Below are positions 1 to 64,000 of a DNA stretch of 64,000 bases, piece by piece. A program made the translations under genes and the position numbers. The notes beneath the pieces were generated by a model. It was not told where the DNA came from, searched no databases, and was given only the letters and a program-made list of their open reading frames with translations. How positions within the stretch are numbered: the first letter of the stretch is position 1; every line of letters starts with the position of its first letter. The stretch is from an uncultured delta proteobacterium. Its GTDB lineage: Bacteria > Myxococcota_A > Polyangia > Polyangiales > Polyangiaceae. The DNA is taken from NCBI GenBank assembly GCA_963716725.1, contig CAVQUB010000008.1, forward strand, positions 224,001 to 288,000, in the 5' to 3' direction.

Positions 1-1499
1 AGAGCGACATCGATCGTGCGATGGTGTCGACGGATTTGGCGCTCGTGCTGCCGAGTCGAGGCGGCAGCGCGAGCGAGAGCATCGACGGCGGATTCACCTG
101 GCGCGAGGTCGAGTTGCCCGCCGACGGCGCGGCCACCGTGGCGCGAGCGCGGACCGAACAGAGCGCGGAGCGCGGGTGTTCCCGCGTGGGCTGCGTCTCG
201 GGCGCCTGGATGCGTGTGGGCTGGCGGGGCCGTACCGAGAGCAGCGACATCGAGGTGGTCGACGCGCCGAAGCACTCGCGCCTGCCGGCGACCCGCGGCG
301 GGCGATGGAACCTCTCCTGCGCGGCCACCGGAGCGACGGCGGGTGCCCGAACGAAGGAGCCGAAGCCGCAAGAGCCCGACGAAGAGGTCGGCATGATCGG
401 CACGCCCGGCAGGTTTGGACACCGTTGGGGTGCCGCCCCGCCGACGGCTTCGGTCGAACTCAAGAGCAGCGACTGGCAGCCCTTCAAGGGCGTCGCGGCG
501 CCCGCCAAGAAACCCACGGAGCTTGGCTTCGACATGGGCACCGAGCACATGGGCGCTCAGGTACGGGCCTACGCCTGGGGAGCGCGCGGAGCCAGCTGGG
601 ATCGCGTGGGCCATTTCGTCTTGCGCGCGCACGATCCCTTCACGCTGGAGCGAGGCGTGTGGTCCACGGCCACCGTTCGCGGGCCCTGGAGCGACGACAC
701 GGCGGCCTCCCAGGTCTTCGGCCGCGACTACAACCAACCGAGTGCGTGGTTTCCCGTCATGGAGCCCTCGGGGCGCGCGGCTGCGATGCTGATCAACGCT
801 CGGGGTACGACGGATCTGCTGCTGCTCGAGGAGGGCCGCGGCGTCGTCACGGTGCAAGATTCAGCGCGCTGGGGCCTGTATCAGCTGTCCGGCGCGGTAA
901 AGGTCGGCAGTACCTGGTACCTCGGCTCGTACGTCGCGGGCAGCAACTTCCGCCTGTTCAAGGTCAACGCTGGTCGGGTCGAGCTGCTCCGCGACTACCC
1001 AATGACCGGCGGCTGGCGGCCCAACACCACGCTGGCCGTGAACTTGGTCCGCAACTCGCGCAGCGACGCCCTGGGCATTTGGGTCGAAGCAAAGCGCACG
1101 CGCGGCACCGGCACCGCTTGGTACGTCTACTCGCTCGATCCGGAGACCGGCGATCCGCTCGACATGCTCTCGATCGATCCGCAGGAGCTCTCGCGGCTGC
1201 CGGCGGCTTGCGTTCAAGGTGCCGACGGTTGGGTGTTGGTCGGTGAGCCACCCGTCGATCCCTACGTCGACTTCCTTCAGCATGCAGACGGCATCCGATC
1301 ACAAGCGGTGCGAGCGAAGATGATCGCGCGACCGCAAGGGCTCTGCGTAGAAGTACTGAGCGCTGAGGCCCAAGCCGATGTACCGGCGCGCATGCCTCGC
1401 GCCGACGGCGCCCTCGCGAGCGGTTCGGAGCCGATCCCGATGGTGCTCGAAGAGCGCGGTCGACTCGGTCGGCGTTGGGGTTTTCGCTGCGTGCGTTAG
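1..1499 (+). CDS. Hypothetical (probably secreted) protein, 5'-truncated by window edge; contains an Asp-box/BNR-like motif
   Basis: Frame is open from the window start to TAG at 1497-1499; motif SESIDGGFTW resembles an Asp-box. Confidence 0.6.
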   Translation, partial: SDIDRAMVSTDLALVLPSRGGSASESIDGGFTWREVELPADGAATVARARTEQSAERGCSRVGCVSGAWMRVGWRGRTESSDIEVVDAPKHSRLPATRGGRWNLSCAATGATAGARTKEPKPQEPDEEVGMIGTPGRFGHRWGAAPPTASVELKSSDWQPFKGVAAPAKKPTELGFDMGTEHMGAQVRAYAWGARGASWDRVGHFVLRAHDPFTLERGVWSTATVRGPWSDDTAASQVFGRDYNQPSAWFPVMEPSGRAAAMLINARGTTDLLLLEEGRGVVTVQDSARWGLYQLSGAVKVGSTWYLGSYVAGSNFRLFKVNAGRVELLRDYPMTGGWRPNTTLAVNLVRNSRSDALGIWVEAKRTRGTGTAWYVYSLDPETGDPLDMLSIDPQELSRLPAACVQGADGWVLVGEPPVDPYVDFLQHADGIRSQAVRAKMIARPQGLCVEVLSAEAQADVPARMPRADGALASGSEPIPMVLEERGRLGRRWGFRCVR

Positions 1500-1766
1500 C
1501 GGGCTTGGACCGCGTCGCATTGCATTCCTGAAAGACGCGTCACGCACTCGCGAAAGCGAGTGACCCACGACATTGATGAGCGCTTCCCAGCATTTGCAAT
1601 TTCTGTCGCAGACTGCTACCTGAATGTTCGTCCGCGTGGAGCGAGGCTGTCCCCCCCCCGGCCCCTTCACGCGGACTCTTTATCGAGAGGGGTGGAGGGG
1701 TGTGAAGCGGGCTCCGAACGGACAAGCGGCCCGAGGACCGCTAACCTCCTCATCTTGGAGGTAGCT

Positions 1767-4638
1767 TTGGCTCGTTCGTTCGTTCGCTTCTTGGTTCCGG
1801 CTGTCGCGCTCTCGGGGGCCGTGCTCGCGGCTAGCTGCACGGATGGTGAGGAAGGCACGACCGGCACGACGAAGCCGACCGTTCCGAAGCCGGCACCGGG
1901 TGAGATTCTGCGAGTGGCCTCCCACTCCGGAGTACGTCGCGCTTCAGGTGCAGCCTTCGTTCACTGTGCTCGCGCCGGGGCAGACGCGCGAGTTAGACCT
2001 GATCGTCGAGCCCGACGTGTGTGTGCCGACCAAGCTCACCTTCGAGAGCAGCGACCCCAGTGTGGTCGCGGCTCCTTCCCCGCAGCTGCTTTATTTCTCC
2101 AAGGCCAAAGCCCGGGTCCAGGTCATTGGCGGGGGCGTTGGGCAGGCCACGCTCACGGCGCACTTCCCGCGCGGAGACGGCACTGATGTCACCCTCGAGA
2201 TCCCCGTCGAGGTGATGACCACGGACATTCCCACGTGCAGCGGGAGTGGCGCCGGCAAGCTCGACGACGGCAAGACAGTGAAGGGCAGCGGCGGCCTCGC
2301 GGGAGCGAGCATCGGGCTCCAGGTCGGTGCGACTCAGCCCAACTCGGGCAGCACCCTCTGGTCGGACATCAAACCTTTCGACGTCACCATCGCTTGCGCC
2401 AAGGACCAACTCCCAGCCGGTTACACCGCGCTCGGCCCCGCCGTCAGTTTCGGCCCCGTCGGCACGCGGCTGCAGCGCGAGATCCCCTTCAGCGTCCCGA
2501 TGAACCCCGCGGTGATGCCCGACGCGGCGACGCTGCGGCACGTCACCGTCAGCTACACCGGTCCGCGCGCCAAGAAGCCTCGAGCCATCCCCATCGCGAA
2601 TCCGCGCATCGTGCGCACCGGCGCCGGCTACAGCCTCGAGTTCCTCGCGCCTTGGCTCGGCACCTATCAGGCGGTCGTGCAGACCGCGGGCGGCACCAAG
2701 AAGCGCACACGCCGGCTCACGCACCGCGCGCTGGTCGGGATCTCCATGGGCGGCGGCGGCACCGCGATGTTCGGCATGCGCAACCATGACCGCTTCGACG
2801 TGCTCGCGCCCCTCGGGGGTCCCGTCGACTGGACCTGGATGCTGGGTCACATCTATCGAAACCACCTCGGGGGCTGGTTGCCGAACGACGGGACGACGCC
2901 GCCGACGGAGCTCGCGCCGATGCCGACGGCGACGCTGCCCTACGAGCACCCGAGCACCTTCAACCAGTGGTGGTACGAGTACCCGAAGAACGGCAACGGC
3001 GGCAGCTTCCCCCGCGCCGAGTACGTGCAGATCTTCCGGGACCTCGCCCTGATGTTCGGAAATCCGAACAGCTACAATCCGGCCAAGGGCGCGGAGAACC
3101 TGCCCGCCGGCATCCCGCCGGACGACAAGTCGGTCGTGGGCGATCACCCCGGACGACAGTGCGCGGTCACGGTCGATCCGCTCGACGGCCCCGACAAAGA
3201 GAAGCAGGAAGAGCTCGACAAGAACTGCCCCATCGAACGATGCAGTCACGTCAAGACGCTGTCCGGCTACTACGACGACGAGTTCAACCCGAAGGGCACC
3301 TTTCCCGTCATCACGGTCTGCGACGGCTCCGCGCAAGACTCGGCACTCTCGCCCTACGCCAACACCTGGAAGCCCGAGAACAACAACAAGCCCCTCGAGC
3401 TGGCCCTGGCCGTCGACTACAACGGCAACGGTGTTCGCGACCTGAACGAGCCGCTCTTGCGCCAAGGCCACGAGGTCTACGACGACGTCGGCGAAGACGG
3501 CCTGCCGAGCACCAAAGAGCCCGGCTACGAAGCCGGCGTGAACGAAGATCCCGCCGGGGACGACTGGGAGCCGCAGTACAATCCGGCCGGCCTCGAGGGA
3601 AACTACCGCTGGGACACCGGCGAGCCCTTCAAGGACGACGGTCTGGACGGGGTGCCCAACACCAAGAGCAGCCCCTACGACTTTGGCGAGGGCAACGGCA
3701 AGTTCGACTACGCGCCCGGTTATCGCACCTTTCTCGAGCGCGACTCGCGCACCGTCATCGAGCAGCACGCCCTCGGCACCCACGCCAAGCCTCTCGACGA
3801 CGCTGCCCTCGCGCGCCTCGACTTGTGGACCGACGGCGGCACCCGCGACTTGTTCAACTTCGCGGTGGATGCTGCGGCGTTGACCGGCGCGTGGTCAGCT
3901 CGCGACCGCATCTCGCACTACTACATCGAGTCGCATCGCATCCCAGGACAGAACCCGAACGACCCCAAGGTCTTCTTCGGCAACCGCTTCGACTGGAGCT
4001 CCATCCCAGGCGGCGTGTTCTTGCGCTACGGCAAGATCGATCCTGCGCAGAAGGACATCGAAAACGGTTCGGGTCAGCACGTCGGGACCGTCGACGAGAT
4101 CGCGCGCCGCTTGCAGTCGGCGCTCTACTACATCGGTAGCCGCTGGCCCGACGCGCCGCGCAGTCACGACGAGGAGAGCCTGGTGGATCCCGCCGATGGA
4201 GCAGAGACCTGCGAGGTGGTCGGCGCATGTGACTGGGAGTTCACCGACTCCCGGGGCCGAAAGGGGCCGGTCAGCGTGAACCTGCCGCCGGGCTACGCGC
4301 ACAAAGATCTTCAGAACAAGCGCTACCCGGTCATCTTCTTGCTGCACGGCTACGGTCAGACGCCCGAAGACCTGAAGGCGGCGATCATCTTCCTCAAGAA
4401 CTGGATGAACTTCCCCACCGACTCCCACGCCACGCGCCTGCCCAAGGCCATCATGGTCTACGTGGATGGTCGCTGCCGGCCCGGTAAAGACGAGGCGGAG
4501 TGCATCCGCGGCACCTTCTACACCGACAGCGTGCGCGAGCACGGCCCCAAGACCGAGAGCTGGTTCCTCGAGCTGATGGACGCGGTCGACAAGAAGTACC
4601 GCACGCAGGGCCCGAGCGAGATCGATTGGGTGGAGTGA
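1767..4638 (+). CDS. Lipoprotein alpha/beta-hydrolase (esterase-like, circularly permuted); apparent +1 frameshift near 1905
   Basis: GGAGG at 1757-1761 and TTG at 1767 give MARSFVRFLVPAVALSGAVLAASC (lipobox) in one frame; the body with GISMGG and YPVIFLLHGYG is in the 1843..4638 frame. Confidence 0.75.
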
Positions 4639-4892
4639 TGTTGGTCCAGTGCCCAGACTGCCAGCGCCACGTGCGAGTCTCCGAGACGGAGTGCCCGTTC
4701 TGTGCGAATCCCAGCGGCGGCACCGGTCGACGACGTGCGCTCAAGGTGGTGCTCGCCGGCGCTGCCGGCGTCGCCGCCATGACCATCGGCATCGGCTGCG
4801 CCTACGGAATGCCGCCCGAGGATCCGGCCGATGCGGACGTGGACGCTGACGCCGGGATCGAGGACGCGCCCGACGACGCTCCAGGTCAATGA
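4638..4892 (+). CDS. Putative radical-SAM substrate peptide (84 aa): Zn ribbon, hydrophobic segment, C-AYG-MPP, acidic tail
   Basis: TGATG overlap with the upstream stop; CPDC..CPFC, RRR plus hydrophobic stretch, GIGCAYGMPP; ATGA overlap with the rSAM gene. Confidence 0.8.
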   Translation: MLVQCPDCQRHVRVSETECPFCANPSGGTGRRRALKVVLAGAAGVAAMTIGIGCAYGMPPEDPADADVDADAGIEDAPDDAPGQ

Positions 4893-6046
4893 GACGCGCC
4901 GCTGTCGGCGAAGCGCCGCGCCCCATCTACGTGGTGTGGGAGATCACCCTCGCCTGTGATCTCGCCTGCGGCCACTGCGGCTCGCGTGCGGGCAAGGCAA
5001 GGTCCGACGAGCTGTCCACCGCCGAGGCCCTCGACGTGGTGCGGCAGCTCGCCGAGCTCGGCACCGAGGAGATCACGCTGATCGGCGGCGAGGCTTATTT
5101 GCGGAAGGACTGGGCGACACTGGCCCGCGCCATCGTGGACGCCGGCATGCGCTGCGGCATGACCACCGCGGGTCGGGGCTTTGGCGCGCATCACGCGGCC
5201 GCCGCCCGAGACGCCGGCGTCTCGGCCATCAGCATCTCCCTCGACGGCCTGCGCGCGGCCCACGATCGGCAGCGCGTCTTCGGCAGCTTCGAGCGGGCCC
5301 TCGGCGCCATGCGCTTCATCCGCGCGGCGGGCCTCGGGCTCAACGCCAACACTCAGCTCAATCGGCTCAGCGTGCCAGATCTCGACGGCGTACTCGAGCT
5401 GCTGATCACCGAAGGCGCCCGCGGCTGGCAGCTGCAGATGACCGTGCCCATGGGGCGCGCGGTCGACAATCACGAATGGCTGCTCCAGCCCTGGGAGCTC
5501 CGCGAACTCTATCCGCGCCTCGCAGTTCTCGCCGAGCGCGGGCGAGCGGCCGGCGTCGCCTTCTGGCCCGCCAACAACATCGGATATTTCGGCCCCCACG
5601 AGAGCACGCTGCGCAACCGCGGTGCGCCCGGGGCGATGGTTTGGCACGGCTGCAACGCTGGCGTTTACGCCCTGGGCGTCGAGGCCGACGGCAGCATCAA
5701 GGGCTGCCCCTCGCTGCCGACGGATCACTACGTCGGAGGCAACGTGCGTGAGCGCTCGCTGCGCCAGATCTGGGACGACGCCTGCGAACTCCGCTTCATG
5801 CGCGACGAATCGCCGCGCGACCTCTGGGGTTTCTGCGCCAGCTGCTACTACGCAGAAGAGTGTCGCGGCGGCTGCACCTGGACCGCGCACACCTTCTTCG
5901 GCCGCGGGGGCAACAACCCCTATTGTCACCACCGCGCCCTCGAGCACGCGGCGCGCGGCTTGCGTGAGCGGCTCACGCCCGTGGCCGCCGCACCGGGGCT
6001 GCCCTTCGATCACGGTCGCTTCGAGATCGTGGTCGAGCCGGCTTGA
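4889..6046 (+). CDS. Radical SAM/SPASM peptide maturase, PlpX (splicease)-like
   Basis: WEITLACDLACGHCGSRAG (CxxxCxxC), IGGE, SPASM cysteines GCNAG, IKGCPSL, CASC..ECRGGC, NNPYCHHR. Confidence 0.9.
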   Translation: MRRAAVGEAPRPIYVVWEITLACDLACGHCGSRAGKARSDELSTAEALDVVRQLAELGTEEITLIGGEAYLRKDWATLARAIVDAGMRCGMTTAGRGFGAHHAAAARDAGVSAISISLDGLRAAHDRQRVFGSFERALGAMRFIRAAGLGLNANTQLNRLSVPDLDGVLELLITEGARGWQLQMTVPMGRAVDNHEWLLQPWELRELYPRLAVLAERGRAAGVAFWPANNIGYFGPHESTLRNRGAPGAMVWHGCNAGVYALGVEADGSIKGCPSLPTDHYVGGNVRERSLRQIWDDACELRFMRDESPRDLWGFCASCYYAEECRGGCTWTAHTFFGRGGNNPYCHHRALEHAARGLRERLTPVAAAPGLPFDHGRFEIVVEPA

Positions 6047-6844
6047 TCAGAGCGCAGCGACGAGGGCCCGGATCACGGCCTCGGCGAAGACCGCGCGCGT
6101 CTCGGGCTCGTCCCACCGCCGGGCTTCGCGATCGTCCAGGGCGTTGTGAGTCTCGATGATCACCGAAGGGATCTTGGGTCTCCAGAGCACGAAGACGCGC
6201 TCCGTGGCCGCGCGACGATCCACGAACACGCCGCGCTGCACGTCGTCAGCCGCGTAGGTCGGCGCGTACTCGGCGCCGGCGTAGGCCAGGAACCCGGACT
6301 GCTCCAGCGATCGACCGAGGGCCCGCGCGATCCCGACCCGCGCACCTATCGCGCTCGGCTCACCGTGATCCGACCAGAGTACCGACAGCCCCGGCGCCGA
6401 CCGGCTCCGCGAGCAGCTGGTCCCCGGTTCGGGTTGCCAGAGCTCGGTCTTACCGCGCACGTCGGAGTGCAGGCTCAGGAATACGTCCGCGGGCCAGGCC
6501 TCGGCCTCACGGATGCGCTCTCCGTAGGGAACGAGCTGATCGTTCCGGCGCGTGAGCTTGACGTCGAAGTGGCCAGTTCGGCTGAGCGCGGTCGCCAGAT
6601 CTTCGGCCAGAGCCAGCGTGAAGCTCTGTTCATCGCGGCAGAAGGCGTTCTTGTTTCCGGTGTTGCCTGGCGCGCCGTGTCCCGGGTCGACAACGACGCG
6701 GCGGGTGCCGAAGTTCACCGGGATCGTCGCGGTCGCCGGGTGCAGCTTGGCGTCGGGCCAGACCTCGGGCTCGAGCGCGCGGCCCAACGCCCAGCTCGAC
6801 AGCGCGAGCCCCGCGACCAACCCGAGAACCGCCGCCTTCCGCAC
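6047..6844 (-). CDS. N-acetylmuramoyl-L-alanine amidase (Amidase_3)
   Basis: Signal peptide; VVVDPGHG..E, FLSLHSD, PSVIIE zinc-amidase motifs. Confidence 0.85.
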   Translation of the reverse strand: MRKAAVLGLVAGLALSSWALGRALEPEVWPDAKLHPATATIPVNFGTRRVVVDPGHGAPGNTGNKNAFCRDEQSFTLALAEDLATALSRTGHFDVKLTRRNDQLVPYGERIREAEAWPADVFLSLHSDVRGKTELWQPEPGTSCSRSRSAPGLSVLWSDHGEPSAIGARVGIARALGRSLEQSGFLAYAGAEYAPTYAADDVQRGVFVDRRAATERVFVLWRPKIPSVIIETHNALDDREARRWDEPETRAVFAEAVIRALVAAL

Positions 6845-6914
6845 GACCGTGGCGGAATCATCGCCCAGGCCCCGGTCGATTCACGAGTTTGTGACGAAAT
6901 CCGGATCGCGCCGC

Positions 6915-7376
6915 TCACGGGCTCACGAACACCGCCATACCGACGCCGAAGATCAGGATGCCTGCCTCGAGGATCCAAAACAGCAGCCAGATCCCACCAA
7001 AGATGCCGCCCATGATCATGCCCACCAGCGCCAGGGTGGCGTTGTTGCCGGTGTCGTTCTCTTCCTTGGCCTTCTGACGTGCGCGGTTGCCGAAATAGAG
7101 CGCAGCAAAGCCCATCGGGAAACAGGTCGTCGACATGGTGGCGATGGCGAGCACGAGGGCGATGACGGCGTCGGAGTTCGTGGGCTTGGACGGGGTGCCG
7201 AAGGGTGCGCCGTAGGTCCCCGGAGGCGGTGGAACGAAACCCATCGGTCCTCCGGGCGGCGGGCCGCCGGGCGGAACACCGGGCGGAACACCTGGGGAAC
7301 CCCACGACGGACCGCCGGGCGGAACCCCCGGGGGACCTCCCGGGGGGCCCCAGGGCGGGCCAGGCGGCGGTTGCAT
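6915..7376 (-). CDS. Pro/Gly-rich membrane protein (DUF4190-like)
   Basis: PPGG repeats followed by two hydrophobic helices (N..AVIALVL; ALVGMIMGGI). Confidence 0.65.
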   Translation of the reverse strand: MQPPPGPPWGPPGGPPGVPPGGPSWGSPGVPPGVPPGGPPPGGPMGFVPPPPGTYGAPFGTPSKPTNSDAVIALVLAIATMSTTCFPMGFAALYFGNRARQKAKEENDTGNNATLALVGMIMGGIFGGIWLLFWILEAGILIFGVGMAVFVSP

Positions 7377-7377
7377 C

Positions 7378-8214
7378 TCAGCTCCGCTCCAGCTTCTTGG
7401 CCATCTGCTCGCCCAGCTGAGTCGCGCGCAATGTCGCGCTCTCGACGGCGTCGATCAGGGTGCGCCTGAGCCCACCGGCCTCCAGGGTGTGCAGGCCCGC
7501 GATGGCCGTTCCCCCCGGGCTGGTGACCATGTCCTTGAGGCGGCCCGGGTGCTCACCGGTATCGAGCAGGAGCTTGGCGGAGCCGTAGACCGTCTGCGCG
7601 GCGAGCAAGAGCGCGGTGTCGCGGTGGAGTCCGACCTTCACGCCTCCGTCGGCCATCGCCTCGATCATCAACATGACGTAGGCGGGGCCGCTGCCCGACA
7701 ATCCCGTGACCGCGTCGATCAACGACTCGTCGAGGACCACGCTGCGCCCGGTCGCGTCGAACAAGGTCTTGGCCAGGGCCACGTCTTCGTCGGTGGCGTG
7801 CGCTCCAGGTGCGATGCCGGTCGCGCCCGCGAGCACGATCGACGCGGTGTTGGGCATGGCGCGGACCACTCGGACACCGGTGTGCAGCCGCGACTCGATG
7901 GAACGAATCGGCACACCGGCGGCGATGGAAATCACCAGCGTGTCGGCCCGGATGCTGCCTCCGATCTCGTCGAGCACCCGGTCGATGACCTGTGGCTTGA
8001 CCGACAGCACCAGCAAGTCGGCCCAGGCCACCAGCTCTGCGTTGTCTTGGGTGGTCCCGATGCCGTGGAGCTTGGAGAGCTCGTCGAGACGCTCTCTGCG
8101 CACGTCGCTGACCCGCACGCGTGCGGGGTCCACCGTGCCCGACGCGAGCAGACCCCGGATCAGCGCCCCGGCCATGTTGCCCGCGCCGATCATCCCGACG
8201 TTCTTGGTCTTCAC
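7378..8214 (-). CDS. proC: Pyrroline-5-carboxylate reductase
   Basis: GMIGAGNMA, RAMPNT, TGLSGSGPAY, VTSPGGT; start set at GTG 8214. Confidence 0.95.
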   Translation of the reverse strand: MKTKNVGMIGAGNMAGALIRGLLASGTVDPARVRVSDVRRERLDELSKLHGIGTTQDNAELVAWADLLVLSVKPQVIDRVLDEIGGSIRADTLVISIAAGVPIRSIESRLHTGVRVVRAMPNTASIVLAGATGIAPGAHATDEDVALAKTLFDATGRSVVLDESLIDAVTGLSGSGPAYVMLMIEAMADGGVKVGLHRDTALLLAAQTVYGSAKLLLDTGEHPGRLKDMVTSPGGTAIAGLHTLEAGGLRRTLIDAVESATLRATQLGEQMAKKLERS

Positions 8215-8255
8215 GCGGCGTAGAATCGTCGAGTCGCGGGCCTCGGGCAAGGGCT

Positions 8256-8942
8256 TCAGAGGCCGAAGCGGGTCAGCGCGGCCCTCACCTCGGCGGCGTC
8301 GCGAGCCCGGAGTACGCCTTCTGGGAGCGCGCGATCGTCGCTGGGAGCAAACCAGACGGCGCGGGCCCCGACGCCGAGCGCACCGACGACGTCGGCGTCC
8401 CATGCGTCGCCCACGTGGATCATGGCCGAGGTCGGCACCCTCAGGCGTTCGGCGGTCCACTCGAAGATGGCCGGCTCGGGCTTCTCGATGCCCAGCACCC
8501 CCGAGTCGGCGAAGGCGCTGAAGCAGTCACGAATGCCCAGCTCGGTGCAGAGTTCGTTGAGTTTGCCCTCGCTGTTCGACACGACGCCCAACGGGACCTT
8601 CGGGTCGCAGAGATCGCGGACCAACTCGAACATGCCGGCGATGGGTCGGCGCCACAGGTTGGTCGACGGCTGCTCGGTCCAGAGCCACTCGGCGAGATCG
8701 CCTGCGGCCGACCGCGGTTCGACCCCGGAGCGTTCGAGCAAGGTGCGCATGAACGTGCACCAAGCGTCGTGGGCGACCAACCCTTGGCGTTTCGCCGCGC
8801 CATAGGCAGCCCAGGCCGCGGCGCTCTCCCCTTGGGCGCGCGAAGCGTCGAGCCCTGCGCCGCGCTCGGCCACGCGGTTCGCGAGCAGATCCAGATCGAG
8901 CTCCGCGAGGGTTTGTCCAAAGTCGAAGGTGACGGCGATCAT
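8256..8942 (-). CDS. HAD-family hydrolase
   Basis: FDFGQTL motif I, VVSN, EKPEPAIF, HVGD..DVVGA. Confidence 0.85.
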   Translation of the reverse strand: MIAVTFDFGQTLAELDLDLLANRVAERGAGLDASRAQGESAAAWAAYGAAKRQGLVAHDAWCTFMRTLLERSGVEPRSAAGDLAEWLWTEQPSTNLWRRPIAGMFELVRDLCDPKVPLGVVSNSEGKLNELCTELGIRDCFSAFADSGVLGIEKPEPAIFEWTAERLRVPTSAMIHVGDAWDADVVGALGVGARAVWFAPSDDRALPEGVLRARDAAEVRAALTRFGL

Positions 8943-10033
8943 TCGAACAGGCTCTTCAGCTTCTCCACGAAGGTCCTCTGCTTCGGCTGCACGTCTTCGC
9001 CCAGCTCTTTGCCCAGCTCGACCAAGAGCTCCCGTGCCCGCTCCGAGAGTTCGGTGGGCACTTCGACGCTGATTTCGACCAGCTGATCCCCCCGACCTGC
9101 CCGCAGGCGATGCGGCAGCCCTTTGCCTTTGATGCGTAGCACGGTGCCAGGCTGCGTCGCGGGCGGAACGCGCAGCTTCACTTTGCCATCGAGCGTCGGC
9201 ACCTCGACGTCACCCCCGACCGCGGCTTGCACGAAGCTGACGGGCACCACGCACACGACGTGGTCGCCGTCGCGGTGAAAGAGCGGGTGCGGCGCGACCT
9301 CGACGATGATCTCGAGATCCCCCGGCGGGCGATCTGCGCTGGTCCGGCTGCCGCCTCCTTCGACGGTGCGGTTCGAGCCCGAGTCGACGCCCGCTGGGAT
9401 GCTCACCTCGACGCTTCGGGTCTTCTTGCCGAGGCCCGCGCCCGAGCAACGCTTGCAGGGACTGCTTGGCAGCTGCCCCGTCCCCCGACAGCGCGAGCAC
9501 GGCCGTTCGAGCGCGATGGGAAACATTGCTTGTTGGAAGCGCACGCGACCGCGTCCGCTGCAGGCGCCGCAGCTCGTGACGCTGGCGCCGGGCTCCGCGC
9601 CGCTGCCTTTGCACTCATCGCAGCGATCGAGGACGTCGACTTGCACGACCTTCTCGCAGCCGCGCGCGGCCTCCTCGAAGCTGAGCTCGAGGGCGACCCG
9701 CAGGTTGCCGCGATCGCCCCCGCGGATCCCCATGGCCGCCAAGATGTCGCCGAACATGCCGTCGAAGCCACCGAGGTCAACGAAGGGCATGCCCCCGGGC
9801 CCCGCCCCGCCGGGTCGGAACGCCGCCTCGCCGTAGCGCTCCCAGGCCGCGCGCTTCTGCGGGTCGCTCAGGATTTGGTAGGCCTGATTGAGCTCGGTGA
9901 ACCGGTCGTGGGCCGCGGGGTCGCCGGGATTGCGATCGGGGTGGTGCTGCGCCGCCAACCGGCGAAACGCGGTCTTCAGCTCCGCGTCGCTCGCCCCTCG
10001 CCCGACGCCGAGCACCTCGTGAGGATCGCGCAC
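8939..10033 (-). CDS. dnaJ: Chaperone DnaJ
   Basis: J-domain HPD, G/F region, four CxxCxGxG repeats, C-terminal domain; start set at GTG 10033. Confidence 0.93.
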   Translation of the reverse strand: MRDPHEVLGVGRGASDAELKTAFRRLAAQHHPDRNPGDPAAHDRFTELNQAYQILSDPQKRAAWERYGEAAFRPGGAGPGGMPFVDLGGFDGMFGDILAAMGIRGGDRGNLRVALELSFEEAARGCEKVVQVDVLDRCDECKGSGAEPGASVTSCGACSGRGRVRFQQAMFPIALERPCSRCRGTGQLPSSPCKRCSGAGLGKKTRSVEVSIPAGVDSGSNRTVEGGGSRTSADRPPGDLEIIVEVAPHPLFHRDGDHVVCVVPVSFVQAAVGGDVEVPTLDGKVKLRVPPATQPGTVLRIKGKGLPHRLRAGRGDQLVEISVEVPTELSERARELLVELGKELGEDVQPKQRTFVEKLKSLFE

Positions 10034-10141
10034 CGCGGGCCCATACCACGGCCCGCCCGGGGGCCGGAGTGGGCGCGGACCGCCGGCCGGCATCGGCGAG
10101 GGCTTGGCCCTCGCGCTCGGCTCGCCCTAGTCTGGTCGGCG

Positions 10142-10549
10142 ATGAGCACGTCGGACCCTCCCGGAGACCGGCGCCGAGGGGATCGCCTGCCGGTGGAGCT
10201 GAAGGTCGAGTACCGCCGGGTGAACACCTTCTTCGCGGACTACACCAAGAACATCTCCCGCGGCGGCACCTTCATTGCCACCGATCGCCCCTTGCCCGAA
10301 GGGACCGAGTTCGTGTTCGCCCTCGGCGTTCCGCTCATGGCCGAGCCGCTGCGCTTGAACGGACGGGTCTGCTGGGTCGTCTCCACCGACGACGCCACCA
10401 AGGCGAACCCGGCGGGCATGGGGATCGAGTTTCAGTTCGTGGACGATGCCGAGCGGCGAGCCACCGAGCGTACCGTGGAACACCTGCTGGTGGAACAACT
10501 CGGCGAGCACATCGCCGAGAAGCTCTTGGGCAAGAAGATCGAAGACTAG
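10142..10549 (+). CDS. Myxococcal PilZ-domain protein (TIGR02266-like)
   Basis: RRRGDR (RxxxR), NISRGG, GMGIEF. Confidence 0.85.
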   Translation: MSTSDPPGDRRRGDRLPVELKVEYRRVNTFFADYTKNISRGGTFIATDRPLPEGTEFVFALGVPLMAEPLRLNGRVCWVVSTDDATKANPAGMGIEFQFVDDAERRATERTVEHLLVEQLGEHIAEKLLGKKIED

Positions 10550-10571
10550 CGGCGCAGGCTCTACCCTGAGC

Positions 10572-11036
10572 TCACTTGCCGACGAGTCGCTCCAACTGCT
10601 TCTGAGCTTCGTCCTTTGACTTCGTGTGCAGGCTGACCGACAGGAACGTGCTCCCGTCGAGGGTGTAGGCAGCGCCCTCCGCCTCGAGTTGCTGCTTGCG
10701 GCGATCGACGTTCGTCGCCGGATCCTTGTACAAGGCGATGGTCAGGCGCGCGCGCTTCTTGCCGTCCGGCGAGGCAGTGCCGTCGGGGCTCTCTTTGCTG
10801 CAGCTCGCCATGATGTTGGAAAACCCCGTGCTGCTGGAGAAGGTCACGCCGCTGTTCTGCCAGCCGAGCTTCCCGCACGCGTCCCCGATCTCTTCTTTGG
10901 TCAGATCAGCGATCGGCTTCTGAAAAATGGGTGGGCCGCTCGACTCCGCGGAGTCGCCACCGCTGCTCTTCTTGCAGGCGAGCAGCGCAGCGCAGACGCA
11001 AATTACGGTGATGCCAAGGGAGCGGGTCTCGATCAT
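10572..11036 (-). CDS. Hypothetical lipoprotein
   Basis: Lipobox LLAC followed by KKSS. Confidence 0.6.
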   Translation of the reverse strand: MIETRSLGITVICVCAALLACKKSSGGDSAESSGPPIFQKPIADLTKEEIGDACGKLGWQNSGVTFSSSTGFSNIMASCSKESPDGTASPDGKKRARLTIALYKDPATNVDRRKQQLEAEGAAYTLDGSTFLSVSLHTKSKDEAQKQLERLVGK

Positions 11037-11045
11037 GCTCGGAGC

Positions 11046-14000
11046 CTACCGCACCGGTGTCCAGGTGGGGTGTGCTTGGCCGCTCAGGCGCGCGCGCCGT
11101 CGACGAAGCAGCGCCGCGCACGCGAGCGCCGTGAGCCACTCGGCCCCTGAACGCGGCGTGTTCGCCGGAACGCGGCAGCCACAGCCGCCGTCGTCGCCGC
11201 TGCTGTCACCCTTCTTGCCCCCGGTGGAGGTTCCACCTGTAGCGCTGCCGCCCGTCGAGCTGCCGCCTGTAGCGCTGCCGCCCGTAGCGCTGCCGCCCGT
11301 AGCGCTGCCGCCGGTGGCGCCCGAACCGCCGACACCCGAGTCGCTTCCGCCGTCGGCCGCCACGCAGGCGGTCCCGGCGCAGGTGTAGCCCGGTGCGCAG
11401 TCGTTCACTGACGAGCACTGCTGCTGACAAGCCCCACCCAAGCACTTGTACGGGACGCAAGACTGGGTCTGCCCATTCGCAAGCTTGACGGTGGTCGCAT
11501 CCTGGCAGGTGGCAGCGCCGGTCGTGCACTGGCCATTCGACGTATTGCAGGTGGCACCCTGGCTGCAATCCGCGTCGCCGGCGCAGCTGGCCTTGCAGGT
11601 GCCAGCCGTAGAGTTGCAGCCGTAGGGCGCGCAGTTCTTCGTGGTGGGCAGCGCGCACACTCCCACGCCGTCGCAGGTGCCCGCGGGTTGCGAGACGTCG
11701 CCGGTACACGCCGCGTCCTTGCAGGCCGTTCCCGATGCCGGATAGGTGCAGGCGTTCGGGCTGCTGCCGTCACACGCTCCCTTGCACTTGTCGCCAGCGA
11801 CACCCAGGCACTCGGGTCGAGGCTGGCGCGGCACGCCGGACACGATCTTGCACTGCCCGACGCTCCCAGTCTCTGCACAGGCCTGGCACTGACCACTGCA
11901 GGGCGAATCGCAGCAGACGCCGTCTGCACAGAAGCCGCTCTTGCAAGCGTTCGCGGCGGAGCAGCCCTTGCCATTGTCCGACTTGGCCACGCAAGCTCCG
12001 GTCGCGCAGTAGTAGTTCGTCTCACAGTCGGTGTCCGCGACGCAGGGGCTGGAGCAAGCGCTGGCCTTGCAGACGTAGGGCGAGCACGCGACGTCGGTCT
12101 GGGCGGTGCAGAGCCCCGCGCCGTTGCAGATCTTGCCGGTGACGTTGCCGTTGATGCAAGTGGACGGGCCGCAGCTCTTGCCGCTGGCACCCAGCGCGCA
12201 CTGGCCGGGAGTGCCCGAGCACGAGTTCTGCTCGCCGCACGGATCGCTAGAGGTCACGCACTGACTGCCGGGGTTGGTGCCTTGCTTGGCCGCGTTGCAG
12301 GTGCCGCTGTTGGCCGGGTTGGTGTCTTGCTTGTTGCCCGCGGCGCAGGCCATGCACTTGCCAGTGCAGGCCGTGTTGCAGCACACGCCGTCGGCGCAAT
12401 AGGTGGAGGCGCACTCGGCTGAGCTGGTGCAGGTCACGCCGAGGTTCTTCTTGGCCTGACACTTGTTGGTGCTGTCGCAGAAGTGGCCGGCGAGACACTG
12501 GGCGTCGCCGCTGCAAGTTGACGGGCACTGCGCCCCGCCGCCGCATTTGTAGAGGCCGCATTGGCCTGGCGAACCGGCGCTCAGAGCCGTGCAGGTCCCA
12601 TTCTGGGACGCGCCCAACGAAGACGCGCAGACGTCGCAGCCCTCGCCGCAAGTGCTGTCACAGCAGTACGAATCCGAACAGTTTCCGCTCAGGCACTCGC
12701 TGCCGGCCGAGCACGACTGCCCCTTGTTCTTCTTGCAGTTGCCGCTGCCGTCGCAGGCATTGACGGCAGAGCAGGTGCCAAGGTCTTCGGCGTTCTTGAT
12801 CACCGTGTCACAGATGCCCGTCCCCATCGTGCAGGATCGGCAGGGCGTGGTGCAGGCGTCGGAGCAGCACACGCTGTCCACGCAGTTGCCGTTCTTGCAC
12901 TCGGTCGACCCGCTGCAGCTCTGCCCGACCTTCTTCTTGCAGTTGCCGCCGCCGTCACAGCTGTTGTTGCCATTGCACTGGTCGTCGTCCTGGTTGGTCA
13001 CTGGCGTGGTGCATGTGCCCTGGGCGTTGGCGCAGGAAAGGCACGCTCCCGCCGCCGAATTGCACTTCGCGGCCTCCTTGCAGCAGGTATTGTCCACGCA
13101 GGCACCCACCGCGCACTGGCTGCCGGCGCTGCAGCTCTGACCGTCGTTCAGCTTGCACGCGCCGGCCGCGTCGCAGATGTTCGCGCCGCTGCATCCGCTT
13201 GGGTCGGGGGCGCCTTTGATTTGAATGCACTTCCCGGGGAGGTTGGTTCCGTCTGTGAGATTGCAAGACGAGCAGTCGGGGCAGCTCGAGGTCTCGCAGC
13301 AGAAGCCGTCCACGCAATACCCCGTGTCACATTGGGAGCCCGATGTGCATATTCCGCCGAACGCGTGGTATTCCCAGGTCTCGCTCCTCGGAGTGCCTTC
13401 CCCATCCTGGAAGCCACCGAACATCACGGTGCGCCCGCGGTTGGCGTCGAAGGCCATCCCAAAGTTCTGCCGCGGGACGCTGGTGGCGTCGGTCTTGGTC
13501 CAGACCGTGCCGTTCCACTCCCAGGTGTCGCTGAAGCTGTTGGTGGGCGGCGCAGCCCCGTTGTTGCCGCCGAACAGGACGACTTTTCCGCGTCGACTGT
13601 CGTAGGCCATGCCGAAACCGCTGCGAGGCTCCGGCCTCGTGGTGCCGGAGACGCAGCTGGTGCAGGCCTGGGACCAGGTCTGGGTCGCCGAGTCCCAGAG
13701 CCAGGTCTCGGAGCTTAGCCCTGCAGCGTTGCCTCCGAACAGGACGGTCTTGGCGTGCGCTGCGTCGTAGGCCATGGCGTGGCCGAGGCGCGCACTGGGT
13801 TTGGTGGTGCCGGTCACACAAGTCGTGCACTTGGCGGTCCACGTCGTGCCGTTCCACACCCAGGTGTCGTCCAGGAGCGTGCCCTCATAGCCGCCGAAGA
13901 GCACGGTGCCATAGCCGGCGTGATAGGCCATGGCGCTCGACTTGCGGCCGGACGGTCGGAACGGCGCAGCCGTGGGTGTGCAGGTGGCGCATTGCTGCGT

Positions 14001-15113
14001 CCAGTTGGCGCCGTCCCAGAGCCAGGTGTCGCCGGCGCTCGGGTCGGTCGAGCTGTAGCTCGTCTCACCACCAAAGACGAGCACGCCCTTCGTCGAGCCG
14101 TCGTGAAACGCGACGGCGTGCTGGGTGCGGGGAGCGGGACCACAGGCCGCGAGCGGCGATCCGCAGCGCTGCGTCCACGTGGTGCCGTCCCACTCCCAGG
14201 TGTCGTCTCTCTTGGACGCGCCGCCGTGCTGTCCACCGAAGAGCACCGTCACGTTCCGGCTAGGGCGGGGGTCGTAGGCCAGCGGAGCCCACCGAGTGGC
14301 CAGACCAGTCGGCGCCGCGAGGTCGTCCTGCTTCAGCTCCCACAGGTAGCTCTCAATCATGGGATCCAGAAGCACTGGGTACTCGAGCCCTCGGGTGTCG
14401 AGCTCCACGGCCAGCTCGTCGCCAGCGAACGTGAGCTTGGCCTCGCGTCGGGTTCCGGCGCGGTCCAGCGCGAAGGCGGGCAAGATCCGCAGCGCCGCTT
14501 CCCCTTGGGCGTTGACGAAGCGAATGCCTTCGCCCGGCGACTGACGCACTTCCGTGAACGCCGGGCCGCGCACCACCGACCAGGCGAAGCGTCGCGGGGC
14601 GCGCGCGTCGCGCAACAGGAACAGCTGCTCCACCCGGCCCGGCGTGGCCACCACTACGAGATCCGTGGCTGGGTAGGCGTTCTCGTAGGTGACGCGACCC
14701 TCGCTGAGGACGGCCACGGATCCAGTGGCCGCACCCAGGGGTCGAAGCTCGAGTCGATGCCCGTCGCGGCGCGCGACGTTCAGCTCGACGGTGCCGTCCG
14801 CGGTCGCCGGGAGTCGCCCCGCCAGCGAGCCTTCCACGCCGCTCCTCGAACCGGGAGAAGAGAACGCGGTCCCGTCGAGCTGCCACCCCTCGGCGCTCGG
14901 AGCGAGCAGCCGATCGAGCGTTGGATCGGGTCGGGCCAAGGCGCGCACGGAAGCGAGCGCGCCGCTGGGTGTCAGGCCCGCGTCTGGAGTCGTCGCGGGC
15001 TCACTATCGGTGGCCGAGCACGCGGTCGCCGCAACGACGACCAACGGGGCTACTCTCGCGCGCAAGAACCTCAACGCCTCACTGCACCGCATGAACGACC
15101 CTCCGATGTTCAA
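11046..15113 (-). CDS. Large secreted Kelch-like beta-propeller plus Cys-rich repeat protein with MYXO-CTERM
   Basis: Repeats MAYD..VLFGG..DTWxWxG; many Cys-rich CxDxxCC-type repeats; GGSAT linker; GGCGC-hydrophobic-RRRR C-terminus. True start may be 15092. Confidence 0.85.
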   Translation of the reverse strand: MNIGGSFMRCSEALRFLRARVAPLVVVAATACSATDSEPATTPDAGLTPSGALASVRALARPDPTLDRLLAPSAEGWQLDGTAFSSPGSRSGVEGSLAGRLPATADGTVELNVARRDGHRLELRPLGAATGSVAVLSEGRVTYENAYPATDLVVVATPGRVEQLFLLRDARAPRRFAWSVVRGPAFTEVRQSPGEGIRFVNAQGEAALRILPAFALDRAGTRREAKLTFAGDELAVELDTRGLEYPVLLDPMIESYLWELKQDDLAAPTGLATRWAPLAYDPRPSRNVTVLFGGQHGGASKRDDTWEWDGTTWTQRCGSPLAACGPAPRTQHAVAFHDGSTKGVLVFGGETSYSSTDPSAGDTWLWDGANWTQQCATCTPTAAPFRPSGRKSSAMAYHAGYGTVLFGGYEGTLLDDTWVWNGTTWTAKCTTCVTGTTKPSARLGHAMAYDAAHAKTVLFGGNAAGLSSETWLWDSATQTWSQACTSCVSGTTRPEPRSGFGMAYDSRRGKVVLFGGNNGAAPPTNSFSDTWEWNGTVWTKTDATSVPRQNFGMAFDANRGRTVMFGGFQDGEGTPRSETWEYHAFGGICTSGSQCDTGYCVDGFCCETSSCPDCSSCNLTDGTNLPGKCIQIKGAPDPSGCSGANICDAAGACKLNDGQSCSAGSQCAVGACVDNTCCKEAAKCNSAAGACLSCANAQGTCTTPVTNQDDDQCNGNNSCDGGGNCKKKVGQSCSGSTECKNGNCVDSVCCSDACTTPCRSCTMGTGICDTVIKNAEDLGTCSAVNACDGSGNCKKNKGQSCSAGSECLSGNCSDSYCCDSTCGEGCDVCASSLGASQNGTCTALSAGSPGQCGLYKCGGGAQCPSTCSGDAQCLAGHFCDSTNKCQAKKNLGVTCTSSAECASTYCADGVCCNTACTGKCMACAAGNKQDTNPANSGTCNAAKQGTNPGSQCVTSSDPCGEQNSCSGTPGQCALGASGKSCGPSTCINGNVTGKICNGAGLCTAQTDVACSPYVCKASACSSPCVADTDCETNYYCATGACVAKSDNGKGCSAANACKSGFCADGVCCDSPCSGQCQACAETGSVGQCKIVSGVPRQPRPECLGVAGDKCKGACDGSSPNACTYPASGTACKDAACTGDVSQPAGTCDGVGVCALPTTKNCAPYGCNSTAGTCKASCAGDADCSQGATCNTSNGQCTTGAATCQDATTVKLANGQTQSCVPYKCLGGACQQQCSSVNDCAPGYTCAGTACVAADGGSDSGVGGSGATGGSATGGSATGGSATGGSSTGGSATGGTSTGGKKGDSSGDDGGCGCRVPANTPRSGAEWLTALACAALLRRRRARLSGQAHPTWTPVR
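11221..11315 (-). repeat. 15-nt coding tandem repeat (GGSAT linker)
   Basis: gtagcgctgccgccc-type units repeated in-frame. Confidence 0.8.
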
Positions 15114-15276
15114 CCCCGAAGCCCTAGTCTACGGCGCGACCAGAGTCCGAGGCAACGGGCAGTCCGCGCGAACGATTGCTCCTTCGGGGGGTGCGGCAAT
15201 CGGGCGACCCCGCCGAGCAGATTGACAAGCGCCGCCGATCCCGCTCCAGTACCGCCTGCGCGGAAGGGGAAATGCG

Positions 15277-15666
15277 ATGCGAGAGCTCGTGAAAGTGCCG
15301 GAACGATACCGGCCGTTGCTGGGACAGATCTTCGCGGACTACGCCGACGCGGTGCGCGCGATCGAACACGGGCCCGGCAGCGTCTGTCTCGAGGTCGAAT
15401 TCGATCGCGGTGAGACGCTGTGTTGGCACTACCTCGGCGACGGAAAGCGCGAAATCTGCGAGGGCGCGCCCGGTGACAAAGGGCAACCGCTGCTTCACGT
15501 CAAAGTGACGGCCGAGCAGTTGCGCTCGGCGATGGAATCCAAGAAGTCGATCCGCGAAGTAGCTTTCGCCACCAACGTTCAGGTCAAGGGCGACATCGAC
15601 TTCGCGTTCCGCGTGCTCGCGGCGGCCGAGAAGGTGCGTTCTCACAACCTGCGGAAGGAGTGCTGA
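15277..15666 (+). CDS. SCP2 sterol/lipid-binding-domain-like protein
   Basis: C-terminal pattern VTAEQL..AF..VQVKGDIDFAFRV typical of SCP2; purine-rich RBS upstream. Confidence 0.6.
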   Translation: MRELVKVPERYRPLLGQIFADYADAVRAIEHGPGSVCLEVEFDRGETLCWHYLGDGKREICEGAPGDKGQPLLHVKVTAEQLRSAMESKKSIREVAFATNVQVKGDIDFAFRVLAAAEKVRSHNLRKEC

Positions 15667-16587
15667 GTGGCTTTCGTCGAAGACTTGGTGCAGGAAGTCG
15701 TCGTCGCCGGCGGGTCCTGCTGTTTCTGGGTGGGACCGAGCCGGTCCAACTCGCAGCTCTTCGCCATCGGCCTGAACGGCACCGTCCCGCAGGCCGCGAA
15801 CAACGGCGCGGCGGTCAGCCTGGTCATCACCGCTGAGCTGTGCAGGCTCAAGCTGAAGGTGACGACGGACGATGCGAGCGGACGCCTCACCAACGTCAGC
15901 TGCAAGCAGTCGTCGGTGGACCTCAGCGCCGTGTCGGACCAATCGCCGTACGTGTTGAAGGGCGCGATGGGTGACTACGCGCCGCGGATCCACAACCACA
16001 ACGACTTGTATTCGCAGCTCGGGCACAACCACGACGGCAGCTATTCGGGGCTCGGGCACAACCACGACGGCAGCTATTCGGGGCTTGGGCACAACCACGA
16101 CGGCAGCTATTCGGGGCTTGGGCACAACCACGACGGCAGCTATTCGGGGCTTGGGCACGGCCACGACGGCAGCTATTCGGGGCTCGGGCACAACCACAAC
16201 CACAACCTTCTGACCAACCGTCTGCCCAGGGAGCACACGCTCGCCTTCGAGACGCGGCTCGTTCGGCAGGTTCCGCAGGGCGTGCCGTTGCAAGAGCTGA
16301 TCGCGACGTCGCCCGAGTTCGCGTCGCTGGTCACGGAGCTCGGAGGCTTACCCCTCGCCGCATACGTTGCACGAAACGGCATCTCTTCGGTCTCCGCCAT
16401 GGTCACGGAGTTTGGCGTGGTGACCCGAGTGCTCGCTGGCATCTTGGTACGCAACGAGACTGCGCCAGATCTGCGCTGGAACCTCCGCGTCTTCTACACC
16501 TCGACGGAAGCGCAATACTCTCGGCCCTCAGGCATCTCGACCGAAGATCTGCATCTGTTCGTGACGACGCACCTGAACGCGCCCTGA
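15667..16587 (+). CDS. Hypothetical protein with HNHDGSYSGLG repeats (tail-fibre-like HxH repeats)
   Basis: GTG directly after the SCP2 stop; seven HxH units at 11-aa spacing. Confidence 0.7.
   Translation: MAFVEDLVQEVVVAGGSCCFWVGPSRSNSQLFAIGLNGTVPQAANNGAAVSLVITAELCRLKLKVTTDDASGRLTNVSCKQSSVDLSAVSDQSPYVLKGAMGDYAPRIHNHNDLYSQLGHNHDGSYSGLGHNHDGSYSGLGHNHDGSYSGLGHNHDGSYSGLGHGHDGSYSGLGHNHNHNLLTNRLPREHTLAFETRLVRQVPQGVPLQELIATSPEFASLVTELGGLPLAAYVARNGISSVSAMVTEFGVVTRVLAGILVRNETAPDLRWNLRVFYTSTEAQYSRPSGISTEDLHLFVTTHLNAP
15991..16206 (+). repeat. 33-nt coding tandem repeat, about 6.5 copies
   Basis: Units start at 15991, 16024, 16057, 16090, 16123, 16156, 16189; consensus cacaaccacgacggcagctattcggggct(c/t)ggg. 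Confidence 0.95.
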
Positions 16588-16738
16588 CGCGGGCAAGCTC
16601 TCGTTGGGAGATCAGCCGGAAGCGAACCGCGTGCACCCCGGCTGTGCCTGGCGTCCCGTCGGTGGTCGCGGGTCGAATTCGCTGCGGCGAGGCGGGCGCG
16701 TGGACGCGGCCACGTTCCCGGCGTAGATCTGGGACGGG

Positions 16739-18229
16739 ATGAGCCGAGAGCTCTTGGTGGCAGGGCAACTCTTCGCGGGGCGCTACAAGATAGAACGCTT
16801 CCTCGCCGAGGGTGGCTTCGGTGCGGTGTACGTCGCAGAGCAGCTGGCGACGGAGGCCCGCGTCGCGGTCAAGGTGCTCTGGCCCCACGTGCTCCAAGCC
16901 AAAGACGCGGTCGAAAAATTCGAGCAAGAGGCGCGCATCGCCGGGCGCGTCAACAGCGAGCACATCGTGCGCGTCGTCGACGCCGGGTACGACGAAGCGA
17001 CCGAGATGCCGTTCATGGTGATGGAGCTCTTGATCGGCGAAGACCTCGGGCACACCGTCGAGAGGCAGGGTGCTCTCGCGCCGGATCTCGTCGTGGAGTA
17101 CCTGCGCCAGACCGCGTCGGCCCTCGACCGCGCGCACGGCTACAAGGACCGCGATGGTGCGTTGCGACCCATCATCCACCGGGACCTCAAGCCGGAGAAC
17201 ATCTTCGTCGCGCGCCGCGACAATGGCGAGACCGTGATCAAGGTGCTCGACTTCGGCATCGCCAAGGTGCTCGGCGCGACCTCGAACGTTTCGCAGGAGG
17301 TCAAAGGCACTCCGCTCTACATGGCGTTCGAGCAAGCGGGCGTAGGGACGATTTCGCCCCGCACCGACGTATGGGCGCTGGGCCTCATCGCCTTTTACAT
17401 CTTGACCGGTCAGAGCTACTGGCGAACCGCGAACACGGCCGAAGGTTCCCTCACCCAGCTCTTCGGCGAAGTGCTGTCGTTGCCCATCGTCCCGCCGAGC
17501 CAACGACTGACCGAGCTCGGTCGACCCGCGAATTTGCCGGCCGCATTCGACCCCTGGTTCCTCGGCTGCGTGAATCGTGACCCCGATCAGCGCTTTGCCT
17601 CTGCGGGCGCCGCCATCGCGGCGCTTGGAGAGGTGTTTGGCATTGTGGCGGTCGGCTCGCGCTCGGCGCCCAGTCTCACTGGCCTGCCCGCGCTGGGCGA
17701 CGGACGGGCCGCGTTCGCCACGCCGGTGGCCGCTGCGGTGACCCACCCGTCCGGGCGCGACGTCGGAACCCTGCTCTCGGCTCGACCGCTGGCGGGGACG
17801 GTGACCGCGCTCGCTGTCTCCGGCAACGTCGCCACGCCCAGCACGAAGCGGAGCGGGCTCATTCCGAGCCTGGCGGTGCTGGGCGGGTTGGTCGTACTGG
17901 CGGTGATCGTCGTCGTCGTCGTCGTCTTCGCGCGAGCGAACGGGGGCACGCCCGCGGCCGGCGCCGACACCGCGGTCGTTCTGGCAAGCACCCCGCCACC
18001 GCCGAGCGATTCCGCAGCCGCAGTCGAGGTCACACCCGCCACGCCGCCGCTGGACAGCGCAGCCAAAACGCCAGAAGTTGCCTCCGCCAAACCGGCTGTG
18101 GCGGTCGCGGAGACCGCGAAGGCCGCCCCCCCGAGCAAGTCTTCTGCACCGACTCCGTCCGCCGCCCCCACTGCCAGCACGAAGCCCACCACGCCCGTCA
18201 AGGATCCCTCGCTGTATGGTGAACGCTAG
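16739..18229 (+). CDS. Membrane Ser/Thr protein kinase
   Basis: EGGFGAVY, VAVK, HRDLKPEN, DFG, TM segment, Pro/Ala-rich tail. Confidence 0.92.
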   Translation: MSRELLVAGQLFAGRYKIERFLAEGGFGAVYVAEQLATEARVAVKVLWPHVLQAKDAVEKFEQEARIAGRVNSEHIVRVVDAGYDEATEMPFMVMELLIGEDLGHTVERQGALAPDLVVEYLRQTASALDRAHGYKDRDGALRPIIHRDLKPENIFVARRDNGETVIKVLDFGIAKVLGATSNVSQEVKGTPLYMAFEQAGVGTISPRTDVWALGLIAFYILTGQSYWRTANTAEGSLTQLFGEVLSLPIVPPSQRLTELGRPANLPAAFDPWFLGCVNRDPDQRFASAGAAIAALGEVFGIVAVGSRSAPSLTGLPALGDGRAAFATPVAAAVTHPSGRDVGTLLSARPLAGTVTALAVSGNVATPSTKRSGLIPSLAVLGGLVVLAVIVVVVVVFARANGGTPAAGADTAVVLASTPPPPSDSAAAVEVTPATPPLDSAAKTPEVASAKPAVAVAETAKAAPPSKSSAPTPSAAPTASTKPTTPVKDPSLYGER

Positions 18230-18630
18230 CTCCTGGTTCGCGCGCCTATCCGTCGTCGCGCTGCTCTCGACCCCTGGTATCGCAATCGCTCAGGGCAACG
18301 TCTCCGGCGACGCGCGCTGAATGCGAGAGCTTCTGCACTGCGGCCCCCGCCAAGCCCAGCAATTGCGATTGGAACAAGAGCTGCGACGCGCCTGAAAAGA
18401 AGCAGGGGAGCCCGTGTCTGGGTCCGGGCGAGGTCGACGATGCGGGCGCGGACGCTGCCACCCTGCCCGGTAACCTGCCAGTCACCTGCGTGGACTGGTG
18501 CGACGCCTATGGCTTCTGCGCAGCCGCGGGCAAGACGCTGTGTCCGGGCACGTTCGCGAAGCAGGGCGCGTGGTACGACGTGTGCTCGTCGAACGGGCAG
18601 AATCCCTGCCCGTGTCTCGGGAACCACAGC
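18216..18630 (+). pseudogene. Frameshifted, 3'-truncated Cys-rich secreted protein remnant
   Basis: Signal peptide MVNASSWFARLSVVALL..IAQ stops at 18320; the +1 frame continues AECESFC..CDWNKSC..CPCLG and then runs into antisense response-regulator sequence. Confidence 0.55.
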
Positions 18631-19160
18631 CCGCGGTTGTACGCGGTTGCGACGGTCGTAGAGCGTGAGGAGCAACCGGAGCTCGAGGGTGGTCAGCTCG
18701 ATCTCCTTGCCCGCGACCCAGGTTCGATGCGCGCCACGGTCGATCTTCAACCTTCCAAACTCGACCACGCCGTTGGTGTTGGGAGCGGTTCCCCCGGTGC
18801 GTCGCAGCACGGCGCGGATCCGCAGCAGCAGCTCACGCACGCTGAAGGGCTTCGTGACGTAGTCGTCGGCGCCCAGCTCGAAGCCGACCACCCGATCGAT
18901 CTCGTGGTCCCGCGCCGTCAGCATGACGACCGCGACGCCTCGGGTCTGCGGGTCCGACTTGATGGCGCGGCACACCTCCGTGCCTGGAGGTCCGGCAGCA
19001 TCAGGTCCAAGAGCACCAGATCCGGGTGACGGGAACGGACCAGCTCCAACCCCTCGTGCCCACCGGACGCCAAGCACACGTCGTGCCCCGCCTCTCTGAG
19101 GTTGTACTCGAGCACTTCTCGGGTGTCGGCCTCGTCGTCGACGACGACAATCGTGCCCAT
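18630..19160 (-). pseudogene. PhoB/OmpR-family response regulator, frameshifted (~18987) and truncated in the winged helix
   Basis: VVVDD..LLDLMLPDL in one frame; PGTEVC..MLTAR..GADDYVTKPF..ELTTLE..NRVQ in another; no recognition helix follows. Confidence 0.8.
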
Positions 19161-19185
19161 GCGGGCCTAGAGCTAGCGGCGCAGT

Positions 19186-19214
19186 GTGACTCGTTGGTGA
19201 CAACCGAGTGGCAG
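19186..19214 (-). promoter_or_regulatory. Pho-box-like array (three 11-bp direct repeats) upstream of the response regulator
   Basis: Minus strand reads CTGCCAC-tcgg-TTGTCAC-caac-GAGTCAC. Confidence 0.65.
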
Positions 19215-19239
19215 GTTGCGAACAAGCGCGCTTCGCGGG

Positions 19240-19279
19240 GGTTCACCTCGTTTTTGCGCGGCTGCCACGAAAAAGTCAT
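19240..19279 (+). promoter_or_regulatory. Pho-box-like array upstream of tonB
   Basis: GGTTCAC (19240), CTGCCAC (19262), AAGTCAT (19273) in 11-bp phase. Confidence 0.6.
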
Positions 19280-19307
19280 CGAGCGGCGGCACGCTCCCGG
19301 CACTGCC

Positions 19308-20063
19308 ATGAAGCTCGATGCGTGGACCGAGAACGACGTCGCGGATACTGCCCGGCGCAAGCGCCTGACGCTGGGCTACGCGATCGGCGCCGTCACCGTT
19401 GGGGCCGCGCTCACGTTCATCACCTATTCGGCCCACGGCCAAGCCTTCACCCCCGAAGAGACGATCGACGTGAGCCTGGCCAAGGCTCCCGTGATGGAGA
19501 AGGCGCCCGAACCCGAGTCCACGCCGCCCCCCGAGCCCGCGCCCAAGCCCACTGCCAAGAAGCCGCACAAGAAGGGCAAGCTCTCGCTGGCGACGCCGAA
19601 GGACGTTCCCGACGGCGTTCCCGACGAGGCCGAGGCGGGATCGAACCCCTACGACGCCGACTACGACGGCGTCTTTGGCGGCGAGGGCGGCGGCGGCGAC
19701 GACTCCGCCAAGGCCAAAAAGCAGCACGTCCCGGCGAGGCCCAAGGCGCCGCCGACGCTCGCAGCACCGGTGTTCGTCGCGGAGCGCGACAAGACGCGGT
19801 CCCCGACGCCGCTCGCGCGCAGCTCGCCGCGCTATCCCGAGGAAGCACGAGCCGAGGGCGTCGAAGGCGTGGTGACCGTTCGCTTCGTCGTCGCGCCCAA
19901 CGGCTCCGTCGAACAGGTGCAGGTGGTGAGCGGACATCCGCTACTGAACGCCGCGGTGGTCGCCGCCGTGAAGACCTGGCGCTTTGAGCCGGCCACCTAC
20001 GACGACCGGCCGATCGCCATCTGGCAGACGGCGCGGTTTCCGTTTCGCCTGAGCAGCAGCTAG
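19308..20063 (+). CDS. tonB: Energy transducer TonB
   Basis: N-terminal TM, Pro-rich linker, PRYPEEARAEGVEGVV..WRFEPA. Confidence 0.9.
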   Translation: MKLDAWTENDVADTARRKRLTLGYAIGAVTVGAALTFITYSAHGQAFTPEETIDVSLAKAPVMEKAPEPESTPPPEPAPKPTAKKPHKKGKLSLATPKDVPDGVPDEAEAGSNPYDADYDGVFGGEGGGGDDSAKAKKQHVPARPKAPPTLAAPVFVAERDKTRSPTPLARSSPRYPEEARAEGVEGVVTVRFVVAPNGSVEQVQVVSGHPLLNAAVVAAVKTWRFEPATYDDRPIAIWQTARFPFRLSSS

Positions 20064-20096
20064 CCGGCTCGACCGAGCCCCACCGGAGAGGAAGTC

Positions 20097-20810
20097 ATGC
20101 AGTTCGATCTCGCACACATTTGGGCGAGCATGGGTGCGCTCGGCAAGACCGTTGCCGCCGTTCTTTTGATGATGGCGATCGCCAGCGCCGGCGTCACCGT
20201 CGAGCGCTTGATCGTGCTCGCCAAATCGAAGAGCGCCTCCCGTAAATTCGCGGCGGGCGCGGCGCCGCTCTTCGAGCGTTGGGATCTGCAGGGCTTGGTC
20301 GCGCTGGCCGAGACCCGCAAGGCGTCGGCTCTGGCCCGCCTGTTCGCGCCGATCCTGAACCGCTATTTGAGCTCGAAGGACGGCAACGTGGGCCGCGTGG
20401 AGCTGGCCCGGGCCGAATCCGAGCGCACCCTCGAGGCGCTGGGCGCGGAGCTTCGGCGCGGCCTCAGCGTGCTCGCGTCGGTCGGCTCGGTGGCGCCCTT
20501 CGTCGGCCTGCTGGGCACCGTCGTGGGCATCATCGGCGCGTTTCAGGGCATCGCCGCCAGTGGCGCCGGCGGGCTGGGGGCCGTGTCCGCTGGCATCTCC
20601 GAGGCGCTGATCGAGACCGCTTTCGGCCTGATGGTCGCGATCCCCGCGGTGCTTTGCTTCAACTGGCTCACCGGCAAGATCAACGCCGTCGAGCTCACCC
20701 TCACCCGTTCTGCTGGTGAGCTGCTCGACGAAATCGAGAACAACCATGGCCGCGAAGACCTCCCCGAAGCAGCGACAGCGGAAGAAGCGACCGCGAGCCG
20801 GGCAGCCTGA
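20097..20810 (+). CDS. exbB: ExbB/TolQ/MotA proton channel
   Basis: APFVGLLGTVVGII, GISEALIETAFGLMVAIPA. Confidence 0.9.
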   Translation: MQFDLAHIWASMGALGKTVAAVLLMMAIASAGVTVERLIVLAKSKSASRKFAAGAAPLFERWDLQGLVALAETRKASALARLFAPILNRYLSSKDGNVGRVELARAESERTLEALGAELRRGLSVLASVGSVAPFVGLLGTVVGIIGAFQGIAASGAGGLGAVSAGISEALIETAFGLMVAIPAVLCFNWLTGKINAVELTLTRSAGELLDEIENNHGREDLPEAATAEEATASRAA

Positions 20811-21198
20811 GCCCGACATCAACGTCACGCCGCTGGTCGACGTCGTCCTGGTGCTGCTGATCATCTTCATGGTGGTCACCCCGGCGCTCGAGCAGGGCGA
20901 GACCATCGTGCTTCCGCAGGTCGCGAAGATCGACGCGCGGCCGAAGGACGTCGCGCCCATCAAGGTGGTGCTCTCGGCCGGCGGGGCCACGCTGCTGGAC
21001 GGAAAGCGCTACGAGTTGCCCGCGCTGCAGCAGCGGCTGCGCGACATGCACGAGCGGACGCCGGACCGGAATCTGCAGCTGAACACCGACTCGAAGGTGC
21101 CCTACGTGCGAGTGCGCACCATGCTGGCGACGCTTCAGACCATCGGCTTCAAGGGCGTGTCCCTCAGAGTGGACCCCAAGCTGCGGGAGGAGGGCTGA
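20746..21198 (+). CDS. exbD: ExbD/TolR protein
   Basis: INVTPLVDVVLVLLIIFMV; ATG at 20746. Confidence 0.9.
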   Translation: MAAKTSPKQRQRKKRPRAGQPEPDINVTPLVDVVLVLLIIFMVVTPALEQGETIVLPQVAKIDARPKDVAPIKVVLSAGGATLLDGKRYELPALQQRLRDMHERTPDRNLQLNTDSKVPYVRVRTMLATLQTIGFKGVSLRVDPKLREEG

Positions 21199-21201
21199 GC
21201 C

Positions 21202-21645
21202 ATGGGCATGTCGTTGCCCTCCGGCGGAGGCCGGAACAAGAAGCCACGCCCGGTGCCGGTCATGAACGTGACGCCGCTGGTCGATGTCGCCCTGGTGGTG
21301 CTGATCATCTTCATGGTGATGGTGCCCATGCTGGAGAAGACGTTCTGGCTGAACCTGCCGCGGCAGGACAAGTCCAAGACCGACGAGCCGGATCAGGACC
21401 CCGACGACGGGCCGCTGGTGATGACCATCGACCGTAGCGGCGTGATCCGCATCAACAAGGCCATCCTTCGTCAAGAAGACATCCCCCAGCGCCTGCCGCG
21501 CATGCTCGCAGCGCAGCCGCTGCCCGTGCTGTACTTCGACGCCGCCGACAACGTGAGCTACGGGCGCGCGGTCGAGGTGATGGACACCGCGAAGCTCTCG
21601 GGCGCGAAGGCCATCGCCATGCTGACGGAGAAGGTCGCCGACTAG
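21202..21645 (+). CDS. exbD: ExbD/TolR protein (second copy)
   Basis: MNVTPLVDVALVVLIIFMV. Confidence 0.9.
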   Translation: MGMSLPSGGGRNKKPRPVPVMNVTPLVDVALVVLIIFMVMVPMLEKTFWLNLPRQDKSKTDEPDQDPDDGPLVMTIDRSGVIRINKAILRQEDIPQRLPRMLAAQPLPVLYFDAADNVSYGRAVEVMDTAKLSGAKAIAMLTEKVAD

Positions 21646-21687
21646 CGGGCGTGGGTCCCTCGCGCTTCCGATCTCGAGCGCCACCAT

Positions 21688-21727
21688 TTTTCACGCGATC
21701 GTCACCCACTGCCCGCCACTTCGTCAC
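21688..21727 (+). promoter_or_regulatory. Pho-box-like array upstream of the TonB-dependent receptor
   Basis: TTCAC (21690), GTCAC (21701), GTCAC (21723) in 11-bp phase. Confidence 0.55.
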
Positions 21728-21738
21728 TGCTGCGCCGC

Positions 21739-24675
21739 ATGGTCCGCGCCGTGATCGCTGCCAAAGTGCGAAGCAGAGTTGGTGGTCTCGCGTTCGCTGC
21801 CGCGTTGTCTCTCGCGACTACGGCGTGGGCGCAAGACGACGCCGGCGCCGGTGAAGAGGACGCTGCGCCCCACGGAGAAGGCGAAGCCGCCCCACCCGCG
21901 GGTCGCCGCCCGCCCGCGGGCCAAGCCGCGTTGTACGGCGTCGTGCGGGACACCGAGACCGGGCATCCCGTCGCCGGCGCGGCAGTCGAGGCAGTGGGAA
22001 CTGGCCTCTCGACGCGGACGAACGCAAGCGGGAGCTATCACTTGCTGCTCCCGCCCGGCGTGTACGCGGTGCGCTACTGGGTGGGTGGCTATCAGAGCCT
22101 GCGGGCCACCCAAGTACGGGTGTTCGGCGGCATGGCGCGCAAGATCGACGTCAAGCTCAGGGCCGATCAGGGTGACGCATTCGTGCTCGTGGTGCGAGCC
22201 AAGCCCGACACGGCATCGATCGACGCGCTGGCATTGGAGCGCAAGAAATCGACCAGTGTCGGTGACGCCGTCGGCCGCGCGGAAATCTCCAAGACGCCGG
22301 ATCGCGATGCCGCGCAAGCCGCTCGACGCGTGGTGGGTGCCACGATCGAAGGCAACCGCTTCGTCTACGTGCGAGGGCTCGGTGAGCGTTACACCAACGC
22401 TCAGCTCAACGGCGCGCCGCTGCCGAGCCCAGAGCCGGATCGGGCCGCAGTGCCCCTCGATCTCTTCCCGACGCAGGTGCTCGAGAGTCTGACCATCGTC
22501 AAGACCTTCACGCCGGACGCGCCGGGTGACTTTGCCGGCGGTTCGGTGCGCATCCAGACACGGCGCGCCCCCGACGACTTCCTGTTCTCGTCGTCGCTCT
22601 CGCTGGGCTACAAGACGACGACCACCTTCAAGGAGCGCTTGGCGCATCGCGGTGGTTCATTGGACTGGCTGGGCGTGGACGACGGCACGCGCGCTCTGCC
22701 GGGCGGCGTGCCGGATGACCATTCGCTCACCCTCGGCGTCGAAAAGCCGAACGGCGACTACGTGCTCGACCCCGAGCTGAAGCGGCAGGGCGAAGAGCTG
22801 AATACCTTCATGTCGGCCACGCGCAGCACTGCGCTGCCGGACCACAGCGCGGGCATCGTCGCCGGCAACGCGTGGAAGGTGGGCAAGGACAGCCGCCTTG
22901 GCTTCCTCGCGTCGGTCAACTATCGGCGGGCGTACACCATTCGGAACGAAGAGCGCCGCGTGCTCGAGCCGGACCCAGCGTCGCCCACCGGTCTGAGGAC
23001 GTTGAACGACCTGGATGTCGAGCTGGGTTCCGAGGAGGTGAGCTGGGGCACCTTCGCCAGCTTGACGGGCGAGCTGGGCAAGCACCACCGGCTGAGCTTG
23101 GTCGCGTTTCATAGCCAACTGGCCGACAACGATACGCAGACCTTCGACGGCTTCTGGTCGCGCAACGACGCGAGGCTGCACACGACGCGCCTGCGCTTCG
23201 TCAGCCGCGCACTGAACGTGCTGCAGCTGCAGGGCGAGGCCGACTTCGACGAGCTCGCTGGAGGCAAACTGGACTGGAACCTGTCGTACTCGGTCGCCGC
23301 GCGCGACGAGCCCGACACGCGCGACGTCGTCTACCAGCTGAACCCGAATCTGGGCGCTTACACCTTTGTGGACGGATCTGAGAGCGGGCGGCACTTCTTC
23401 TCGTCGCAGAGCGAGAAAGCCTACGGCGTAGGCGCGGACTGGACGCAGCCGCTGCTGTCCGGCGACCGGGCGACGTGGCTGAAGTTTGGGGGCCTAGTCA
23501 GCGTCAAAGACCGTGAGTTTGACGCGCGGCGCTTCGCGTTTCGCCGCATACCCGGCAGCCCGCCGGACTCGTTCACCTGCGCTGGCACCACTTACGTCGA
23601 AACCTGTCCGGACTCGCTGTTCGTGCCCGACAACATCGGCACCGCGCTGCGGTTGCAGGAAAACACCCGGCCCGGGGACGCCTACACCGCTGGTCTGGAC
23701 GTGTACGCCGCCTACGTGATGGCCGACGCGAGCCTGGCCCGCGACTTGCGAATGATCGTGGGCGAGCGGATCGAGGTCACGCGGCAGAACATCCAGCCCT
23801 TCGACCAGTTCGATACCGGCGCGATCGTGCGCGGCGCCGACCTGAAGAGCACGGACCAGCTGCCAGCGGCGGTCCTGGTCTTCGACGCGACGTCGAAGAC
23901 CAAGCTGCGCTTTGCCCTCTCCCGTACCCTGGCGCGCCCGCAGCTGCGTGAGCTGGCCCCCTTCGCCTACAGCGACTTCTTCGGCGGCCGGCTCACCGCG
24001 GGCAATCCGGATCTCGAGATCACGCGCATCAGCAACGCCGACCTTCGCCTGGAGCACTTTCCCAAGCTCAGCGAGGTGCTGGCATTCAGTCTGTTCTACA
24101 AGCAATTCGAGAAGCCAATCGAGCCGGTGGTCTCGCCCTCGGGCGACTCGGGTCTCGTCACGTTCCAAAACGCCGAGGGCGCCAAGCTGCTCGGCGTCGA
24201 GCTCGAGGCGCGCTTCGGTCTCGATCACTTCTCGCGCTCGGCCAAAGGGTTCTCCGCCGTATGCAATCTCACGCTGGCGCATTCGCGCATCGCCGTGCGG
24301 CAAACGGACACGGACTTCTTGACGAACACCTCCCGGCCGATGGTGAACCAGGCGCCCTACGTCTTGAACCTGGCCTTCGACTACGAAAACGAGCCGCTCG
24401 GGCTGAACGCACGACTGCTCTACAACGTCAACGGAGCGCGTCTGGTCGAGGTGGGCGCCGAAGGGCTGGATGACGCCTACGAGCATCCACGCCACCGCTT
24501 GGACTTCGTCGCGGCGAAAGACCTCGACGAGCACTTTCAGATCAAGCTGTCGGCCACCAACTTGCTCGACCCGGAGCGCGTGGTGACGATCGGGAGAGAG
24601 CTGCGCGACGATCGCGTGACGTTGCGCTACCGCGATGGCAGGAGCTTCTCCTTCGGGGCGAGCTGGAAGTACTGA
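21739..24675 (+). CDS. TonB-dependent outer-membrane receptor with N-terminal carboxypeptidase-regulatory-like domain
   Basis: Signal peptide, plug motif VYVRGLGERY, GNPDL, NLLD, aromatic C-terminus WKY. Confidence 0.92.
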   Translation: MVRAVIAAKVRSRVGGLAFAAALSLATTAWAQDDAGAGEEDAAPHGEGEAAPPAGRRPPAGQAALYGVVRDTETGHPVAGAAVEAVGTGLSTRTNASGSYHLLLPPGVYAVRYWVGGYQSLRATQVRVFGGMARKIDVKLRADQGDAFVLVVRAKPDTASIDALALERKKSTSVGDAVGRAEISKTPDRDAAQAARRVVGATIEGNRFVYVRGLGERYTNAQLNGAPLPSPEPDRAAVPLDLFPTQVLESLTIVKTFTPDAPGDFAGGSVRIQTRRAPDDFLFSSSLSLGYKTTTTFKERLAHRGGSLDWLGVDDGTRALPGGVPDDHSLTLGVEKPNGDYVLDPELKRQGEELNTFMSATRSTALPDHSAGIVAGNAWKVGKDSRLGFLASVNYRRAYTIRNEERRVLEPDPASPTGLRTLNDLDVELGSEEVSWGTFASLTGELGKHHRLSLVAFHSQLADNDTQTFDGFWSRNDARLHTTRLRFVSRALNVLQLQGEADFDELAGGKLDWNLSYSVAARDEPDTRDVVYQLNPNLGAYTFVDGSESGRHFFSSQSEKAYGVGADWTQPLLSGDRATWLKFGGLVSVKDREFDARRFAFRRIPGSPPDSFTCAGTTYVETCPDSLFVPDNIGTALRLQENTRPGDAYTAGLDVYAAYVMADASLARDLRMIVGERIEVTRQNIQPFDQFDTGAIVRGADLKSTDQLPAAVLVFDATSKTKLRFALSRTLARPQLRELAPFAYSDFFGGRLTAGNPDLEITRISNADLRLEHFPKLSEVLAFSLFYKQFEKPIEPVVSPSGDSGLVTFQNAEGAKLLGVELEARFGLDHFSRSAKGFSAVCNLTLAHSRIAVRQTDTDFLTNTSRPMVNQAPYVLNLAFDYENEPLGLNARLLYNVNGARLVEVGAEGLDDAYEHPRHRLDFVAAKDLDEHFQIKLSATNLLDPERVVTIGRELRDDRVTLRYRDGRSFSFGASWKY

Positions 24676-24681
24676 GGGCGT

Positions 24682-24721
24682 CGTTCACGCAATCGTTACC
24701 TCGCCCCCACCGTGTGGTCAC
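24682..24721 (+). promoter_or_regulatory. Pho-box-like array upstream of the lipoprotein gene
   Basis: TTCAC (24684), GTTAC (24695), CCCAC (24706), GTCAC (24717), each 11 bp apart. Confidence 0.55.
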
Positions 24722-24756
24722 GCCGCTGCGCGATATTCCTCCCCCAAGAGGCAATC

Positions 24757-26229
24757 ATGATCAAACTTCGCAATCTCTGTTTCATCTCGGCAATGACCCT
24801 TCCGATGGCGATCGCCTGCGGCGGCGACGACGACGCGGACAAGCCCGGTGGCAGCGGCGGTACGGGCGCCACGGGCGGTTCGGGCACGGGCGCCACCGGC
24901 GGCGCGGGCGGCACCGGCGGCGCGGGCGGCACCGGCAACGCGGGCGGCACCGGCAACGCGGGCGGCACCGGCGCGACGGCAGGCGCGGGTGGCAGCGGTG
25001 GTGGCACGCCGACCTGCGATCTGTCGGGCACGGGCAAGACCAAGGCGGTCATTCCCAAGCAGATCACCGGCACGCTCACGCTGACCAAGGACAAGGTGTG
25101 GACGCTGGAGGACACCAGCTACGTGAACGACGGCGCGACGTTGGTGATCGAGCCCTGCACCCGCATCGAGGGCAAGAAGGCGCCGCTGGGCACGCTGGTC
25201 GTCTCACGCGGCGGCAAGCTCATGGCCGACGGCAAGCAAGACGAGCCGATCCTGTTCACCAGCCCGCTGCCCCCAGGCGCCCGCAACCCCGGCGACTGGG
25301 GCGGCATCATCTTGCTGGGCAAGGCGCAGAACTTCAAGGGCGCCAACGTGACGATCGAAGGCTTGGCGGACGCGCCCGAGAACCAGTATGGGGGCACTGA
25401 CGACGCCGACTCGAGCGGCGTGATGCGCCACGTGCGCATCGAGTACTCGGGCTTCGAGCTCAGCGCCGACAACGAGATCAACGGTCTCACCCTCGGCAGC
25501 GTGGGTAGCGGCACCGTGATCGAACACGTCATGGTGAGCAACACGCTGGACGACGGCTTCGAGTGGTTTGGCGGCACCGTGAATGGCAAGTGGCTGGTGG
25601 TGAACAACGCCGGTGACGACATGTTCGACATGGATCAGGGCTATCGCGGCAACCTGCAATACCTGTTCGGTCGGCAGGTGAACAACCTGTCGTCGAATCC
25701 CAACGGCTTCGAGTGCGACAGCGACCTGGGCGGCAAGATGCCGGTAACCAAGCCGAACATCTCGAACGTGACCTTGTGCGGCGCCGGCACTGCCGGCGTG
25801 AACGTCGCCTTCGGAGGTGTGTTCCGTGAAAACCTGGAGGGTAATTTCATGAACATGATCATCACCAAGTTCGACGTGGGTGTGGACGCGCGTGACGGCT
25901 TCGGAACGCCGGCGAGCCCGAAGGTGAAGCTCACGAACAGCGTCTTCTTCGGCAACTTCGCCCACAACATCTCCAACCCTGGGGAAAAGGACAACGATAG
26001 CGGCTTCGACGAGGCGGCATGGATCAAGGACGCCGCCGCGAAGAACTCCGAGACCGCCCCCGCGCTGGGTGACTGCGCAGCCGCCACCCCCATGCCCTAC
26101 CCGGCGACCACGATCGCCGGCGGCGCCCCGGGCAGCGGCCTGGACGCTGCGGGCAGCTACGTCGGTGCCTTCAAGGACGGCAGCGACGCCTGGATGACCG
26201 GTCTCTGGATCGATTGGTCGCCGAACTGA
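24757..26229 (+). CDS. Receptor-associated surface lipoprotein (likely beta-helix)
   Basis: Lipobox AIAC, Gly/Thr linker, GDWGGIILLG, NEINGLTLGSVGSGT, DDGFEWFGGTVN. Confidence 0.8.
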   Translation: MIKLRNLCFISAMTLPMAIACGGDDDADKPGGSGGTGATGGSGTGATGGAGGTGGAGGTGNAGGTGNAGGTGATAGAGGSGGGTPTCDLSGTGKTKAVIPKQITGTLTLTKDKVWTLEDTSYVNDGATLVIEPCTRIEGKKAPLGTLVVSRGGKLMADGKQDEPILFTSPLPPGARNPGDWGGIILLGKAQNFKGANVTIEGLADAPENQYGGTDDADSSGVMRHVRIEYSGFELSADNEINGLTLGSVGSGTVIEHVMVSNTLDDGFEWFGGTVNGKWLVVNNAGDDMFDMDQGYRGNLQYLFGRQVNNLSSNPNGFECDSDLGGKMPVTKPNISNVTLCGAGTAGVNVAFGGVFRENLEGNFMNMIITKFDVGVDARDGFGTPASPKVKLTNSVFFGNFAHNISNPGEKDNDSGFDEAAWIKDAAAKNSETAPALGDCAAATPMPYPATTIAGGAPGSGLDAAGSYVGAFKDGSDAWMTGLWIDWSPN

Positions 26230-26295
26230 GCTCGGCGCACCGAGACAGACCATCAAGCGCCCTGCCAGCGGGGGGGAGGCCGAGCTCGCGCGCTG

Positions 26296-28506
26296 TCAGG
26301 GCACCGCGACGCCGTCGGGCAGCTTCATGGGCAGCGGCGCTTCGCGCGCCAAGAGATCGCGGGCGATGGTCACCTCGACCAACTCGATGGTCTCGCTCGA
26401 GGCGACCTCGGTGAGCTCCTTCTTGATCTCGCCTACGCCCTTGGCGCGCCGGCGCATGGCCGCGTAGAACTTCGCTTCGGTCTTTTGGACCCGGGTGCGC
26501 GCGGTCTTCGTCAGTTGCTCGTCCGTCAGCTTGCCGCGGCCCCAGCTGGCCAGCTTTGCCGGCCAGCCGCCGCTGTCGTCGATGGACGCAAAGGCCTCCT
26601 CGGTGCTGCCATCGCTGGTCGCGTTCATGCTCCTCTCCAAGAGCGAGAGCCAGAGCGCGGCGTAAATCAGATCTTCTTCGGCGAGACCCGCGTCGAGCGC
26701 TTGCCGCAGCGCCTGGCGGGCGGTCAAGAGGTCGCCCGAGGTGAGGGCGCGTCGGGACGCATCGAGCACGGTGGCCGTGAGCTGGCGCGTGTCGGCGCGG
26801 GAGGCCTCGTAGGCGCGATCGGTGGCGCGCTTGGCGCTCTGGGTGGCGCCAAAGTGCTCCAGCACCCGGGCCAAGACGCGCTCGGAACGCGCCTGATCCG
26901 AGCCCGAGCGGCTGGACTCCCGAGCTTTCAGCGCCGACTTGAGCGCGGCGTCGAGGGCCGACTTTGCCTCGGCGACGTTGCCCTGGTCGCGGTTGATCTC
27001 GAACACCAATATCTGAGCCTCGGCTTCGGCGGTGGCGTCGCCCGATTTTCGCGCGAGGGACGCGACCCTATCCAGCGACGCGAGAGCCGCCTTCGCGTCG
27101 CCGCGCTGACGATCGATGGCCGCCAGCATGTTCAGCCCCTCCAGCGTTTGCTCGACCTGCACCGCGGCGGCAATCAGCGGGCGCGCGCGGCCAAGATCCC
27201 CCGCGCGCGTCTCGAGCACGCCCATCACGTAGCGCAGGCGCGCCGGTGTGGGGCGCACCTTGCCCACGAGCTTTTGCGCATCGGCGAGCGCCAGCATGCC
27301 TTCGGCCGCCTTGAACGTGCGCCGTGCCGCCGCGTGTTCCCCGATCTCGGCTTCACCCAAGAGCGCGCGAAGCGTCAGCGACAAGGTCCAGCTCAGGTCT
27401 TGTGCGGAGGGTGAGTTGCCCAGCGCCGGCGTCAGCACGGCCGGCGCGACTTCGGCCATGCCCTGGTCCACGAGCTCGACGGCGAGGGGTCCAGCGCCTC
27501 TCAGCGAGCGGGGCTCGGCCCGGAAGAGCTCGACGGCGCAGCCGAAGGCAGCCGCCTTGGCCAGGGTGGGATCCATGGACGTTTCTGGGCGATTCGCGTC
27601 TTCGGAGCTGCTGAACAAGCGGTAGAGATCCGACCACGCCGAGGGATCGTCGTCCTCGGCCGCGTGCTCCAGGCGCTCGACCAACCCGGGCGGCGTGACT
27701 CGGACCAGGTCGCCCTTTTCCAGGGCGGCGAGCGCCGCTTTGGCGTCACCGTAGCGCAGGTAGATGGCGACCAACGTCGCGCCGCCGGCTCGAAGCGCAC
27801 GGTAGGCCTCGATGGCCTCGTCGCGCTCGAAGTTTCCCGTTTGGGCAGCCTCGCTGGTGTTGAGCTCGAGGGCTCGATGGATCCACGTGATGGTGGCGTC
27901 CCGCGCGCTGCCCATTGCCTTCGGCGTGGGCTCGAACATCGCGCGGTCGGTCGTGGTGCGTTGGTAGCTCCCAGAACTCTGCATCTGGCTCGCGGACTTG
28001 AGGGCGGCGCTCCACGACTTGAGCGCGTCGAGGTGCGCGTCCACGTCCGCGCGCTCGTTGCCGCGCGGCAGAACGGTCTGCAGCATGCCGTACAGCGCCA
28101 GGGCACGACCTTCGTTCCCGACTCGCGAGACTTCAGTGGCGCCGGCCCGCAAGGCAGGAGCGCCGCCCACGAGCATCTCGGGGCGCAGGTCGCCGGTGCG
28201 CATCAGGTAGAGCGCCCCGGTCAGGGCCGAGAGACCGGCTTCGCGCTTCTCTCCGCCGAAGCGCGCGGCCGCGCGCGCGAGCTGGCGCCGCACCACTCCG
28301 GCCAACAGACCCATGCGTTGCGGAGTACGTTCGTCCGAGAGCAGCACCTGGTAGGCGGCGCCCGCGAACTGAGCGTCACTGACCGGTGTGGCATCGACCG
28401 CGCCCTCGGGGCCCGTCGGGACCTTTGGCCCCGACTGATTGCCCACCCCACACGCTGCGGTCGACAGCGCGAGGGCGGTGCACAGTGCAAGCCGGGGCAA
28501 TCGCAT
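26296..28506 (-). CDS. Helical-repeat (TPR-like) lipoprotein
   Basis: Lipobox TAAC; Ala-rich helical repeats; long ORF. Confidence 0.65.
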   Translation of the reverse strand: MRLPRLALCTALALSTAACGVGNQSGPKVPTGPEGAVDATPVSDAQFAGAAYQVLLSDERTPQRMGLLAGVVRRQLARAAARFGGEKREAGLSALTGALYLMRTGDLRPEMLVGGAPALRAGATEVSRVGNEGRALALYGMLQTVLPRGNERADVDAHLDALKSWSAALKSASQMQSSGSYQRTTTDRAMFEPTPKAMGSARDATITWIHRALELNTSEAAQTGNFERDEAIEAYRALRAGGATLVAIYLRYGDAKAALAALEKGDLVRVTPPGLVERLEHAAEDDDPSAWSDLYRLFSSSEDANRPETSMDPTLAKAAAFGCAVELFRAEPRSLRGAGPLAVELVDQGMAEVAPAVLTPALGNSPSAQDLSWTLSLTLRALLGEAEIGEHAAARRTFKAAEGMLALADAQKLVGKVRPTPARLRYVMGVLETRAGDLGRARPLIAAAVQVEQTLEGLNMLAAIDRQRGDAKAALASLDRVASLARKSGDATAEAEAQILVFEINRDQGNVAEAKSALDAALKSALKARESSRSGSDQARSERVLARVLEHFGATQSAKRATDRAYEASRADTRQLTATVLDASRRALTSGDLLTARQALRQALDAGLAEEDLIYAALWLSLLERSMNATSDGSTEEAFASIDDSGGWPAKLASWGRGKLTDEQLTKTARTRVQKTEAKFYAAMRRRAKGVGEIKKELTEVASSETIELVEVTIARDLLAREAPLPMKLPDGVAVP

Positions 28507-28682
28507 AGCGACCGGCAGTCTACTCGTACCCCGCGTCGGTGCACGATTTCGCGACCTGACAACGCGAAAGTCGCTCTCGGGCCGGCGGAGCCCAGCGAAG
28601 CCCTGCGAAATCGGCCTCGGCTTCGGGGCCCACCGCTTGGCCCGTCATCGCGCTAGGATCCCCCCCAATATCCACGCGCCCG

Positions 28683-31600
28683 ATGAGTGACGAGCCGCCC
28701 CACCCAGTGCCCGAGCGCCTCGCGGACTTCGAGGTCATCCGCCGCCTCGGTGCCGGTGGCATGGCCGAGGTGTTCTTGGCGAAGCGCCGCGGCGCCGAGG
28801 GCACTTACAAGCTCTTGGTCGTCAAGCGCATCTTGCCGCAGTTCGGCTCCTCCCGCCGGTTCCGTTCGATGTTCGCCGAGGAGGCGCAGCTGGCGACCCG
28901 GCTCAACCATCCGAACATCGTTCAGGTCTACGATTTTCAGGACTACGGTGACGAAGGTCAGCTCCTGAGCATGGAGTACGTAGAGGGTCCGGACCTTCGC
29001 AAGGTGATGCGCGCCGCGCGCAGCAATCAGAAGAAGATCCCGCCCTTCGTCGCGGCGCACGTGATTGCCGAGGTCGCCAAGGGTCTCCACTACGCCCACG
29101 AACGCCGCGACGAAGGTGGAGCGCCGCTCGAGATCGTGCATCGAGACGTCTCACCGCAGAACGTGTTGCTCTCGTTCGAGGGTGCGGTGAAAGTGGCGGA
29201 CTTCGGCATCGCGAGCGCCAACCTGTTCCGCGAAGAGCCCGGCGTGCTCAAGGGCAAGACGGCGTACATGTCGCCGGAGCAGGCGCGGGGCGAGAAGGCG
29301 GATCGACGCACCGACATCTACTCGCTCGGGGTGGTGTTCCATGAGCTTCTGACCGGTCGCCCGCTGCACGGCGCGGCTGAGGGGCAAGAGTTGCTCGACG
29401 TCGTGCGGGCCGGGGCTGTGGAGCCGCCGAGCACCTTTGCCCGGGACGTGCCGCCGGAGCTCGAGGCCATCGTGATGCGCGCCCTCTCCAAGGGGGTCGA
29501 GGACCGCTTCAAGAACGGTCGCGAGATGGCCGCCGCCATCACTCGCGTGCTCTTCCAGCAGCAAGAGATGATCGACGCCCACGTCGTCGAAGGCGTGCTG
29601 TCTCAACTCGTCAGCCGCGAGCACACGTCGCCGGGCGTCGACGCTGAGATGCAGAGCCAGGCCGAGAGCCAGTTCGGCGAAGACGAGAGCGACGTCAGCC
29701 GCTCTTCGGCCAGCAGCACCGGCACGGTCGAGCCCATGGCGCTGCCGACGGACGAGCCCACGGGGCCCGGTCGTCCCATTCGGCCGAAGCGCCAGCGCGA
29801 GGCCGGGCGAGAGGTGCGCCACGTTGCCATCGTGACCTTGCGTCTGCACGGCATCGACGAGCTCGAGAAAGCCATTGGGCCGGGTGGCGCGGCGCGTTTT
29901 CTCGAGCAGCTCCGGAGCACGCTCGACGAGATTGCGTTCAAGCGCGCCGCGCGTTGGACCTGGGAAGCTCGACAGTCGCCGGCAGGCGGCGGCTCGCCGG
30001 GGCACTCGACCGCCGGTCGCGCAGTCGTCGGGCTCACCGCCAACCCAGCACGCGCTCCCTTCGACGCGGCCGTGCTCGCCGTGGACGTCCACGAGGCCAT
30101 CCACGGCGCCGCGGACGATTTGGAGGTGCAGATCGTCGCCAGCGTCGGCATCGTACGCGGCGTGGCGACCGGTCGCCGCGACAAGGGAGGTCACCTCGTC
30201 GAGCACAGCCTGCAAGAGGCGGCCGACTACCTGTCCGGGCTTCTCGGTCAGAGCGCGCCTGCCGGTGCGACCTGGGTCGCTGGCGGCTTGTATCGCCTGG
30301 TCCGTCGAGACTTCGTCTGGGGCGACGCACCGACCATCGTGCTCGACGACGCGGTCGCCCGCGGCTTGCCGCAGAACATGCGGATCTACTCCCTGGTGCG
30401 ACCGCTGACTCGCGACGAGCGCCTGCACGAGACGGCCCAGGCCCCCCGCGACCTGATCGGTCGGGACTCCGAGCTGGCGGACCTCCAGGCGGCGTACCAC
30501 CAAGCGCTCACGCCGGGGTCGAACGGCGGCGAAGGACAAGTCACGTCGCGCGTCGTGTACGGCGAGATGGGCATCGGCAAGACCGCCCTGGTCGGGACCT
30601 TCCTGGCCGAGCTGCCGCCGGACGCGCGAGTGCTCCGCGTCGAGTGCTCGCCGTCTCGCACGGAGGTGCCCTTCTCGAACGTTGCCGAGTGGATCCGGCA
30701 GCTGACGAACACCAAGGCCGATCAGCCCATCGAAGAGGTCGCCGAGGCCATCACCGACGTGCTCGGCGACTTCGTGCTCGGCGCGAGTGGGCTCGAGATC
30801 GTGACTCGCATGGCCGAGCTGGTGGTGGGGCGAGTCGCGGCCGCCGCGGACGACGGCGACGTCGCTCACTACAAGCGGCTGATCGCCTCGGGTATCCGGC
30901 GCTTTTTTGCCAAAGCAGCCAGCACCTCTCCCTTGGTCGTGATGATCGAGGGCATTCAGTGGAGCGACCGCCCCAGCCTCGAGCTGGTGGCAGAGCTGCT
31001 CAAAAAGGGCGATCAAATTCCGCTCTTGGCCATCCTCGTCACGCGGCCTGACGACGCAACCGCGCCCTATATCGACGGCCTGGTGCGCATCGAGCTGGCC
31101 GGGCTGTCCGCCGAGAACCAGATCCGCTTGCTCCAGGCGCGCTTGGGGGCACGCGATGGGGTCGCTCAGGTGTGTGCGGACCTCTTGCCGCGCGCCGCGG
31201 GCAACCCGTTCTTTCTCATCGAGATGGTCGATGCGCTGCTCGAACGGGGAGCGCTCGAGCTCCACGAGCGAGATGGTGGCAGCCAAGAGCTGGTGCGGGT
31301 GGAGCGTCCGGGCGAGGTCGGGGCGGCGCTGCCCTCGACCCTCGAGCAGCTGATCGCAGATCGACTGGCCGAGCTGCCGCTAGAAGAGCAAGAGGTCATC
31401 GAATGGTTGGCGGTCGCCGGAGGGCCGCTCGAGATGGAGGATCTCGACGCACTCAAAGGCGAGAGCGCAGAAGAGCCAGTGATTCGCCTGTGCGCGCGAG
31501 GGCTCTGTGACACCAAGGGCGACGCCGTCGACGTCCGACACCCGCTCACCCGAGACGTTGCCTACCGCGGGCTCGAGAAACCAACGCGAGAGCGCATGCA

Positions 31601-33215
31601 CCGGCGACTCGGCCAGCACCTCGCCGGCTCACCGTTGGCTCGCGGGTTGACGGCGGCCATTGTCGCGCGACACCTGTCTCGGGGCAAGGCCAGCACTGAA
31701 GCCGCGGAGCTCTACCTGGAGGCCGCCACGGTCGCTCGCTCTAGCTATCAGGTGCAGCTCGCGACGCGCTACTATCGTCGAGCGCTGGCGCTCTTGCCCG
31801 CCGACGACCTGAAGCGGCTCGAAGCCCACGAAGCCCTGGAGAACATCACACGTTTCCAGGGGCGCTGGCGCGAGCGCCGCCGTCACCTGATGTCCTTGCG
31901 CCAGCTCGCGCGAAAGTCGGGATCGGCGGGTTGGGCAGCCACTGCGCTGTTTCGAACGGCGCGTTTCGAACAAGATGAGGGCCACCTCGCCCGCGGACTG
32001 ACCAGCGCTCGGCGCGCCGAGCAAGTATCGCATCAGATCCAGATGCCGGTGCTCGAAGCGCAGACTCAATCGCTCATGAGCGAGATGCTGCGCGACCTGG
32101 GCGACATGCAGGGCGCGCTCGCGGCCTGCGATCGGGCCCTCGAGACCGCCGGCCATCCCGACGTGCCACCTCGCTTCCGTGCGGAGGTGCTCCGAACCCG
32201 CGGGACCCTCCTGCGGCGCGTCGGACGCACGGACGAAGCCGTGGACGCCCACGCGGAGGCCATCGCGGTCTTCCGTCAGGCCGGAGCCCGTCGCCAAGAA
32301 GCGCGCGCGAAGAACTCCCTCGCCTACGCGCTCTTCGTGCTGGGGCGTTTCGAGGATGCCATCGCGCTGGCGCTCGACGCGATTCGAATCGACCTGGCCA
32401 TCGGCGGCCGCTTCCAAATCGCCAAGACGCTGTCGAACATCGGGCAGTGCTACGCACGGCTCGGTGATGTGCAGCGCGGGCTCGCCTATCTGAGGCGCGC
32501 GCGCGAGGCCCACGAACGCTATGGTGACCAGGACGCCCGCGCCGACACGCAGCTGTGCACCGCCGAGGTATTGCTCGATCTCGGTGACATCGCGGCGGCC
32601 GACACCTTCGTCGGCGATGCCGGCGCGCTCACGGCCGTCACGGGGAGCGCCTATGACTCGGTGCACGAGAAGATTTTGCGTGCGCTGCTGGCTCGCGCCA
32701 CGGACGACTCGGGCAGTGCGGTCATGTTCGCCTTCGACGCGCGTCAAGCGGCAGAAGCCCAGGCCTACGTCGCCTATCACTTCTACGCGATGGCGATCGA
32801 AGCCGCAGCGCGCGCCGACATCGGCGAGTCGCACACCGGCATTCTCTTGGCGACGACGGCCATGGGTGCCATCGACACCATCCAGGGCTCGGAGTACGGC
32901 CTGGAGACTCGCGCGCTCTGCCTCGAGGCGCTCGAGCGGTCCGGATCGCCTCAAGCCAAGGAGATGAAGAAGCGCGGACGGAGATTCGCCCACGAGATCT
33001 TCGAGTTGATCCGCGATCCCGAGCTCAAGCATCTCTTTTGTCGCCGGCCCGCGGTGGCAAAGCTGTTCGGAAGCGAGCCGCCGGAGTTGCCGGAAGTCGC
33101 TGGCGTGCACGACAAGACGGAGCCGCCGCCGCTGCCCTCGGACTTCCCTCCGTCGAGCGAGCCGCCGCCCGCCGAATTGGCGGAAGGCGTTCAGTCGGAC
33201 GAAGAGTTGGGGTAG
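28683..33215 (+). CDS. Ser/Thr kinase / degenerate cyclase-like / STAND (AAA) ATPase / TPR multidomain protein
   Basis: GAGGMAEV, HRDVSPQN, DFG; Walker A GEMGIGKT; GNPFF; C-terminal TPRs. Confidence 0.9.
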   Translation: MSDEPPHPVPERLADFEVIRRLGAGGMAEVFLAKRRGAEGTYKLLVVKRILPQFGSSRRFRSMFAEEAQLATRLNHPNIVQVYDFQDYGDEGQLLSMEYVEGPDLRKVMRAARSNQKKIPPFVAAHVIAEVAKGLHYAHERRDEGGAPLEIVHRDVSPQNVLLSFEGAVKVADFGIASANLFREEPGVLKGKTAYMSPEQARGEKADRRTDIYSLGVVFHELLTGRPLHGAAEGQELLDVVRAGAVEPPSTFARDVPPELEAIVMRALSKGVEDRFKNGREMAAAITRVLFQQQEMIDAHVVEGVLSQLVSREHTSPGVDAEMQSQAESQFGEDESDVSRSSASSTGTVEPMALPTDEPTGPGRPIRPKRQREAGREVRHVAIVTLRLHGIDELEKAIGPGGAARFLEQLRSTLDEIAFKRAARWTWEARQSPAGGGSPGHSTAGRAVVGLTANPARAPFDAAVLAVDVHEAIHGAADDLEVQIVASVGIVRGVATGRRDKGGHLVEHSLQEAADYLSGLLGQSAPAGATWVAGGLYRLVRRDFVWGDAPTIVLDDAVARGLPQNMRIYSLVRPLTRDERLHETAQAPRDLIGRDSELADLQAAYHQALTPGSNGGEGQVTSRVVYGEMGIGKTALVGTFLAELPPDARVLRVECSPSRTEVPFSNVAEWIRQLTNTKADQPIEEVAEAITDVLGDFVLGASGLEIVTRMAELVVGRVAAAADDGDVAHYKRLIASGIRRFFAKAASTSPLVVMIEGIQWSDRPSLELVAELLKKGDQIPLLAILVTRPDDATAPYIDGLVRIELAGLSAENQIRLLQARLGARDGVAQVCADLLPRAAGNPFFLIEMVDALLERGALELHERDGGSQELVRVERPGEVGAALPSTLEQLIADRLAELPLEEQEVIEWLAVAGGPLEMEDLDALKGESAEEPVIRLCARGLCDTKGDAVDVRHPLTRDVAYRGLEKPTRERMHRRLGQHLAGSPLARGLTAAIVARHLSRGKASTEAAELYLEAATVARSSYQVQLATRYYRRALALLPADDLKRLEAHEALENITRFQGRWRERRRHLMSLRQLARKSGSAGWAATALFRTARFEQDEGHLARGLTSARRAEQVSHQIQMPVLEAQTQSLMSEMLRDLGDMQGALAACDRALETAGHPDVPPRFRAEVLRTRGTLLRRVGRTDEAVDAHAEAIAVFRQAGARRQEARAKNSLAYALFVLGRFEDAIALALDAIRIDLAIGGRFQIAKTLSNIGQCYARLGDVQRGLAYLRRAREAHERYGDQDARADTQLCTAEVLLDLGDIAAADTFVGDAGALTAVTGSAYDSVHEKILRALLARATDDSGSAVMFAFDARQAAEAQAYVAYHFYAMAIEAAARADIGESHTGILLATTAMGAIDTIQGSEYGLETRALCLEALERSGSPQAKEMKKRGRRFAHEIFELIRDPELKHLFCRRPAVAKLFGSEPPELPEVAGVHDKTEPPPLPSDFPPSSEPPPAELAEGVQSDEELG

Positions 33216-33227
33216 GTTTCGCCTTCC

Positions 33228-34490
33228 GTGAGCGACAAGCCTCAGCGCCGGCGCCTCGCAGTAATCCTCTCGGGCGGTGGCGCGCGTGGCGCCTACGAAG
33301 TCGGAGTGCTCTGGTACCTCTTCGACGAGCTCACGCGCTTGCGCGGCGCTCCGCCACGGGTCGACATTTTGTGTGGGACCAGCGTCGGCGCCATCAACTG
33401 CGCGTACCTGGCCGCACATCTGGCGGATCCCGTGCTGGGCATGCGTCGACTGGTCGACGTGTGGTCGAGCCTGAAGCTCGACGACGTGCTGGGCTTCGGG
33501 ATTCGGCAGGCCATCAGCCTGCCGCGGGTCCTGCTGGGTGGCGCCGCGGGTGCCGGCATCTTCGACGTTTCACCGATGGCCCGGCTGGTGCAGCGCGAAG
33601 TGCCCTGGCGCGCGGTAACGCGCACCTTGAAGAGCGGAGTGCTCAAGGCGCTCAGCGTGTCCGCCACGGAGGTGGGCACCGGCCGTACCGTGATCTTCAT
33701 GCAGACGGGGCCGAGCACCTCGTTGCCGACGCGCGCGCCGCCGCGCACCCTGATCCGCGCCGAGCGCATCGGCCCTCAGCACGCGCTGGCTTCGGCGGCC
33801 ATCCCGCTCCTGTTCCCGCCGGTCCAGATCGGCAGCCAGCTCTACGTGGACGGCGGCGTACGCCAGAACACCCCCGTCGCGCCGGCCATTCGGCTGGGAG
33901 CCACCCACGTGCTGGTGGTCGGGACCTCACGGCTCGTGCGCGGGGTCACCCATCCCATCCCGGGGCCCATCTCGGCGCCCAGCGCTACCGTGCTGCTCGG
34001 CAAGATCATGAACGCGCTCTTGCTCGACCACCTCGACAACGATCTGGGTTTCGTGAACCTGCTGAACGATCTGATGCTGAGCGGGGAGGGCGCCTTCGGC
34101 GGCGAGTTCGTGGATAAACTCAACGAGTCCGCATTGACCCGCGGAGGCCACTCCTTCCGCCCCATCGAGATGCTCGTCGTGCGCCCCACCGAGGGCATCG
34201 GCAAGCTCGCGGCGGAGTACATGCGCCACGGCAAGCTGCGCTCGGGTCCCCTTGTCACCAAACAAGCGCTCAAGCTCCTGGACGCAGGCGGAATCGACGA
34301 CGCAGATCTGGCGAGCTACCTCTTGTTCGACGGAGGTTTCGCGCGCCGCTTGATCGATCTCGGTCGTAGTGACGCCCACGCCCGCCGCGCACAGGTCTTG
34401 GACTTCCTGGGGGCGGCGGAGGACGACGCACCGGTAGAGGGTGGCGGAGAAGGTGGCAGCTGGACCCTGCCGCCGCCCGCGGTCGGCTGA
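33228..34490 (+). CDS. Patatin-like phospholipase
   Basis: GGGARG, GTSVG, DGG motifs. Confidence 0.92.
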   Translation: MSDKPQRRRLAVILSGGGARGAYEVGVLWYLFDELTRLRGAPPRVDILCGTSVGAINCAYLAAHLADPVLGMRRLVDVWSSLKLDDVLGFGIRQAISLPRVLLGGAAGAGIFDVSPMARLVQREVPWRAVTRTLKSGVLKALSVSATEVGTGRTVIFMQTGPSTSLPTRAPPRTLIRAERIGPQHALASAAIPLLFPPVQIGSQLYVDGGVRQNTPVAPAIRLGATHVLVVGTSRLVRGVTHPIPGPISAPSATVLLGKIMNALLLDHLDNDLGFVNLLNDLMLSGEGAFGGEFVDKLNESALTRGGHSFRPIEMLVVRPTEGIGKLAAEYMRHGKLRSGPLVTKQALKLLDAGGIDDADLASYLLFDGGFARRLIDLGRSDAHARRAQVLDFLGAAEDDAPVEGGGEGGSWTLPPPAVG

Positions 34491-34799
34491 CTACGTCAAA
34501 GCGAACGCCGCTTCGAGCTCCGCTTCGGCCTTGGCCTCACCTTGCTTCTTGGCCAGGGCGATGCCCGCCGTGAGCCAGCCCTTGGCTTCGTCGCTGCGCG
34601 AGGTGTCGATCAGGAGCTGTCCGACCATCAGATACATGGGCAGGTAGTCGGGATCGGCGTCACGCAGCGCGGTGAACGCGGCGAGGGCTTCGTCGTGGCT
34701 TCCGGCCTTCCGGTATTCCATCGCCAGCGCGTAGCGCGCGAAGGAATCGGCGCTGCCGCTCGCCACCATCTTTTCGAGCATCTCGAGCCGCTTGTTCAT
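34491..34799 (-). CDS. Small TPR protein
   Basis: MNKRLEML..DSFARYALAMEY..YLPMYLMVGQ; start set at ATG 34799. Confidence 0.75.
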   Translation of the reverse strand: MNKRLEMLEKMVASGSADSFARYALAMEYRKAGSHDEALAAFTALRDADPDYLPMYLMVGQLLIDTSRSDEAKGWLTAGIALAKKQGEAKAEAELEAAFALT

Positions 34800-34877
34800 G
34801 ACGGATGAGTCGTCGAGCAGGCGAGGGCAGGTGTCAAGGTTGCTTCGAGCTCGAAGGCGGTCCATTTTTGATGGCCT

Positions 34878-36896
34878 GTGGCAGATCTCGCTCCGGGCGC
34901 CCGCCTCGCGCATTTTTCCATCCAACGCCGCCTGGGCGCTGGCGGAATGGGAGTGGTCTACGAGGCGCTCGACGAGACGCTCGGTCGAAAGGTCGCCGTC
35001 AAGGTGCTGGCCCCCGAGCTGGTGGGATCCGAAGAACGTCGGCAGCGATTCTTGCGCGAGGCTCGCTTGGCGGCGGCCATCAGTCACCCCAATGTCGCTA
35101 CGGTGCACGAGATCGACGAGGTCGCCGGCCAGGTCTTCATCGTCATGGAGCTCGTGCCCGGCCAGAACCTACGCGAGGTGATGGCGCAGGGCCGGATGAG
35201 CGTCTCGCACGCCCTCGAAATCGCCCTCGGCATCGCCCGGGCTGCTGGCCACGCCCACGCCGCCGGGGTCATTCATCGCGACCTCAAGCCCGAGAACGTG
35301 ATGGTGCTGCCGGACGAGCGCGTGAAGGTCCTCGACTTCGGTGTCGCCAAGCTCGACGTCGACATCGGGAGCGCGAACACCCTGCCGGCGGGCGGCGCCA
35401 TCACCGAAGAGGGGCGTGTGCTCGGGACCCCCGGCTACATGGCGCCGGAGCAAGCCCGCGGTGAGCCGGTGGACGCGCGCTCGGATGTCTTTTCGATCGG
35501 CGTCGTCCTCTACGAGATGGTCGCCGGGGCGCGTCCCTTTCAGGGAAAGTCGTCCATGGACGTGATCGTCGCCACGACACGCGACGATCCCCTCCCCGTC
35601 TCGCGTCACAACCCGGGCGCGCCGCCCATCGTCGAGTCCATCGTGCGTCGCTGCCTCGCCAAAGACCCCGCGGAGCGCTTTTCCGGTGCCGACGAGCTCT
35701 CTCGAACCTTGGAGGCGGCGGCGCGCGAGGTGAGTCTCCACGAGATGGCGACCACGCAAGCGATGCCCACTCCCTTCCCGTCGACGCCGCCGCGACCTGT
35801 CGCGCCGACTACCACCGCGGCAACCGCGCTGCCTGCGAGCCCTCCGGCGCGCGCGAGGTCGGCCAGGGGTCCCGCGCTGCTGGCGCTGGTCGTGGCCTTC
35901 GCCATCGTCGGTTATGCAGGTGCGAGGCTGATCAAGCACGAGCGCGCGCCCGCCGCCGCGACCCCTTCGGCGCCGGCGCCGGCGCTCGCGCCGAGGCTTG
36001 GGCTCGAAACCCTCGCTCGCTACGGCGACGAAGCAACCTCGGGCGCCGCGCTGTCCCCCGGCGAGTGGGAGACCGCCGCGTTCGACTTCGAGCGAGCCGC
36101 CCACCAAGCTGGAGCGCCGAAGCGTTGGATGGCGGCCCATCTTCATTGCATCGGCATGCGCGATCTTGCTCACGGCAAGCTGGACGCGGCGGAGCGGTCA
36201 CTGAGAGCAGCCACGGCACACGACGCTGCTTTCGCGCTGCCGCACGTCGGTCTGTCCGCGCTCCTCGTGCGCCAAGGCAAGCTCGACGATGCGATCCGAG
36301 CAGCTCAGACCGCGCAGAGCCTCGCCCCGGACCTGGTCGTGGCCATCGCCGCGGCGGGGCGGGCCTACGCCGCCGCCGGACGCAACACCGACGCCATCGA
36401 GCAGTTCCGTCGGGCGCTGGCGAAGTCCCCGGGTCCTGGACTGCGCGCGCAGCTCGCTCTCGCCTACCACCACGCAGGTTTCGACGACGCTGCTCTGCGA
36501 GAAGCTAGCGAGGCGTTGAAGGGCGACCCCGACAATGTGATGTCGCACGTGCTCGTCGCTGAGCGAGCCCTCGAGGAGGGCGACGGCAAGCGCGCGTTCG
36601 AGCACACCGAGCGCGCTGTGGCCGTCGAGCCACGCAATGCGGCTGCCTGGCTCGCGCACGGCGATGCGCTGCTCTTGCTTCGCCGGGAAGTGGAGGCCAA
36701 AAAGGCGCTGACTGAGGCCCTGCGGCTCTGGGGTGAGACCAAGCAGGTCGGGGCGCCCGTCGCTCGCCTGGAGCTCGCCAAGACCGCGCTCGCCGCGGGC
36801 AAGCTGCCCGAGCTGCGCGGGGCAGGGCGCGCCAGTCCCGGGCGCAGCGCTCCGCGATCGATCCGATCCCTGCCCGCGAAACCCGCGGCGAGGTGA
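34878..36896 (+). CDS. Ser/Thr kinase with TM and extracytoplasmic TPR region
   Basis: GAGGMGVV, HRDLKPEN, DFG, GTPGYMAPE; TM; TPR-like repeats. Confidence 0.92.
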   Translation: MADLAPGARLAHFSIQRRLGAGGMGVVYEALDETLGRKVAVKVLAPELVGSEERRQRFLREARLAAAISHPNVATVHEIDEVAGQVFIVMELVPGQNLREVMAQGRMSVSHALEIALGIARAAGHAHAAGVIHRDLKPENVMVLPDERVKVLDFGVAKLDVDIGSANTLPAGGAITEEGRVLGTPGYMAPEQARGEPVDARSDVFSIGVVLYEMVAGARPFQGKSSMDVIVATTRDDPLPVSRHNPGAPPIVESIVRRCLAKDPAERFSGADELSRTLEAAAREVSLHEMATTQAMPTPFPSTPPRPVAPTTTAATALPASPPARARSARGPALLALVVAFAIVGYAGARLIKHERAPAAATPSAPAPALAPRLGLETLARYGDEATSGAALSPGEWETAAFDFERAAHQAGAPKRWMAAHLHCIGMRDLAHGKLDAAERSLRAATAHDAAFALPHVGLSALLVRQGKLDDAIRAAQTAQSLAPDLVVAIAAAGRAYAAAGRNTDAIEQFRRALAKSPGPGLRAQLALAYHHAGFDDAALREASEALKGDPDNVMSHVLVAERALEEGDGKRAFEHTERAVAVEPRNAAAWLAHGDALLLLRREVEAKKALTEALRLWGETKQVGAPVARLELAKTALAAGKLPELRGAGRASPGRSAPRSIRSLPAKPAAR

Positions 36897-36900
36897 TCGG

Positions 36901-37350
36901 CTAGTCCGCGCCCGCGTCCGTCGCGCCACCCGGAGAGGCCATTGCGACGACGCGCAGCCAGAATTCCGAGCAGGTGTCGTTGCGGATTTGGATGATCTCG
37001 TCGTCGACGCGTTCGATGACGGCTTGGTTGCCCGCGCTCTCGCTGGTGTTGTTGCCGGGGAGCGGCTTCTCGCTGAACGCCAGGTAGGTCGCGACAATGG
37101 GGGGCGTCACTCCGAGCTGGTGTTCGAGCTGAAAGCGTCGACCCGAAGGGAAGTGAAGGTAGGGGCCTTCCCACGCCGAGGTAGAATAGGTCGAGCCGTT
37201 GGCCGACACGCTGCCGCCCTTGAAGCGCACCGGGTCGGAGTCGGCGGTCTCACACGGCGGGCTGCACGCCGCCGCACTCGAGAGCATCGGGAGGCCGAGG
37301 GCGGACACGAGCCCCAGAGTGAAGAGCCTCCGCCGCGTGCGCGTCGTCAT
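36901..37350 (-). CDS. Hypothetical lipoprotein
   Basis: RRR plus hydrophobic signal, AAAC lipobox. Confidence 0.6.
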   Translation of the reverse strand: MTTRTRRRLFTLGLVSALGLPMLSSAAACSPPCETADSDPVRFKGGSVSANGSTYSTSAWEGPYLHFPSGRRFQLEHQLGVTPPIVATYLAFSEKPLPGNNTSESAGNQAVIERVDDEIIQIRNDTCSEFWLRVVAMASPGGATDAGAD

Positions 37351-37362
37351 GAGCCGAGTCTG

Positions 37363-38292
37363 TCAGTTCCAGCCCAGGGCGACGATGTGTTTGGCGAGTG
37401 CTTCGGCGACCTCTTCGACGCGGGCGATTTCCGCCGCGCGGAACGGGCGTGAAGCGCGACCCACCTCGATCATCGCGCTCATGTGGCCGTCGACCATGAC
37501 GGGCACCATGGCGACGCCGCGGGGCCCGGGAAGGCAGCGAGTCATCCGTCCGGCGATGTAGCGTCCGGCCTCCCCGAGGCGCGGTTCGCCCATCACCGTG
37601 TGGCCGGCCTGCGCCGCGAGCAGCGCCGGGTCGTTCGAGGCCAGGCGTTCGCCCAGAAGCAGCTCGGCGTCCGGCCCGTGCGCGAAGCTGGTGACGGTCG
37701 CGCCTAGATCGACGCGGCTCATGTGCACGACGCCGACATGCGCACCGGCAGCGGTCACCGCCGTGGATAGGGCGAGCAACATCGCCTGCTCGAGATCCGT
37801 GGCGCTGTCGAGCACGCCCGCGGGATCGATGGCGGCCGGCCGCATCGACGGCAGCTTCGTCGGCTCGTGGGCGCTGAGCTCTTCTTGCGTGGGGGGAGGC
37901 GGCGGTTCGTTGCAGGGATTGCTCGCGCGCTCCTCGGCCGCGGCGCTGACCGCGGCCAAATGCTGGATGGCCTCTTCGCGCTTGGCAGCAGAGAGCTGCT
38001 CGAGCTCCTCGAGCCGGCGCCACACCCTCCAGCTGTCGTGACGCACGAAGGAACCCGCCGGGATCCGGCCGGAAGCGACGCCCCGGCGGAGCAGCTCGTA
38101 GCTGACTGGGCCAACCGCGTTGACGCCGTCGGTCACGAACCAGCGATCGAGACCAGAGATCTGTAGTCCGATCACACCCTCGACGGCCGGTTCCGATTCC
38201 TGCGCCGGCGCCGCGCAGGGATCGGTCTTCTCCACGCTGGGGGGGCGACTGCTGGCGCCTTCGTTCGAGCGATGTTCCGATGACAATTGCAT
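37363..38292 (-). CDS. GYF_2(DUF4339)-like plus GAF-like domain protein
   Basis: WFV..VGPVSYELL..W motif; C-terminal AMVPV..EVGR..F..EI GAF-like pattern; start set at ATG 38292. Confidence 0.6.
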   Translation of the reverse strand: MQLSSEHRSNEGASSRPPSVEKTDPCAAPAQESEPAVEGVIGLQISGLDRWFVTDGVNAVGPVSYELLRRGVASGRIPAGSFVRHDSWRVWRRLEELEQLSAAKREEAIQHLAAVSAAAEERASNPCNEPPPPPTQEELSAHEPTKLPSMRPAAIDPAGVLDSATDLEQAMLLALSTAVTAAGAHVGVVHMSRVDLGATVTSFAHGPDAELLLGERLASNDPALLAAQAGHTVMGEPRLGEAGRYIAGRMTRCLPGPRGVAMVPVMVDGHMSAMIEVGRASRPFRAAEIARVEEVAEALAKHIVALGWN

Positions 38293-38529
38293 TGGCTTTC
38301 CCCCAACCTGACCTCTGAGCCCCTTGCTCGGAGTCGCCGGACCATTGGTCCGGCATGGGTGGCACTCACGACGCACGCGGCGCTCTCCCGAGGGTCGGCC
38401 GTTTGTCATTTGACCTGAGCACGTGTCAAGGCCCAGCGCCCCGACGCAGTGTGCCAAATCCGTGAAAACGCGGGCTTGGCGGCGCTGAAGCTCGCAACCC
38501 ACCCAAGTGGCACTACGCTCCCGGCCAGC

Positions 38530-40047
38530 ATGGCCGTCGGAAAGGTGTGGCTGGTGGGGGCGGGCCCGGGGGATCCGGGACTCATCACCGTCCGGGGCAT
38601 GGAGCTGCTCGGCCGAGCCGACGTGGTGCTCTTCGACGCGCTCGCACACCCGTCCTTGTTGGAGGCCTGTCCTCTTGCCGAGAAGATCGACGTCGGCAAG
38701 CGTTACGGCGTCGAGAGCCCTCCGCAGGTCGAGATCAGCGAGCAGCTCATCGCTCACGCGCGTGCGGGCAAACGGGTCGTGCGCCTCAAGGGAGGCGATC
38801 CCTTCCTGTTCGCCAGGGGCTCGGAAGAAGCCACCGAGTTGGCGCGCGCCGGAGTTCCCTTCGAGATCGTGCCAGGGATCCCGTCGGCCGTCGGCGCCAG
38901 TGCGTACGCGGGCGTGTCCCTCACGCACCGCGACATGTCGTCCAGCGTCACCATCATCACCGGCAGCGACCGGGCTGGCAAAGAGTGGTCGCCCGAAGCG
39001 TGGAAGAAGCTCGCGACGGCGACCGACACCATCTGCGTGCTGATGGGGATGCGTCGCATCGAGCAGATCACCGCCGCTCTCGCTGAAGGCGGGCGCTCCG
39101 TCACCACCCCGGCTGCGGTGGTCCAATGGGGCACGCGTCCCGAACAGCGCGTGGTCGAGGGCACTCTCGGGGACATCGCGGGTCTCGCGCGCAGCGCCGG
39201 CGTGACGAACCCCGCGGTGATCATCGTGGGCGAGGTCGTCCGCCTCCGGAGCGAGCTCCGGTGGTTCGACGATCAGCCCTTGTTCGGGCGACGCATCCTG
39301 ATCCCGCGCGCGCCCAACCAAGCAGGAGCCACCGCCCGGGCGGTCCGCGCCCGCGGCGCGGAGCCGGTGGTATTCCCGGTGATTGAGATCTGTGATCCCC
39401 CGGATCCGACCCAGCTCGCTCGGGCCGCGACTGCCGCCTCGAGCTACGACTGGCTCGTCTTCACCAGCGCCAACGGCGTGGAGCGCTTCTTCGCGGCACT
39501 CTCGGCGGCGGGCCGGGACGCCCGGGCGCTCGGCGCGGCCAAGGTCGCGGTGATCGGCCCACGCACGCGGGGCGCGCTCGCAGAACGAGGAATCGTCGCC
39601 GACCTGATGGCCCACGAATACGTCGGCGAGTCGCTGGCGCAGGCGCTGCTCGACAGCGGTCCCGTCCGGAGTGTGCTCATCCCTCGTGCGCTGGTGGCGC
39701 GTGACGTGCTCCCGGAGGCGCTGCGCAAATCCGGGGCGCAGGTCGATGTCGTCGCGGCATACGAGACGAAGCCGGTGTCGTCCGATCGCGCGGAGGCGCT
39801 GCGTGAGTTGCTGAGTTCGGGCCAGGTCGATGCGGTGATGTTCACTTCTGGATCGACGGTGAACTCGATGTGTAGCCTGCTCGGCGCCGACGCCGCGGCG
39901 CTGCTCGGGGGGGTCCTGGTCGCCAGCATCGGTCCCATCACCAGCGCGGCGCTCACCGAGCACGGCGTGAAGCCGACGGTGACCGCTACCGAGTACACGG
40001 TGGACGGCCTGCTCGACGCCCTGGCGATTCATTTCGCGCCCCGCTGA
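38530..40047 (+). CDS. cobA: Fused uroporphyrinogen-III C-methyltransferase / uroporphyrinogen-III synthase (CobA/HemD)
   Basis: LVGAGPGDPGLIT, RLKGGDPF; HemD part FTSANGV, AYET, FTSGSTV. Confidence 0.93.
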   Translation: MAVGKVWLVGAGPGDPGLITVRGMELLGRADVVLFDALAHPSLLEACPLAEKIDVGKRYGVESPPQVEISEQLIAHARAGKRVVRLKGGDPFLFARGSEEATELARAGVPFEIVPGIPSAVGASAYAGVSLTHRDMSSSVTIITGSDRAGKEWSPEAWKKLATATDTICVLMGMRRIEQITAALAEGGRSVTTPAAVVQWGTRPEQRVVEGTLGDIAGLARSAGVTNPAVIIVGEVVRLRSELRWFDDQPLFGRRILIPRAPNQAGATARAVRARGAEPVVFPVIEICDPPDPTQLARAATAASSYDWLVFTSANGVERFFAALSAAGRDARALGAAKVAVIGPRTRGALAERGIVADLMAHEYVGESLAQALLDSGPVRSVLIPRALVARDVLPEALRKSGAQVDVVAAYETKPVSSDRAEALRELLSSGQVDAVMFTSGSTVNSMCSLLGADAAALLGGVLVASIGPITSAALTEHGVKPTVTATEYTVDGLLDALAIHFAPR

Positions 40048-40066
40048 GCGTGCTAGTCTAGGCAGC

Positions 40067-41620
40067 GTGGAGCCGAGTCAACTCACGCCCGGCACGACCC
40101 TCGGCGGAGATTTCCAGATCGAGCGTCCGCTCAGCGCCGGTGGCATGGGCGCGGTCTACCTCGCGGTCCAACTCAGCACGGGCAAGCAGCGGGCGCTCAA
40201 GGTCATGCACTCCTCGCTGGTCGTGGATTCGGCCATGCGCGAGCGCTTCGTGCGCGAGGCACGGGTCGGGGCCATGGTCCCGAGCGATCACGTCGTGGAG
40301 GTGGTTGGTGCCGGCGTGGATCCGCAGCTCGGCGTGCCGTGGCTCGCGATGGAGCTGCTCAGCGGCGAGAACCTCGCCCAACACGTGACGCGGCGCGGAC
40401 CTCTGCCAATCTCCGAAATAGTCGAGATATTGCGGCCCGTCTGCCACGCGCTCGGCGCGGCGCACGCGCGTGGGGTGGTTCACCGGGACATCAAGCCCGA
40501 CAACGTCTTTCTCGCGCGGACGCAGAGCACGACTCACCCGATGATCGTGAAGGTGCTCGACTTCGGGATCGCGCGCGTCGCAGCCGACGCGCAGACCGCG
40601 TCGACTGCGGCCATGGGAACGCCAATGTGGATGGCGCCCGAGCAGACGGAGCTCAAGAGTCACGTCTCTCCAGCCAGCGACGTCTGGGCGCTGGGCCTCC
40701 TGACATTTTGGCTGCTCACCGGCAGACACTACTGGCGCGCCGCGGGTCTTGGCGGCTCCGTTCCCCAGCTGATGCGTGAGATCCTATTCGAGCCGCTCGA
40801 CCCGGCCTCCTCGCGCGCTGCCGAAATTGGAGCGGCGGGAGTTCCGCAGGGCTTCGACCAATGGTTCGCTGCTTGTCTTGCGCGGGATCCCGCTCAGCGT
40901 TTCCAGAATGCGACCGATGCGGCGAACGCGCTCTTCACGGGTGTGCTCGGGGTGGCGCCAGCGCAGAGCATAGCGCCCGATCCCAGCGGCCCGAGCTGGC
41001 CGTCGTTGCCGCCGCCCTCCGTGGCCGTCGGCAACGCTACTGCGGTGCCGACCGTGGTCGCCGTGCCGGTGCGAAAGCGCAGCCCCCTGGCGCTGATCGT
41101 GGTGTTGCTGTTGGGGCTCCTCGGCTTCGGCGGAATTGCGGCGGCGCTTGCTGCCTATTTCGTATTCGGGAGCGGCGGCGCCGAGCCGCCACCGCGCGCG
41201 TCCGCGATCGCCGTGGCGCCGGCCTCGGCAGCGCCCGATCTGCCCGACCCCCAAGCGAGCGCGGGGCCTCCCGAAGCATCGGTCAAGCCGACGTCGACCA
41301 AAAAACCTCCAACTGGGCCCGCGTCACCCGCCAGCTCCGCGCCTCCAGCGCTCGGGCCCTACGACGCCAAGGCTGCGATGAACTCGGTGCAGCGCCTGGC
41401 CAAGTCCTCCAACTTCGGCTGTAGGCACATGCAAGGGGGCGGCGGGTACAGCGGAACGGTCACCTTCGGTCCCAACGGACGACCCGTCCGGGTGACCGTC
41501 GACCCGGTGTTCCCAATTTCCCAGCGCGGGCCTTGCGTTCGATCCCACGTGTCCGGGGCGACAGTCTCGCCCTACGCTGGCAAGGAGACCCACGACGTGC
41601 CCTACGCGGTCTCGTTCTGA
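40067..41620 (+). CDS. Membrane Ser/Thr protein kinase
   Basis: HRDIKPDN, DFG, GTPMWMAPE, TM. Confidence 0.92.
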   Translation: MEPSQLTPGTTLGGDFQIERPLSAGGMGAVYLAVQLSTGKQRALKVMHSSLVVDSAMRERFVREARVGAMVPSDHVVEVVGAGVDPQLGVPWLAMELLSGENLAQHVTRRGPLPISEIVEILRPVCHALGAAHARGVVHRDIKPDNVFLARTQSTTHPMIVKVLDFGIARVAADAQTASTAAMGTPMWMAPEQTELKSHVSPASDVWALGLLTFWLLTGRHYWRAAGLGGSVPQLMREILFEPLDPASSRAAEIGAAGVPQGFDQWFAACLARDPAQRFQNATDAANALFTGVLGVAPAQSIAPDPSGPSWPSLPPPSVAVGNATAVPTVVAVPVRKRSPLALIVVLLLGLLGFGGIAAALAAYFVFGSGGAEPPPRASAIAVAPASAAPDLPDPQASAGPPEASVKPTSTKKPPTGPASPASSAPPALGPYDAKAAMNSVQRLAKSSNFGCRHMQGGGGYSGTVTFGPNGRPVRVTVDPVFPISQRGPCVRSHVSGATVSPYAGKETHDVPYAVSF

Positions 41621-41663
41621 CCCGCTAGGCAGTCTTTGCCGGCTGTGCGATAAATCGCGGTCC

Positions 41664-42995
<1,332 letters not shown>

Positions 42996-43043
42996 ACACT
43001 CGCTCGGGCGGTCTCTTCCTGGAAATCTGGGATAATCGCCGGC

Positions 43044-44639
43044 ATGTCCCCGGTCGGCTCTGCGCTGGACCTCACCGTGCTCGGCGAGATCGCCAGCGGC
43101 GGCATGGGCACCGTCGAGCTGGCGCGGCTGAGCGATCCAGATGGCGACCGTCTGGTCGCGGTCAAGCGCATGCACCCGGAGTACGCCCGCGATCCGGAGT
43201 TCGTCCGGATGTTTCGCGACGAGATCTGGCTGACGGGCTCGCTCAACCACCCGAACGTCGTCGGCCTGGTCGGCTGGGGCGAGGACGAAGCCGGGCCCTA
43301 CTTGGTCATGGAGTACCTCGACGGCGTCGCGCTCGCGCGGATTGCCTTGCTCGGCCTCCGCGCTGGGGAACCGATCCCCATCGAACTCACCGCACACGTG
43401 ATCGCGCGCTGCGCCGAGGGCTTGCATGCGGCGCACTCGCTGACCGACGACGCGGGGCGCGCCCTGGACATCGTCCATCGCGACGTCACGCCGAGCAACA
43501 TCTTGATCGGATTCGACGGGAGCGTGAAGGTCACCGACTTTGGCATCGCCAAAGCCACTGGCAAGAGTTCCCAGACGCGCACTGGGATCATCAAGGGCAA
43601 GATCGCCTACATGTCTCCGGAGTACGCGCTGAGGCGTGGCGTAGACGGGCGTGCGGATCTCTATTCGCTGGGCATCGTGATGTTCGAGCTGTGCTCCGGG
43701 GCGGTGCCTTTCGCCGCGAAGGGTGATCTCGAGCTGCTCAAGCTGGTCGCCTACGCCAGCACACCGAGCCTCGGCACGGTCGCGCCCGACGTGGACGCCG
43801 GCTACGCGCAGGTGGTCGATCGGCTGCTGGCAAAGAATCCGGAGGATCGCTTCGGTGACGGAGCGGAGCTCGCGGGGGCGCTCGACGCGTGGCTCTCGGC
43901 TCGGGGTCGAGCGCCGGCGGACCTCGAGGCCGAGCTCGTCGACTACGCCGGCCGCTACGCCGGTGCGACTCGGCAGCGACTCGCGCTGATGGTCGAGCAA
44001 GACGCGAACGCTGGGCCGGGCTCCGCGGATTCGCCGCCGCGTCCGCGCTTCGAGACTCGCACCCTGACTCTGTTTCGGCCCCGCGCGCGTGAGCGCGAGC
44101 CACGCGAGCAGCGCACTCGGCGGGACGACGAGCGTCCGCGTACCCGGCGCGTGGCAATGTCCGGCTACCCACCCCCGCCCTCGGAGTCCGCCTCCGCCGG
44201 CGTGCATGCCCCACCCGAACTCGCGGTCGATGTGGGGGCGCGTCTCTCGCAACCGCCGCCGCTGGTGAGCGCCACCAGCAAGCAGTCTTCGGCGGTCGTC
44301 GGAGGGGTCATCGCCGGCAGCTTGTTGGCGCTGCTCCTGGTGATCTTCTCGGTGCTCGCCTCCAGCCGCGACGTGCCGAAGGGCTCCGCGGTCAGCCCAC
44401 CCCCCGAACCGCCGACGACGGCTGGGTCCGGCGCCGAGCCAGCCATTGCCCCGCTCGAGTCACTGCCTGTCGAACCCGAGATGCCGCCCCCGGCCGTGGA
44501 CAGCGCGCCCCCACCGCCAAAACTGCCCCCGGCGACTGGCAAGGCGAAGCCAACCCCCGCTAGAGTTCCAAGACCTAGCCAAGGGACCCGACCCTGCACG
44601 CCCGACAGCTTCGACTACCCCGCCTGCCTCAAGCGCTGA
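43044..44639 (+). CDS. Membrane Ser/Thr protein kinase
   Basis: HRDVTPSN, DFG, GKIAYMSPE, TM. Confidence 0.92.
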   Translation: MSPVGSALDLTVLGEIASGGMGTVELARLSDPDGDRLVAVKRMHPEYARDPEFVRMFRDEIWLTGSLNHPNVVGLVGWGEDEAGPYLVMEYLDGVALARIALLGLRAGEPIPIELTAHVIARCAEGLHAAHSLTDDAGRALDIVHRDVTPSNILIGFDGSVKVTDFGIAKATGKSSQTRTGIIKGKIAYMSPEYALRRGVDGRADLYSLGIVMFELCSGAVPFAAKGDLELLKLVAYASTPSLGTVAPDVDAGYAQVVDRLLAKNPEDRFGDGAELAGALDAWLSARGRAPADLEAELVDYAGRYAGATRQRLALMVEQDANAGPGSADSPPRPRFETRTLTLFRPRAREREPREQRTRRDDERPRTRRVAMSGYPPPPSESASAGVHAPPELAVDVGARLSQPPPLVSATSKQSSAVVGGVIAGSLLALLLVIFSVLASSRDVPKGSAVSPPPEPPTTAGSGAEPAIAPLESLPVEPEMPPPAVDSAPPPPKLPPATGKAKPTPARVPRPSQGTRPCTPDSFDYPACLKR

Positions 44640-44665
44640 GCCGGATCTGGTGCGTCTGCGCGCTC

Positions 44666-45400
44666 TTGGTTCTTCACGCATGCCCGGCGAAGTCGGAGGA
44701 GATGTCATGCCCCATCGACACCGGCAATCCGCGCGAGATGGAAGACAAGGGGCGCACGCTCTTCGACGAAGCGCTGCGCCGGGAGGCCGCTGATCCCCGC
44801 GGTGCGCTCGAGCTGCTCTCGTGCGCGCAACGCATCGCGGACAAGCCCGCCGTGTCGCTGCGAGTCGGGCTGATAGCCGAGCGCCTCGGCAACAAACGGT
44901 TGGCGGCCGAGTCCTACGAACGCTACCTGGCCCTGGCCGGCGACGCCGCGCCCGACCGAGTCGCGCTCGGTGGACACATAGAAAAACTCCGGAGCGCTCT
45001 GGCTCAGGCTGCTCGGGTTCCGCGCGCAGATCCCGCGCCGACTCCGGCCCCCGAGCCGCCGGCGCCCGAGCGCAGATCGTCCCCAACTCTGGGCTACATC
45101 AGCGTGGCCGTCGGAAGCGTGCTGATGATCGGGGGCGCGGTCTTCGTCGCCTCGGCCAAGTCCAAGAGCGACGACGTGCACGCCATCGAACCGGGAACGA
45201 CCTTCTGGAACACGACCGAAGCGCGTGGCGAGTTCGACGCGGCGAAGCGGCAGCAGACACTTGGGATCGTAACGGTCGCCACTGGAGCCGTCGTCACGGG
45301 CCTTGGCGTGTGGCTCCTGCTCGACGACAAGCGTGGTGTGTCGGCGACGGCGCGCGTGGGTCCAAAGTCGTCCGCCGCCGCGCTTCGGGTGCGCTTTTAG
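44666..45400 (+). CDS. Myxobacterial TPR-like exported/membrane protein (start uncertain)
   Basis: TPR-like YERYLAL, Pro linker, two hydrophobic helices, C-terminal RVRF. Confidence 0.6.
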   Translation: MVLHACPAKSEEMSCPIDTGNPREMEDKGRTLFDEALRREAADPRGALELLSCAQRIADKPAVSLRVGLIAERLGNKRLAAESYERYLALAGDAAPDRVALGGHIEKLRSALAQAARVPRADPAPTPAPEPPAPERRSSPTLGYISVAVGSVLMIGGAVFVASAKSKSDDVHAIEPGTTFWNTTEARGEFDAAKRQQTLGIVTVATGAVVTGLGVWLLLDDKRGVSATARVGPKSSAAALRVRF

Positions 45401-45401
45401 C

Positions 45402-46322
45402 GTGGCCAACCTGCTCCTGGTGGTGGTGTGCCTGCTCGCGGGCGCGTTGATGCGTAGGAGCGGACGTTTGCCAGATGCGTCGCCGGTGGTTGCCACCCGC
45501 ATCGTGATCGATTTGGCGTTGCCCGCCCTCACGCTCGTCAGCGTGCACGAGCTCACGCTGGTCCCGAATCAATGGACCAATCTCGGAATTGCTTTTGGAA
45601 CACCCTTCGTCGCCTTTGCCGTCGCGGCCCTCGCCTTGGGGGCTTTTGCGCGGGTCTTCGGCTGGACCCGTCAAGTCACCGCCTGCCTCTTGCTCACGGC
45701 GGGCCTCGCCAATACCTCGTTTGTCGGTTTCCCATTGGTGGAGGCCCTGTGGGGGCGTGAGGGTCTGGCGCTGGCGGTGTGGGTCGATCAAGGACAGTTC
45801 TTCGTGCTCTCGACCTTCGGCGCCATCACGGCCAGCGTCGGCGTTGGTCGTGGCAGTCCGCGCTGGGGCGAGCTGGCGCGCCGGGTCGTCGCCTTTCCGC
45901 CCTTCTTCGCGTTTGTGCTGGCGGTAGCGCTCTGGCCGGTGACATTCCCGGCGGTCGTGGTCGGCTCGCTCGAGAAGCTTGCCGCGCTCGTGGTGCCCCT
46001 CGCGCTGTTCGCTGTCGGCTGGCAGCTGCGCCTCGATCCAAGAGTGCTTGGTGAGCACGCGCGCCCCCTCGTGATCGGACTTGGTGTGCGCCTCGCGCTC
46101 GTGCCGCTGATCGTCTACCTCATCGTGCAGCGCGCGCTGGGTTCAACCGGGCTCGCGGGCGACGTCGCGGTGGCGGAGGCCGCGATGGCGCCGATGATCA
46201 CCGGCGCCTTGCTGGCGATGGAGCACGAGCTGTCGCCGCGCCTAGCCACCGCCATGGTGGGGATCGGCGTCCCGCTCTCGCTGGTCACCGTGCCGCTCTG
46301 GGCGTGGTTGCTCAGGGGTTGA
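45402..46322 (+). CDS. AEC (auxin efflux carrier) family transporter
   Basis: ALPAL, NTSFVGFPLV, AAMAP; multiple TM segments. Confidence 0.85.
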   Translation: MANLLLVVVCLLAGALMRRSGRLPDASPVVATRIVIDLALPALTLVSVHELTLVPNQWTNLGIAFGTPFVAFAVAALALGAFARVFGWTRQVTACLLLTAGLANTSFVGFPLVEALWGREGLALAVWVDQGQFFVLSTFGAITASVGVGRGSPRWGELARRVVAFPPFFAFVLAVALWPVTFPAVVVGSLEKLAALVVPLALFAVGWQLRLDPRVLGEHARPLVIGLGVRLALVPLIVYLIVQRALGSTGLAGDVAVAEAAMAPMITGALLAMEHELSPRLATAMVGIGVPLSLVTVPLWAWLLRG

Positions 46323-47244
46323 CCACGAAGCGCCGCTCGCCATTCTCGAAGAACGCTACGATCTGCCGGGCCGCGGCCAAGCCAGCGTTCACGTTGGCTT
46401 CACCCGTCTGGGCTCCGAGTTTGACCGGCGTCAGGTAGACCCGCGTTGGGTACTTCTCTTTGATGATCGCCAAGGTCTCGGCAGAGGGAGCGATGTCGCT
46501 CACGTAGCGGAAGTCCTCGCGCTGCTCGAGCACCGCCAGCAATTCAGCTTCGTTGATCACCTCTTTGCGCGCCGTGTTGATCAGGGTCGCGCCCTTCGGC
46601 ATGCGCATCAGGCGGTCTTTGCCAATGGACCCTCTGGTCTCGGCGGTCGCCGGGATGTGCAGCGACACGTAGCGCGCCTGCTCGTAGAGGGCGTCGACCG
46701 ACGCGGCAGGCTCCACGCCCAGGGCCGTCATCGCGTCGGCACCAACGAAGGGATCGAAGGCGATCACGTTCATGCCGAAGCCCTTGGCGATGCCCGCGAC
46801 CGCGCGCCCCACCGCGCCGAAGGCGTGCAGGCCCAGGGTCTTGCCCTTGAGCTCCGAGCCGGTCGTGCCATCGAGGAAGTTCCTCGCGCTCATCACCATC
46901 ATCGCGGCCACCAGTTCGGCGACGGCGTTGGCGTTCTGGCCGGGCGTGTTCATCACGGCGACGCCGCGCTCCTTGGCGGTCTTGATGTCCACGTTGTCGT
47001 AGCCAGCTCCGGCGCGCACGACCAGCGCGAGCTTCCCGGCAGCAGCCAGGACCTCGGCATCGATCCCGTCGCTGCGAATGATCAGCGCGTCCGCGCTCGC
47101 CGCGGCCTCGACCAGCGGGCCTTTGCCGCTGTACTTCTCCAAGGCGACCGCGTCGTAACCGGCCTCCTTCAAGATGGCCAGGATCTGATCGCGGGCCGCA
47201 GCCGAAAACGGCTTCTCAGTGGCGAGGACAACACGCTTTTGCAC
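46312..47244 (-). CDS. serA: D-3-phosphoglycerate dehydrogenase-like (short, Lys-type)
   Basis: RAGAGYDNVD, MNTPGQNANAVAEL, INTAR, TPVKLGAQT; GAAGGAG RBS before GTG 47244. Confidence 0.8.
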   Translation of the reverse strand: MQKRVVLATEKPFSAAARDQILAILKEAGYDAVALEKYSGKGPLVEAAASADALIIRSDGIDAEVLAAAGKLALVVRAGAGYDNVDIKTAKERGVAVMNTPGQNANAVAELVAAMMVMSARNFLDGTTGSELKGKTLGLHAFGAVGRAVAGIAKGFGMNVIAFDPFVGADAMTALGVEPAASVDALYEQARYVSLHIPATAETRGSIGKDRLMRMPKGATLINTARKEVINEAELLAVLEQREDFRYVSDIAPSAETLAIIKEKYPTRVYLTPVKLGAQTGEANVNAGLAAARQIVAFFENGERRFVVNP

Positions 47245-47308
47245 GGGGACTCCTTCTCGAGGTGGCGCTCTCGTAGCGCGGGCCTCACGCGCCCGCAACC
47301 GGTCCCCG

Positions 47309-47872
47309 TCAGCCCCACTCGCAGAGGTACTCGCAGAGCCCGTCGCCGCGTGCGCGGCACTTGGTGTGGGTCACGCGAGGATTGCGTCCGCCGCACATCT
47401 CGATGGCCTTCTCGTGCCAGCCGATCACCGTGAGGCAGTCCCAAGGCGAGAAGGTCTTGCTCTGGAGCGTGCGCAGGACGGCCTTGCGGCCACCGGAGGC
47501 GTGATAGGTGCGCGAGCCGGTGTCGTAATAGAGCCGATAGATGGCGGACGCGCTCCGCAGCAGACCGTGCGGGTCGCGTCCCTCGACGAAGAGCTTCTGC
47601 GTATCGCCCAGGTTGAACTCCGCCGAGCGGGCCCCCATCAGCTTGAAGGTCGCCTCCCCGCCGCCGAGCTCCGCGGCGATGGCGACGTCGAGTCGTTCTC
47701 CCGCCTCGAAGGGGTACCAGACGTTCGAGACCACGGTGCCGCCGAACAGCTGCTGGTCTTCGGCGGTCAAGGTCCGGAGGACACGCTGCACGGCCTCGTC
47801 GCCCTTCTCCTTCCGCACGAACGCGAGCCGCGAGAGGATCACGCTGCCGCGAGTGGATCCGGTCTTGGTCAC
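47309..47872 (-). CDS. Myxococcal TIGR02265/DUF2378-like (V4R-type) protein
   Basis: RGSVI.., WYP, YYDTG, GW, CRARGDGLCEY..W. Confidence 0.7.
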   Translation of the reverse strand: MTKTGSTRGSVILSRLAFVRKEKGDEAVQRVLRTLTAEDQQLFGGTVVSNVWYPFEAGERLDVAIAAELGGGEATFKLMGARSAEFNLGDTQKLFVEGRDPHGLLRSASAIYRLYYDTGSRTYHASGGRKAVLRTLQSKTFSPWDCLTVIGWHEKAIEMCGGRNPRVTHTKCRARGDGLCEYLCEWG

Positions 47873-47916
47873 GAGGGCCCCATGATATCCGCCGTGCGGT
47901 TCCAAGTCCTGGGTTT

Positions 47917-48459
47917 TCAGGCTTCGACCAGGCTCGAGCGCGCGATCTCGCCCGAGAGCGTGTCCGTGCCAAGGCTGACGTACAGGTGCGCATCGGTACG
48001 AGTGAGCTCGAAGCTCAGGTTCCGTTCGAGCTTCAGCTCGAACGCGTCGACCAGCCCAGGGTCGACGGCGTACACCTCGATGGCGGCCGCCCGGTGAATG
48101 GCCCCGGCTTCTCGTCGGAGCGGCGTCGAATCCGCGGTCGTGAACAGAGCTACTCTCGGCGCAGCCTTGGAGGCCTTGTGGAGCCGCTCGGCGGAGGGCG
48201 AGCCCACGTCGATCCAAGCCTTCAACAGCCCGGTGGGATCGTGGATGGACACCGGCGCCTCTTCGGTGGACGAGATGCCGCCCTTGCTGAAGGCGATGCC
48301 TTCTTCATAGGAGAGGCAGTAGGCCAGCATTCGCGTGAGCAGATAGCGAGCGCTCTCCGAGGGGTGTCGGGCCAATCGCAGGTCGAGCGACTCGTACACG
48401 CCGCGGTCGACGTCCGAAACGTTCACCTGCCAGCGGTAGATGGTGGCGGAGAGCGCCAT
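47917..48459 (-). CDS. yaeQ: YaeQ family protein
   Basis: MALSATIY, SDVDRGVY, ARHPSE, WIDVGSP..RLHKA. Confidence 0.9.
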   Translation of the reverse strand: MALSATIYRWQVNVSDVDRGVYESLDLRLARHPSESARYLLTRMLAYCLSYEEGIAFSKGGISSTEEAPVSIHDPTGLLKAWIDVGSPSAERLHKASKAAPRVALFTTADSTPLRREAGAIHRAAAIEVYAVDPGLVDAFELKLERNLSFELTRTDAHLYVSLGTDTLSGEIARSSLVEA

Positions 48460-48651
48460 GGTCAGCGCGACCAACCAGAGTCCCGAGCGCCGTCAGCGAC
48501 TGACCCAAGACGTCGCGTGAGGGTGCGGGAATGAGATGCCCGGGCTGAGACTTCGTCCTTCGGGTCTCGTTTTTCTTGCGACGAGCGTCCGCGCTGGGGC
48601 TCAACGCAGTAGCACCGGCGACTGAATGCTTGGGCTGAGCTCGAGGACCAA

Positions 48652-49002
48652 ATGACTTTTCGACACCTCATTCCGCTGTATTTCTCCCTGGCCGCGAGCG
48701 CGCTCGGCGCTTGTCTGCCCACGGTGACAGCCAGTCCCGAGGGGCGGCAAGTGAAATTGATGAAGGCCGATCCGCCCGCTGCCTGCGAAGAACTAGGAGA
48801 CGTGGAGGGCTCCGACTCCGCGTTCACGGAGTCGGGCGTGAACCACGAATCCGCCAAGGCGCGCCTGAAGAACGCGGCCGCAAGCAAGGGAGCAAACTAC
48901 GTGCGGATGGAAACCGCCGAGAAATCCGGCGCGACACTGCGCTTGCATGGAACTGCCTACCGCTGCCCGTCATCGCTGAGGTCCGCCGAACCGACGCAAT
49001 GA
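48652..49002 (+). CDS. Small lipoprotein (DUF4156-like)
   Basis: LGAC lipobox; C..LGDVEG; LKNAAA..GANYV; AYRCP. Confidence 0.7.
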   Translation: MTFRHLIPLYFSLAASALGACLPTVTASPEGRQVKLMKADPPAACEELGDVEGSDSAFTESGVNHESAKARLKNAAASKGANYVRMETAEKSGATLRLHGTAYRCPSSLRSAEPTQ

Positions 49003-49014
49003 CGCCAAGCTCGG

Positions 49015-49084
49015 CGGTGGTCGCAGCCCGTTGCACGCGGGGAACTGACCGCGACGCGGCCGGAACGGTGGTCGCAGCCCGTTG
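49015..49084. repeat. Intergenic perfect 19-bp direct repeat, 2 copies
   Basis: cggtggtcgcagcccgttg at 49015-49033 and 49066-49084. Confidence 0.85.
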
Positions 49085-49210
49085 TCGTCTGCCTCCCGAC
49101 CTGCAAGTAGCCCGCCCACTCGCCGCGCTGGGCCACAACACCGGGCCTCCGCCTCGAATATTCCCCCGAAGGCCCTTCCGTCCGGCGTCACTTGCGCGAC
49201 AATCCGGGTC

Positions 49211-50038
49211 GTGTACCTGATCGCGCTGACTCGCTGGGGTCCAGCTGGAACGCCTCCCCCGCACCCGAGCACCGAGCTGCTCGCCGCCGAGGTGAGCGCC
49301 CTCACGCCCTTGCTGGGCATGGGCGTTTACGAGTTGCGCCTCGCGCTCTCGGGACCCCTGCCCCTGGTGCTGCTCGAGACCGAAGACGCCGAGCGCGCGC
49401 GCACGCTCTTGGCGTCGCTGCGAGGGCGGGGGCACGGCGCCGTGGCCTGTGACGCGGCGAGCGTCAGCTCGTCTGCGGACATGCTGCGCCCGAAGAGTTT
49501 CGTCTTCGAACCCGGTGCCATCGCCTTCGAAACCCCCGGCGCCGCGCTGGTGCGCGTGGGCCCAGCGGAAGTCCTGGCGCTCGTCGTGGCCACCCACGCC
49601 CGGGAGGAAGACAGCGATCGGGAGGTCCGCGAGAAGAAGCTCAGCCTGGGCCGCGCCGCCATGACCGGCGGCCTCGTCCGATCGAAGACCAGGACCGTCA
49701 CCGAGCGCGGCTCGACGCGGGAGTCGGAGCGGGTTCTGTATCTGTTGAAACGCTCGGGATCCGGGCACGTCTTGCTGCGCGAGACACGACTGCACTACTC
49801 GGGCCTCGGGCCGCGCATGGGTCACAGCGCCATCGAGAGCTTCTCGACACTCCTCGCAGCGTTGCGCGAGCGGGCCCCGCAGGCTCTTCACGACGAGCGC
49901 CTGCTCAAGCAGCGGGCGAGCGGGTCGCTCCAGGTTTCGCGGACCAGCACCTCGCGGACCGTGACCACCAGCAACGAGGGGGAGGTCGACATCGCGGTTC
50001 ACCTCTTGGCGGTGGCGTTCTTGCAGTCGCAGATCTGA
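49211..50038 (+). CDS. Hypothetical protein
   Basis: Long ORF filling the gap; start set at GTG 49211. Confidence 0.6.
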   Translation: MYLIALTRWGPAGTPPPHPSTELLAAEVSALTPLLGMGVYELRLALSGPLPLVLLETEDAERARTLLASLRGRGHGAVACDAASVSSSADMLRPKSFVFEPGAIAFETPGAALVRVGPAEVLALVVATHAREEDSDREVREKKLSLGRAAMTGGLVRSKTRTVTERGSTRESERVLYLLKRSGSGHVLLRETRLHYSGLGPRMGHSAIESFSTLLAALRERAPQALHDERLLKQRASGSLQVSRTSTSRTVTTSNEGEVDIAVHLLAVAFLQSQI

Positions 50039-50062
50039 GCGGGCGCAGCGGCTCTGGTTTGG

Positions 50063-50079
50063 TGCACCAGATGGGTGCG
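50063..50079 (+). promoter_or_regulatory. Putative enhancer-binding-protein site (NtrC-like)
   Basis: TGCACC-agatg-GGTGCG inverted repeat upstream of the sigma-54 promoter. Confidence 0.5.
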
Positions 50080-50118
50080 CAGTCGGCAAGACCAGGACAT
50101 TTCTCGGCGTTTTCTCCC

Positions 50119-50134
50119 CGGCACGCCCTTCGCA
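50119..50134 (+). promoter_or_regulatory. Putative sigma-54 (-24/-12) promoter
   Basis: CGGCACG-CCCT-TCGCA (GG-N10-GC), followed by RBS GGAGGA and ATG 50161. Confidence 0.6.
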
Positions 50135-50160
50135 ATGGGTGGTGCCAGGAGGAAACACAG

Positions 50161-51009
50161 ATGACATTCAGCATTCGATTCTGGGGCGTTCGAGGCAGCA
50201 TCGCGGCGCCGGGACCGGAGACCGCCGGCGTCGGAGGTAACACCAGCTGCGTCGAGGTGACCTGTGGCGATTCGCGCTTCATCCTCGATTCCGGCACCGG
50301 GATCCGCCCCCTGGGCGATGCCCTGATCAAGCAAGGCCCCGTGGACGCGACGCTGCTCTTGTCGCATCACCACTGGGATCACATCCAGGGGCTGCCCTTC
50401 TTCACGCCGATCTACCTTCCGACCACGAAGCTGACCGTGGTCGGTCCGCAGACGGATCGGCTCAGCAACATCGACGTGCTCGAACACCAGATGTCGAGCC
50501 CGGTGTTCCCAGTGCGTCTCGAGGAGCTGCCCTGCTCCCTCGACACCAAGGAAGTGATGGCAGGGGACGTGCTCGAGCTCGGCGGCGCGCGCATCCGCGT
50601 CTCCAAGGGCAACCACCCCGGCGGATCCCTCGCGTACCGCATCGAGTACGCAGGTCGGAGCGTGGTGTACGCGACCGACACCGAGCACTATTCGTGTGTC
50701 GATCCCGCGCTGCGCGATCTGGCGCTCGGAGCCGACGTGCTGATCTACGACTCGCAGTACACGCCCGCCGAGTACCGGGGCGAGCAGGGCCCGTCGAAGG
50801 TCGGTTGGGGGCACTCGACCTATGAGGATGGCGCCAAGCTCGCTCACGCGGCGGACGTGGGACAGTACGTCCTGTTCCACCACGACCCGCGCCGGACCGA
50901 CGCTGGCGTGGCGGAGCTCGAGCAGCGGGCCCAGAGCCTCTTCGCCGGGTCGGTGGCCGCCCGCGAGGGCTTGGTCCTCTCGCTGCCGGCGCGTGCGGTG
51001 GCCGCGTGA
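50161..51009 (+). CDS. MBL-fold metallo-hydrolase (phosphodiesterase-like)
   Basis: FWGVRGS, GGNTSC, SHHHWDH, TDTE, GWGHS, FHHDP. Confidence 0.88.
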   Translation: MTFSIRFWGVRGSIAAPGPETAGVGGNTSCVEVTCGDSRFILDSGTGIRPLGDALIKQGPVDATLLLSHHHWDHIQGLPFFTPIYLPTTKLTVVGPQTDRLSNIDVLEHQMSSPVFPVRLEELPCSLDTKEVMAGDVLELGGARIRVSKGNHPGGSLAYRIEYAGRSVVYATDTEHYSCVDPALRDLALGADVLIYDSQYTPAEYRGEQGPSKVGWGHSTYEDGAKLAHAADVGQYVLFHHDPRRTDAGVAELEQRAQSLFAGSVAAREGLVLSLPARAVAA

Positions 51010-51080
51010 TCTCGCTGCCGGTGGGCCGCTGCGCCGGTGGCCGCCCGCCCTCGGGTATGCTTGCGGCCACCCCGCTCTCC

Positions 51081-52553
51081 ATGTCCCGGCTCTCACTGCT
51101 CATCGATCTCGCTGCTTTGCTCGGCCGTGAGGTGGATCTCGATTCGTTGCTCGCCACGGCCTGCGAGCGCATGGCCGAGTCGCTGCGCGCCGACCGCGCG
51201 AGCATCTGGCTCGTCGACGCCGAACGCGGCGACCTCGTCACTCGGGTGGCGCTCTTGCCCGAGGTGCCGGAGCTGCGCCAGCCGATGGGGCAGGGACTCG
51301 CCGGTCACGTCGCTCGCACCGGTGAGACCGTGCGCGTGGACGAGGCTGCCAGCGATCCTCGCTTCGATCCGAGCGCCGATCGCGCCACCGGCTACCGGAC
51401 TCAGAGCGTGCTCGTCGCGGCCATTCGCGAACACGGTGGCGCGCCGGTTCGCGGCGTGATCCAGCTGTTGAACCGCCAAGATGGCCCCTTTGACACCGAG
51501 GACGAACGTTACCTCGAAGCGCTCGCGCAGCAGCTCGCGCGGGCGCTGGCACTGACCACTCTCCGTGCCCCCGACGAGTCCGGTCCGGGACTCATGTTGC
51601 GCGGGCCCTTCAATCGGATCGTCGGCCGCAGCGCCGCCATGCGTAAGGTCTATCAGCGCGTGGGCTTGGCGGCCGGGACCGACGCGACGGTGCTCTTGCG
51701 CGGCGAGACGGGCACCGGCAAGGGCCTGTTCGCGCGGGCGATCCACGTGAACTCGCCGCGGCAGGGTGGTCCCTTCGTGACCGTCGACTGCACCACGCTG
51801 CCGGCGCAGCTGGTGGAGAGCGAGCTGTTTGGCCACGAACGCGGTGCCTTCACCGGAGCCGAGCGGCGCGTGCGCGGCAAGGTCGAGCTGGCCCACGAAG
51901 GCACGCTCTTCCTCGACGAAATCGGCGAGTTGCCCCCGGAGATGCAGGGCAAGCTGCTGCGCTTCTTGCAAGAGCGCAGCTACGAGCGCGTGGGCGGGCG
52001 CGAGACTCTGCACGCTGATGTGCGAGTGGTGTGCGCGACCCATCGTGATCTCGAGAAGCTCGTCGCCTCGGGGAAGTTCCGCGAAGACCTCTTCTTCAGA
52101 GTGAAGGTGGTGGTCATCGACGTTCCGCCGCTCCGCGACCGCGGATCCGACGAGGTCGAGATCCTGGCCCGCCACTTTGCCGAGATGTACGCCGCCCGCT
52201 ACGACCGCCCGCTACCGGTCTTCGAGCTCGCCGCGCTCGCCGTGCTCCGGCGCCATCGTTGGGCCGGCAACGTCCGCGAGCTCGAGCACTGGGTCGAGAG
52301 CGCGGTCGTGCTGTCGCCCGACGGACGCATCGCGGACGAGCTCTGGCCAAGGTCCGAGCGGGGAGGCGAGCTGCTCACCCGAAGCGACACTTCGGGCGCT
52401 GGCGGCGTGCTGATCCCGGCTGGCCTGACCCTGGACGCCGCGCTCGAGCGCTACATTCGCGCGACGGTGGACGCCTGCGGTGGCAACAAGACAGAAGCCG
52501 CGAAACGGCTGGGCGTCGGCCGCAATACGGTCGGGCGTGCGCTGAAGAAGTGA
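51081..52553 (+). CDS. GAF-domain sigma-54 enhancer-binding protein
   Basis: [43 protein letters not shown]. Alternative start 51006. Confidence 0.92.
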
Positions 52554-52597
52554 GGGTAGGCTTTGACCTCGAGCCCCGTGTTGGCGACCATGGCGCG

Positions 52598-53518
52598 GTG
52601 AGCTCGGTGGTCAGATCCGTCGCCGCGGCCCTGTTGCTGCTCTCGTGCGGCGCGAAGTCCGGGCTCGCCGAGCTAGCGCTGGACGCTGGCGCGAGCGTGG
52701 ATGCGAGCGTCGACGCCACGGTCGACGCTCCGGTCGACAGCCCGCCCGACGTGCCCATCGAAGCCGAGCCGGATCCGCCGACGGTCTGCGACGACGCCGG
52801 CCCCACGTCCGTCTACGTGATCACGGCGCAGTCTCTGCTCTATCGCTTCGATCCTCCGAGCTCGAGCTTCGAGCACATCGGCACGGCCTTCTGTGAAAGC
52901 AGCAGCCAGCCGTTCTCGATGGCAGTGGATCGCGGCGGCACGGCTTACGTGGTCTACCAAGACGGGCGCATCTACAAAGTGAATACGCAGACGGCAGCCT
53001 GCCAGCCGACGTCCTTCGCAACCGGGCAGCTCGGCTGGGGGCCGTTCGGGATGGGGTTCGTCTTCGATTCGGCCAACCACAGCGACACGCTGTACGTCAC
53101 CGAATCGTCGTACGCGTGGACTTCGAAAGGACTCGCCAAGTTGGACGTCACCAGCCTGAAGTTGTCCTTCGTCGCGCCCTATTCGGAGCCCTTCTCCAAC
53201 GCCGTCGAGCTGACCGGGACTGGCGATGGTCGCCTGTACGCCTTTGGTCTGCCCGCCGGCCCCCTGGGTGCGCGGTTGGCGGAGGTCGATCCGAGTAGCG
53301 GCGCGTTGCTGTCGACGACTGAGCTCGCGTTGGGCACCGAGAACTCTTCGTTTGCCTTCGCCTTCTGGGGCGGCGACTTCTACCTGTTCACCGCCCCGGA
53401 TGGCGTCACCTTCAGCGACGCCCACCGCTATCGGCCGAGTGACGGGTCGTTGACTTGGGTGGCGAAGGCCAAAGCGACGGTGGTCGGCGCCGGCGTCTCG
53501 ACCTGCGCGCCGCACTGA
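52598..53518 (+). CDS. Lipoprotein, probable beta-propeller
   Basis: LLSC lipobox; PFSMAVDR, ELTGTGDGRL, FAFAFWGGDFY, VGAGVSTCAP. Confidence 0.7.
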   Translation: MSSVVRSVAAALLLLSCGAKSGLAELALDAGASVDASVDATVDAPVDSPPDVPIEAEPDPPTVCDDAGPTSVYVITAQSLLYRFDPPSSSFEHIGTAFCESSSQPFSMAVDRGGTAYVVYQDGRIYKVNTQTAACQPTSFATGQLGWGPFGMGFVFDSANHSDTLYVTESSYAWTSKGLAKLDVTSLKLSFVAPYSEPFSNAVELTGTGDGRLYAFGLPAGPLGARLAEVDPSSGALLSTTELALGTENSSFAFAFWGGDFYLFTAPDGVTFSDAHRYRPSDGSLTWVAKAKATVVGAGVSTCAPH

Positions 53519-53622
53519 GCGGGCGTGGCTCCAGGGAGGCTCGCGGGGGCAGGGGGCTGCGGACGCGCAAAAACGGCGCACCCGTTGCCGAAACGCCGTC
53601 GCGCGGCGGATACTCGGCGCTC

Positions 53623-54303
53623 ATGCTGCGTCACGCCTCCTCTCTGTTCGCGATCGTGCTGGTGCCGGCGGGCCTCGCCGCCTGCGATCAAGCGCCGGCC
53701 ACCGGTGTCTCGGCTCCAGTGGCTCAGGCCCGGGTCAACCCGCCTCCGCGGCCGGACGCCGAACCCCTCCTCGCGGAGCTCGATCTGGCCGAGGTGTGCA
53801 ACGGCAACGCTTCGAAGGACACCACGGCCTACGACGGTGCGGTGGGACGCATCCACCCCACGCTGGTGTTCTCGCGCAAGAGCTCGAAGGACAGCTTCTC
53901 GAAGTCGTACAACCGCCACTTTGACGGGTGGAAGGCGGAGGCGCCCAAGAACTACGAGCTCGTCGCCTGCGTGACGGCCAAGAGCAGTACCAAGGTCAGA
54001 GAGTGCAAGTTCGCGGCGAAGAAACCCGTGAGCCAACTGGATCTCGAGGACACCTCGTACGAGATGGTCGTGGTCGAAGCGCAGACCGGGAAACAGATCG
54101 CCAAGACCAGCGTCGATCTGAAAGCCGACCAAGGCTGCCCGATGGTTTGGATGTTCAAGACCGACCGGGACGCGAAGCAGGCGGACTTTTCCCAGGCCTT
54201 GATGGGCTGGGCGAAGACGTGGGTCGCGCCGAAACCGGCGGGCGTCGGCACTGATGCGACGCTCGACGCCGGCGCTCCGGTCAGAACCGAACGCGGGCGA
54301 TGA
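53623..54303 (+). CDS. Hypothetical lipoprotein
   Basis: LAAC lipobox after ATG 53623. Confidence 0.6.
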   Translation: MLRHASSLFAIVLVPAGLAACDQAPATGVSAPVAQARVNPPPRPDAEPLLAELDLAEVCNGNASKDTTAYDGAVGRIHPTLVFSRKSSKDSFSKSYNRHFDGWKAEAPKNYELVACVTAKSSTKVRECKFAAKKPVSQLDLEDTSYEMVVVEAQTGKQIAKTSVDLKADQGCPMVWMFKTDRDAKQADFSQALMGWAKTWVAPKPAGVGTDATLDAGAPVRTERGR

Positions 54304-57256
54304 AGAATTTGTTGTTCAGCCTCTCGTCCGTGATGGCGTCGAAGCTGGTGTGCGTGCCGACCTCACCCTTGAGCGAGTGGGAGCGACCGTGCTCCGTCGT
54401 GAAGTAGAGCGTGGTGACGCCCTTCTTCTTCTGCTCTTCGATGAAATCCTTGAACTTCTGCCCGGTGGAAACGAAGGCAGGCGTCCTGTTGCCCGTGTAG
54501 AAGTTCTCGCCCTTCCAGTTCATTTGATACGCGATCAGGAGCTCGTCCGGGCTCTTGCGATCGCGGTAGTAGGCGAGCACGGTCTCGCGCTGGCCCCAGT
54601 GGGGCGCCGCTTTATACAGATAGACGTTCACTCCCCAGCCAGCCCAGAGCACGCTGAGCGCGAGCAAGCCGACCGCCGCGTGGGCCCGGAGCTTCGGCAC
54701 CGCCATCAACAGGCTGAGCACGGCGGGCACGAAGGTGAAGGCGGTCAAAATGGCCTTGAAATCCAGGGAATTTGGCCAGGGCCGACGGTAGTTGTAGGTG
54801 AACAGCTGCATCAGCCGCGCCTGGCCTTCGATGTCGCCTTGCATCGTGTAGAACATGTCGCGGCCCGCGATCACCAGCACGAACGCAGAAGCGATGGCGA
54901 CCGCGCCGATCACGATGCCGTCGTAGGCGCGGCTGTCGATCAGGCCCCCGCTCGCTGCCGCGGTGCCTCCCGTGCTCGGCTCGGAAGCTCCCGCCAAAGC
55001 AAAAGCTTTGGGCATTGAACTGAGATCAGCGCTCGGCGGCTCGGCGGAAGCCTCGGCGCTCGGCGGCTCCACCGAGGCCTTGGTGCGACGGATCACCAGG
55101 TAGGCGATGCCCACGGCGAGCGCGATGCACACCCAGCCCAGCCACTTGATGGGAGCGGGCGGATGCTCTCCGACCACTCGGCCCGTGAGCGCGCCGGGGA
55201 AGAAGCGCATGGCGCCGTAGACTGCCAGCATGACGCTGGCGCTGATGCCCGTCAGGGTGACGGCGAGAGAGCGCCCGCTCGGAAGCTCACGGTCCCCCAG
55301 CGCGCGATCGAGCAGCAGGCCGACCAACATGGCCGTGGGTGGGACCACCGGGAAGATGTAGTGGTGGAACTTGGTCAGGGTGATGGTGAACATGCCGAAC
55401 GCCATGACGAACCACAGCGCCAAGAACGCCCCGGCGTCACCTCGCGCATCGTCGCGGTCGTTGGGCCGCCGCAGCCACCAGCCCAACCCGGCAGCCGCGA
55501 GCCCCGTCCACGGAAAGAGCCCGTAGCCCAGCTGCCAGATGTAGTAGCGAAAGCTCACGTCATCGCCGACATTCGTGTCGTGCACGTGCACGAAAGCGCG
55601 CTTGTACATGTCGTGGAAGAGCAGCCGATCGGTGAAGGGCTGCCCGTGGCGCATGTACATCTGCACGTACCAAGGCAGCGCGACGCAGGCGACAATCAGG
55701 AGCAAGCTCAGGACTTCGACTCGCACCAAGTCACGCCAGCGGCGAGTCGCCGCCACGTAGGCGCCGATGATGGCGATCGGCAGCACGAGCCCCGGGGCGC
55801 CCTTGCCCATGGCAGCCAGCGCGACGAAGATCCAGGCTGCCAAGAAGTACAGCCGTGCGCGTCGCCTTTCGCCGCGGTTGATCCAGAGCAGCGCCGCCGA
55901 GAGTGCAGACCACAGCGCCGCGCCGTGCCAGGGCTGGAACAGCTTGTTGACCGGCACTTGGTCCTTGCACGCTTCGTTGCCTGGCAGCCCGCAGTTGCCG
56001 CCGCCCGAGCCCGAGAAGAACTGATCGAAGTGCCAGCGGAACCCCCGGGAGCCCGAGAGGTGCAGGGTCAGGTTGCGTGACAACAGGTAGAGCACCTGCG
56101 GCAGCACCAAGAGCACGATCACGCCGAACACCAGGTGCCACAGTGAGACGCGCAGCTTCCAGCGTCCGATCGAGATCTGGTGGACCCGGACCTCTTCGTC
56201 CGGATCCGTGTGGAAGGCCAGGAGGGCGAGCCCCATCGCCGCGGTCAAGGGCGCGACGTAGAGCATGTCCGTCATCGACTGGTGCGCGATGAGGAACCAG
56301 TACGGCATGGTGGTGAGCACCACGCCGCCGAGGAACCCAGCCCGGCGCCCGCAGGCCTTGGCCACGCCTTTGTAGAGGAAGTAGACCGCCAGGACAGTCA
56401 GCAAGAACACGCCGATGCGCGCGGCCCACTCGGGCTGGGGCAGGCGCCCCAGCGCCGCGGCCGACAGCATTTGGTCGGGCATGTAGCGCACGCCCAAGGC
56501 CGAGAAGAAGACCCCCTGCATCCAGAAATCGAGGATGGGTTTCGACCAGAACCAGCCGTCTTGGGCCCACCACAGGCTGATCCAATCGTCGCGCACCAGC
56601 ATCTCGCGCGCGACCTCGCCGTAGTGCGTCTCCCACGGATCGGAGAGCGAGTAGCTGCCGAGCAGCGGCAGATACAGGAGCGAGGTCAACACCACTAGCC
56701 AGAAGCCGTGTCGGCGGAAGAGGGGGCGCTCCCTTCCGGACTCGTCCGGCCCGAGCGCGCCGACGGCCTGCACAGTGCGGAACCCGGCCGTCACCATCCA
56801 CAAGAACGTGCCGGTGACCAGTACGGCGGCGCTCAGGATCGGGAATGGCAACCCTCCGGCGACGGCGAGTCGCATCGACACGAACCAGGCAGCTACCGCG
56901 GTGACGAGTTCGAGCAACGCCGGGCGCAGCTTGGCGCCCTCGGGTCGTGCGCTGACCTTTGCCTCGGGGTCGTCGAAGTTCCCGAGCATGTGGGTGATGC
57001 CGATGAACGCGACAAGTCCGCCGACGACCGCGACCGGGACGCTGAACGACCACCGCTGAGTGGTCGCCATCAGCAAGAAGGGTGCAGCGGCGCCCACGAG
57101 CGCGATGAACGCGCCGACAAGCCAGTGCGGAGCGTTCCCCGTCCGGCCGACGATCGGCGTGGGGTCCGCGCTGGGCGGGTCAGCTGGCGGCGCAGGCGGA
57201 TCAGCGGCTGGCGCTTCGGGCGCGGTGGCTTCCGGTTTCCCTTCTTCGTCAGTCAT
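54281..57256 (-). CDS. ArnT/PMT-type (GT-C) polytopic membrane glycosyltransferase
   Basis: DPWETHYGEVAREM, SKPIL..W, TDM, KG..G, FPW, TKFHHYIFP. Confidence 0.85.
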   Translation of the reverse strand: MTDEEGKPEATAPEAPAADPPAPPADPPSADPTPIVGRTGNAPHWLVGAFIALVGAAAPFLLMATTQRWSFSVPVAVVGGLVAFIGITHMLGNFDDPEAKVSARPEGAKLRPALLELVTAVAAWFVSMRLAVAGGLPFPILSAAVLVTGTFLWMVTAGFRTVQAVGALGPDESGRERPLFRRHGFWLVVLTSLLYLPLLGSYSLSDPWETHYGEVAREMLVRDDWISLWWAQDGWFWSKPILDFWMQGVFFSALGVRYMPDQMLSAAALGRLPQPEWAARIGVFLLTVLAVYFLYKGVAKACGRRAGFLGGVVLTTMPYWFLIAHQSMTDMLYVAPLTAAMGLALLAFHTDPDEEVRVHQISIGRWKLRVSLWHLVFGVIVLLVLPQVLYLLSRNLTLHLSGSRGFRWHFDQFFSGSGGGNCGLPGNEACKDQVPVNKLFQPWHGAALWSALSAALLWINRGERRRARLYFLAAWIFVALAAMGKGAPGLVLPIAIIGAYVAATRRWRDLVRVEVLSLLLIVACVALPWYVQMYMRHGQPFTDRLLFHDMYKRAFVHVHDTNVGDDVSFRYYIWQLGYGLFPWTGLAAAGLGWWLRRPNDRDDARGDAGAFLALWFVMAFGMFTITLTKFHHYIFPVVPPTAMLVGLLLDRALGDRELPSGRSLAVTLTGISASVMLAVYGAMRFFPGALTGRVVGEHPPAPIKWLGWVCIALAVGIAYLVIRRTKASVEPPSAEASAEPPSADLSSMPKAFALAGASEPSTGGTAAASGGLIDSRAYDGIVIGAVAIASAFVLVIAGRDMFYTMQGDIEGQARLMQLFTYNYRRPWPNSLDFKAILTAFTFVPAVLSLLMAVPKLRAHAAVGLLALSVLWAGWGVNVYLYKAAPHWGQRETVLAYYRDRKSPDELLIAYQMNWKGENFYTGNRTPAFVSTGQKFKDFIEEQKKKGVTTLYFTTEHGRSHSLKGEVGTHTSFDAITDERLNNKFFIARVRF

Positions 57257-57321
57257 GCTCGGGCGGGGTGTCGTAGCAATTCTCGCGCGGTTTGCCCACT
57301 GTCAGACGCCCGCGTCACCCC

Positions 57322-58161
57322 TTAAAAACGCCCGAGCACCAGCGCTAGCCACCCCGCTTCTTGCTCCCGGGACTCCTCCCGGAGCCCTTGGTCCGCAAAG
57401 CGCGCGAGGATCTCGTCGCCGCGCTCGCGAAGCAGCCCAGACAGGAGCAGACGACCCGCCGGAGCGGTCACCCGCGCCAAGTCGCCGGCGAGCTCGAGCA
57501 GCACCCAGGCTTCGATGTTGGCGATGACCAAATCGTAGCGCCCGCGCACGCTCGACAGCGGGCGGGCGGAGAACGAGCAGCGACGCGAGAGGCGGTTCAG
57601 CTGGGCGTTCTTGCGCGCAGCGCGGAGGGCGGTCTGGTCGAGGTCGATCCCGAGCACGCGCGGTGCCCGACAGGACGCGGCCACCATCGCGAGCACGCCG
57701 TTTCCCGTTCCGACATCGAGCACCGCGCTTGGCTCGAGCTGGCGGCAGTGCCGCTCGGTCGCACGAGCCGCGAGCCGCGTGGTGGGGTGGTTGCCTTCGC
57801 CAAAAGCTTGGTCTGGCGCGAACCAAATCCGGCGCTTGCCCCTGGGCAAGCTGTCGGTGCGGGTCGTCGGCTGAAACACGATGCGATCGGTGATCAACAC
57901 CGGCTCCAGGTACTGCATCCAGCCGGTCTGCCAGCTCGGATCCAACTCACGCTCCGCGACCGTCACCACGCCTGGGAATTCGCGCGCCACCGCGGTCGCC
58001 AGACGACGGGCAGCCGCCCTGCCCAGGGCCCAGACCACCAGCCTTGGGCCAGCGCGCTCTTCGACCGCACCCGCGCCGGCCTCGAAGAGGATGGCTGACA
58101 CCTTCTTGGCGACGCGTCGGGGCACCGCGAAGGTGAGCTCGAAGCACGCATTATCAATCAC
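57322..58161 (-). CDS. prmA: Ribosomal protein L11 methyltransferase
   Basis: AFGEGNHPTT, VLDVGTGNGVLA, YDLVIANI, LLSGL. Confidence 0.85.
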   Translation of the reverse strand: MIDNACFELTFAVPRRVAKKVSAILFEAGAGAVEERAGPRLVVWALGRAAARRLATAVAREFPGVVTVAERELDPSWQTGWMQYLEPVLITDRIVFQPTTRTDSLPRGKRRIWFAPDQAFGEGNHPTTRLAARATERHCRQLEPSAVLDVGTGNGVLAMVAASCRAPRVLGIDLDQTALRAARKNAQLNRLSRRCSFSARPLSSVRGRYDLVIANIEAWVLLELAGDLARVTAPAGRLLLSGLLRERGDEILARFADQGLREESREQEAGWLALVLGRF

Positions 58162-58951
58162 CGACCCGCACGCTTTCACGCCAGGCTTCGGCTTGGTGCA
58201 TGGCCCGCGCGAAGTCGGTCGTGGCCGACACCGCGCGCAGCATGCTGGTGTAGCGGGCCAGGGGTTCGGCCGAGACCCCAATGGCCCCGATGGCCGCGTC
58301 GAGCAGCTTGGCTTCTTCGGCGCTCAGAGGTCGGCTCAGCGTCGCCGACAACTCCAGCACGTAGTCGGTCCAACGCCGCGAGGGCAGCGACTTTGCCAGC
58401 TTTGCAGCGCAGCGCAGGGCCATCTCGACCAGTGGGGGCTCGTGCCAGTTTCCGCCCTTTGCTGCGGCCAACGCCGTCTCGAGCCACCGCCCCAGCGTGC
58501 GCTCCGCGAGCTCCGGCTGTCCCTTGGCGATCAGGTGATCGGCCGCGGCCTCGAGCACCTCGTCCATCGGCACGCGAGCGGTCGGTGGCAAGTACGGAGC
58601 CTGCCCTTCGGCCCGGCTCGGCCCTGGGCGCCGCGGTGCTGTGTCCGAAATCGAGATCTCCGTCTCGATCGAGACCTCGAGTCCGAGCTCGCCGCCTACG
58701 ACCACGAAATCGCCGTTGTTGAGCGCGTGCCGTTCGGCAATGCGGACTCCGTTCACGAAGGTGCCGTTCGCGCTCCCGAGATCCTCGAGCGCGGCGCCTT
58801 GGGCATCGACTACGAGGCGAGCGTGGTATCGCGAGCAACGCCCGCTCGACAGCACGACGTCACAATCGTCTGCTCTGCCGATCGAGTACGTGCCGGGTGG
58901 GAAGTGGTGCTGCCCATCCGGCGTCTCCAACTGAACTCGCACGCGCGCCAT
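58154..58951 (-). CDS. FHA-domain protein
   Basis: IGR..SRYHA..DLGSANGTFVNG. Confidence 0.88.
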   Translation of the reverse strand: MARVRVQLETPDGQHHFPPGTYSIGRADDCDVVLSSGRCSRYHARLVVDAQGAALEDLGSANGTFVNGVRIAERHALNNGDFVVVGGELGLEVSIETEISISDTAPRRPGPSRAEGQAPYLPPTARVPMDEVLEAAADHLIAKGQPELAERTLGRWLETALAAAKGGNWHEPPLVEMALRCAAKLAKSLPSRRWTDYVLELSATLSRPLSAEEAKLLDAAIGAIGVSAEPLARYTSMLRAVSATTDFARAMHQAEAWRESVRVGD

Positions 58952-58993
58952 TGCCGAACGAGTCAGTCTACCCCAGCGCTGGGCGCCGCGGCC

Positions 58994-61900
58994 CTACTTC
59001 GCGCGGGTCGCGTCTTTCGGGGCTGCGGCGAGATCCCCCAGCGCACGATCGCAGTCGTCGAGTACCAGCTTGTTGGCGGTCGCTTGGGCCATGCGCTTGG
59101 CGAGAGCGAGCTCGCGCCGCGCACCCACGGCGTCTCCGCGCCGGGCGAGCAGCTTGCCCAGGAGCGTGCGTCCGCTCAGGGCGTCCCAGGTCCATTTCTG
59201 TGCTTCGGCGTGGGCCAGCTTCCGGCCCAAGAGCTTCAGGGCAGCGTCGGAGCCGTTCAGTGCGTCCAAGTACGCCAACATGATTTGGTTCAGGTTCACC
59301 AGGCGATCGGCCCCGATGCGCTCGGCGACGGAGAGTGAGCGCGTCAACGCGGCGTAGGCTCGAGGCAGATCGTCGGTGCGCATCAGGCCGTCGCCTTGGT
59401 TGTGCAGGTGGATCGCCACCTCGTGGGGGATGCCGAGGCCACGGGCCTGCTCCGCCGCGGTTCCGCTCTCCAGGGCGCAGCGCGCCCAGTCGCCGCGAAA
59501 GCCGTGGATCAGCGCGCGGACCTTGGCGCGCTCGAGGGCGAGCACTGGCTCTTCACCCTCGGCAAACAAGCCCCGCGCCTGGTCGAGGGCGCTCAGCGCC
59601 TCGTCGTACTCGCCCGCCGCGGCGGCCGCCTGAGCGGTCGCCAGCAGTCTTCGATGTTCGTCCTTGGTATCACCCAGCGACAAGCCCTTGGCACGCTCGA
59701 GAGCGGCGAGCGCGAGCTTGAACTCTCCTTGTCGGGCGGCGAGCTCACCCTCCGCCATGAGCACCAGCTGACTGAGGGCCGGCATGGACTCGGCGCGGGT
59801 GATCGCGCTTGCCAACAATCGAAGCGCCTCTTTGTAGCGGCTGAGCGCCCCCAAGATCAGCGCAAGGTCGACGCTGATGCGAACCGCAAGCTCGGGATCG
59901 AAGCGCGAGTCGGACTGCAGGTGCAGCCAGAGTCGCTGAACGACGTCCGGGAGCTTGGCGCCAGCGCGCACGTGACGCACGGCCTGCCCCCAAGCGCGGA
60001 CCCACTCCGCCAGCTCCGTGGGCGCCTGCGTCTGCCAGTCGGACAGATCGATGGCGCGGGCGAAGTCCGCAGCGGCGCGCTCCAGGCGTCGCGCCCCCAG
60101 GTGGTAGAAGGCGCTGGTCGCGTAGAACCCCGATGCGCGAATGCGCTCGCCGGCCTCGGCGTAGTGCCGCGCGATGCGCGACGCTTCTTGTTCGGTCCGC
60201 TCGGCCAGGACCATTGGGTAAGCGTTGGCCGCGCTCCGATGCAGCTCGGCGCGCGCGTCCGGTTCCAGCTCGCCCGCGAGGACCTCGGGCAAGAACGTGG
60301 TGCCGAAGCCCAGCGACACCGGGTCTTCGCGGACCAGGAGGCGCTTTTCGATCAGGGCATCGGCCAGCGCGCTCACCTTTCCGATGGGCAAGTCGAGCAT
60401 CGCGGCCAGCACCGAAGAATCTACCGGGGCGCCCAGAATCGCCGCCGCTACCAACAGATCGCGCTCGAGCTCGGGCAAGCGCCGGACGCGGTCGACGATC
60501 AGCGCGCGAAGCGGCCGGGGAACGGCGAGCACGCCGTCGAGCGCCAAGCGCTCGACCGAAGCGCCCTCGACCACGATGGCACCAGACTCCAGGGCCTCGC
60601 GCAGGAGCTCGTCGACGAACATCGGGTGCCCTCCTGCCCTTTCGAGCACGAAGGTCCGTAGCTCTTCTGGCACTTCCGCGACTTCGAGCCGAGCGGCGAC
60701 CAGTCGCCGCACGTCGTCCTCGTTGAGGTCATCCACGGCCAGCTCGGTGTAGCCCGGCACCTTTCGGTAGGGCGCGTCGTCCCGGGGCCGACCCGCGAAG
60801 ACGAACAACACCCGGCTCGAGCCGAGGCGCGCCGCGACCTGGATCAGGGCAGCTCCGCTCTCTTCGTCGAGCTCATGGGCGTCGTCCCACGCAAAGATGT
60901 GCAGGCGGTCCTCGGCAAGACTGGCGAACATACGAGACAGGGCTCCGGTCAGGGCCCCGGCCGAGTCCGCCCCACCGCGAGCTGCGCCCAGCGCCCCGAG
61001 CACCGCGGTGACCTCGACGCCGATCAGACCCAGCGCGCGCAGGCGAGGCTCGACCGCCACGATCACCGACGGTGGATCTCCTTCGCGAACGCCGCACATG
61101 GCGCGAAGCATCGCCACCAGAGCGCCCTGCGGTTCTTCTCGCCCACGGGGCAGGCAGCGCGCGATGTGGCAGCCGATGTTGAACGAACCGCGCGAAATGC
61201 GCGCGATGGCTTCGTGCAAGAGCCGCGTCTTGCCAATGCCATGCGGCCCGATCAGCCCGACGACTTGCAGCTGCCGTCGCCCCGCGACCTTGAGCGCGTC
61301 ACCCAGCTTGCGCAGCTCGTTCTTGCGACCGACGAATCCGAGCGTCGCGTCGACGGGACGGCCCTCGCCCACCAGGTAGGTCTTCGCGATGGATTTGGCG
61401 GCTGTCAGCTCGAATTGACCACGCAGGTTTTGGGCGGCGGTGGCCGAAATCACGACGCGTCGCAGGTTGGTCGCCGCGAGGCGCCGCGCAGCGGCCGCAG
61501 CCGTCGCGACCCGCGCGTCCTCGATCAGCGCGCCCGAGTCGTCCACCGTCAAGCGCGCGAGATCCACCGCGACGCACAGGTCGCATGAGCCCGAGTAGGC
61601 GCGCACCGCGACCAGCCCGGCTCGCACGGCGTTTTCGGTGTCCCGGCTGTCGGCCACCGAGAGCCCAAAGACCGCGCTGAACTCGTCATCGCTACTCTGG
61701 AGCAGTCGCCCCCCGTAGCGTGTGAACAACTCTCGCAAGTGCTCGCGTACTTCGGGGCGAGCCCCGCGGGCGCCGAGGCGCGTCACCAGGATCGAGAGCT
61801 CGCGCTCGTGCTTGAGCTCGGACAGCGCGCCGAGCACGCTCGGTTCGCGCTCGGGCTCGAGGGGCAACACGAGCTCGACCGGCCGGCGCAGCTCCGATCG

Positions 61901-62896
61901 CGTCGTCTCCAGAAAGTCCACCGCGTCGTCGGGCAGGCTGATCGGCGCAATGCGCCTGGTCTCGAGCAGCTCAGCCAAGTCTTCGGACGCGTAGCGCGTG
62001 CCCGAAGCGTAGCGCTGGGCGACGAGCTCTTCGTAGAGCTCGGCGCTCGAGGCGTGGCGGCGCGTGGGATCGAAGGACAGCGCGCGGCCGACGAGATCGA
62101 GGACGCCTGTTGGCAAATCGGGGCGGAGTGCGGAGAGCTTGGGCCAGCTGCCCCGCTCCAGCACGGCCCAGGTTTCTGCCGCGCTCGCCTGCTCGAAGGG
62201 GTGCGTGCCCGAAAGTAAGTGATGAAGGAGGGTGCCGACCGCGAATACATCGCTCGCGGCGCTGGGTTGCCGCCCGTGGGTCAACTCGGGGCTCGCATTG
62301 CGGAGCTTGTCCGGGAGTCGGGGATCGTCCAAGGGGCGATCGCCAGCGTGATCCCAGAGCGCGCGCATCACGCAAAAATCCGAGACCTTCACCTCGCCGT
62401 CCCACGACAGCAGCACGTTCTCGGCGCCGAGGTCGCCGTGAACCACGTTCAGCAGTTCGAAGCTCTCGTCGCGTCGGCGGTGGGCGTGATCGAGCGCTTT
62501 GGCGATCTCGGAGGCGACGAACAGAGAAAAGCCGAGCGGTGCGGGTGTGTTCGCGTCCAGCCAAGGCCGAATCACGCTGGCGAGGCTCCGTCCCGCCACG
62601 TGCTCCATCGCCAGGTAGAGCTTCGCTTCGCGCGGGTCCTCGACGCGCCCGAGGTCGAAGACCTGCACCACGTTGGCGTGGCTCAAGCGGACCGCGAGCT
62701 GCGCCTCGCGCACGAAGCGCTCGACGAATTTCTCGTCGCGCGCGAGGGCGGGCAAGAGCACCTTGACGACGAGGGTCTTCTCGAAGCCCTCGACGCCGAA
62801 GCTCTTGGCGCGCCAGACGGAGGTGAGGGACCCCTCGCCGATGCGTTCCACGAGCTGGTATCTGCCGATAGTCGCGAGTGGGTCGGCGTCGCCCAT
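58994..62896 (-). CDS. Divergent Ser/Thr (pseudo)kinase / STAND ATPase / TPR protein
   Basis: HGDLGAEN, SDFC; Walker A GPHGIGKT; Walker B FAWDD; GHPMF; TPRs; start set at ATG 62896. Confidence 0.88.
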   Translation of the reverse strand: MGDADPLATIGRYQLVERIGEGSLTSVWRAKSFGVEGFEKTLVVKVLLPALARDEKFVERFVREAQLAVRLSHANVVQVFDLGRVEDPREAKLYLAMEHVAGRSLASVIRPWLDANTPAPLGFSLFVASEIAKALDHAHRRRDESFELLNVVHGDLGAENVLLSWDGEVKVSDFCVMRALWDHAGDRPLDDPRLPDKLRNASPELTHGRQPSAASDVFAVGTLLHHLLSGTHPFEQASAAETWAVLERGSWPKLSALRPDLPTGVLDLVGRALSFDPTRRHASSAELYEELVAQRYASGTRYASEDLAELLETRRIAPISLPDDAVDFLETTRSELRRPVELVLPLEPEREPSVLGALSELKHERELSILVTRLGARGARPEVREHLRELFTRYGGRLLQSSDDEFSAVFGLSVADSRDTENAVRAGLVAVRAYSGSCDLCVAVDLARLTVDDSGALIEDARVATAAAAARRLAATNLRRVVISATAAQNLRGQFELTAAKSIAKTYLVGEGRPVDATLGFVGRKNELRKLGDALKVAGRRQLQVVGLIGPHGIGKTRLLHEAIARISRGSFNIGCHIARCLPRGREEPQGALVAMLRAMCGVREGDPPSVIVAVEPRLRALGLIGVEVTAVLGALGAARGGADSAGALTGALSRMFASLAEDRLHIFAWDDAHELDEESGAALIQVAARLGSSRVLFVFAGRPRDDAPYRKVPGYTELAVDDLNEDDVRRLVAARLEVAEVPEELRTFVLERAGGHPMFVDELLREALESGAIVVEGASVERLALDGVLAVPRPLRALIVDRVRRLPELERDLLVAAAILGAPVDSSVLAAMLDLPIGKVSALADALIEKRLLVREDPVSLGFGTTFLPEVLAGELEPDARAELHRSAANAYPMVLAERTEQEASRIARHYAEAGERIRASGFYATSAFYHLGARRLERAAADFARAIDLSDWQTQAPTELAEWVRAWGQAVRHVRAGAKLPDVVQRLWLHLQSDSRFDPELAVRISVDLALILGALSRYKEALRLLASAITRAESMPALSQLVLMAEGELAARQGEFKLALAALERAKGLSLGDTKDEHRRLLATAQAAAAAGEYDEALSALDQARGLFAEGEEPVLALERAKVRALIHGFRGDWARCALESGTAAEQARGLGIPHEVAIHLHNQGDGLMRTDDLPRAYAALTRSLSVAERIGADRLVNLNQIMLAYLDALNGSDAALKLLGRKLAHAEAQKWTWDALSGRTLLGKLLARRGDAVGARRELALAKRMAQATANKLVLDDCDRALGDLAAAPKDATRAK

Positions 62897-62903
62897 CGGT
62901 CCT

Positions 62904-64000
62904 TCAGGCTTCGGCTTCGCCTTCGTCGCCGTACATCGCTTCGGCGATCTCGAAGGTCGCGTTCTCGAGCGTCGAGTACGTGTCTCGGAGCGTGGCCAAA
63001 TCCGCGCTGGCATCGATGGCGGTCTTGAGCGCCTTGAGCTTCTCGCTGACCCCGGCGACCTTCTCGGGACCCAGGAGGTCCCCGTAGCCTTCGAGCGCCT
63101 GCTCGGTGGTGTAGATCAGCGTGTCGCACTGGTTCTTCATCTCGGCCATGTCACGACGGAGCTGATCGGTCTCTTTGAACTTCTCGCCCTCTTGGACCAA
63201 ACCGTCGATCTCCTCCTGATCGAGCCCGCTGGTGGGCGTCACGCTGAGGCCCTGGGCCCGGTTGGTGCCCAGGTCTTTGGCTTCGACCGAGAGGATGCCG
63301 TTGGCGTCGATGCGAAACGTCACCTGAATCTTCGGCACTCCGCGGGGCGCGGGCGGGATGCCCGACAGCTCGAAGCGCGCCAGGCTGCGGTTGTTGGCCG
63401 CCATCTCACGCTCGCCCTGCAGCACGTGAATAGGCACGAAGTTTTGATTGTCGACGCTGGTGGTGAAGATCTCGCTCTTCTCGGTTGGGACCGTGGTGTT
63501 GCGTGGGATCAGCCGCGTGAACACACCGCCGCCGGTCTCGACGCCAATGGACAGCGGGGTGACGTCGAGCAGGAGCACCTCGTCGATGGCGCCGCCGAGC
63601 GCTGCCCCTTGCAACGCCGCGCCCATGGCCACGACCTCGTCCGGGTTGACGCCTTTGTGTGGGTCCTTTCCGAATAGATCTTTCACGGCCTTCTGCACCG
63701 CCGGCATTCGAGTCATGCCGCCGACCAAGACGATTTCGTCGATCTTGTCCGCCGTGACCTTGGCATCGGCCATCACCAGCTTGCACGAGGCGATGGTGCG
63801 TTCCACCAGCTCGCGGGTCAGCTGTTCGAGCTCGTTTCGCTTGAGCTTGCGCTCCAGGTGGAGCGGCCCCGCCTTTCCCGTGGCGATGAACGGGATGTTG
63901 ATGTCGGTCTCGAGCGACGACGAAAGCTCGTGCTTGGCGCGCTCGGCGGCTTCTTTGAGGCGCTGCAGGGCCATGCGGTCCTGCTTCAGGTCGATCCCGG
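62904..64000 (-). CDS. dnaK: Chaperone DnaK, 5' part outside the window
   Basis: [37 protein letters not shown]. Confidence 0.95.

Follow-up and report, generated by a model that had tools for sequence, protein, structure and literature searches.

A probable binary spliceotide-type module of a zinc-ribbon peptide and a radical SAM/SPASM enzyme in Polyangia, located in one genus behind an esterase-like lipoprotein gene

The peptide gene at 4638..4892 and the radical SAM (rSAM) gene at 4889..6046, both on the forward strand of the window (the whole 64,000-nucleotide stretch of DNA analysed), appear to form a binary spliceotide-type RiPP module, in which a splicease ('X') acts on a substrate ('A') and a Y protein is absent. 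Judged from sequence comparison, structural models, and analogy with characterized systems, this reading has a probability of about 0.72. Tyramine excision at an XYG motif, leaving an alpha-keto-beta-amino residue, is described in the available text of PMC11414181 and PMC11626197. The splicease-plus-substrate reading, in which the 84-aa protein is likely the substrate of the rSAM, is well supported because HMM matches, a family-wide YG, the adjacency of the two genes, and a controlled co-fold point to it. The peptide/rSAM module appears to be common in the window's group of myxobacteria; its putative link to the hydrolase gene upstream is confined to one genus.

The hydrolase gene (1767..4638, forward strand), encoding a lipoprotein of about 956 aa, was delimited from the ORFs, the reading frames, and an intact 956-aa relative. 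Its stop codon overlaps the start of the peptide gene (TGATG, 4636..4640), and the stop codon of the peptide gene overlaps the start of the rSAM gene (ATGA, 4889..4892). Both overlaps, described in the first-pass annotation, were found and are conserved in relatives. The geometry of the TGATG junction is kept in the relatives' loci compared (L001-L003 and L102-L105), and this overlap is conserved in every genome with the three-gene arrangement (G000, G170, G341, G342, G343, and L001-L003). Since stop and start codons overlap in the window's genus, the three genes are probably co-transcribed there.

The start codon of the hydrolase gene is a TTG at 1767 behind GGAGG at 1757-1761, and the segment 1767..1838 encodes a lipoprotein signal peptide with the lipobox LAAS-Cys (Cys codon 1836-1838), identified from the sequence and from L001-L003 and the protein P0132. 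As assembled, 1767..4638 is split between two frames: that of 1767, with the signal peptide, and that of ORF 1843..4638, with the 931-aa body. The signal and the body lie in a single frame in L001-L003, by comparison with which the window carries a single additional base near 1905-1906, and P0132, a 99%-identical 956-aa protein, is intact with the same signal in frame with the body. One letter fewer is present at 1906 in all contigs compared, which come from three public runs (X1, X3, and X6) of two studies; two of these runs are possibly from the source sample itself. Accordingly, the surplus base at 1905..1906 is an assembly error, not biology, and the earlier gene limits are therefore right for the real organism, although the assembled sequence is not one open frame.

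The 385-aa enzyme was assigned to the splicease-type rSAM/SPASM proteins from NCBIfam, Pfam, and its invariant cysteines. In a scan of 59 NCBIfam families, TIGR04103 gave the best score (500.3 bits) and TIGR03913, 'GDL motif peptide-associated radical SAM/SPASM maturase', the second (440.1 bits), with the next family far lower at 155.5 bits. The splicease-type placement proposed at first pass thus stands as to the best family, but the scores lie under the curated cut-offs of both families (725 and 591.75, respectively). The match to TIGR03913 spans only profile positions 18-389 of 477, and its cut-off was passed in none of the 251 genomes of the class in a profile search; a homologue with 65% identity (P0028) carries the name of this family at NCBI. 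The Pfam domains PF04055 and PF13186 were detected. The CX3CX2C motif of the radical-SAM [4Fe-4S] cluster (C23, C27, and C30; 4955..4978, from sequence and conservation) and the SPASM region (Cys 255, 273, 316, 319, 325, 329, and 346; 5651..5926, from Pfam, conservation, and co-fold) are both recognizable, and none of these cluster cysteines varies among 33 sequences. In the co-fold, the SPASM region and residues 234-239 jointly contribute to the predicted surface on which the zinc ribbon docks.

TIGR04103 presumably corresponds to IPR026482. The accessible part of PMC11002830 places PlpX in IPR026482. No PqqD/RRE-type match was found among the five proteins scanned around the locus, in agreement with the earlier observation that no separate PlpY/RRE gene lies nearby. 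The non-cyanobacterial spliceotide pathways all lack a Y protein, as far as the available text of PMC11414181 describes them, so that this arrangement is normal for such systems and only type I is excluded.

The 84-aa precursor (4638..4892, defined by its ORF, alignments, and co-fold) combines a zinc ribbon and a hydrophobic, lipobox-like segment with one AYG site and an acidic tail. The putative zinc ribbon (4650..4703) contains C5, C8, C19, and C22 and the invariant pair R10-H11, as judged from invariant columns and the co-fold. The hydrophobic segment (4737..4799, from sequence and family) comprises 20 residues (34-53) preceded by RRRALK and ends in I-G-I-G-Cys54. It is followed by the predicted splice site A55-Y56-G57 (4800..4808), supported by conservation, the family motif, and the co-fold; the AYG reported earlier for the middle gene was thus located. 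CAYGMP is found unchanged in all 12 aligned homologues.

These peptides belong to a large family of Polyangia, in which a 4-Cys zinc ribbon at the N-terminus is followed by a hydrophobic segment running to a lipobox-like Cys and by a tail carrying one to five xYG[AG]PP units. YG is present in 60 of 63 distinct complete peptides and absent from the other three, and Gly directly follows 120 of 141 tail tyrosines, Gly making up 15% of tail residues. The family site reads [PIA][AV][PA][ALKV]-Y-G-[AG]-P-P; the peptide of the window has one site only, and its Met at +2 is a rarity in the family (4%). A loose pattern finds a lipobox-like Cys after the hydrophobic segment in 52 of 63 peptides, many with the classic LAAC or LAGC, and an envelope or lipopeptide fate is therefore plausible. 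Lipidation of the window's own peptide is uncertain because Cys54 lies behind a folded zinc ribbon, far beyond the usual lipobox position, with Gly at -3. Its hydrophobic segment may be a signal-anchor or an atypical lipoprotein signal. Of the cell-envelope ketoamide peptide proposed at first pass, the envelope location is accordingly retained as plausible and the lipidation as conjectural.

A search with the peptide profile returned 23 loci, in 14 of which (L001-L008, L013, L015, L017-L019, and L023) an rSAM of 45-84% identity lies beside one to five peptides. Conversely, a strict zinc-ribbon peptide was found within 1.5 kb in 25 of 30 rSAM loci sampled from the class and was not found within that distance in the other five. 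Across the class, 128 of 251 genomes encode the rSAM, with as many as seven copies in a single genome, and the window's own genome holds a second set of three peptides and an rSAM on another contig (C3). Elsewhere the pair is flanked by unrelated housekeeping genes, among which no conserved protease or exporter was found.

Co-folding of the peptide with the rSAM supports binding, with a score of 0.81 (runs 0.90, 0.81, and 0.81), compared with 0.00 for the best control. Of 80 solved complexes, 58 attained a score of 0.81, as did 2 of 110 mismatched pairs. The models were built on self-made alignments, at least 38% of contacts were shared between the runs, and the partner pLDDT was at least 49, the partner's own fold being uncertain in at least one run. 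The confident interface comprises peptide residues 2-4, 8-11, 20-21, 56, and 58, including Tyr56 and Met58, and the zinc-ribbon residues 2-4, 8-11, and 20-21 are predicted to contact the conserved rSAM residues 234-239, 320-324, 348, and 351. The zinc ribbon is therefore proposed as the recognition (leader) element for the rSAM.

In the hydrolase, a Big_2-type Ig-like domain and a ZU5-like beta-sandwich accompany an esterase-like alpha/beta-hydrolase domain, which is circularly permuted and contains large insertions. Pfam PF00756 matched residues 805-921 with 28.6 bits (cut-off 22), covering only profile positions 5-112 of 251 at the C-terminal end of the protein, and in a phmmer search of the PDB the segments aligned in swapped order. 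The predicted nucleophile (Ser codon 2743..2745, in G-I-S-M-G-G) was identified by conservation and by alignment to the GLSMGG elbow of the CE1 feruloyl esterase XynZ (1jjf), and does not vary among the 40 aligned homologues (S279 in alignment numbering). In the same way, the oxyanion-hole-type segment H-G-Y-G (4345..4356) aligns to the LLHG of 1jjf (residues 38-77), and H813-G816 is invariant in all 40 homologues, most of which come from no known rSAM context. Since this HG lies C-terminal to the nucleophile, the order of the domain is permuted. H724, which is also invariant, and several Asp can be guessed as candidates for the His and Asp of the triad.

The AF2 model of the hydrolase (pLDDT 86.5, pTM 0.90) has its best fold match over the catalytic domain in the PHB depolymerase of Penicillium funiculosum (2d81_A; Z 15.0, rmsd 4.0, 241 residues aligned, within model residues 270..898), which we take to be a permuted alpha/beta hydrolase. 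Both in 2d81, as the entry title 'S39A' implies, and in the hydrolase of the window, the nucleophile is found early in the domain. Unlike 2d81 and 1jjf, the window's protein has about 956 aa, a lipoprotein signal, Ig-like and ZU5-like domains, and long insertions with Asp-rich repeats. On these alignments and this model, the hydrolase is a circularly permuted esterase-like lipoprotein resembling esterases and PHB depolymerase, not proteases.

The first-pass annotation had regarded this hydrolase as the target, partner, or processing enzyme of the peptide, and a membrane-tethered ketoamide peptide could be conceived as dedicated to the co-translated serine-hydrolase lipoprotein, whether by inhibiting, regulating, or tethering it or as its substrate. 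The conserved TGATG overlap is in its favour, both products would be in the envelope, and spliceotide ketoamides inhibit Ser/Cys proteases according to the available text of PMC11626197. In the genome G107, moreover, a related single-site pair also lies behind a large lipoprotein hydrolase, a non-homologous amidohydrolase (PF01979), and its rSAM groups with that of the window with an SH-aLRT of 97 in a quick tree with a long branch. However, the window's genus is the only one in which the esterase precedes the pair (5 of 7 genomes), and neither peptide nor rSAM was found within 4 kb downstream in any of the eight next-closest hydrolase orthologues (45-67% identity). Among the 251 class genomes, the hydrolase occurs in 77 and adjoins the rSAM only in G000 and G170. 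Single-site peptide/rSAM pairs of other genera stand behind unrelated genes; upstream of six other CAYG-type pairs are an ABC1 kinase, a T2SS ATPase (twice), PolX, a sigma-54 activator, and one family-less protein, none of them an envelope hydrolase. The esterase-like fold likewise speaks against a protease target. The adjacency was thus recovered within the genus and not outside it, and comparison gives no sign of the hydrolase as a dedicated partner; the claim is therefore weakly supported and the reading rather unlikely.

The possibility that the rSAM performs another modification at or near the YG, such as a cross-link, a Cys54 thioether, or an epimerization, instead of tyramine excision was considered quite improbable. 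SPASM enzymes catalyse many chemistries, the sub-cut-off scores for both named families leave room for one of these, and Cys54 lies two residues ahead of Tyr56; however, most sites of the family have no nearby Cys, the conserved unit is x-Y-G-[AG]-P-P, and splicing at XYG is the only chemistry found reported for close relatives. Slightly less probable still is that the 84-aa protein serves the rSAM as a zinc-ribbon membrane adaptor, an accessory activator resembling PlpY that tethers the enzyme to the membrane, and that the true substrate is another protein, the hydrolase with its invariant HGYG being one candidate. Some rSAMs of the class (G201 and G206) carry a zinc ribbon in cis at the C-terminus, a part absent from the window's enzyme, and TIGR03913 positions 428-460, also C-terminal, weakly resemble the zinc-ribbon N-terminus of the peptides (E 0.06-0.28), but conservation in the peptide tails is highest at YG, which recurs up to five times, Tyr56 falls within the confident interface, and the hydrolase carries an export signal and an HGYG that aligns with the esterase oxyanion HG and is kept in homologues mostly from no known rSAM context.

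The binary module has its closest counterparts in the type II-like spliceotide systems RhaX/RhaA, RcsX/RcsA, and RasX/RasA of Rheinheimera, which, in the accessible parts of PMC11414181 and PMC11626197, likewise pair a precursor with an rSAM/SPASM enzyme and lack a Y protein. An XYG target, an N-terminal precursor part predicted to dock on the enzyme, and a co-fold that places the YG tyrosine at the enzyme are shared, as far as those texts describe them, whereas the leader is a 4-Cys zinc ribbon in the window and a helix in Rheinheimera. The window further differs in its membrane or lipobox-like segment between leader and core, in the G/P/D-rich core of its family, where xYG[AG]PP is repeated (its own peptide having one AYGMPP), in its myxobacterial host, and in the lack of graspetide and exporter genes at the locus, and is known here from genes and models. 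The type I systems PlpXY/PlpA and PcpXY/PcpA of Pleurocapsa (TIGR04103/IPR026482) share the XYG site and the best HMM family of the rSAM, but the window's enzyme scores under 725, and its locus has no Y protein, no Nif11/NHLP leader, and no epimerase.

In the binary spliceotide-type reading, the 84-aa protein would be made in the cytoplasm, and its zinc ribbon would dock on the SPASM-side surface of the rSAM, as the co-fold and conservation suggest. By analogy with characterized spliceases, the enzyme would then act on the single A55-Y56-G57, excising a tyramine equivalent and leaving an Ala-derived alpha-keto-beta-amino (ketoamide) residue. The hydrophobic segment, with its positive N-side and lipobox-like Cys54, may take the C-terminal part across the inner membrane. 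The protein would then either stay signal-anchored or be processed by Lgt/LspA to an acidic, lipidated peptide of 31 residues, the second of which would be the ketoamide. In the latter case the leader would also be removed by general lipoprotein processing, which would explain a family without a protease or exporter gene. In the window's genus, the two-gene module seems to have come to lie directly behind the gene of an esterase-like lipoprotein that, on its own, is widespread in the class.

A more speculative extension is that the Polyangia precursors form a spliceotide class whose leader, combining a zinc ribbon with a lipoprotein signal, is cleaved off by the general lipoprotein pathway. 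The N-terminally lipidated ketoamide peptides would then be exposed in the envelope or on vesicles of predatory myxobacteria and act there as tethered covalent-reversible hydrolase inhibitors. In the window's genus, the single-site form, whose ketoamide would immediately follow the lipidated Cys, would be dedicated to the co-translated permuted esterase. We consider this extension rather unlikely; as far as checked, no description was found of such a peptide class or of its dedication to a permuted esterase. The hydrolase pairing would be of consequence only if experimentally shown.

Spliceases introduce beta-amino ketoamide residues into ribosomal peptides, with uses in protein engineering and in making protease inhibitors, and no native final spliceotide product had been isolated at the time of PMC9811515, according to its available text. 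The Polyangia family is unusual in its high frequency, in its putative zinc-ribbon recognition element, which is fused to the enzyme in some members, and in its apparent built-in export/lipidation signal. The zinc-ribbon/rSAM pair might serve as a compact new tag system. If the proposed module is true, it would represent a natural answer both to leader removal without dedicated proteases and to the product's site of action.

The hydrolase, the peptide, and the radical SAM enzyme (rSAM) are encoded in this order on one strand, by the lipoprotein gene 1767..4638 (+), an 84-aa ORF at 4638..4892 (+), and a 385-aa ORF at 4889..6046 (+). The junctions are TGATG at 4636-4640 and ATGA at 4889-4892, and thus both overlaps described in the first-pass annotation, together with its 84-aa AYG peptide, could be read in the window. 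The hydrolase gene opens at a TTG start codon at 1767 with GGAGG ahead of it, and its lipoprotein signal (..LSGAVLAASC) is of the classic type. In the window, this signal lies in the frame of 1767, and the 931-aa body is found in another frame as the ORF 1843..4638. In the relatives at loci L001-L003, signal and body share one frame, which reads ..KPAPGEICEWPP.., and exactly the same KPAPGEICEWPP sequence is present in the database protein P0132 (956 aa, 99% identical to the hydrolase). One letter is also absent at position 1906 in contigs from three public runs (two studies); those of two runs match the window almost identically and may come from its source sample. Therefore, the frameshift is an assembly error, and the true hydrolase gene is 1767..4638 minus one base. 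A further run, X5, has no contig across 1868-2056 and does not bear on the frameshift.

A promoter scan of 1300-7000 returned no promoter-like sites, and terminator-like sites in the same scan were near chance level. Convergent with the rSAM gene, with zero spacer, lies an N-acetylmuramoyl-L-alanine amidase gene (PF01520; 6047-6844, -); such an amidase also adjoins rSAM in L002 and is more distant in L003. The region 11046-15113 (-) encodes a secreted protein of 1355 aa with many Cys-rich repeats and a Gly/Ser/Thr-rich C-terminal region, which closes with ..GGCGCRV.. and a tail that is hydrophobic and rich in Arg; this end resembles the C-terminal sorting signals of myxobacteria.

Pfam analysis of rSAM revealed the domains Radical_SAM and SPASM. 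Among the NCBIfam families, rSAM scored 500.3 bits for TIGR04103 (nif11-class peptide radical SAM maturase 3; cut-off 725) and 440.1 bits for TIGR03913 (GDL-motif-peptide-associated radical SAM/SPASM maturase; cut-off 591.75), followed by 155.5 bits for the third-ranking family. Judged by these profile scores, rSAM sits with TIGR04103 and TIGR03913, under both cut-offs; the proposed splicease family thus held as to the top-ranking profiles, but neither cut-off was reached. We take IPR026482 to be the InterPro form of TIGR04103. PMC11002830 assigns PlpX, the founding splicease, to IPR026482. The CX3CX2C motif and the seven SPASM cysteines were invariant in 33/33 aligned rSAM homologues. Homologues at 60-68% identity were very numerous, and one of them carries the NCBI name of a GDL-motif maturase. 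In a quick tree, the rSAMs of the window, L001-L003, and genome G107 formed one group (SH-aLRT 97), with that of G107 on a long branch.

Eleven close homologues of the peptide have C5, C8, C19, C22, R10-H11, and C54-A-Y-G-M-P as invariant residues, the last of which joins the lipobox-like Cys54 to the candidate splice site A55-Y56-G57. A peptide scan, which took one genome per species and whose record titles were nearly all Polyangia/Myxococcota MAGs, found 23 loci. The gene order in L001-L003 was hydrolase-peptide-rSAM, and 11 further loci contained an rSAM at 54-59% (L004-L008, L013, L015, and L017-L019) or 45% identity (L023), adjoining small paralogous proteins, one to five per locus. Common to these proteins are an N-terminal zinc ribbon (CPxCxRHVRxxExxCPFC) followed by a basic stretch, a hydrophobic segment that mostly closes in a lipobox-like Cys (..TALAAC, ..LALAGC), and a Gly/Asp/Pro-rich tail containing repeats (e.g., VPVYGAPAGG, AAYGGPPVD). 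An independent second sample comprised 30 rSAM loci taken from 251 Polyangia genomes; at 25 of these loci, a zinc-ribbon peptide was present within 1.5 kb.

At least one YG was found in 60 of the 63 distinct complete peptides, of which 3 (L001-L003) came from a search pattern containing AY and the rest from the zinc ribbon or rSAM. Gly directly followed 120 of the 141 tail tyrosines, at a tail Gly content of 15%, and a loose lipobox pattern was matched by 52/63 peptides. The site context was [PIA][AV][PA][ALKV]-Y-G-[AG]-P-P; the window site, IGC-A-Y-G-M-P-P-E-D, fits this motif, with Met at +2 being rare. Searches of the peptides against NCBIfam and Pfam gave no family at E <= 0.01, the matches being weak zinc-ribbon look-alikes (E 0.006-5).

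The zinc ribbon of the peptides gave a weak match to the C-terminal part of the TIGR03913 profile (E 0.06-0.28). The rSAMs of L082 (G201:C9) and L083 (G206:C950) carry a C-terminal CPxC...CxxC zinc ribbon and a helix in cis, and these ribbons matched the TIGR03913 profile up to about position 470. Together, these matches fit a docking role for the ribbon. PMC11414181 describes an engineered enzyme-leader fusion, to which the cis ribbon is a natural counterpart.

A controlled co-fold of rSAM with the peptide scored 0.81 (runs 0.90, 0.81, and 0.81), and the best of three controls scored 0.00. The mark was reached by 58/80 solved complexes and 2/110 mismatched pairs, which is a rough guide with our own alignments (33 rows for rSAM and 12 for the peptide). 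Contact agreement between runs was at least 38%, and partner pLDDT was at least 49. The confident contacts joined peptide residues 2-4, 8-11 (C-Q-R-H), and 20-21 to rSAM residues 234-239, 249, 251, 320-321, 324, 348, and 351, which fall in invariant or nearly invariant stretches of the 33-row alignment. The confident interface also took in Tyr56 and Met58 of the peptide and residues 92, 181, and 226 of rSAM, which would line the barrel, given the usual rSAM layout. The predicted complex supports binding of the peptide by rSAM. In AlphaFold models of known spliceases presented in PMC11414181, the active centre holds the XYG site, with a leader or Y-protein element docked onto the enzyme; the co-fold of the window pair mirrors these models in placing both the YG tyrosine and a docking element at the enzyme.

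The hydrolase matched the Pfam family Esterase at profile positions 5-112 of 251 only, i.e., the first half, at its very C-terminus. Alignment with PDB sequences paired hydrolase residues 293-326 (..GISMGGGG..) with residues 145-178 of the feruloyl esterase XynZ, and residues 800-843 (..YPVIFLLHGYG..) with XynZ residues 38-77, so that the two halves occur in swapped order. The AlphaFold2 model (909 residues, pLDDT 86.5, pTM 0.90) comprised an Ig-like domain (4-105), a ZU5-like sandwich (111-263), and a catalytic fold, whose best match by VIA-align was the PHB depolymerase 2d81_A (Z 15.0, rmsd 4.0, 241 residues, model 270..898); Foldseek with the whole model returned Ig-domain matches only. The title of the 2d81 entry (S39A) shows an early nucleophile, and we take this enzyme to be a circularly permuted alpha/beta hydrolase. 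The alpha/beta fold encoded at 1909-4635 is likewise circularly permuted, with the nucleophile elbow about 530 residues ahead of the oxyanion HG strand; elbow and strand are separated by long insertions with many Asp-x-Asp-Gly motifs (e.g., VDYNGNGVRD, DDGLDGVPN), which look calcium-binding. The designation of a serine hydrolase was therefore right in kind, but, going by the XynZ alignment and the 2d81 fold, the protein resembles an esterase, not a protease. The HGYG of the hydrolase was rejected as a splice site, as it aligns to the oxyanion motif of esterases and is invariant in 40/40 homologues, the majority of which came from outside any known rSAM context.

The hydrolase family counts 556 relatives in the database, with lengths of about 950-1030 aa. 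In the 251 genomes of the class, the hydrolase was detected in 77 and rSAM in 128 (up to seven copies), and among the matches listed the two were adjacent in G000, the window's own genome, and G170 only. No peptide, rSAM, or amidase was found in the 4 kb downstream of any of the eight next-closest hydrolase orthologues (45-67% identity). A peptide match was obtained in 205 of 383 genomes of the family, a tally that includes the unpublished genome G516, used for this count alone. Peptides of the window type (..G[IL]GCAYG[MLC]P..) with an rSAM of 63-75% identity behind them occurred in at least nine genera; upstream of the pair, the esterase was confined to the window's genus, in 5/7 genomes (G000, G170, G341, G342, and G343). 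The upstream genes elsewhere encoded an ABC1 kinase, a T2SS-type ATPase (two genomes of one genus), PolX, a sigma-54 activator, and one family-less protein. At eight multi-YG loci in which the peptide precedes rSAM, no hydrolase was found, and the flanks of eleven further loci held mixed housekeeping genes. This adjacency pattern across genera shows that what is conserved is the pair of peptide and rSAM genes, and that its position downstream of the esterase is a trait at the level of the genus. The first-pass annotation had proposed the hydrolase as target, partner, or processing enzyme of the peptide; synteny rules it out as a general partner, and this pairing proved the weakest part of that idea.

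Genome G107 contains an operon-like row (L093, G107:C2:55500-65500, positions 3662-9548), in which a 905-aa lipoprotein amidohydrolase (PF01979 and a TSP_3 repeat) stands upstream of a 97-aa CAYG peptide and an rSAM whose start overlaps the peptide stop; a 520-aa family-less protein, whose start overlaps the rSAM stop, closes the row. The amidohydrolase is unrelated to the window's esterase, and the row is a single, suggestive parallel to the hydrolase pairing.

Two more such rSAMs are encoded in the window's own genome, on contigs C3 and C21. The first (L040, C3:128773-129885) is 51% identical to that of the window; about 3.5 kb away, at 124.3-125.6 kb, lie three tandem zinc-ribbon/lipobox peptides with two to three xYGPPP sites each. 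The second (C21:155226-156260; L041 4939-6285, -) is a 449-aa splicease-like rSAM whose branch in the tree is very long. At its C-terminus it is fused to a hydrophobic segment (..AAFGIGCAG..) and to a Pro-rich tail containing EYAVEPPP, EYAVEAPP, and a terminal KYGVRPPKE; it is possibly an enzyme-substrate fusion.

A splicease with a YG substrate is of a kind already known. According to PMC10849128 and PMC10533398, Scott et al. 2022 surveyed 189 genera for YG-rich ORFs next to rSAMs of the PlpX type; 27 pairs were confirmed, and 939 systems are predicted. The class described here may well be among those listed in the text or supplements of that study. In the other literature searched, no paper joined spliceases with zinc-ribbon or lipobox precursors, Sorangium, or Sandaracinus.

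Spliceases cut out a tyramine equivalent at XYG to leave an alpha-keto-beta-amino residue (PMC11414181, PMC11626197, PMC10533398). Non-cyanobacterial splicease pathways are described in PMC11414181 as having no Y protein; therefore, the absence of a separate PlpY from the locus, pointed out earlier, is ordinary. Inhibition of Ser/Cys proteases is attributed to spliceotides only in their spliced form (PMC11626197). In the mechanism we propose, the zinc ribbon of the peptide would serve as a cytoplasmic leader, rSAM would splice the peptide at AYG, and the hydrophobic segment would then export the tail, after which LspA/Lgt processing at Cys54 may strip the leader and lipidate the product.

Follow-up and report, generated by a model that had tools for sequence, protein, structure and literature searches.

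The locus examined here lies in a 64,000-nucleotide stretch of DNA from an uncultured delta proteobacterium of the Polyangiaceae (the window) and raises the question of whether a single alpha/beta-hydrolase domain can be encoded there with its two halves exchanged, the block that opens a canonical esterase being found at the extreme C-terminus of the protein. The answer developed below is that the product of the gene is very probably a serine esterase, extracytoplasmic and likely lipid-anchored, which belongs with Fes, XynZ and esterase D to the PF00756/CE1 lineage and whose alpha/beta-hydrolase domain is naturally circularly permuted.

Extent of the Gene and Its N-Terminal Domains

The initial annotation had flagged the span 2700 to 4638. 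Its assignment of that span to an esterase held, but the extent of the gene had to be revised, as the gene starts well upstream with a signal peptide and two Ig-like domains preceding the hydrolase (Table 1). A GGAGG sequence is found at 1757-1761, 5 bases upstream of the TTG start codon. In the window copy, the coding sequence runs in frame 0 from this TTG and in frame 1 from about position 1906 to the stop codon, and the ORF as assembled covers 1843 to 4638 (frame 1, + strand). Omitting the letter at 1906 yields a single ORF of 956 amino acids, 948 of which are identical to those of the cluster representative P0002. Contigs from runs X1, X5 and X9, which belong to three studies, are each without one letter at this position, and that of X1 is otherwise identical to the window across 626 bases; run X11 does not cover position 1906 and forms no part of this comparison. 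The surplus base, probably an assembly error, thus gives rise to an apparent frameshift by which the signal peptide is split from the remainder of the ORF.

Table 1. Features of the probable permuted esterase gene and of the protein it encodes, in window coordinates.
Feature	Position	Strand	Basis or detail
Whole gene	1767..4638	+	start TTG 1767, stop codon 4636-4638
Signal peptide, lipobox-like ...LAAS-C (Cys24 codon 1836-1838)	1767..1838	+	sequence and P0002
Single surplus base relative to assemblies from the same or a near-same organism	1906..1906	+	contigs of runs X1, X5, X9
Two beta-sandwich (Ig-like) domains, P0001 residues about 23-292	1909..2718	+	full-length model, Foldseek, family profile
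Strand 5, nucleophile elbow G-I-S301-M-G-G, helix C, strand 6, first lid helix	2719..2868	+	PDB alignments, model
Lid insertion of about 310 aa, residues 343-652	2869..3798	+	composition, motifs, conservation
Strand 7, Asp669 (3847-3849), helix E, strand 8, His746 (4078-4080), final long helix	3799..4140	+	conservation, 1jt2 superposition
Acidic linker, residues 767-794 (28 residues)	4141..4224	+	between blocks matching canonical halves
Strands 1-4 and helices A and B, residues 795-931 (N-terminal block in canonical enzymes)	4225..4635	+	Pfam, 7xrt, 1jt2

The N-terminus of the restored protein reads M-A-R-S-F-V-R-F-L-V-P-A-V-A-L-S-G-A-V-L-A-A-S-C, and at least 90% of 42 homologues likewise have a Cys following a hydrophobic stretch. 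Judged from this signal-peptide sequence, the protein is probably a surface lipoprotein held by a lipid anchor. The next region is all-beta in the full-length AlphaFold model, with pLDDT values above 90, and among PDB sequences the family profile matches the SbsC chains 4uid and 4uj7. Foldseek matches obtained with the full-length model were limited to Fab fragments and S-layer SbsC domains, i.e., to the Ig-like N-terminus, and since this search was silent on the esterase, residues 280-931 were modelled separately. In stand-alone members of the family (P0184, P0189, P0195 and P0212), the signal peptide is followed nearly at once by G-x-S-M-G-G.

An antisense ORF of 596 amino acids (1993..3783) overlaps the gene; it has no Pfam match and was taken as a high-GC artefact rather than as a real gene.

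Order of the Hydrolase Blocks

All the motifs on which the initial annotation had based its proposal are found in frame 1 and in the order it described. RALVGISMGG, which holds Ser301 (codon 2743-2745), precedes both DGGTRD (residues 664-669, positions 3832-3849) and GQH, the latter holding His746. The normally N-terminal block VNLPPGY..YPVIFLLHGYG..GTFYTD..ELMDAVDKKYRT occupies residues 810-921 (4270-4605) at the extreme C-terminus, and the segment to which it belongs comprises LPPGY, YPVIFLLH835-G836 (H835-G836 at 4345-4350) and a YRT end.

Comparison with Pfam shows the halves of the Esterase profile (PF00756) exchanged. In the window protein, residues 805-921 align to profile positions 5-112 of 251 with 28.6 bits (cut-off 22), and the stand-alone members reach 63.6-69.8 bits. 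The two swapped segments that had been anticipated were recovered among the latter, the C-terminal block falling on the start of the profile (P0189 residues 493-606 on positions 1-115) and the Ser region on later positions (P0184 residues 56-95 on positions 115-153).

The same pattern emerges from the alignment of family profiles to solved CE1 esterases, which in all five alignments printed consists of two pieces in reversed order. For 7xrt, family positions 753-881 align to chain residues 31-144 (1.7e-13) and positions 283-317 to residues 144-178; 8z91, 5vol and 1jjf display the same two-piece reversed arrangement. As both halves are clearly similar in sequence to canonical CE1 enzymes, the breakpoint can be placed exactly to the residue, at the junction of helix B and strand 5. 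In the alignments to 7xrt and 1jjf, the G-[IV]-S-M-G-G motif of the family falls on the nucleophile position, and its Ser coincides with the Ala of the nucleophile mutants 7xrv (S150A) and 1jt2. A BLASTP comparison with a canonical Chitinophaga esterase likewise placed residues 810-926 on 57-162 (7e-9) and residues 266-384 on 141-277 (0.42).

When the core profile of the family was re-ordered in silico to the canonical order, 40 of 41 canonical esterase ORFs gave one alignment spanning the junction, while the profile in its native order aligned to such ORFs as two swapped pieces. Relative to the canonical order of PF00756, in which the strand 1-4 block stands before the nucleophile, the present family is swapped both in each of the five PDB alignments and in the comparison with the 41 canonical ORFs; the protein is a permuted derivative of PF00756 and not a canonical member of it.

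Conservation and Spread of the Family

At least 1208 homologues were retrieved (E <= 0.001), and the family comprises 376 clusters at 50% identity. Of 301 Myxococcota genomes sampled, 79, or roughly one in four, contain it, and Polyangium aurulentum encodes a homologue, P0104; the match in locus L080, an Allomuricauda MAG, is short and weak. The swapped order is kept in 42 full-length genome loci and in all 120 homologues listed out of the 1208, and because of the latter it cannot be put down to chance. NCBIfam contains no family-specific model, its feruloyl esterase, type-1 dPHAscl and esterase D models being matched below threshold, and no description of the family was found in a search of the literature outside subscription journals.

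Neighbouring genes were considered as possible partners. The downstream zinc-ribbon/TM ORF (4638..4892) and the radical SAM/SPASM gene (4889..6046) were both rejected because, of 80 loci examined, they recur in the closest one, L001, alone. An Amidase_3 gene (6047..6844, - strand) was also discarded, as it adjoins the esterase gene in none of the 80 loci.

Ser301, Asp669, His746 and Gly836 are each kept in all 56 aligned sequences, down to about 30% identity, and His835 in 54 of them. The invariant acid is the second Asp of DGGTRD, i.e., Asp669, the first (Asp664) being kept in 55 of 56. Asp669 and His746 follow predicted strands, precede the last helix and lie inside the half that superposes on residues 162..284 of 1jt2; both were assigned by conservation, motif position and this half-domain structural overlap, and neither assignment draws on a sequence alignment to a canonical enzyme. 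The putative Ser-Asp-His triad, whose absence would have spoken against the initial annotation, is thus invariant throughout the alignment.

A catalytically dead scaffold or binding module, whose fold has been retained so that the protein can adhere or bind a ligand on the cell surface, would be in keeping with so large a lid and with the Ig-like domains, and the homologues are annotated solely as 'hypothetical' or 'Ig-like domain-containing protein'. The invariance or near-invariance of the three triad residues, of G-x-S-M-G-G and of the H-G pair in 56 sequences is nevertheless the pattern of a working triad, and a pseudoenzyme is considered very improbable. In the esterase favoured here, catalysis would follow the ordinary Ser-His-Asp acyl-enzyme mechanism, with an oxyanion hole to which Met302 and a residue that follows strand 3 would presumably contribute their backbone amides.

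Evidence for a Single Predicted Fold

The AlphaFold2 model of residues 280-931 is a single compact unit with a pLDDT of 94.6 and a pTM of 0.94, the corresponding values for the full-length protein being 88.2 and 0.91. The first part of the permuted domain, for which secondary structure was taken from the AlphaFold models, begins directly after the Ig-like domains. In a Foldseek search with the 280-931 model, the first rank was taken by the permuted hydrolase 2d80, albeit with a weak best E-value of 1.4e-3. VIA-align superposed model residues 13..641 on residues 30..338 of 2d80_A in colinear fashion (Z 12.4, rmsd 3.5 Å over 239 residues) and gave Z 12.0 and 4.1 Å over 244 residues for 2d81.

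Canonical hydrolases, in contrast, match the model only by halves: their C-terminal halves fall on model residues 7-495, or their N-terminal halves on residues 497-645. Both halves are matched, separately, by 1jt2: model residues 12..493 superpose on chain residues 162..284 (Z 6.5, rmsd 2.5 Å over 122 residues), and residues 498..643 on 45..160 (Z 7.8, rmsd 2.8 Å over 110 residues).

The association of the halves was also predicted with the chain split in two. This ESMFold2 prediction scored 0.91, compared with 0.35 for the best of three controls, although the run used a custom alignment and the pass may only echo the model's memory of solved alpha/beta hydrolases; of 157 solved complexes 116 attain the mark applied, as do 2 of 215 mismatched pairs. 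Contact agreement between runs was at least 95% and partner pLDDT at least 88. The lowest-error contacts join model residues 15-20 with 550-555 and 23-28 with 555, so that strands 5 (15-20) and 3 (550-555) are predicted to be immediate neighbours. The outcome that would have told against a permutation, a pair of independent domains sharing no sheet, is thus not what is predicted.

The swapped blocks could also be read as remnants of separate partial domains, for instance of a decayed tandem duplication, or as an assembly chimera. Permutations classically arise by duplication and subsequent loss, so that intermediates could exist, and one indel of the assembly type is indeed present in the window, at 1906. 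Against this stand the conservation of the order in the 120 listed homologues, which come from many assemblies, and in the 42 full-length loci, the residue-exact breakpoint, the single unit seen in the model and the predicted packing of strand 5 on strand 3; moreover, either block alone would be without half of the fold. Such an origin is considered extremely improbable. Taken together, the swapped pieces of the profiles, the colinearity of the re-ordered profile and a single predicted fold colinear with 2D80 bear out the natural circular permutation that had been proposed.

In the permuted domain as predicted, the chain leaves the two Ig-like spacer domains and enters the fold at strand 5, passing from Ser301 to strand 6 and through the lid of about 310 residues; Asp669 then follows strand 7, and His746 precedes the last helix. 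The linker of 28 residues (D+E 28.6%), which bridges the positions equivalent to the C- and N-termini of canonical esterases, then carries it across to strands 1-4. H835-G836 lies at the end of strand 3, and strand 3 pairs in the prediction with strand 5, completing the sheet beside the nucleophile elbow.

The Lid Insertion

The insertion occupies the usual position of a cap, after strand 6. It was correctly described beforehand as acidic and motif-bearing, but the length of about 330 residues given then does not correspond to what was found, as Ser301 and DGGTRD are separated by 363 residues and the lid itself measures about 310. It contains 17.1% D+E, has a net charge of -28 and is rich in Gly, Pro and Asn. 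Its motifs include DYNGNG, DVGEDG and DDGLDG, the pattern D.[DNG].[DNG]G being matched three times. Cys467 and Cys493 are invariant, as are nine acidic positions (56 of 56 sequences), and pLDDT values in the model of 280-931 are mostly above 90. A Pfam search of the lid (E <= 1) returned nothing except a spurious NpwBP match, and in particular no calcium-binding repeat of the thrombospondin type-3 or EF-hand-like kind; the Atlas look-up gave no usable match, and no PDB sequence was matched there by the family profile. The conserved acidic loops, possibly by way of calcium, and disulfides may stabilise the lid, which could serve as a gate or a binding site for a bulky ester, for example a polymer, a polysaccharide ester or a polyester.

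Comparison with Known Systems

Permutation of this kind has already been published for type-2 PHB depolymerases, and the kind of rearrangement is therefore not new. Type-2 dPHAscl (PHB) depolymerases are described as carrying the oxyanion-hole block on the C-terminal side of both lipase box and triad (PMC2666664), and the Penicillium funiculosum enzyme of this type as a natural circular permutation of the alpha/beta-hydrolase fold with strands 1-4 last (PMC3531081, PMC2666664, PMC13552848). What is new here is an uncharacterised, CE1-derived, mostly myxococcotal family with a huge lid.

By the same accounts, the chain of the P. funiculosum depolymerase (2D80/2D81) starts, like that of the family, near the nucleophile strand and ends with the oxyanion-hole block and strands 1-4. 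The window protein shows this very order (S301, D669, H746, then H835-G836), and its model is colinear with 239 of the 318 residues of 2D80. The family could, accordingly, be a divergent branch of the type-2 depolymerases, its permutation stemming from the same event as that of P. funiculosum PhaZ and its substrate being a polyester of the PHB type; this is a sub-case of the permuted esterase that differs from the main reading in origin and substrate. It is favoured by 2D80/2D81 being not only the best but the sole colinear structural match, by the shared order of lipase box, Asp, His and oxyanion block, and by weak matches of the C-terminal block to the NCBIfam models type-1 dPHAscl (31 of 56 members) and esterase_phb (3 of 56). 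However, 2D80 shows no detectable sequence similarity to the family, being absent from the 54 PDB sequences that match the family profile at E <= 10, while CE1 feruloyl esterases reach 8.3e-21, and identity in the structural alignment amounts to 12%. Pfam shows no PHB substrate-binding domain in the family, and 2D80, a single domain of 318 residues in total, has neither a counterpart of the 310-residue lid nor Ig-like domains nor a lipoprotein signal. Common descent with the type-2 depolymerases is thus considered unlikely.

The closest relatives of the permuted CE1 esterase by sequence are canonical CE1 enzymes, namely the Bacteroides feruloyl esterases BT_4077 (7XRT) and Bacint_04212 (5VOL), XynZ of C. 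thermocellum (1JJF) and the metagenomic 8Z91, with E-values of 8.3e-21 to 1.6e-15 against the family profile. They share with it the motifs LPPGY, YPVxYLLHG, YRT and RAIAG-x-SMGG, and half-domain structural matches to the model have rmsd values of 1.9-2.8 Å. Unlike the family, they carry the two halves in the opposite order and comprise 250-350 residues, with caps that are small or absent in place of a lid of about 310 residues. A further difference is the loop between strand 4 and helix B, which in the family is bracketed by Cys878 and Cys887 (each kept in 53 of 56). Neither the feruloyl and acetyl-xylan esterases, which are nearest by sequence, nor the PHB depolymerase, which is nearest in structure, fixes the substrate.

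We tentatively advance a more specific possibility, that a second, independent permutation of strands 1-4 took place inside CE1/PF00756 and became coupled to a disulfide-braced, probably calcium-loaded lid of about 310 residues and no recognised fold, giving Myxococcota-wide surface esterases for a substrate on which known CE1 enzymes do not act. If this were true, the junction of helix B and strand 5 would be a site at which natural permutation of the alpha/beta-hydrolase fold recurs.

Domain-based annotation detects only half a domain in these proteins, and a class of secreted esterases from predatory and polymer-degrading bacteria is consequently overlooked in enzyme mining, also where esterases active on polyesters or plant cell walls are sought.

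That the fold tolerates new termini is known from engineered permuted hydrolases (cpHaloTag, 8B6O and 6U2M), which span both parts of the model with Z-scores of 5.7 and 5.2. The cpHaloTag constructs differ from the present family in being artificial, in belonging to the haloalkane dehalogenase family and in having another breakpoint. Within the literature consulted, the family described here stands beside the type-2 PHB depolymerases as a second, large and well-conserved natural permutation of the fold, and it offers a clean natural case for studying the tolerance of new termini, the recurrence of breakpoints and the grafting of a huge lid onto a small esterase.

Reading Frame and Domain Layout

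The stretch in which the initial annotation had read a permuted alpha/beta-hydrolase sits within a single long plus-strand ORF (1843..4638; P0001, 931 aa), and the gene extends beyond that stretch. The motifs that it had named were all located where it had placed them: RALVGISMGG (codon 2743-2745 for Ser301), DGGTRD (residues 664-669), GQH (codon 4078-4080 for His746) and the normally N-terminal block VNLPPGY..YPVIFLLHGYG..GTFYTD..ELMDAVDKKYRT at the extreme C-terminus (residues 810-921), with the stop codon 4636-4638 right after it.

The representative of the 90%-identity cluster, P0002 (956 aa), has an N-terminal signal peptide ending in a lipobox-like Cys. The matching N-terminus of the window is encoded in a different frame, from TTG 1767 (frame 0, the remainder being in frame 1) with GGAGG five bases 5' of it, and a single extra base at 1906 separates the signal-peptide frame from that of the esterase gene. 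This base is missing in contigs from three public runs, each of a different study, and one of the three is otherwise identical across 626 bases; a fourth run had no coverage there. Once the base is omitted, the ORF from 1767 comprises 956 aa, 948 of them identical to P0002. The frameshift is therefore probably an assembly indel rather than the sign of a dead gene. The source genome is 84% complete in 35 contigs, with the esterase gene in one copy; further genes of this assembly may hold similar errors. Two beta-sandwich domains follow the signal peptide, and Foldseek matches of this region were Fab fragments and S-layer SbsC domains.

Coordinates of genes, residues and alignments for the probably permuted esterase
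Feature	Position	Strand	Observation
Upstream ORF, at least 492 aa	3/21..1499, runs past window start	+	No Pfam match
Two beta-sandwich domains	Between signal peptide and esterase	+	Full-length model all-beta, pLDDT >90
84-aa ORF	4638..4892	+	ATG overlaps esterase stop; zinc-ribbon-like start C-x2-C...C-x2-C (CPDC...CPFC), hydrophobic stretch
Radical SAM/SPASM gene	4889..6046		Start overlaps 84-aa ORF end by four bases
N-acetylmuramoyl-L-alanine amidase gene	6047..6844	-	Amidase_3, E 7.3e-21
153-aa ORF	6915-7376	-	Pro/Gly-rich repetitive N-terminus (PPGGP-type repeats), then hydrophobic segments
Very long ORF, 1355 aa	11046-15113	-	
Conserved residues	S301, G299, G303, D669, H746, G836		Kept 56/56
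Conserved residue	M302		Kept 55/56
Conserved residue	D664		Kept 55/56
Conserved residue	H835		Kept 54/56
A2 profile, 7xrt	Family 753-881 = chain 31-144; family 283-317 = chain 144-178		
A2 profile, 8z91	Family 763-881 = chain 25-131; family 284-312 = chain 132-160		
A2 profile, 5vol	Family 749-880 = chain 11-129; family 284-315 = chain 131-162		
A2 profile, 1jjf	Family 749-833 = chain 30-109; family 283-316 = chain 144-177		
Foldseek, P. funiculosum PHB depolymerase			Rank 1, E 1.4e-3
VIA-align, 2d81			Z 12.0, rmsd 4.1 A, 244 residues aligned
VIA-align, 2d80_A	Model 13..641 = chain 30..338		Z 12.4, rmsd 3.5 A, 239 residues
C-terminal-half match, 1jt2	162..284		Z 6.5
C-terminal-half match, 8z91	160..364		Z 7.2-7.3
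C-terminal-half match, Fes 3mga	274..403		
N-terminal-half match, 1jt2	45..160		Z 7.8
N-terminal-half match, 5vol	20..142		
N-terminal-half match, 7xrt	22..138		rmsd 1.9 A

Swapped Order of the Esterase Domain

Searched against PDB sequences, a family profile built from the 56-member alignment A2 matched solved CE1 esterases strongly (from 8.3e-21 for 7xrt to 1.6e-15 for 1jjf), and all five alignments printed fell into two pieces in reversed order, as they did with the smaller alignment A1. From the piece boundaries in the CE1 chains, it follows that the residues at which the protein ends and its hydrolase domain begins are neighbours in the canonical enzyme; the aligned sequences place the breakpoint, to the exact residue, at the helix B/strand 5 junction. 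The family Ser lies over the Ala position of the nucleophile mutants 7xrv (S150A) and 1jt2.

Other comparisons gave the same picture. Pfam Esterase (PF00756) matched residues 805-921 at profile positions 5-112 of 251 (28.6 bits, cut-off 22), and the two swapped Pfam segments predicted by the initial annotation appeared as two stretches in four of the seven family proteins scanned, with matches such as residues 493-606 of the homologue P0189 to profile 1-115 and residues 56-95 of P0184 to profile 115-153. In BLASTP, a canonical esterase encoded by a Chitinophaga genome aligned over 57-162 with residues 810-926 (7e-9) and, only weakly, over 141-277 with residues 266-384 (0.42). Two HMMs were made from the A2 core blocks with the lid excluded, one keeping the native order and the other rearranged to the canonical one, and searched against the ORFs of 37 canonical-esterase loci. 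Both matched 41 ORFs; for 40 of these the re-ordered HMM gave one alignment that ran across the junction and reached at least 15 positions to either side of it, and the native-order HMM yielded two swapped pieces.

An AlphaFold2 model of residues 280-931 computed with A2 reached a mean pLDDT of 94.6 and a pTM of 0.94 (88.2 and 0.91 for the full-length model). After a short first strand, the modelled chain runs through strand 5, Ser301, helix C, strand 6 and one more helix into a stretch of about 310 residues, mostly irregular yet predicted with confidence. Then come strand 7 with Asp669, helix E, more strands, His746, a long helix and a linker, and the chain closes with two strands, strand 3 (ending in H835-G836), helix A and strand 4, followed by helix B and a short strand at the C-terminus. 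All three structure searches with this model ranked Penicillium funiculosum PHB depolymerase first. Structure comparison, as proposed with the original claim, also supported it, in that canonical hydrolases aligned by halves only: VIA-align matched model residues 7-495 to their C-terminal halves and 497-645 to their N-terminal halves. Since 1jt2 matches both parts, a single chain maps onto the model in two pieces with the order swapped.

A split-chain prediction asked whether the last 143 residues of the domain fit into the fold formed by its first 509. The resulting score, which expresses likeness to a fold and is not a measurement, was 0.91 against 0.35 for the best of three controls; solved complexes attained this mark in 116 of 157 cases and mismatched pairs in 2 of 215. 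Contact agreement between runs was at least 95%, with a partner pLDDT of at least 88. The contacts predicted with least error joined domain residues 15-20 (strand 5) to 550-555 (strand 3), which in the model is the canonical strand 3/strand 5 pairing, and residues 23-28, just past the Ser, to 555; the outermost strands at both termini of the domain also belong to the interface. Much of this result may stem from solved alpha/beta hydrolases already known to the predictor. Taken together, the two-piece profiles, the re-ordered HMM and the half-wise structure matches support the natural circular permutation claimed, and the esterase domain is very probably a circular permutation.

Predicted Catalytic Residues and the Acidic Lid

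Conservation was counted in the 56-sequence alignment, in which identity falls to about 30%. The segment W-T-D-G-G-T-R-D-L-F is presumably similar to the Asp region that follows strand 7 in this esterase family, and its invariant second Asp, D669, is the candidate triad acid. Catalysis would proceed by an ordinary Ser-His-Asp mechanism, with an oxyanion hole built by two backbone amides, that of Met302 and that of a residue following strand 3.

The insertion spans residues 343-652, after the helix following strand 6 and before strand 7, which is the cap or lid position of most alpha/beta hydrolases according to PMC11878206. It is strongly acidic (D+E 17.1% versus K+R 8.1%, net charge -28), contains 10.6% Gly, 11.0% Pro and 7.1% Asn, and includes DYNGNG, DVGEDG and DDGLDG. 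Nine acidic positions (D525, E536, E544, D548, E594, D598, D602, D613 and E616) and the cysteines C467 and C493 are kept in 56/56 members; each of C878 and C887, which lie in the strand-4/helix-B loop, is kept in 53/56. The split-chain model brings parts of the lid (domain residues 117-127 and 158-180) into contact with this Cys-bracketed loop. Conservation of the acidic loops and cysteines is consistent with a domain outside the cytoplasm, putatively stabilised by metal and disulfides. No relatives of the lid were found in Pfam, PDB sequences or the Atlas.

Family Distribution and Gene Neighbourhood

Of 8000 candidates scored in a search with residues 280-931, 1208 proteins matched at E <= 0.001. 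Those listed, 120 in number, cover 88-100% of the query, are labelled 'hypothetical protein' or 'Ig-like domain-containing protein' and, where a source is named, come from Polyangiaceae, Myxococcales, Byssovorax or Polyangium. Exhaustive HMMER searching over representatives at 50% identity yielded 376 clusters at E <= 0.001, of which 143 at E <= 1e-30, and a phylum sample gave matches at E <= 1e-20 in 79 of 301 genomes (68 of 272 high-quality ones). The whole 652-residue region is encoded in 42 of the 80 loci kept from the genome collection, which belong to myxobacterial groups where named below phylum level, several being only 'delta proteobacterium' or 'Proteobacteria bacterium'; in another 37, from many phyla, the match is confined to the last ~120-160 residues. 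The distant members P0184, P0189, P0195 and P0212 (~610-680 aa) lack Ig-like domains and pass from a signal peptide with Cys almost at once to G-x-S-M-G-G, leaving no room upstream for strands 1-4. The swapped arrangement is thus neither chance nor special to the source assembly.

The radical SAM gene resembles nif11-class and GDL-motif peptide maturases (NCBIfam) below the cut-offs (500 versus 725 and 440 versus 592 bits). It and the 84-aa ORF adjoin the esterase gene only in the closest locus (L001) among the 80 examined; the three genes may form a small peptide-maturation cassette. The 492-aa ORF, which may be a functional partner, adjoins the esterase gene in seven of 80 loci (upstream in five, downstream on the opposite strand in two), and an Amidase_3 gene in none of the 80. 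The gene surroundings fix no substrate. Positions 1500-2500 of the window were recovered (at least half of sampled words) in 14 runs from biofilter, wastewater, sediment and groundwater metagenomes, which suggests that this organism or close relatives of it are common in water systems, both engineered and natural.

Relation to Known Permuted Hydrolases

A large, mostly Myxococcota family of putative surface esterases that combines a CE1-derived permuted domain with a 310-residue acidic lid is new; a literature search, with subscription journals and supplements outside it, found no description of this family. PMC2666664 defines 'type 2' PHA depolymerase catalytic domains, in which the oxyanion hole lies C-terminal to the triad, and lists the P. 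funiculosum enzyme among them. Order and breakpoint are alike in the present family, so this kind of rearrangement was already known. By sequence, however, the family derives from canonical CE1/PF00756 esterases; 2D80, the P. funiculosum structure, is absent from the 54 PDB sequences matched by the family profile at E <= 10. The permutation may be common to both groups or have arisen a second time. The precedent of the permuted PHB depolymerases makes the finding less surprising; of note are the large size of the family, a breakpoint placed to the exact residue, a lid of no recognised kind and the possibility of a second origin.
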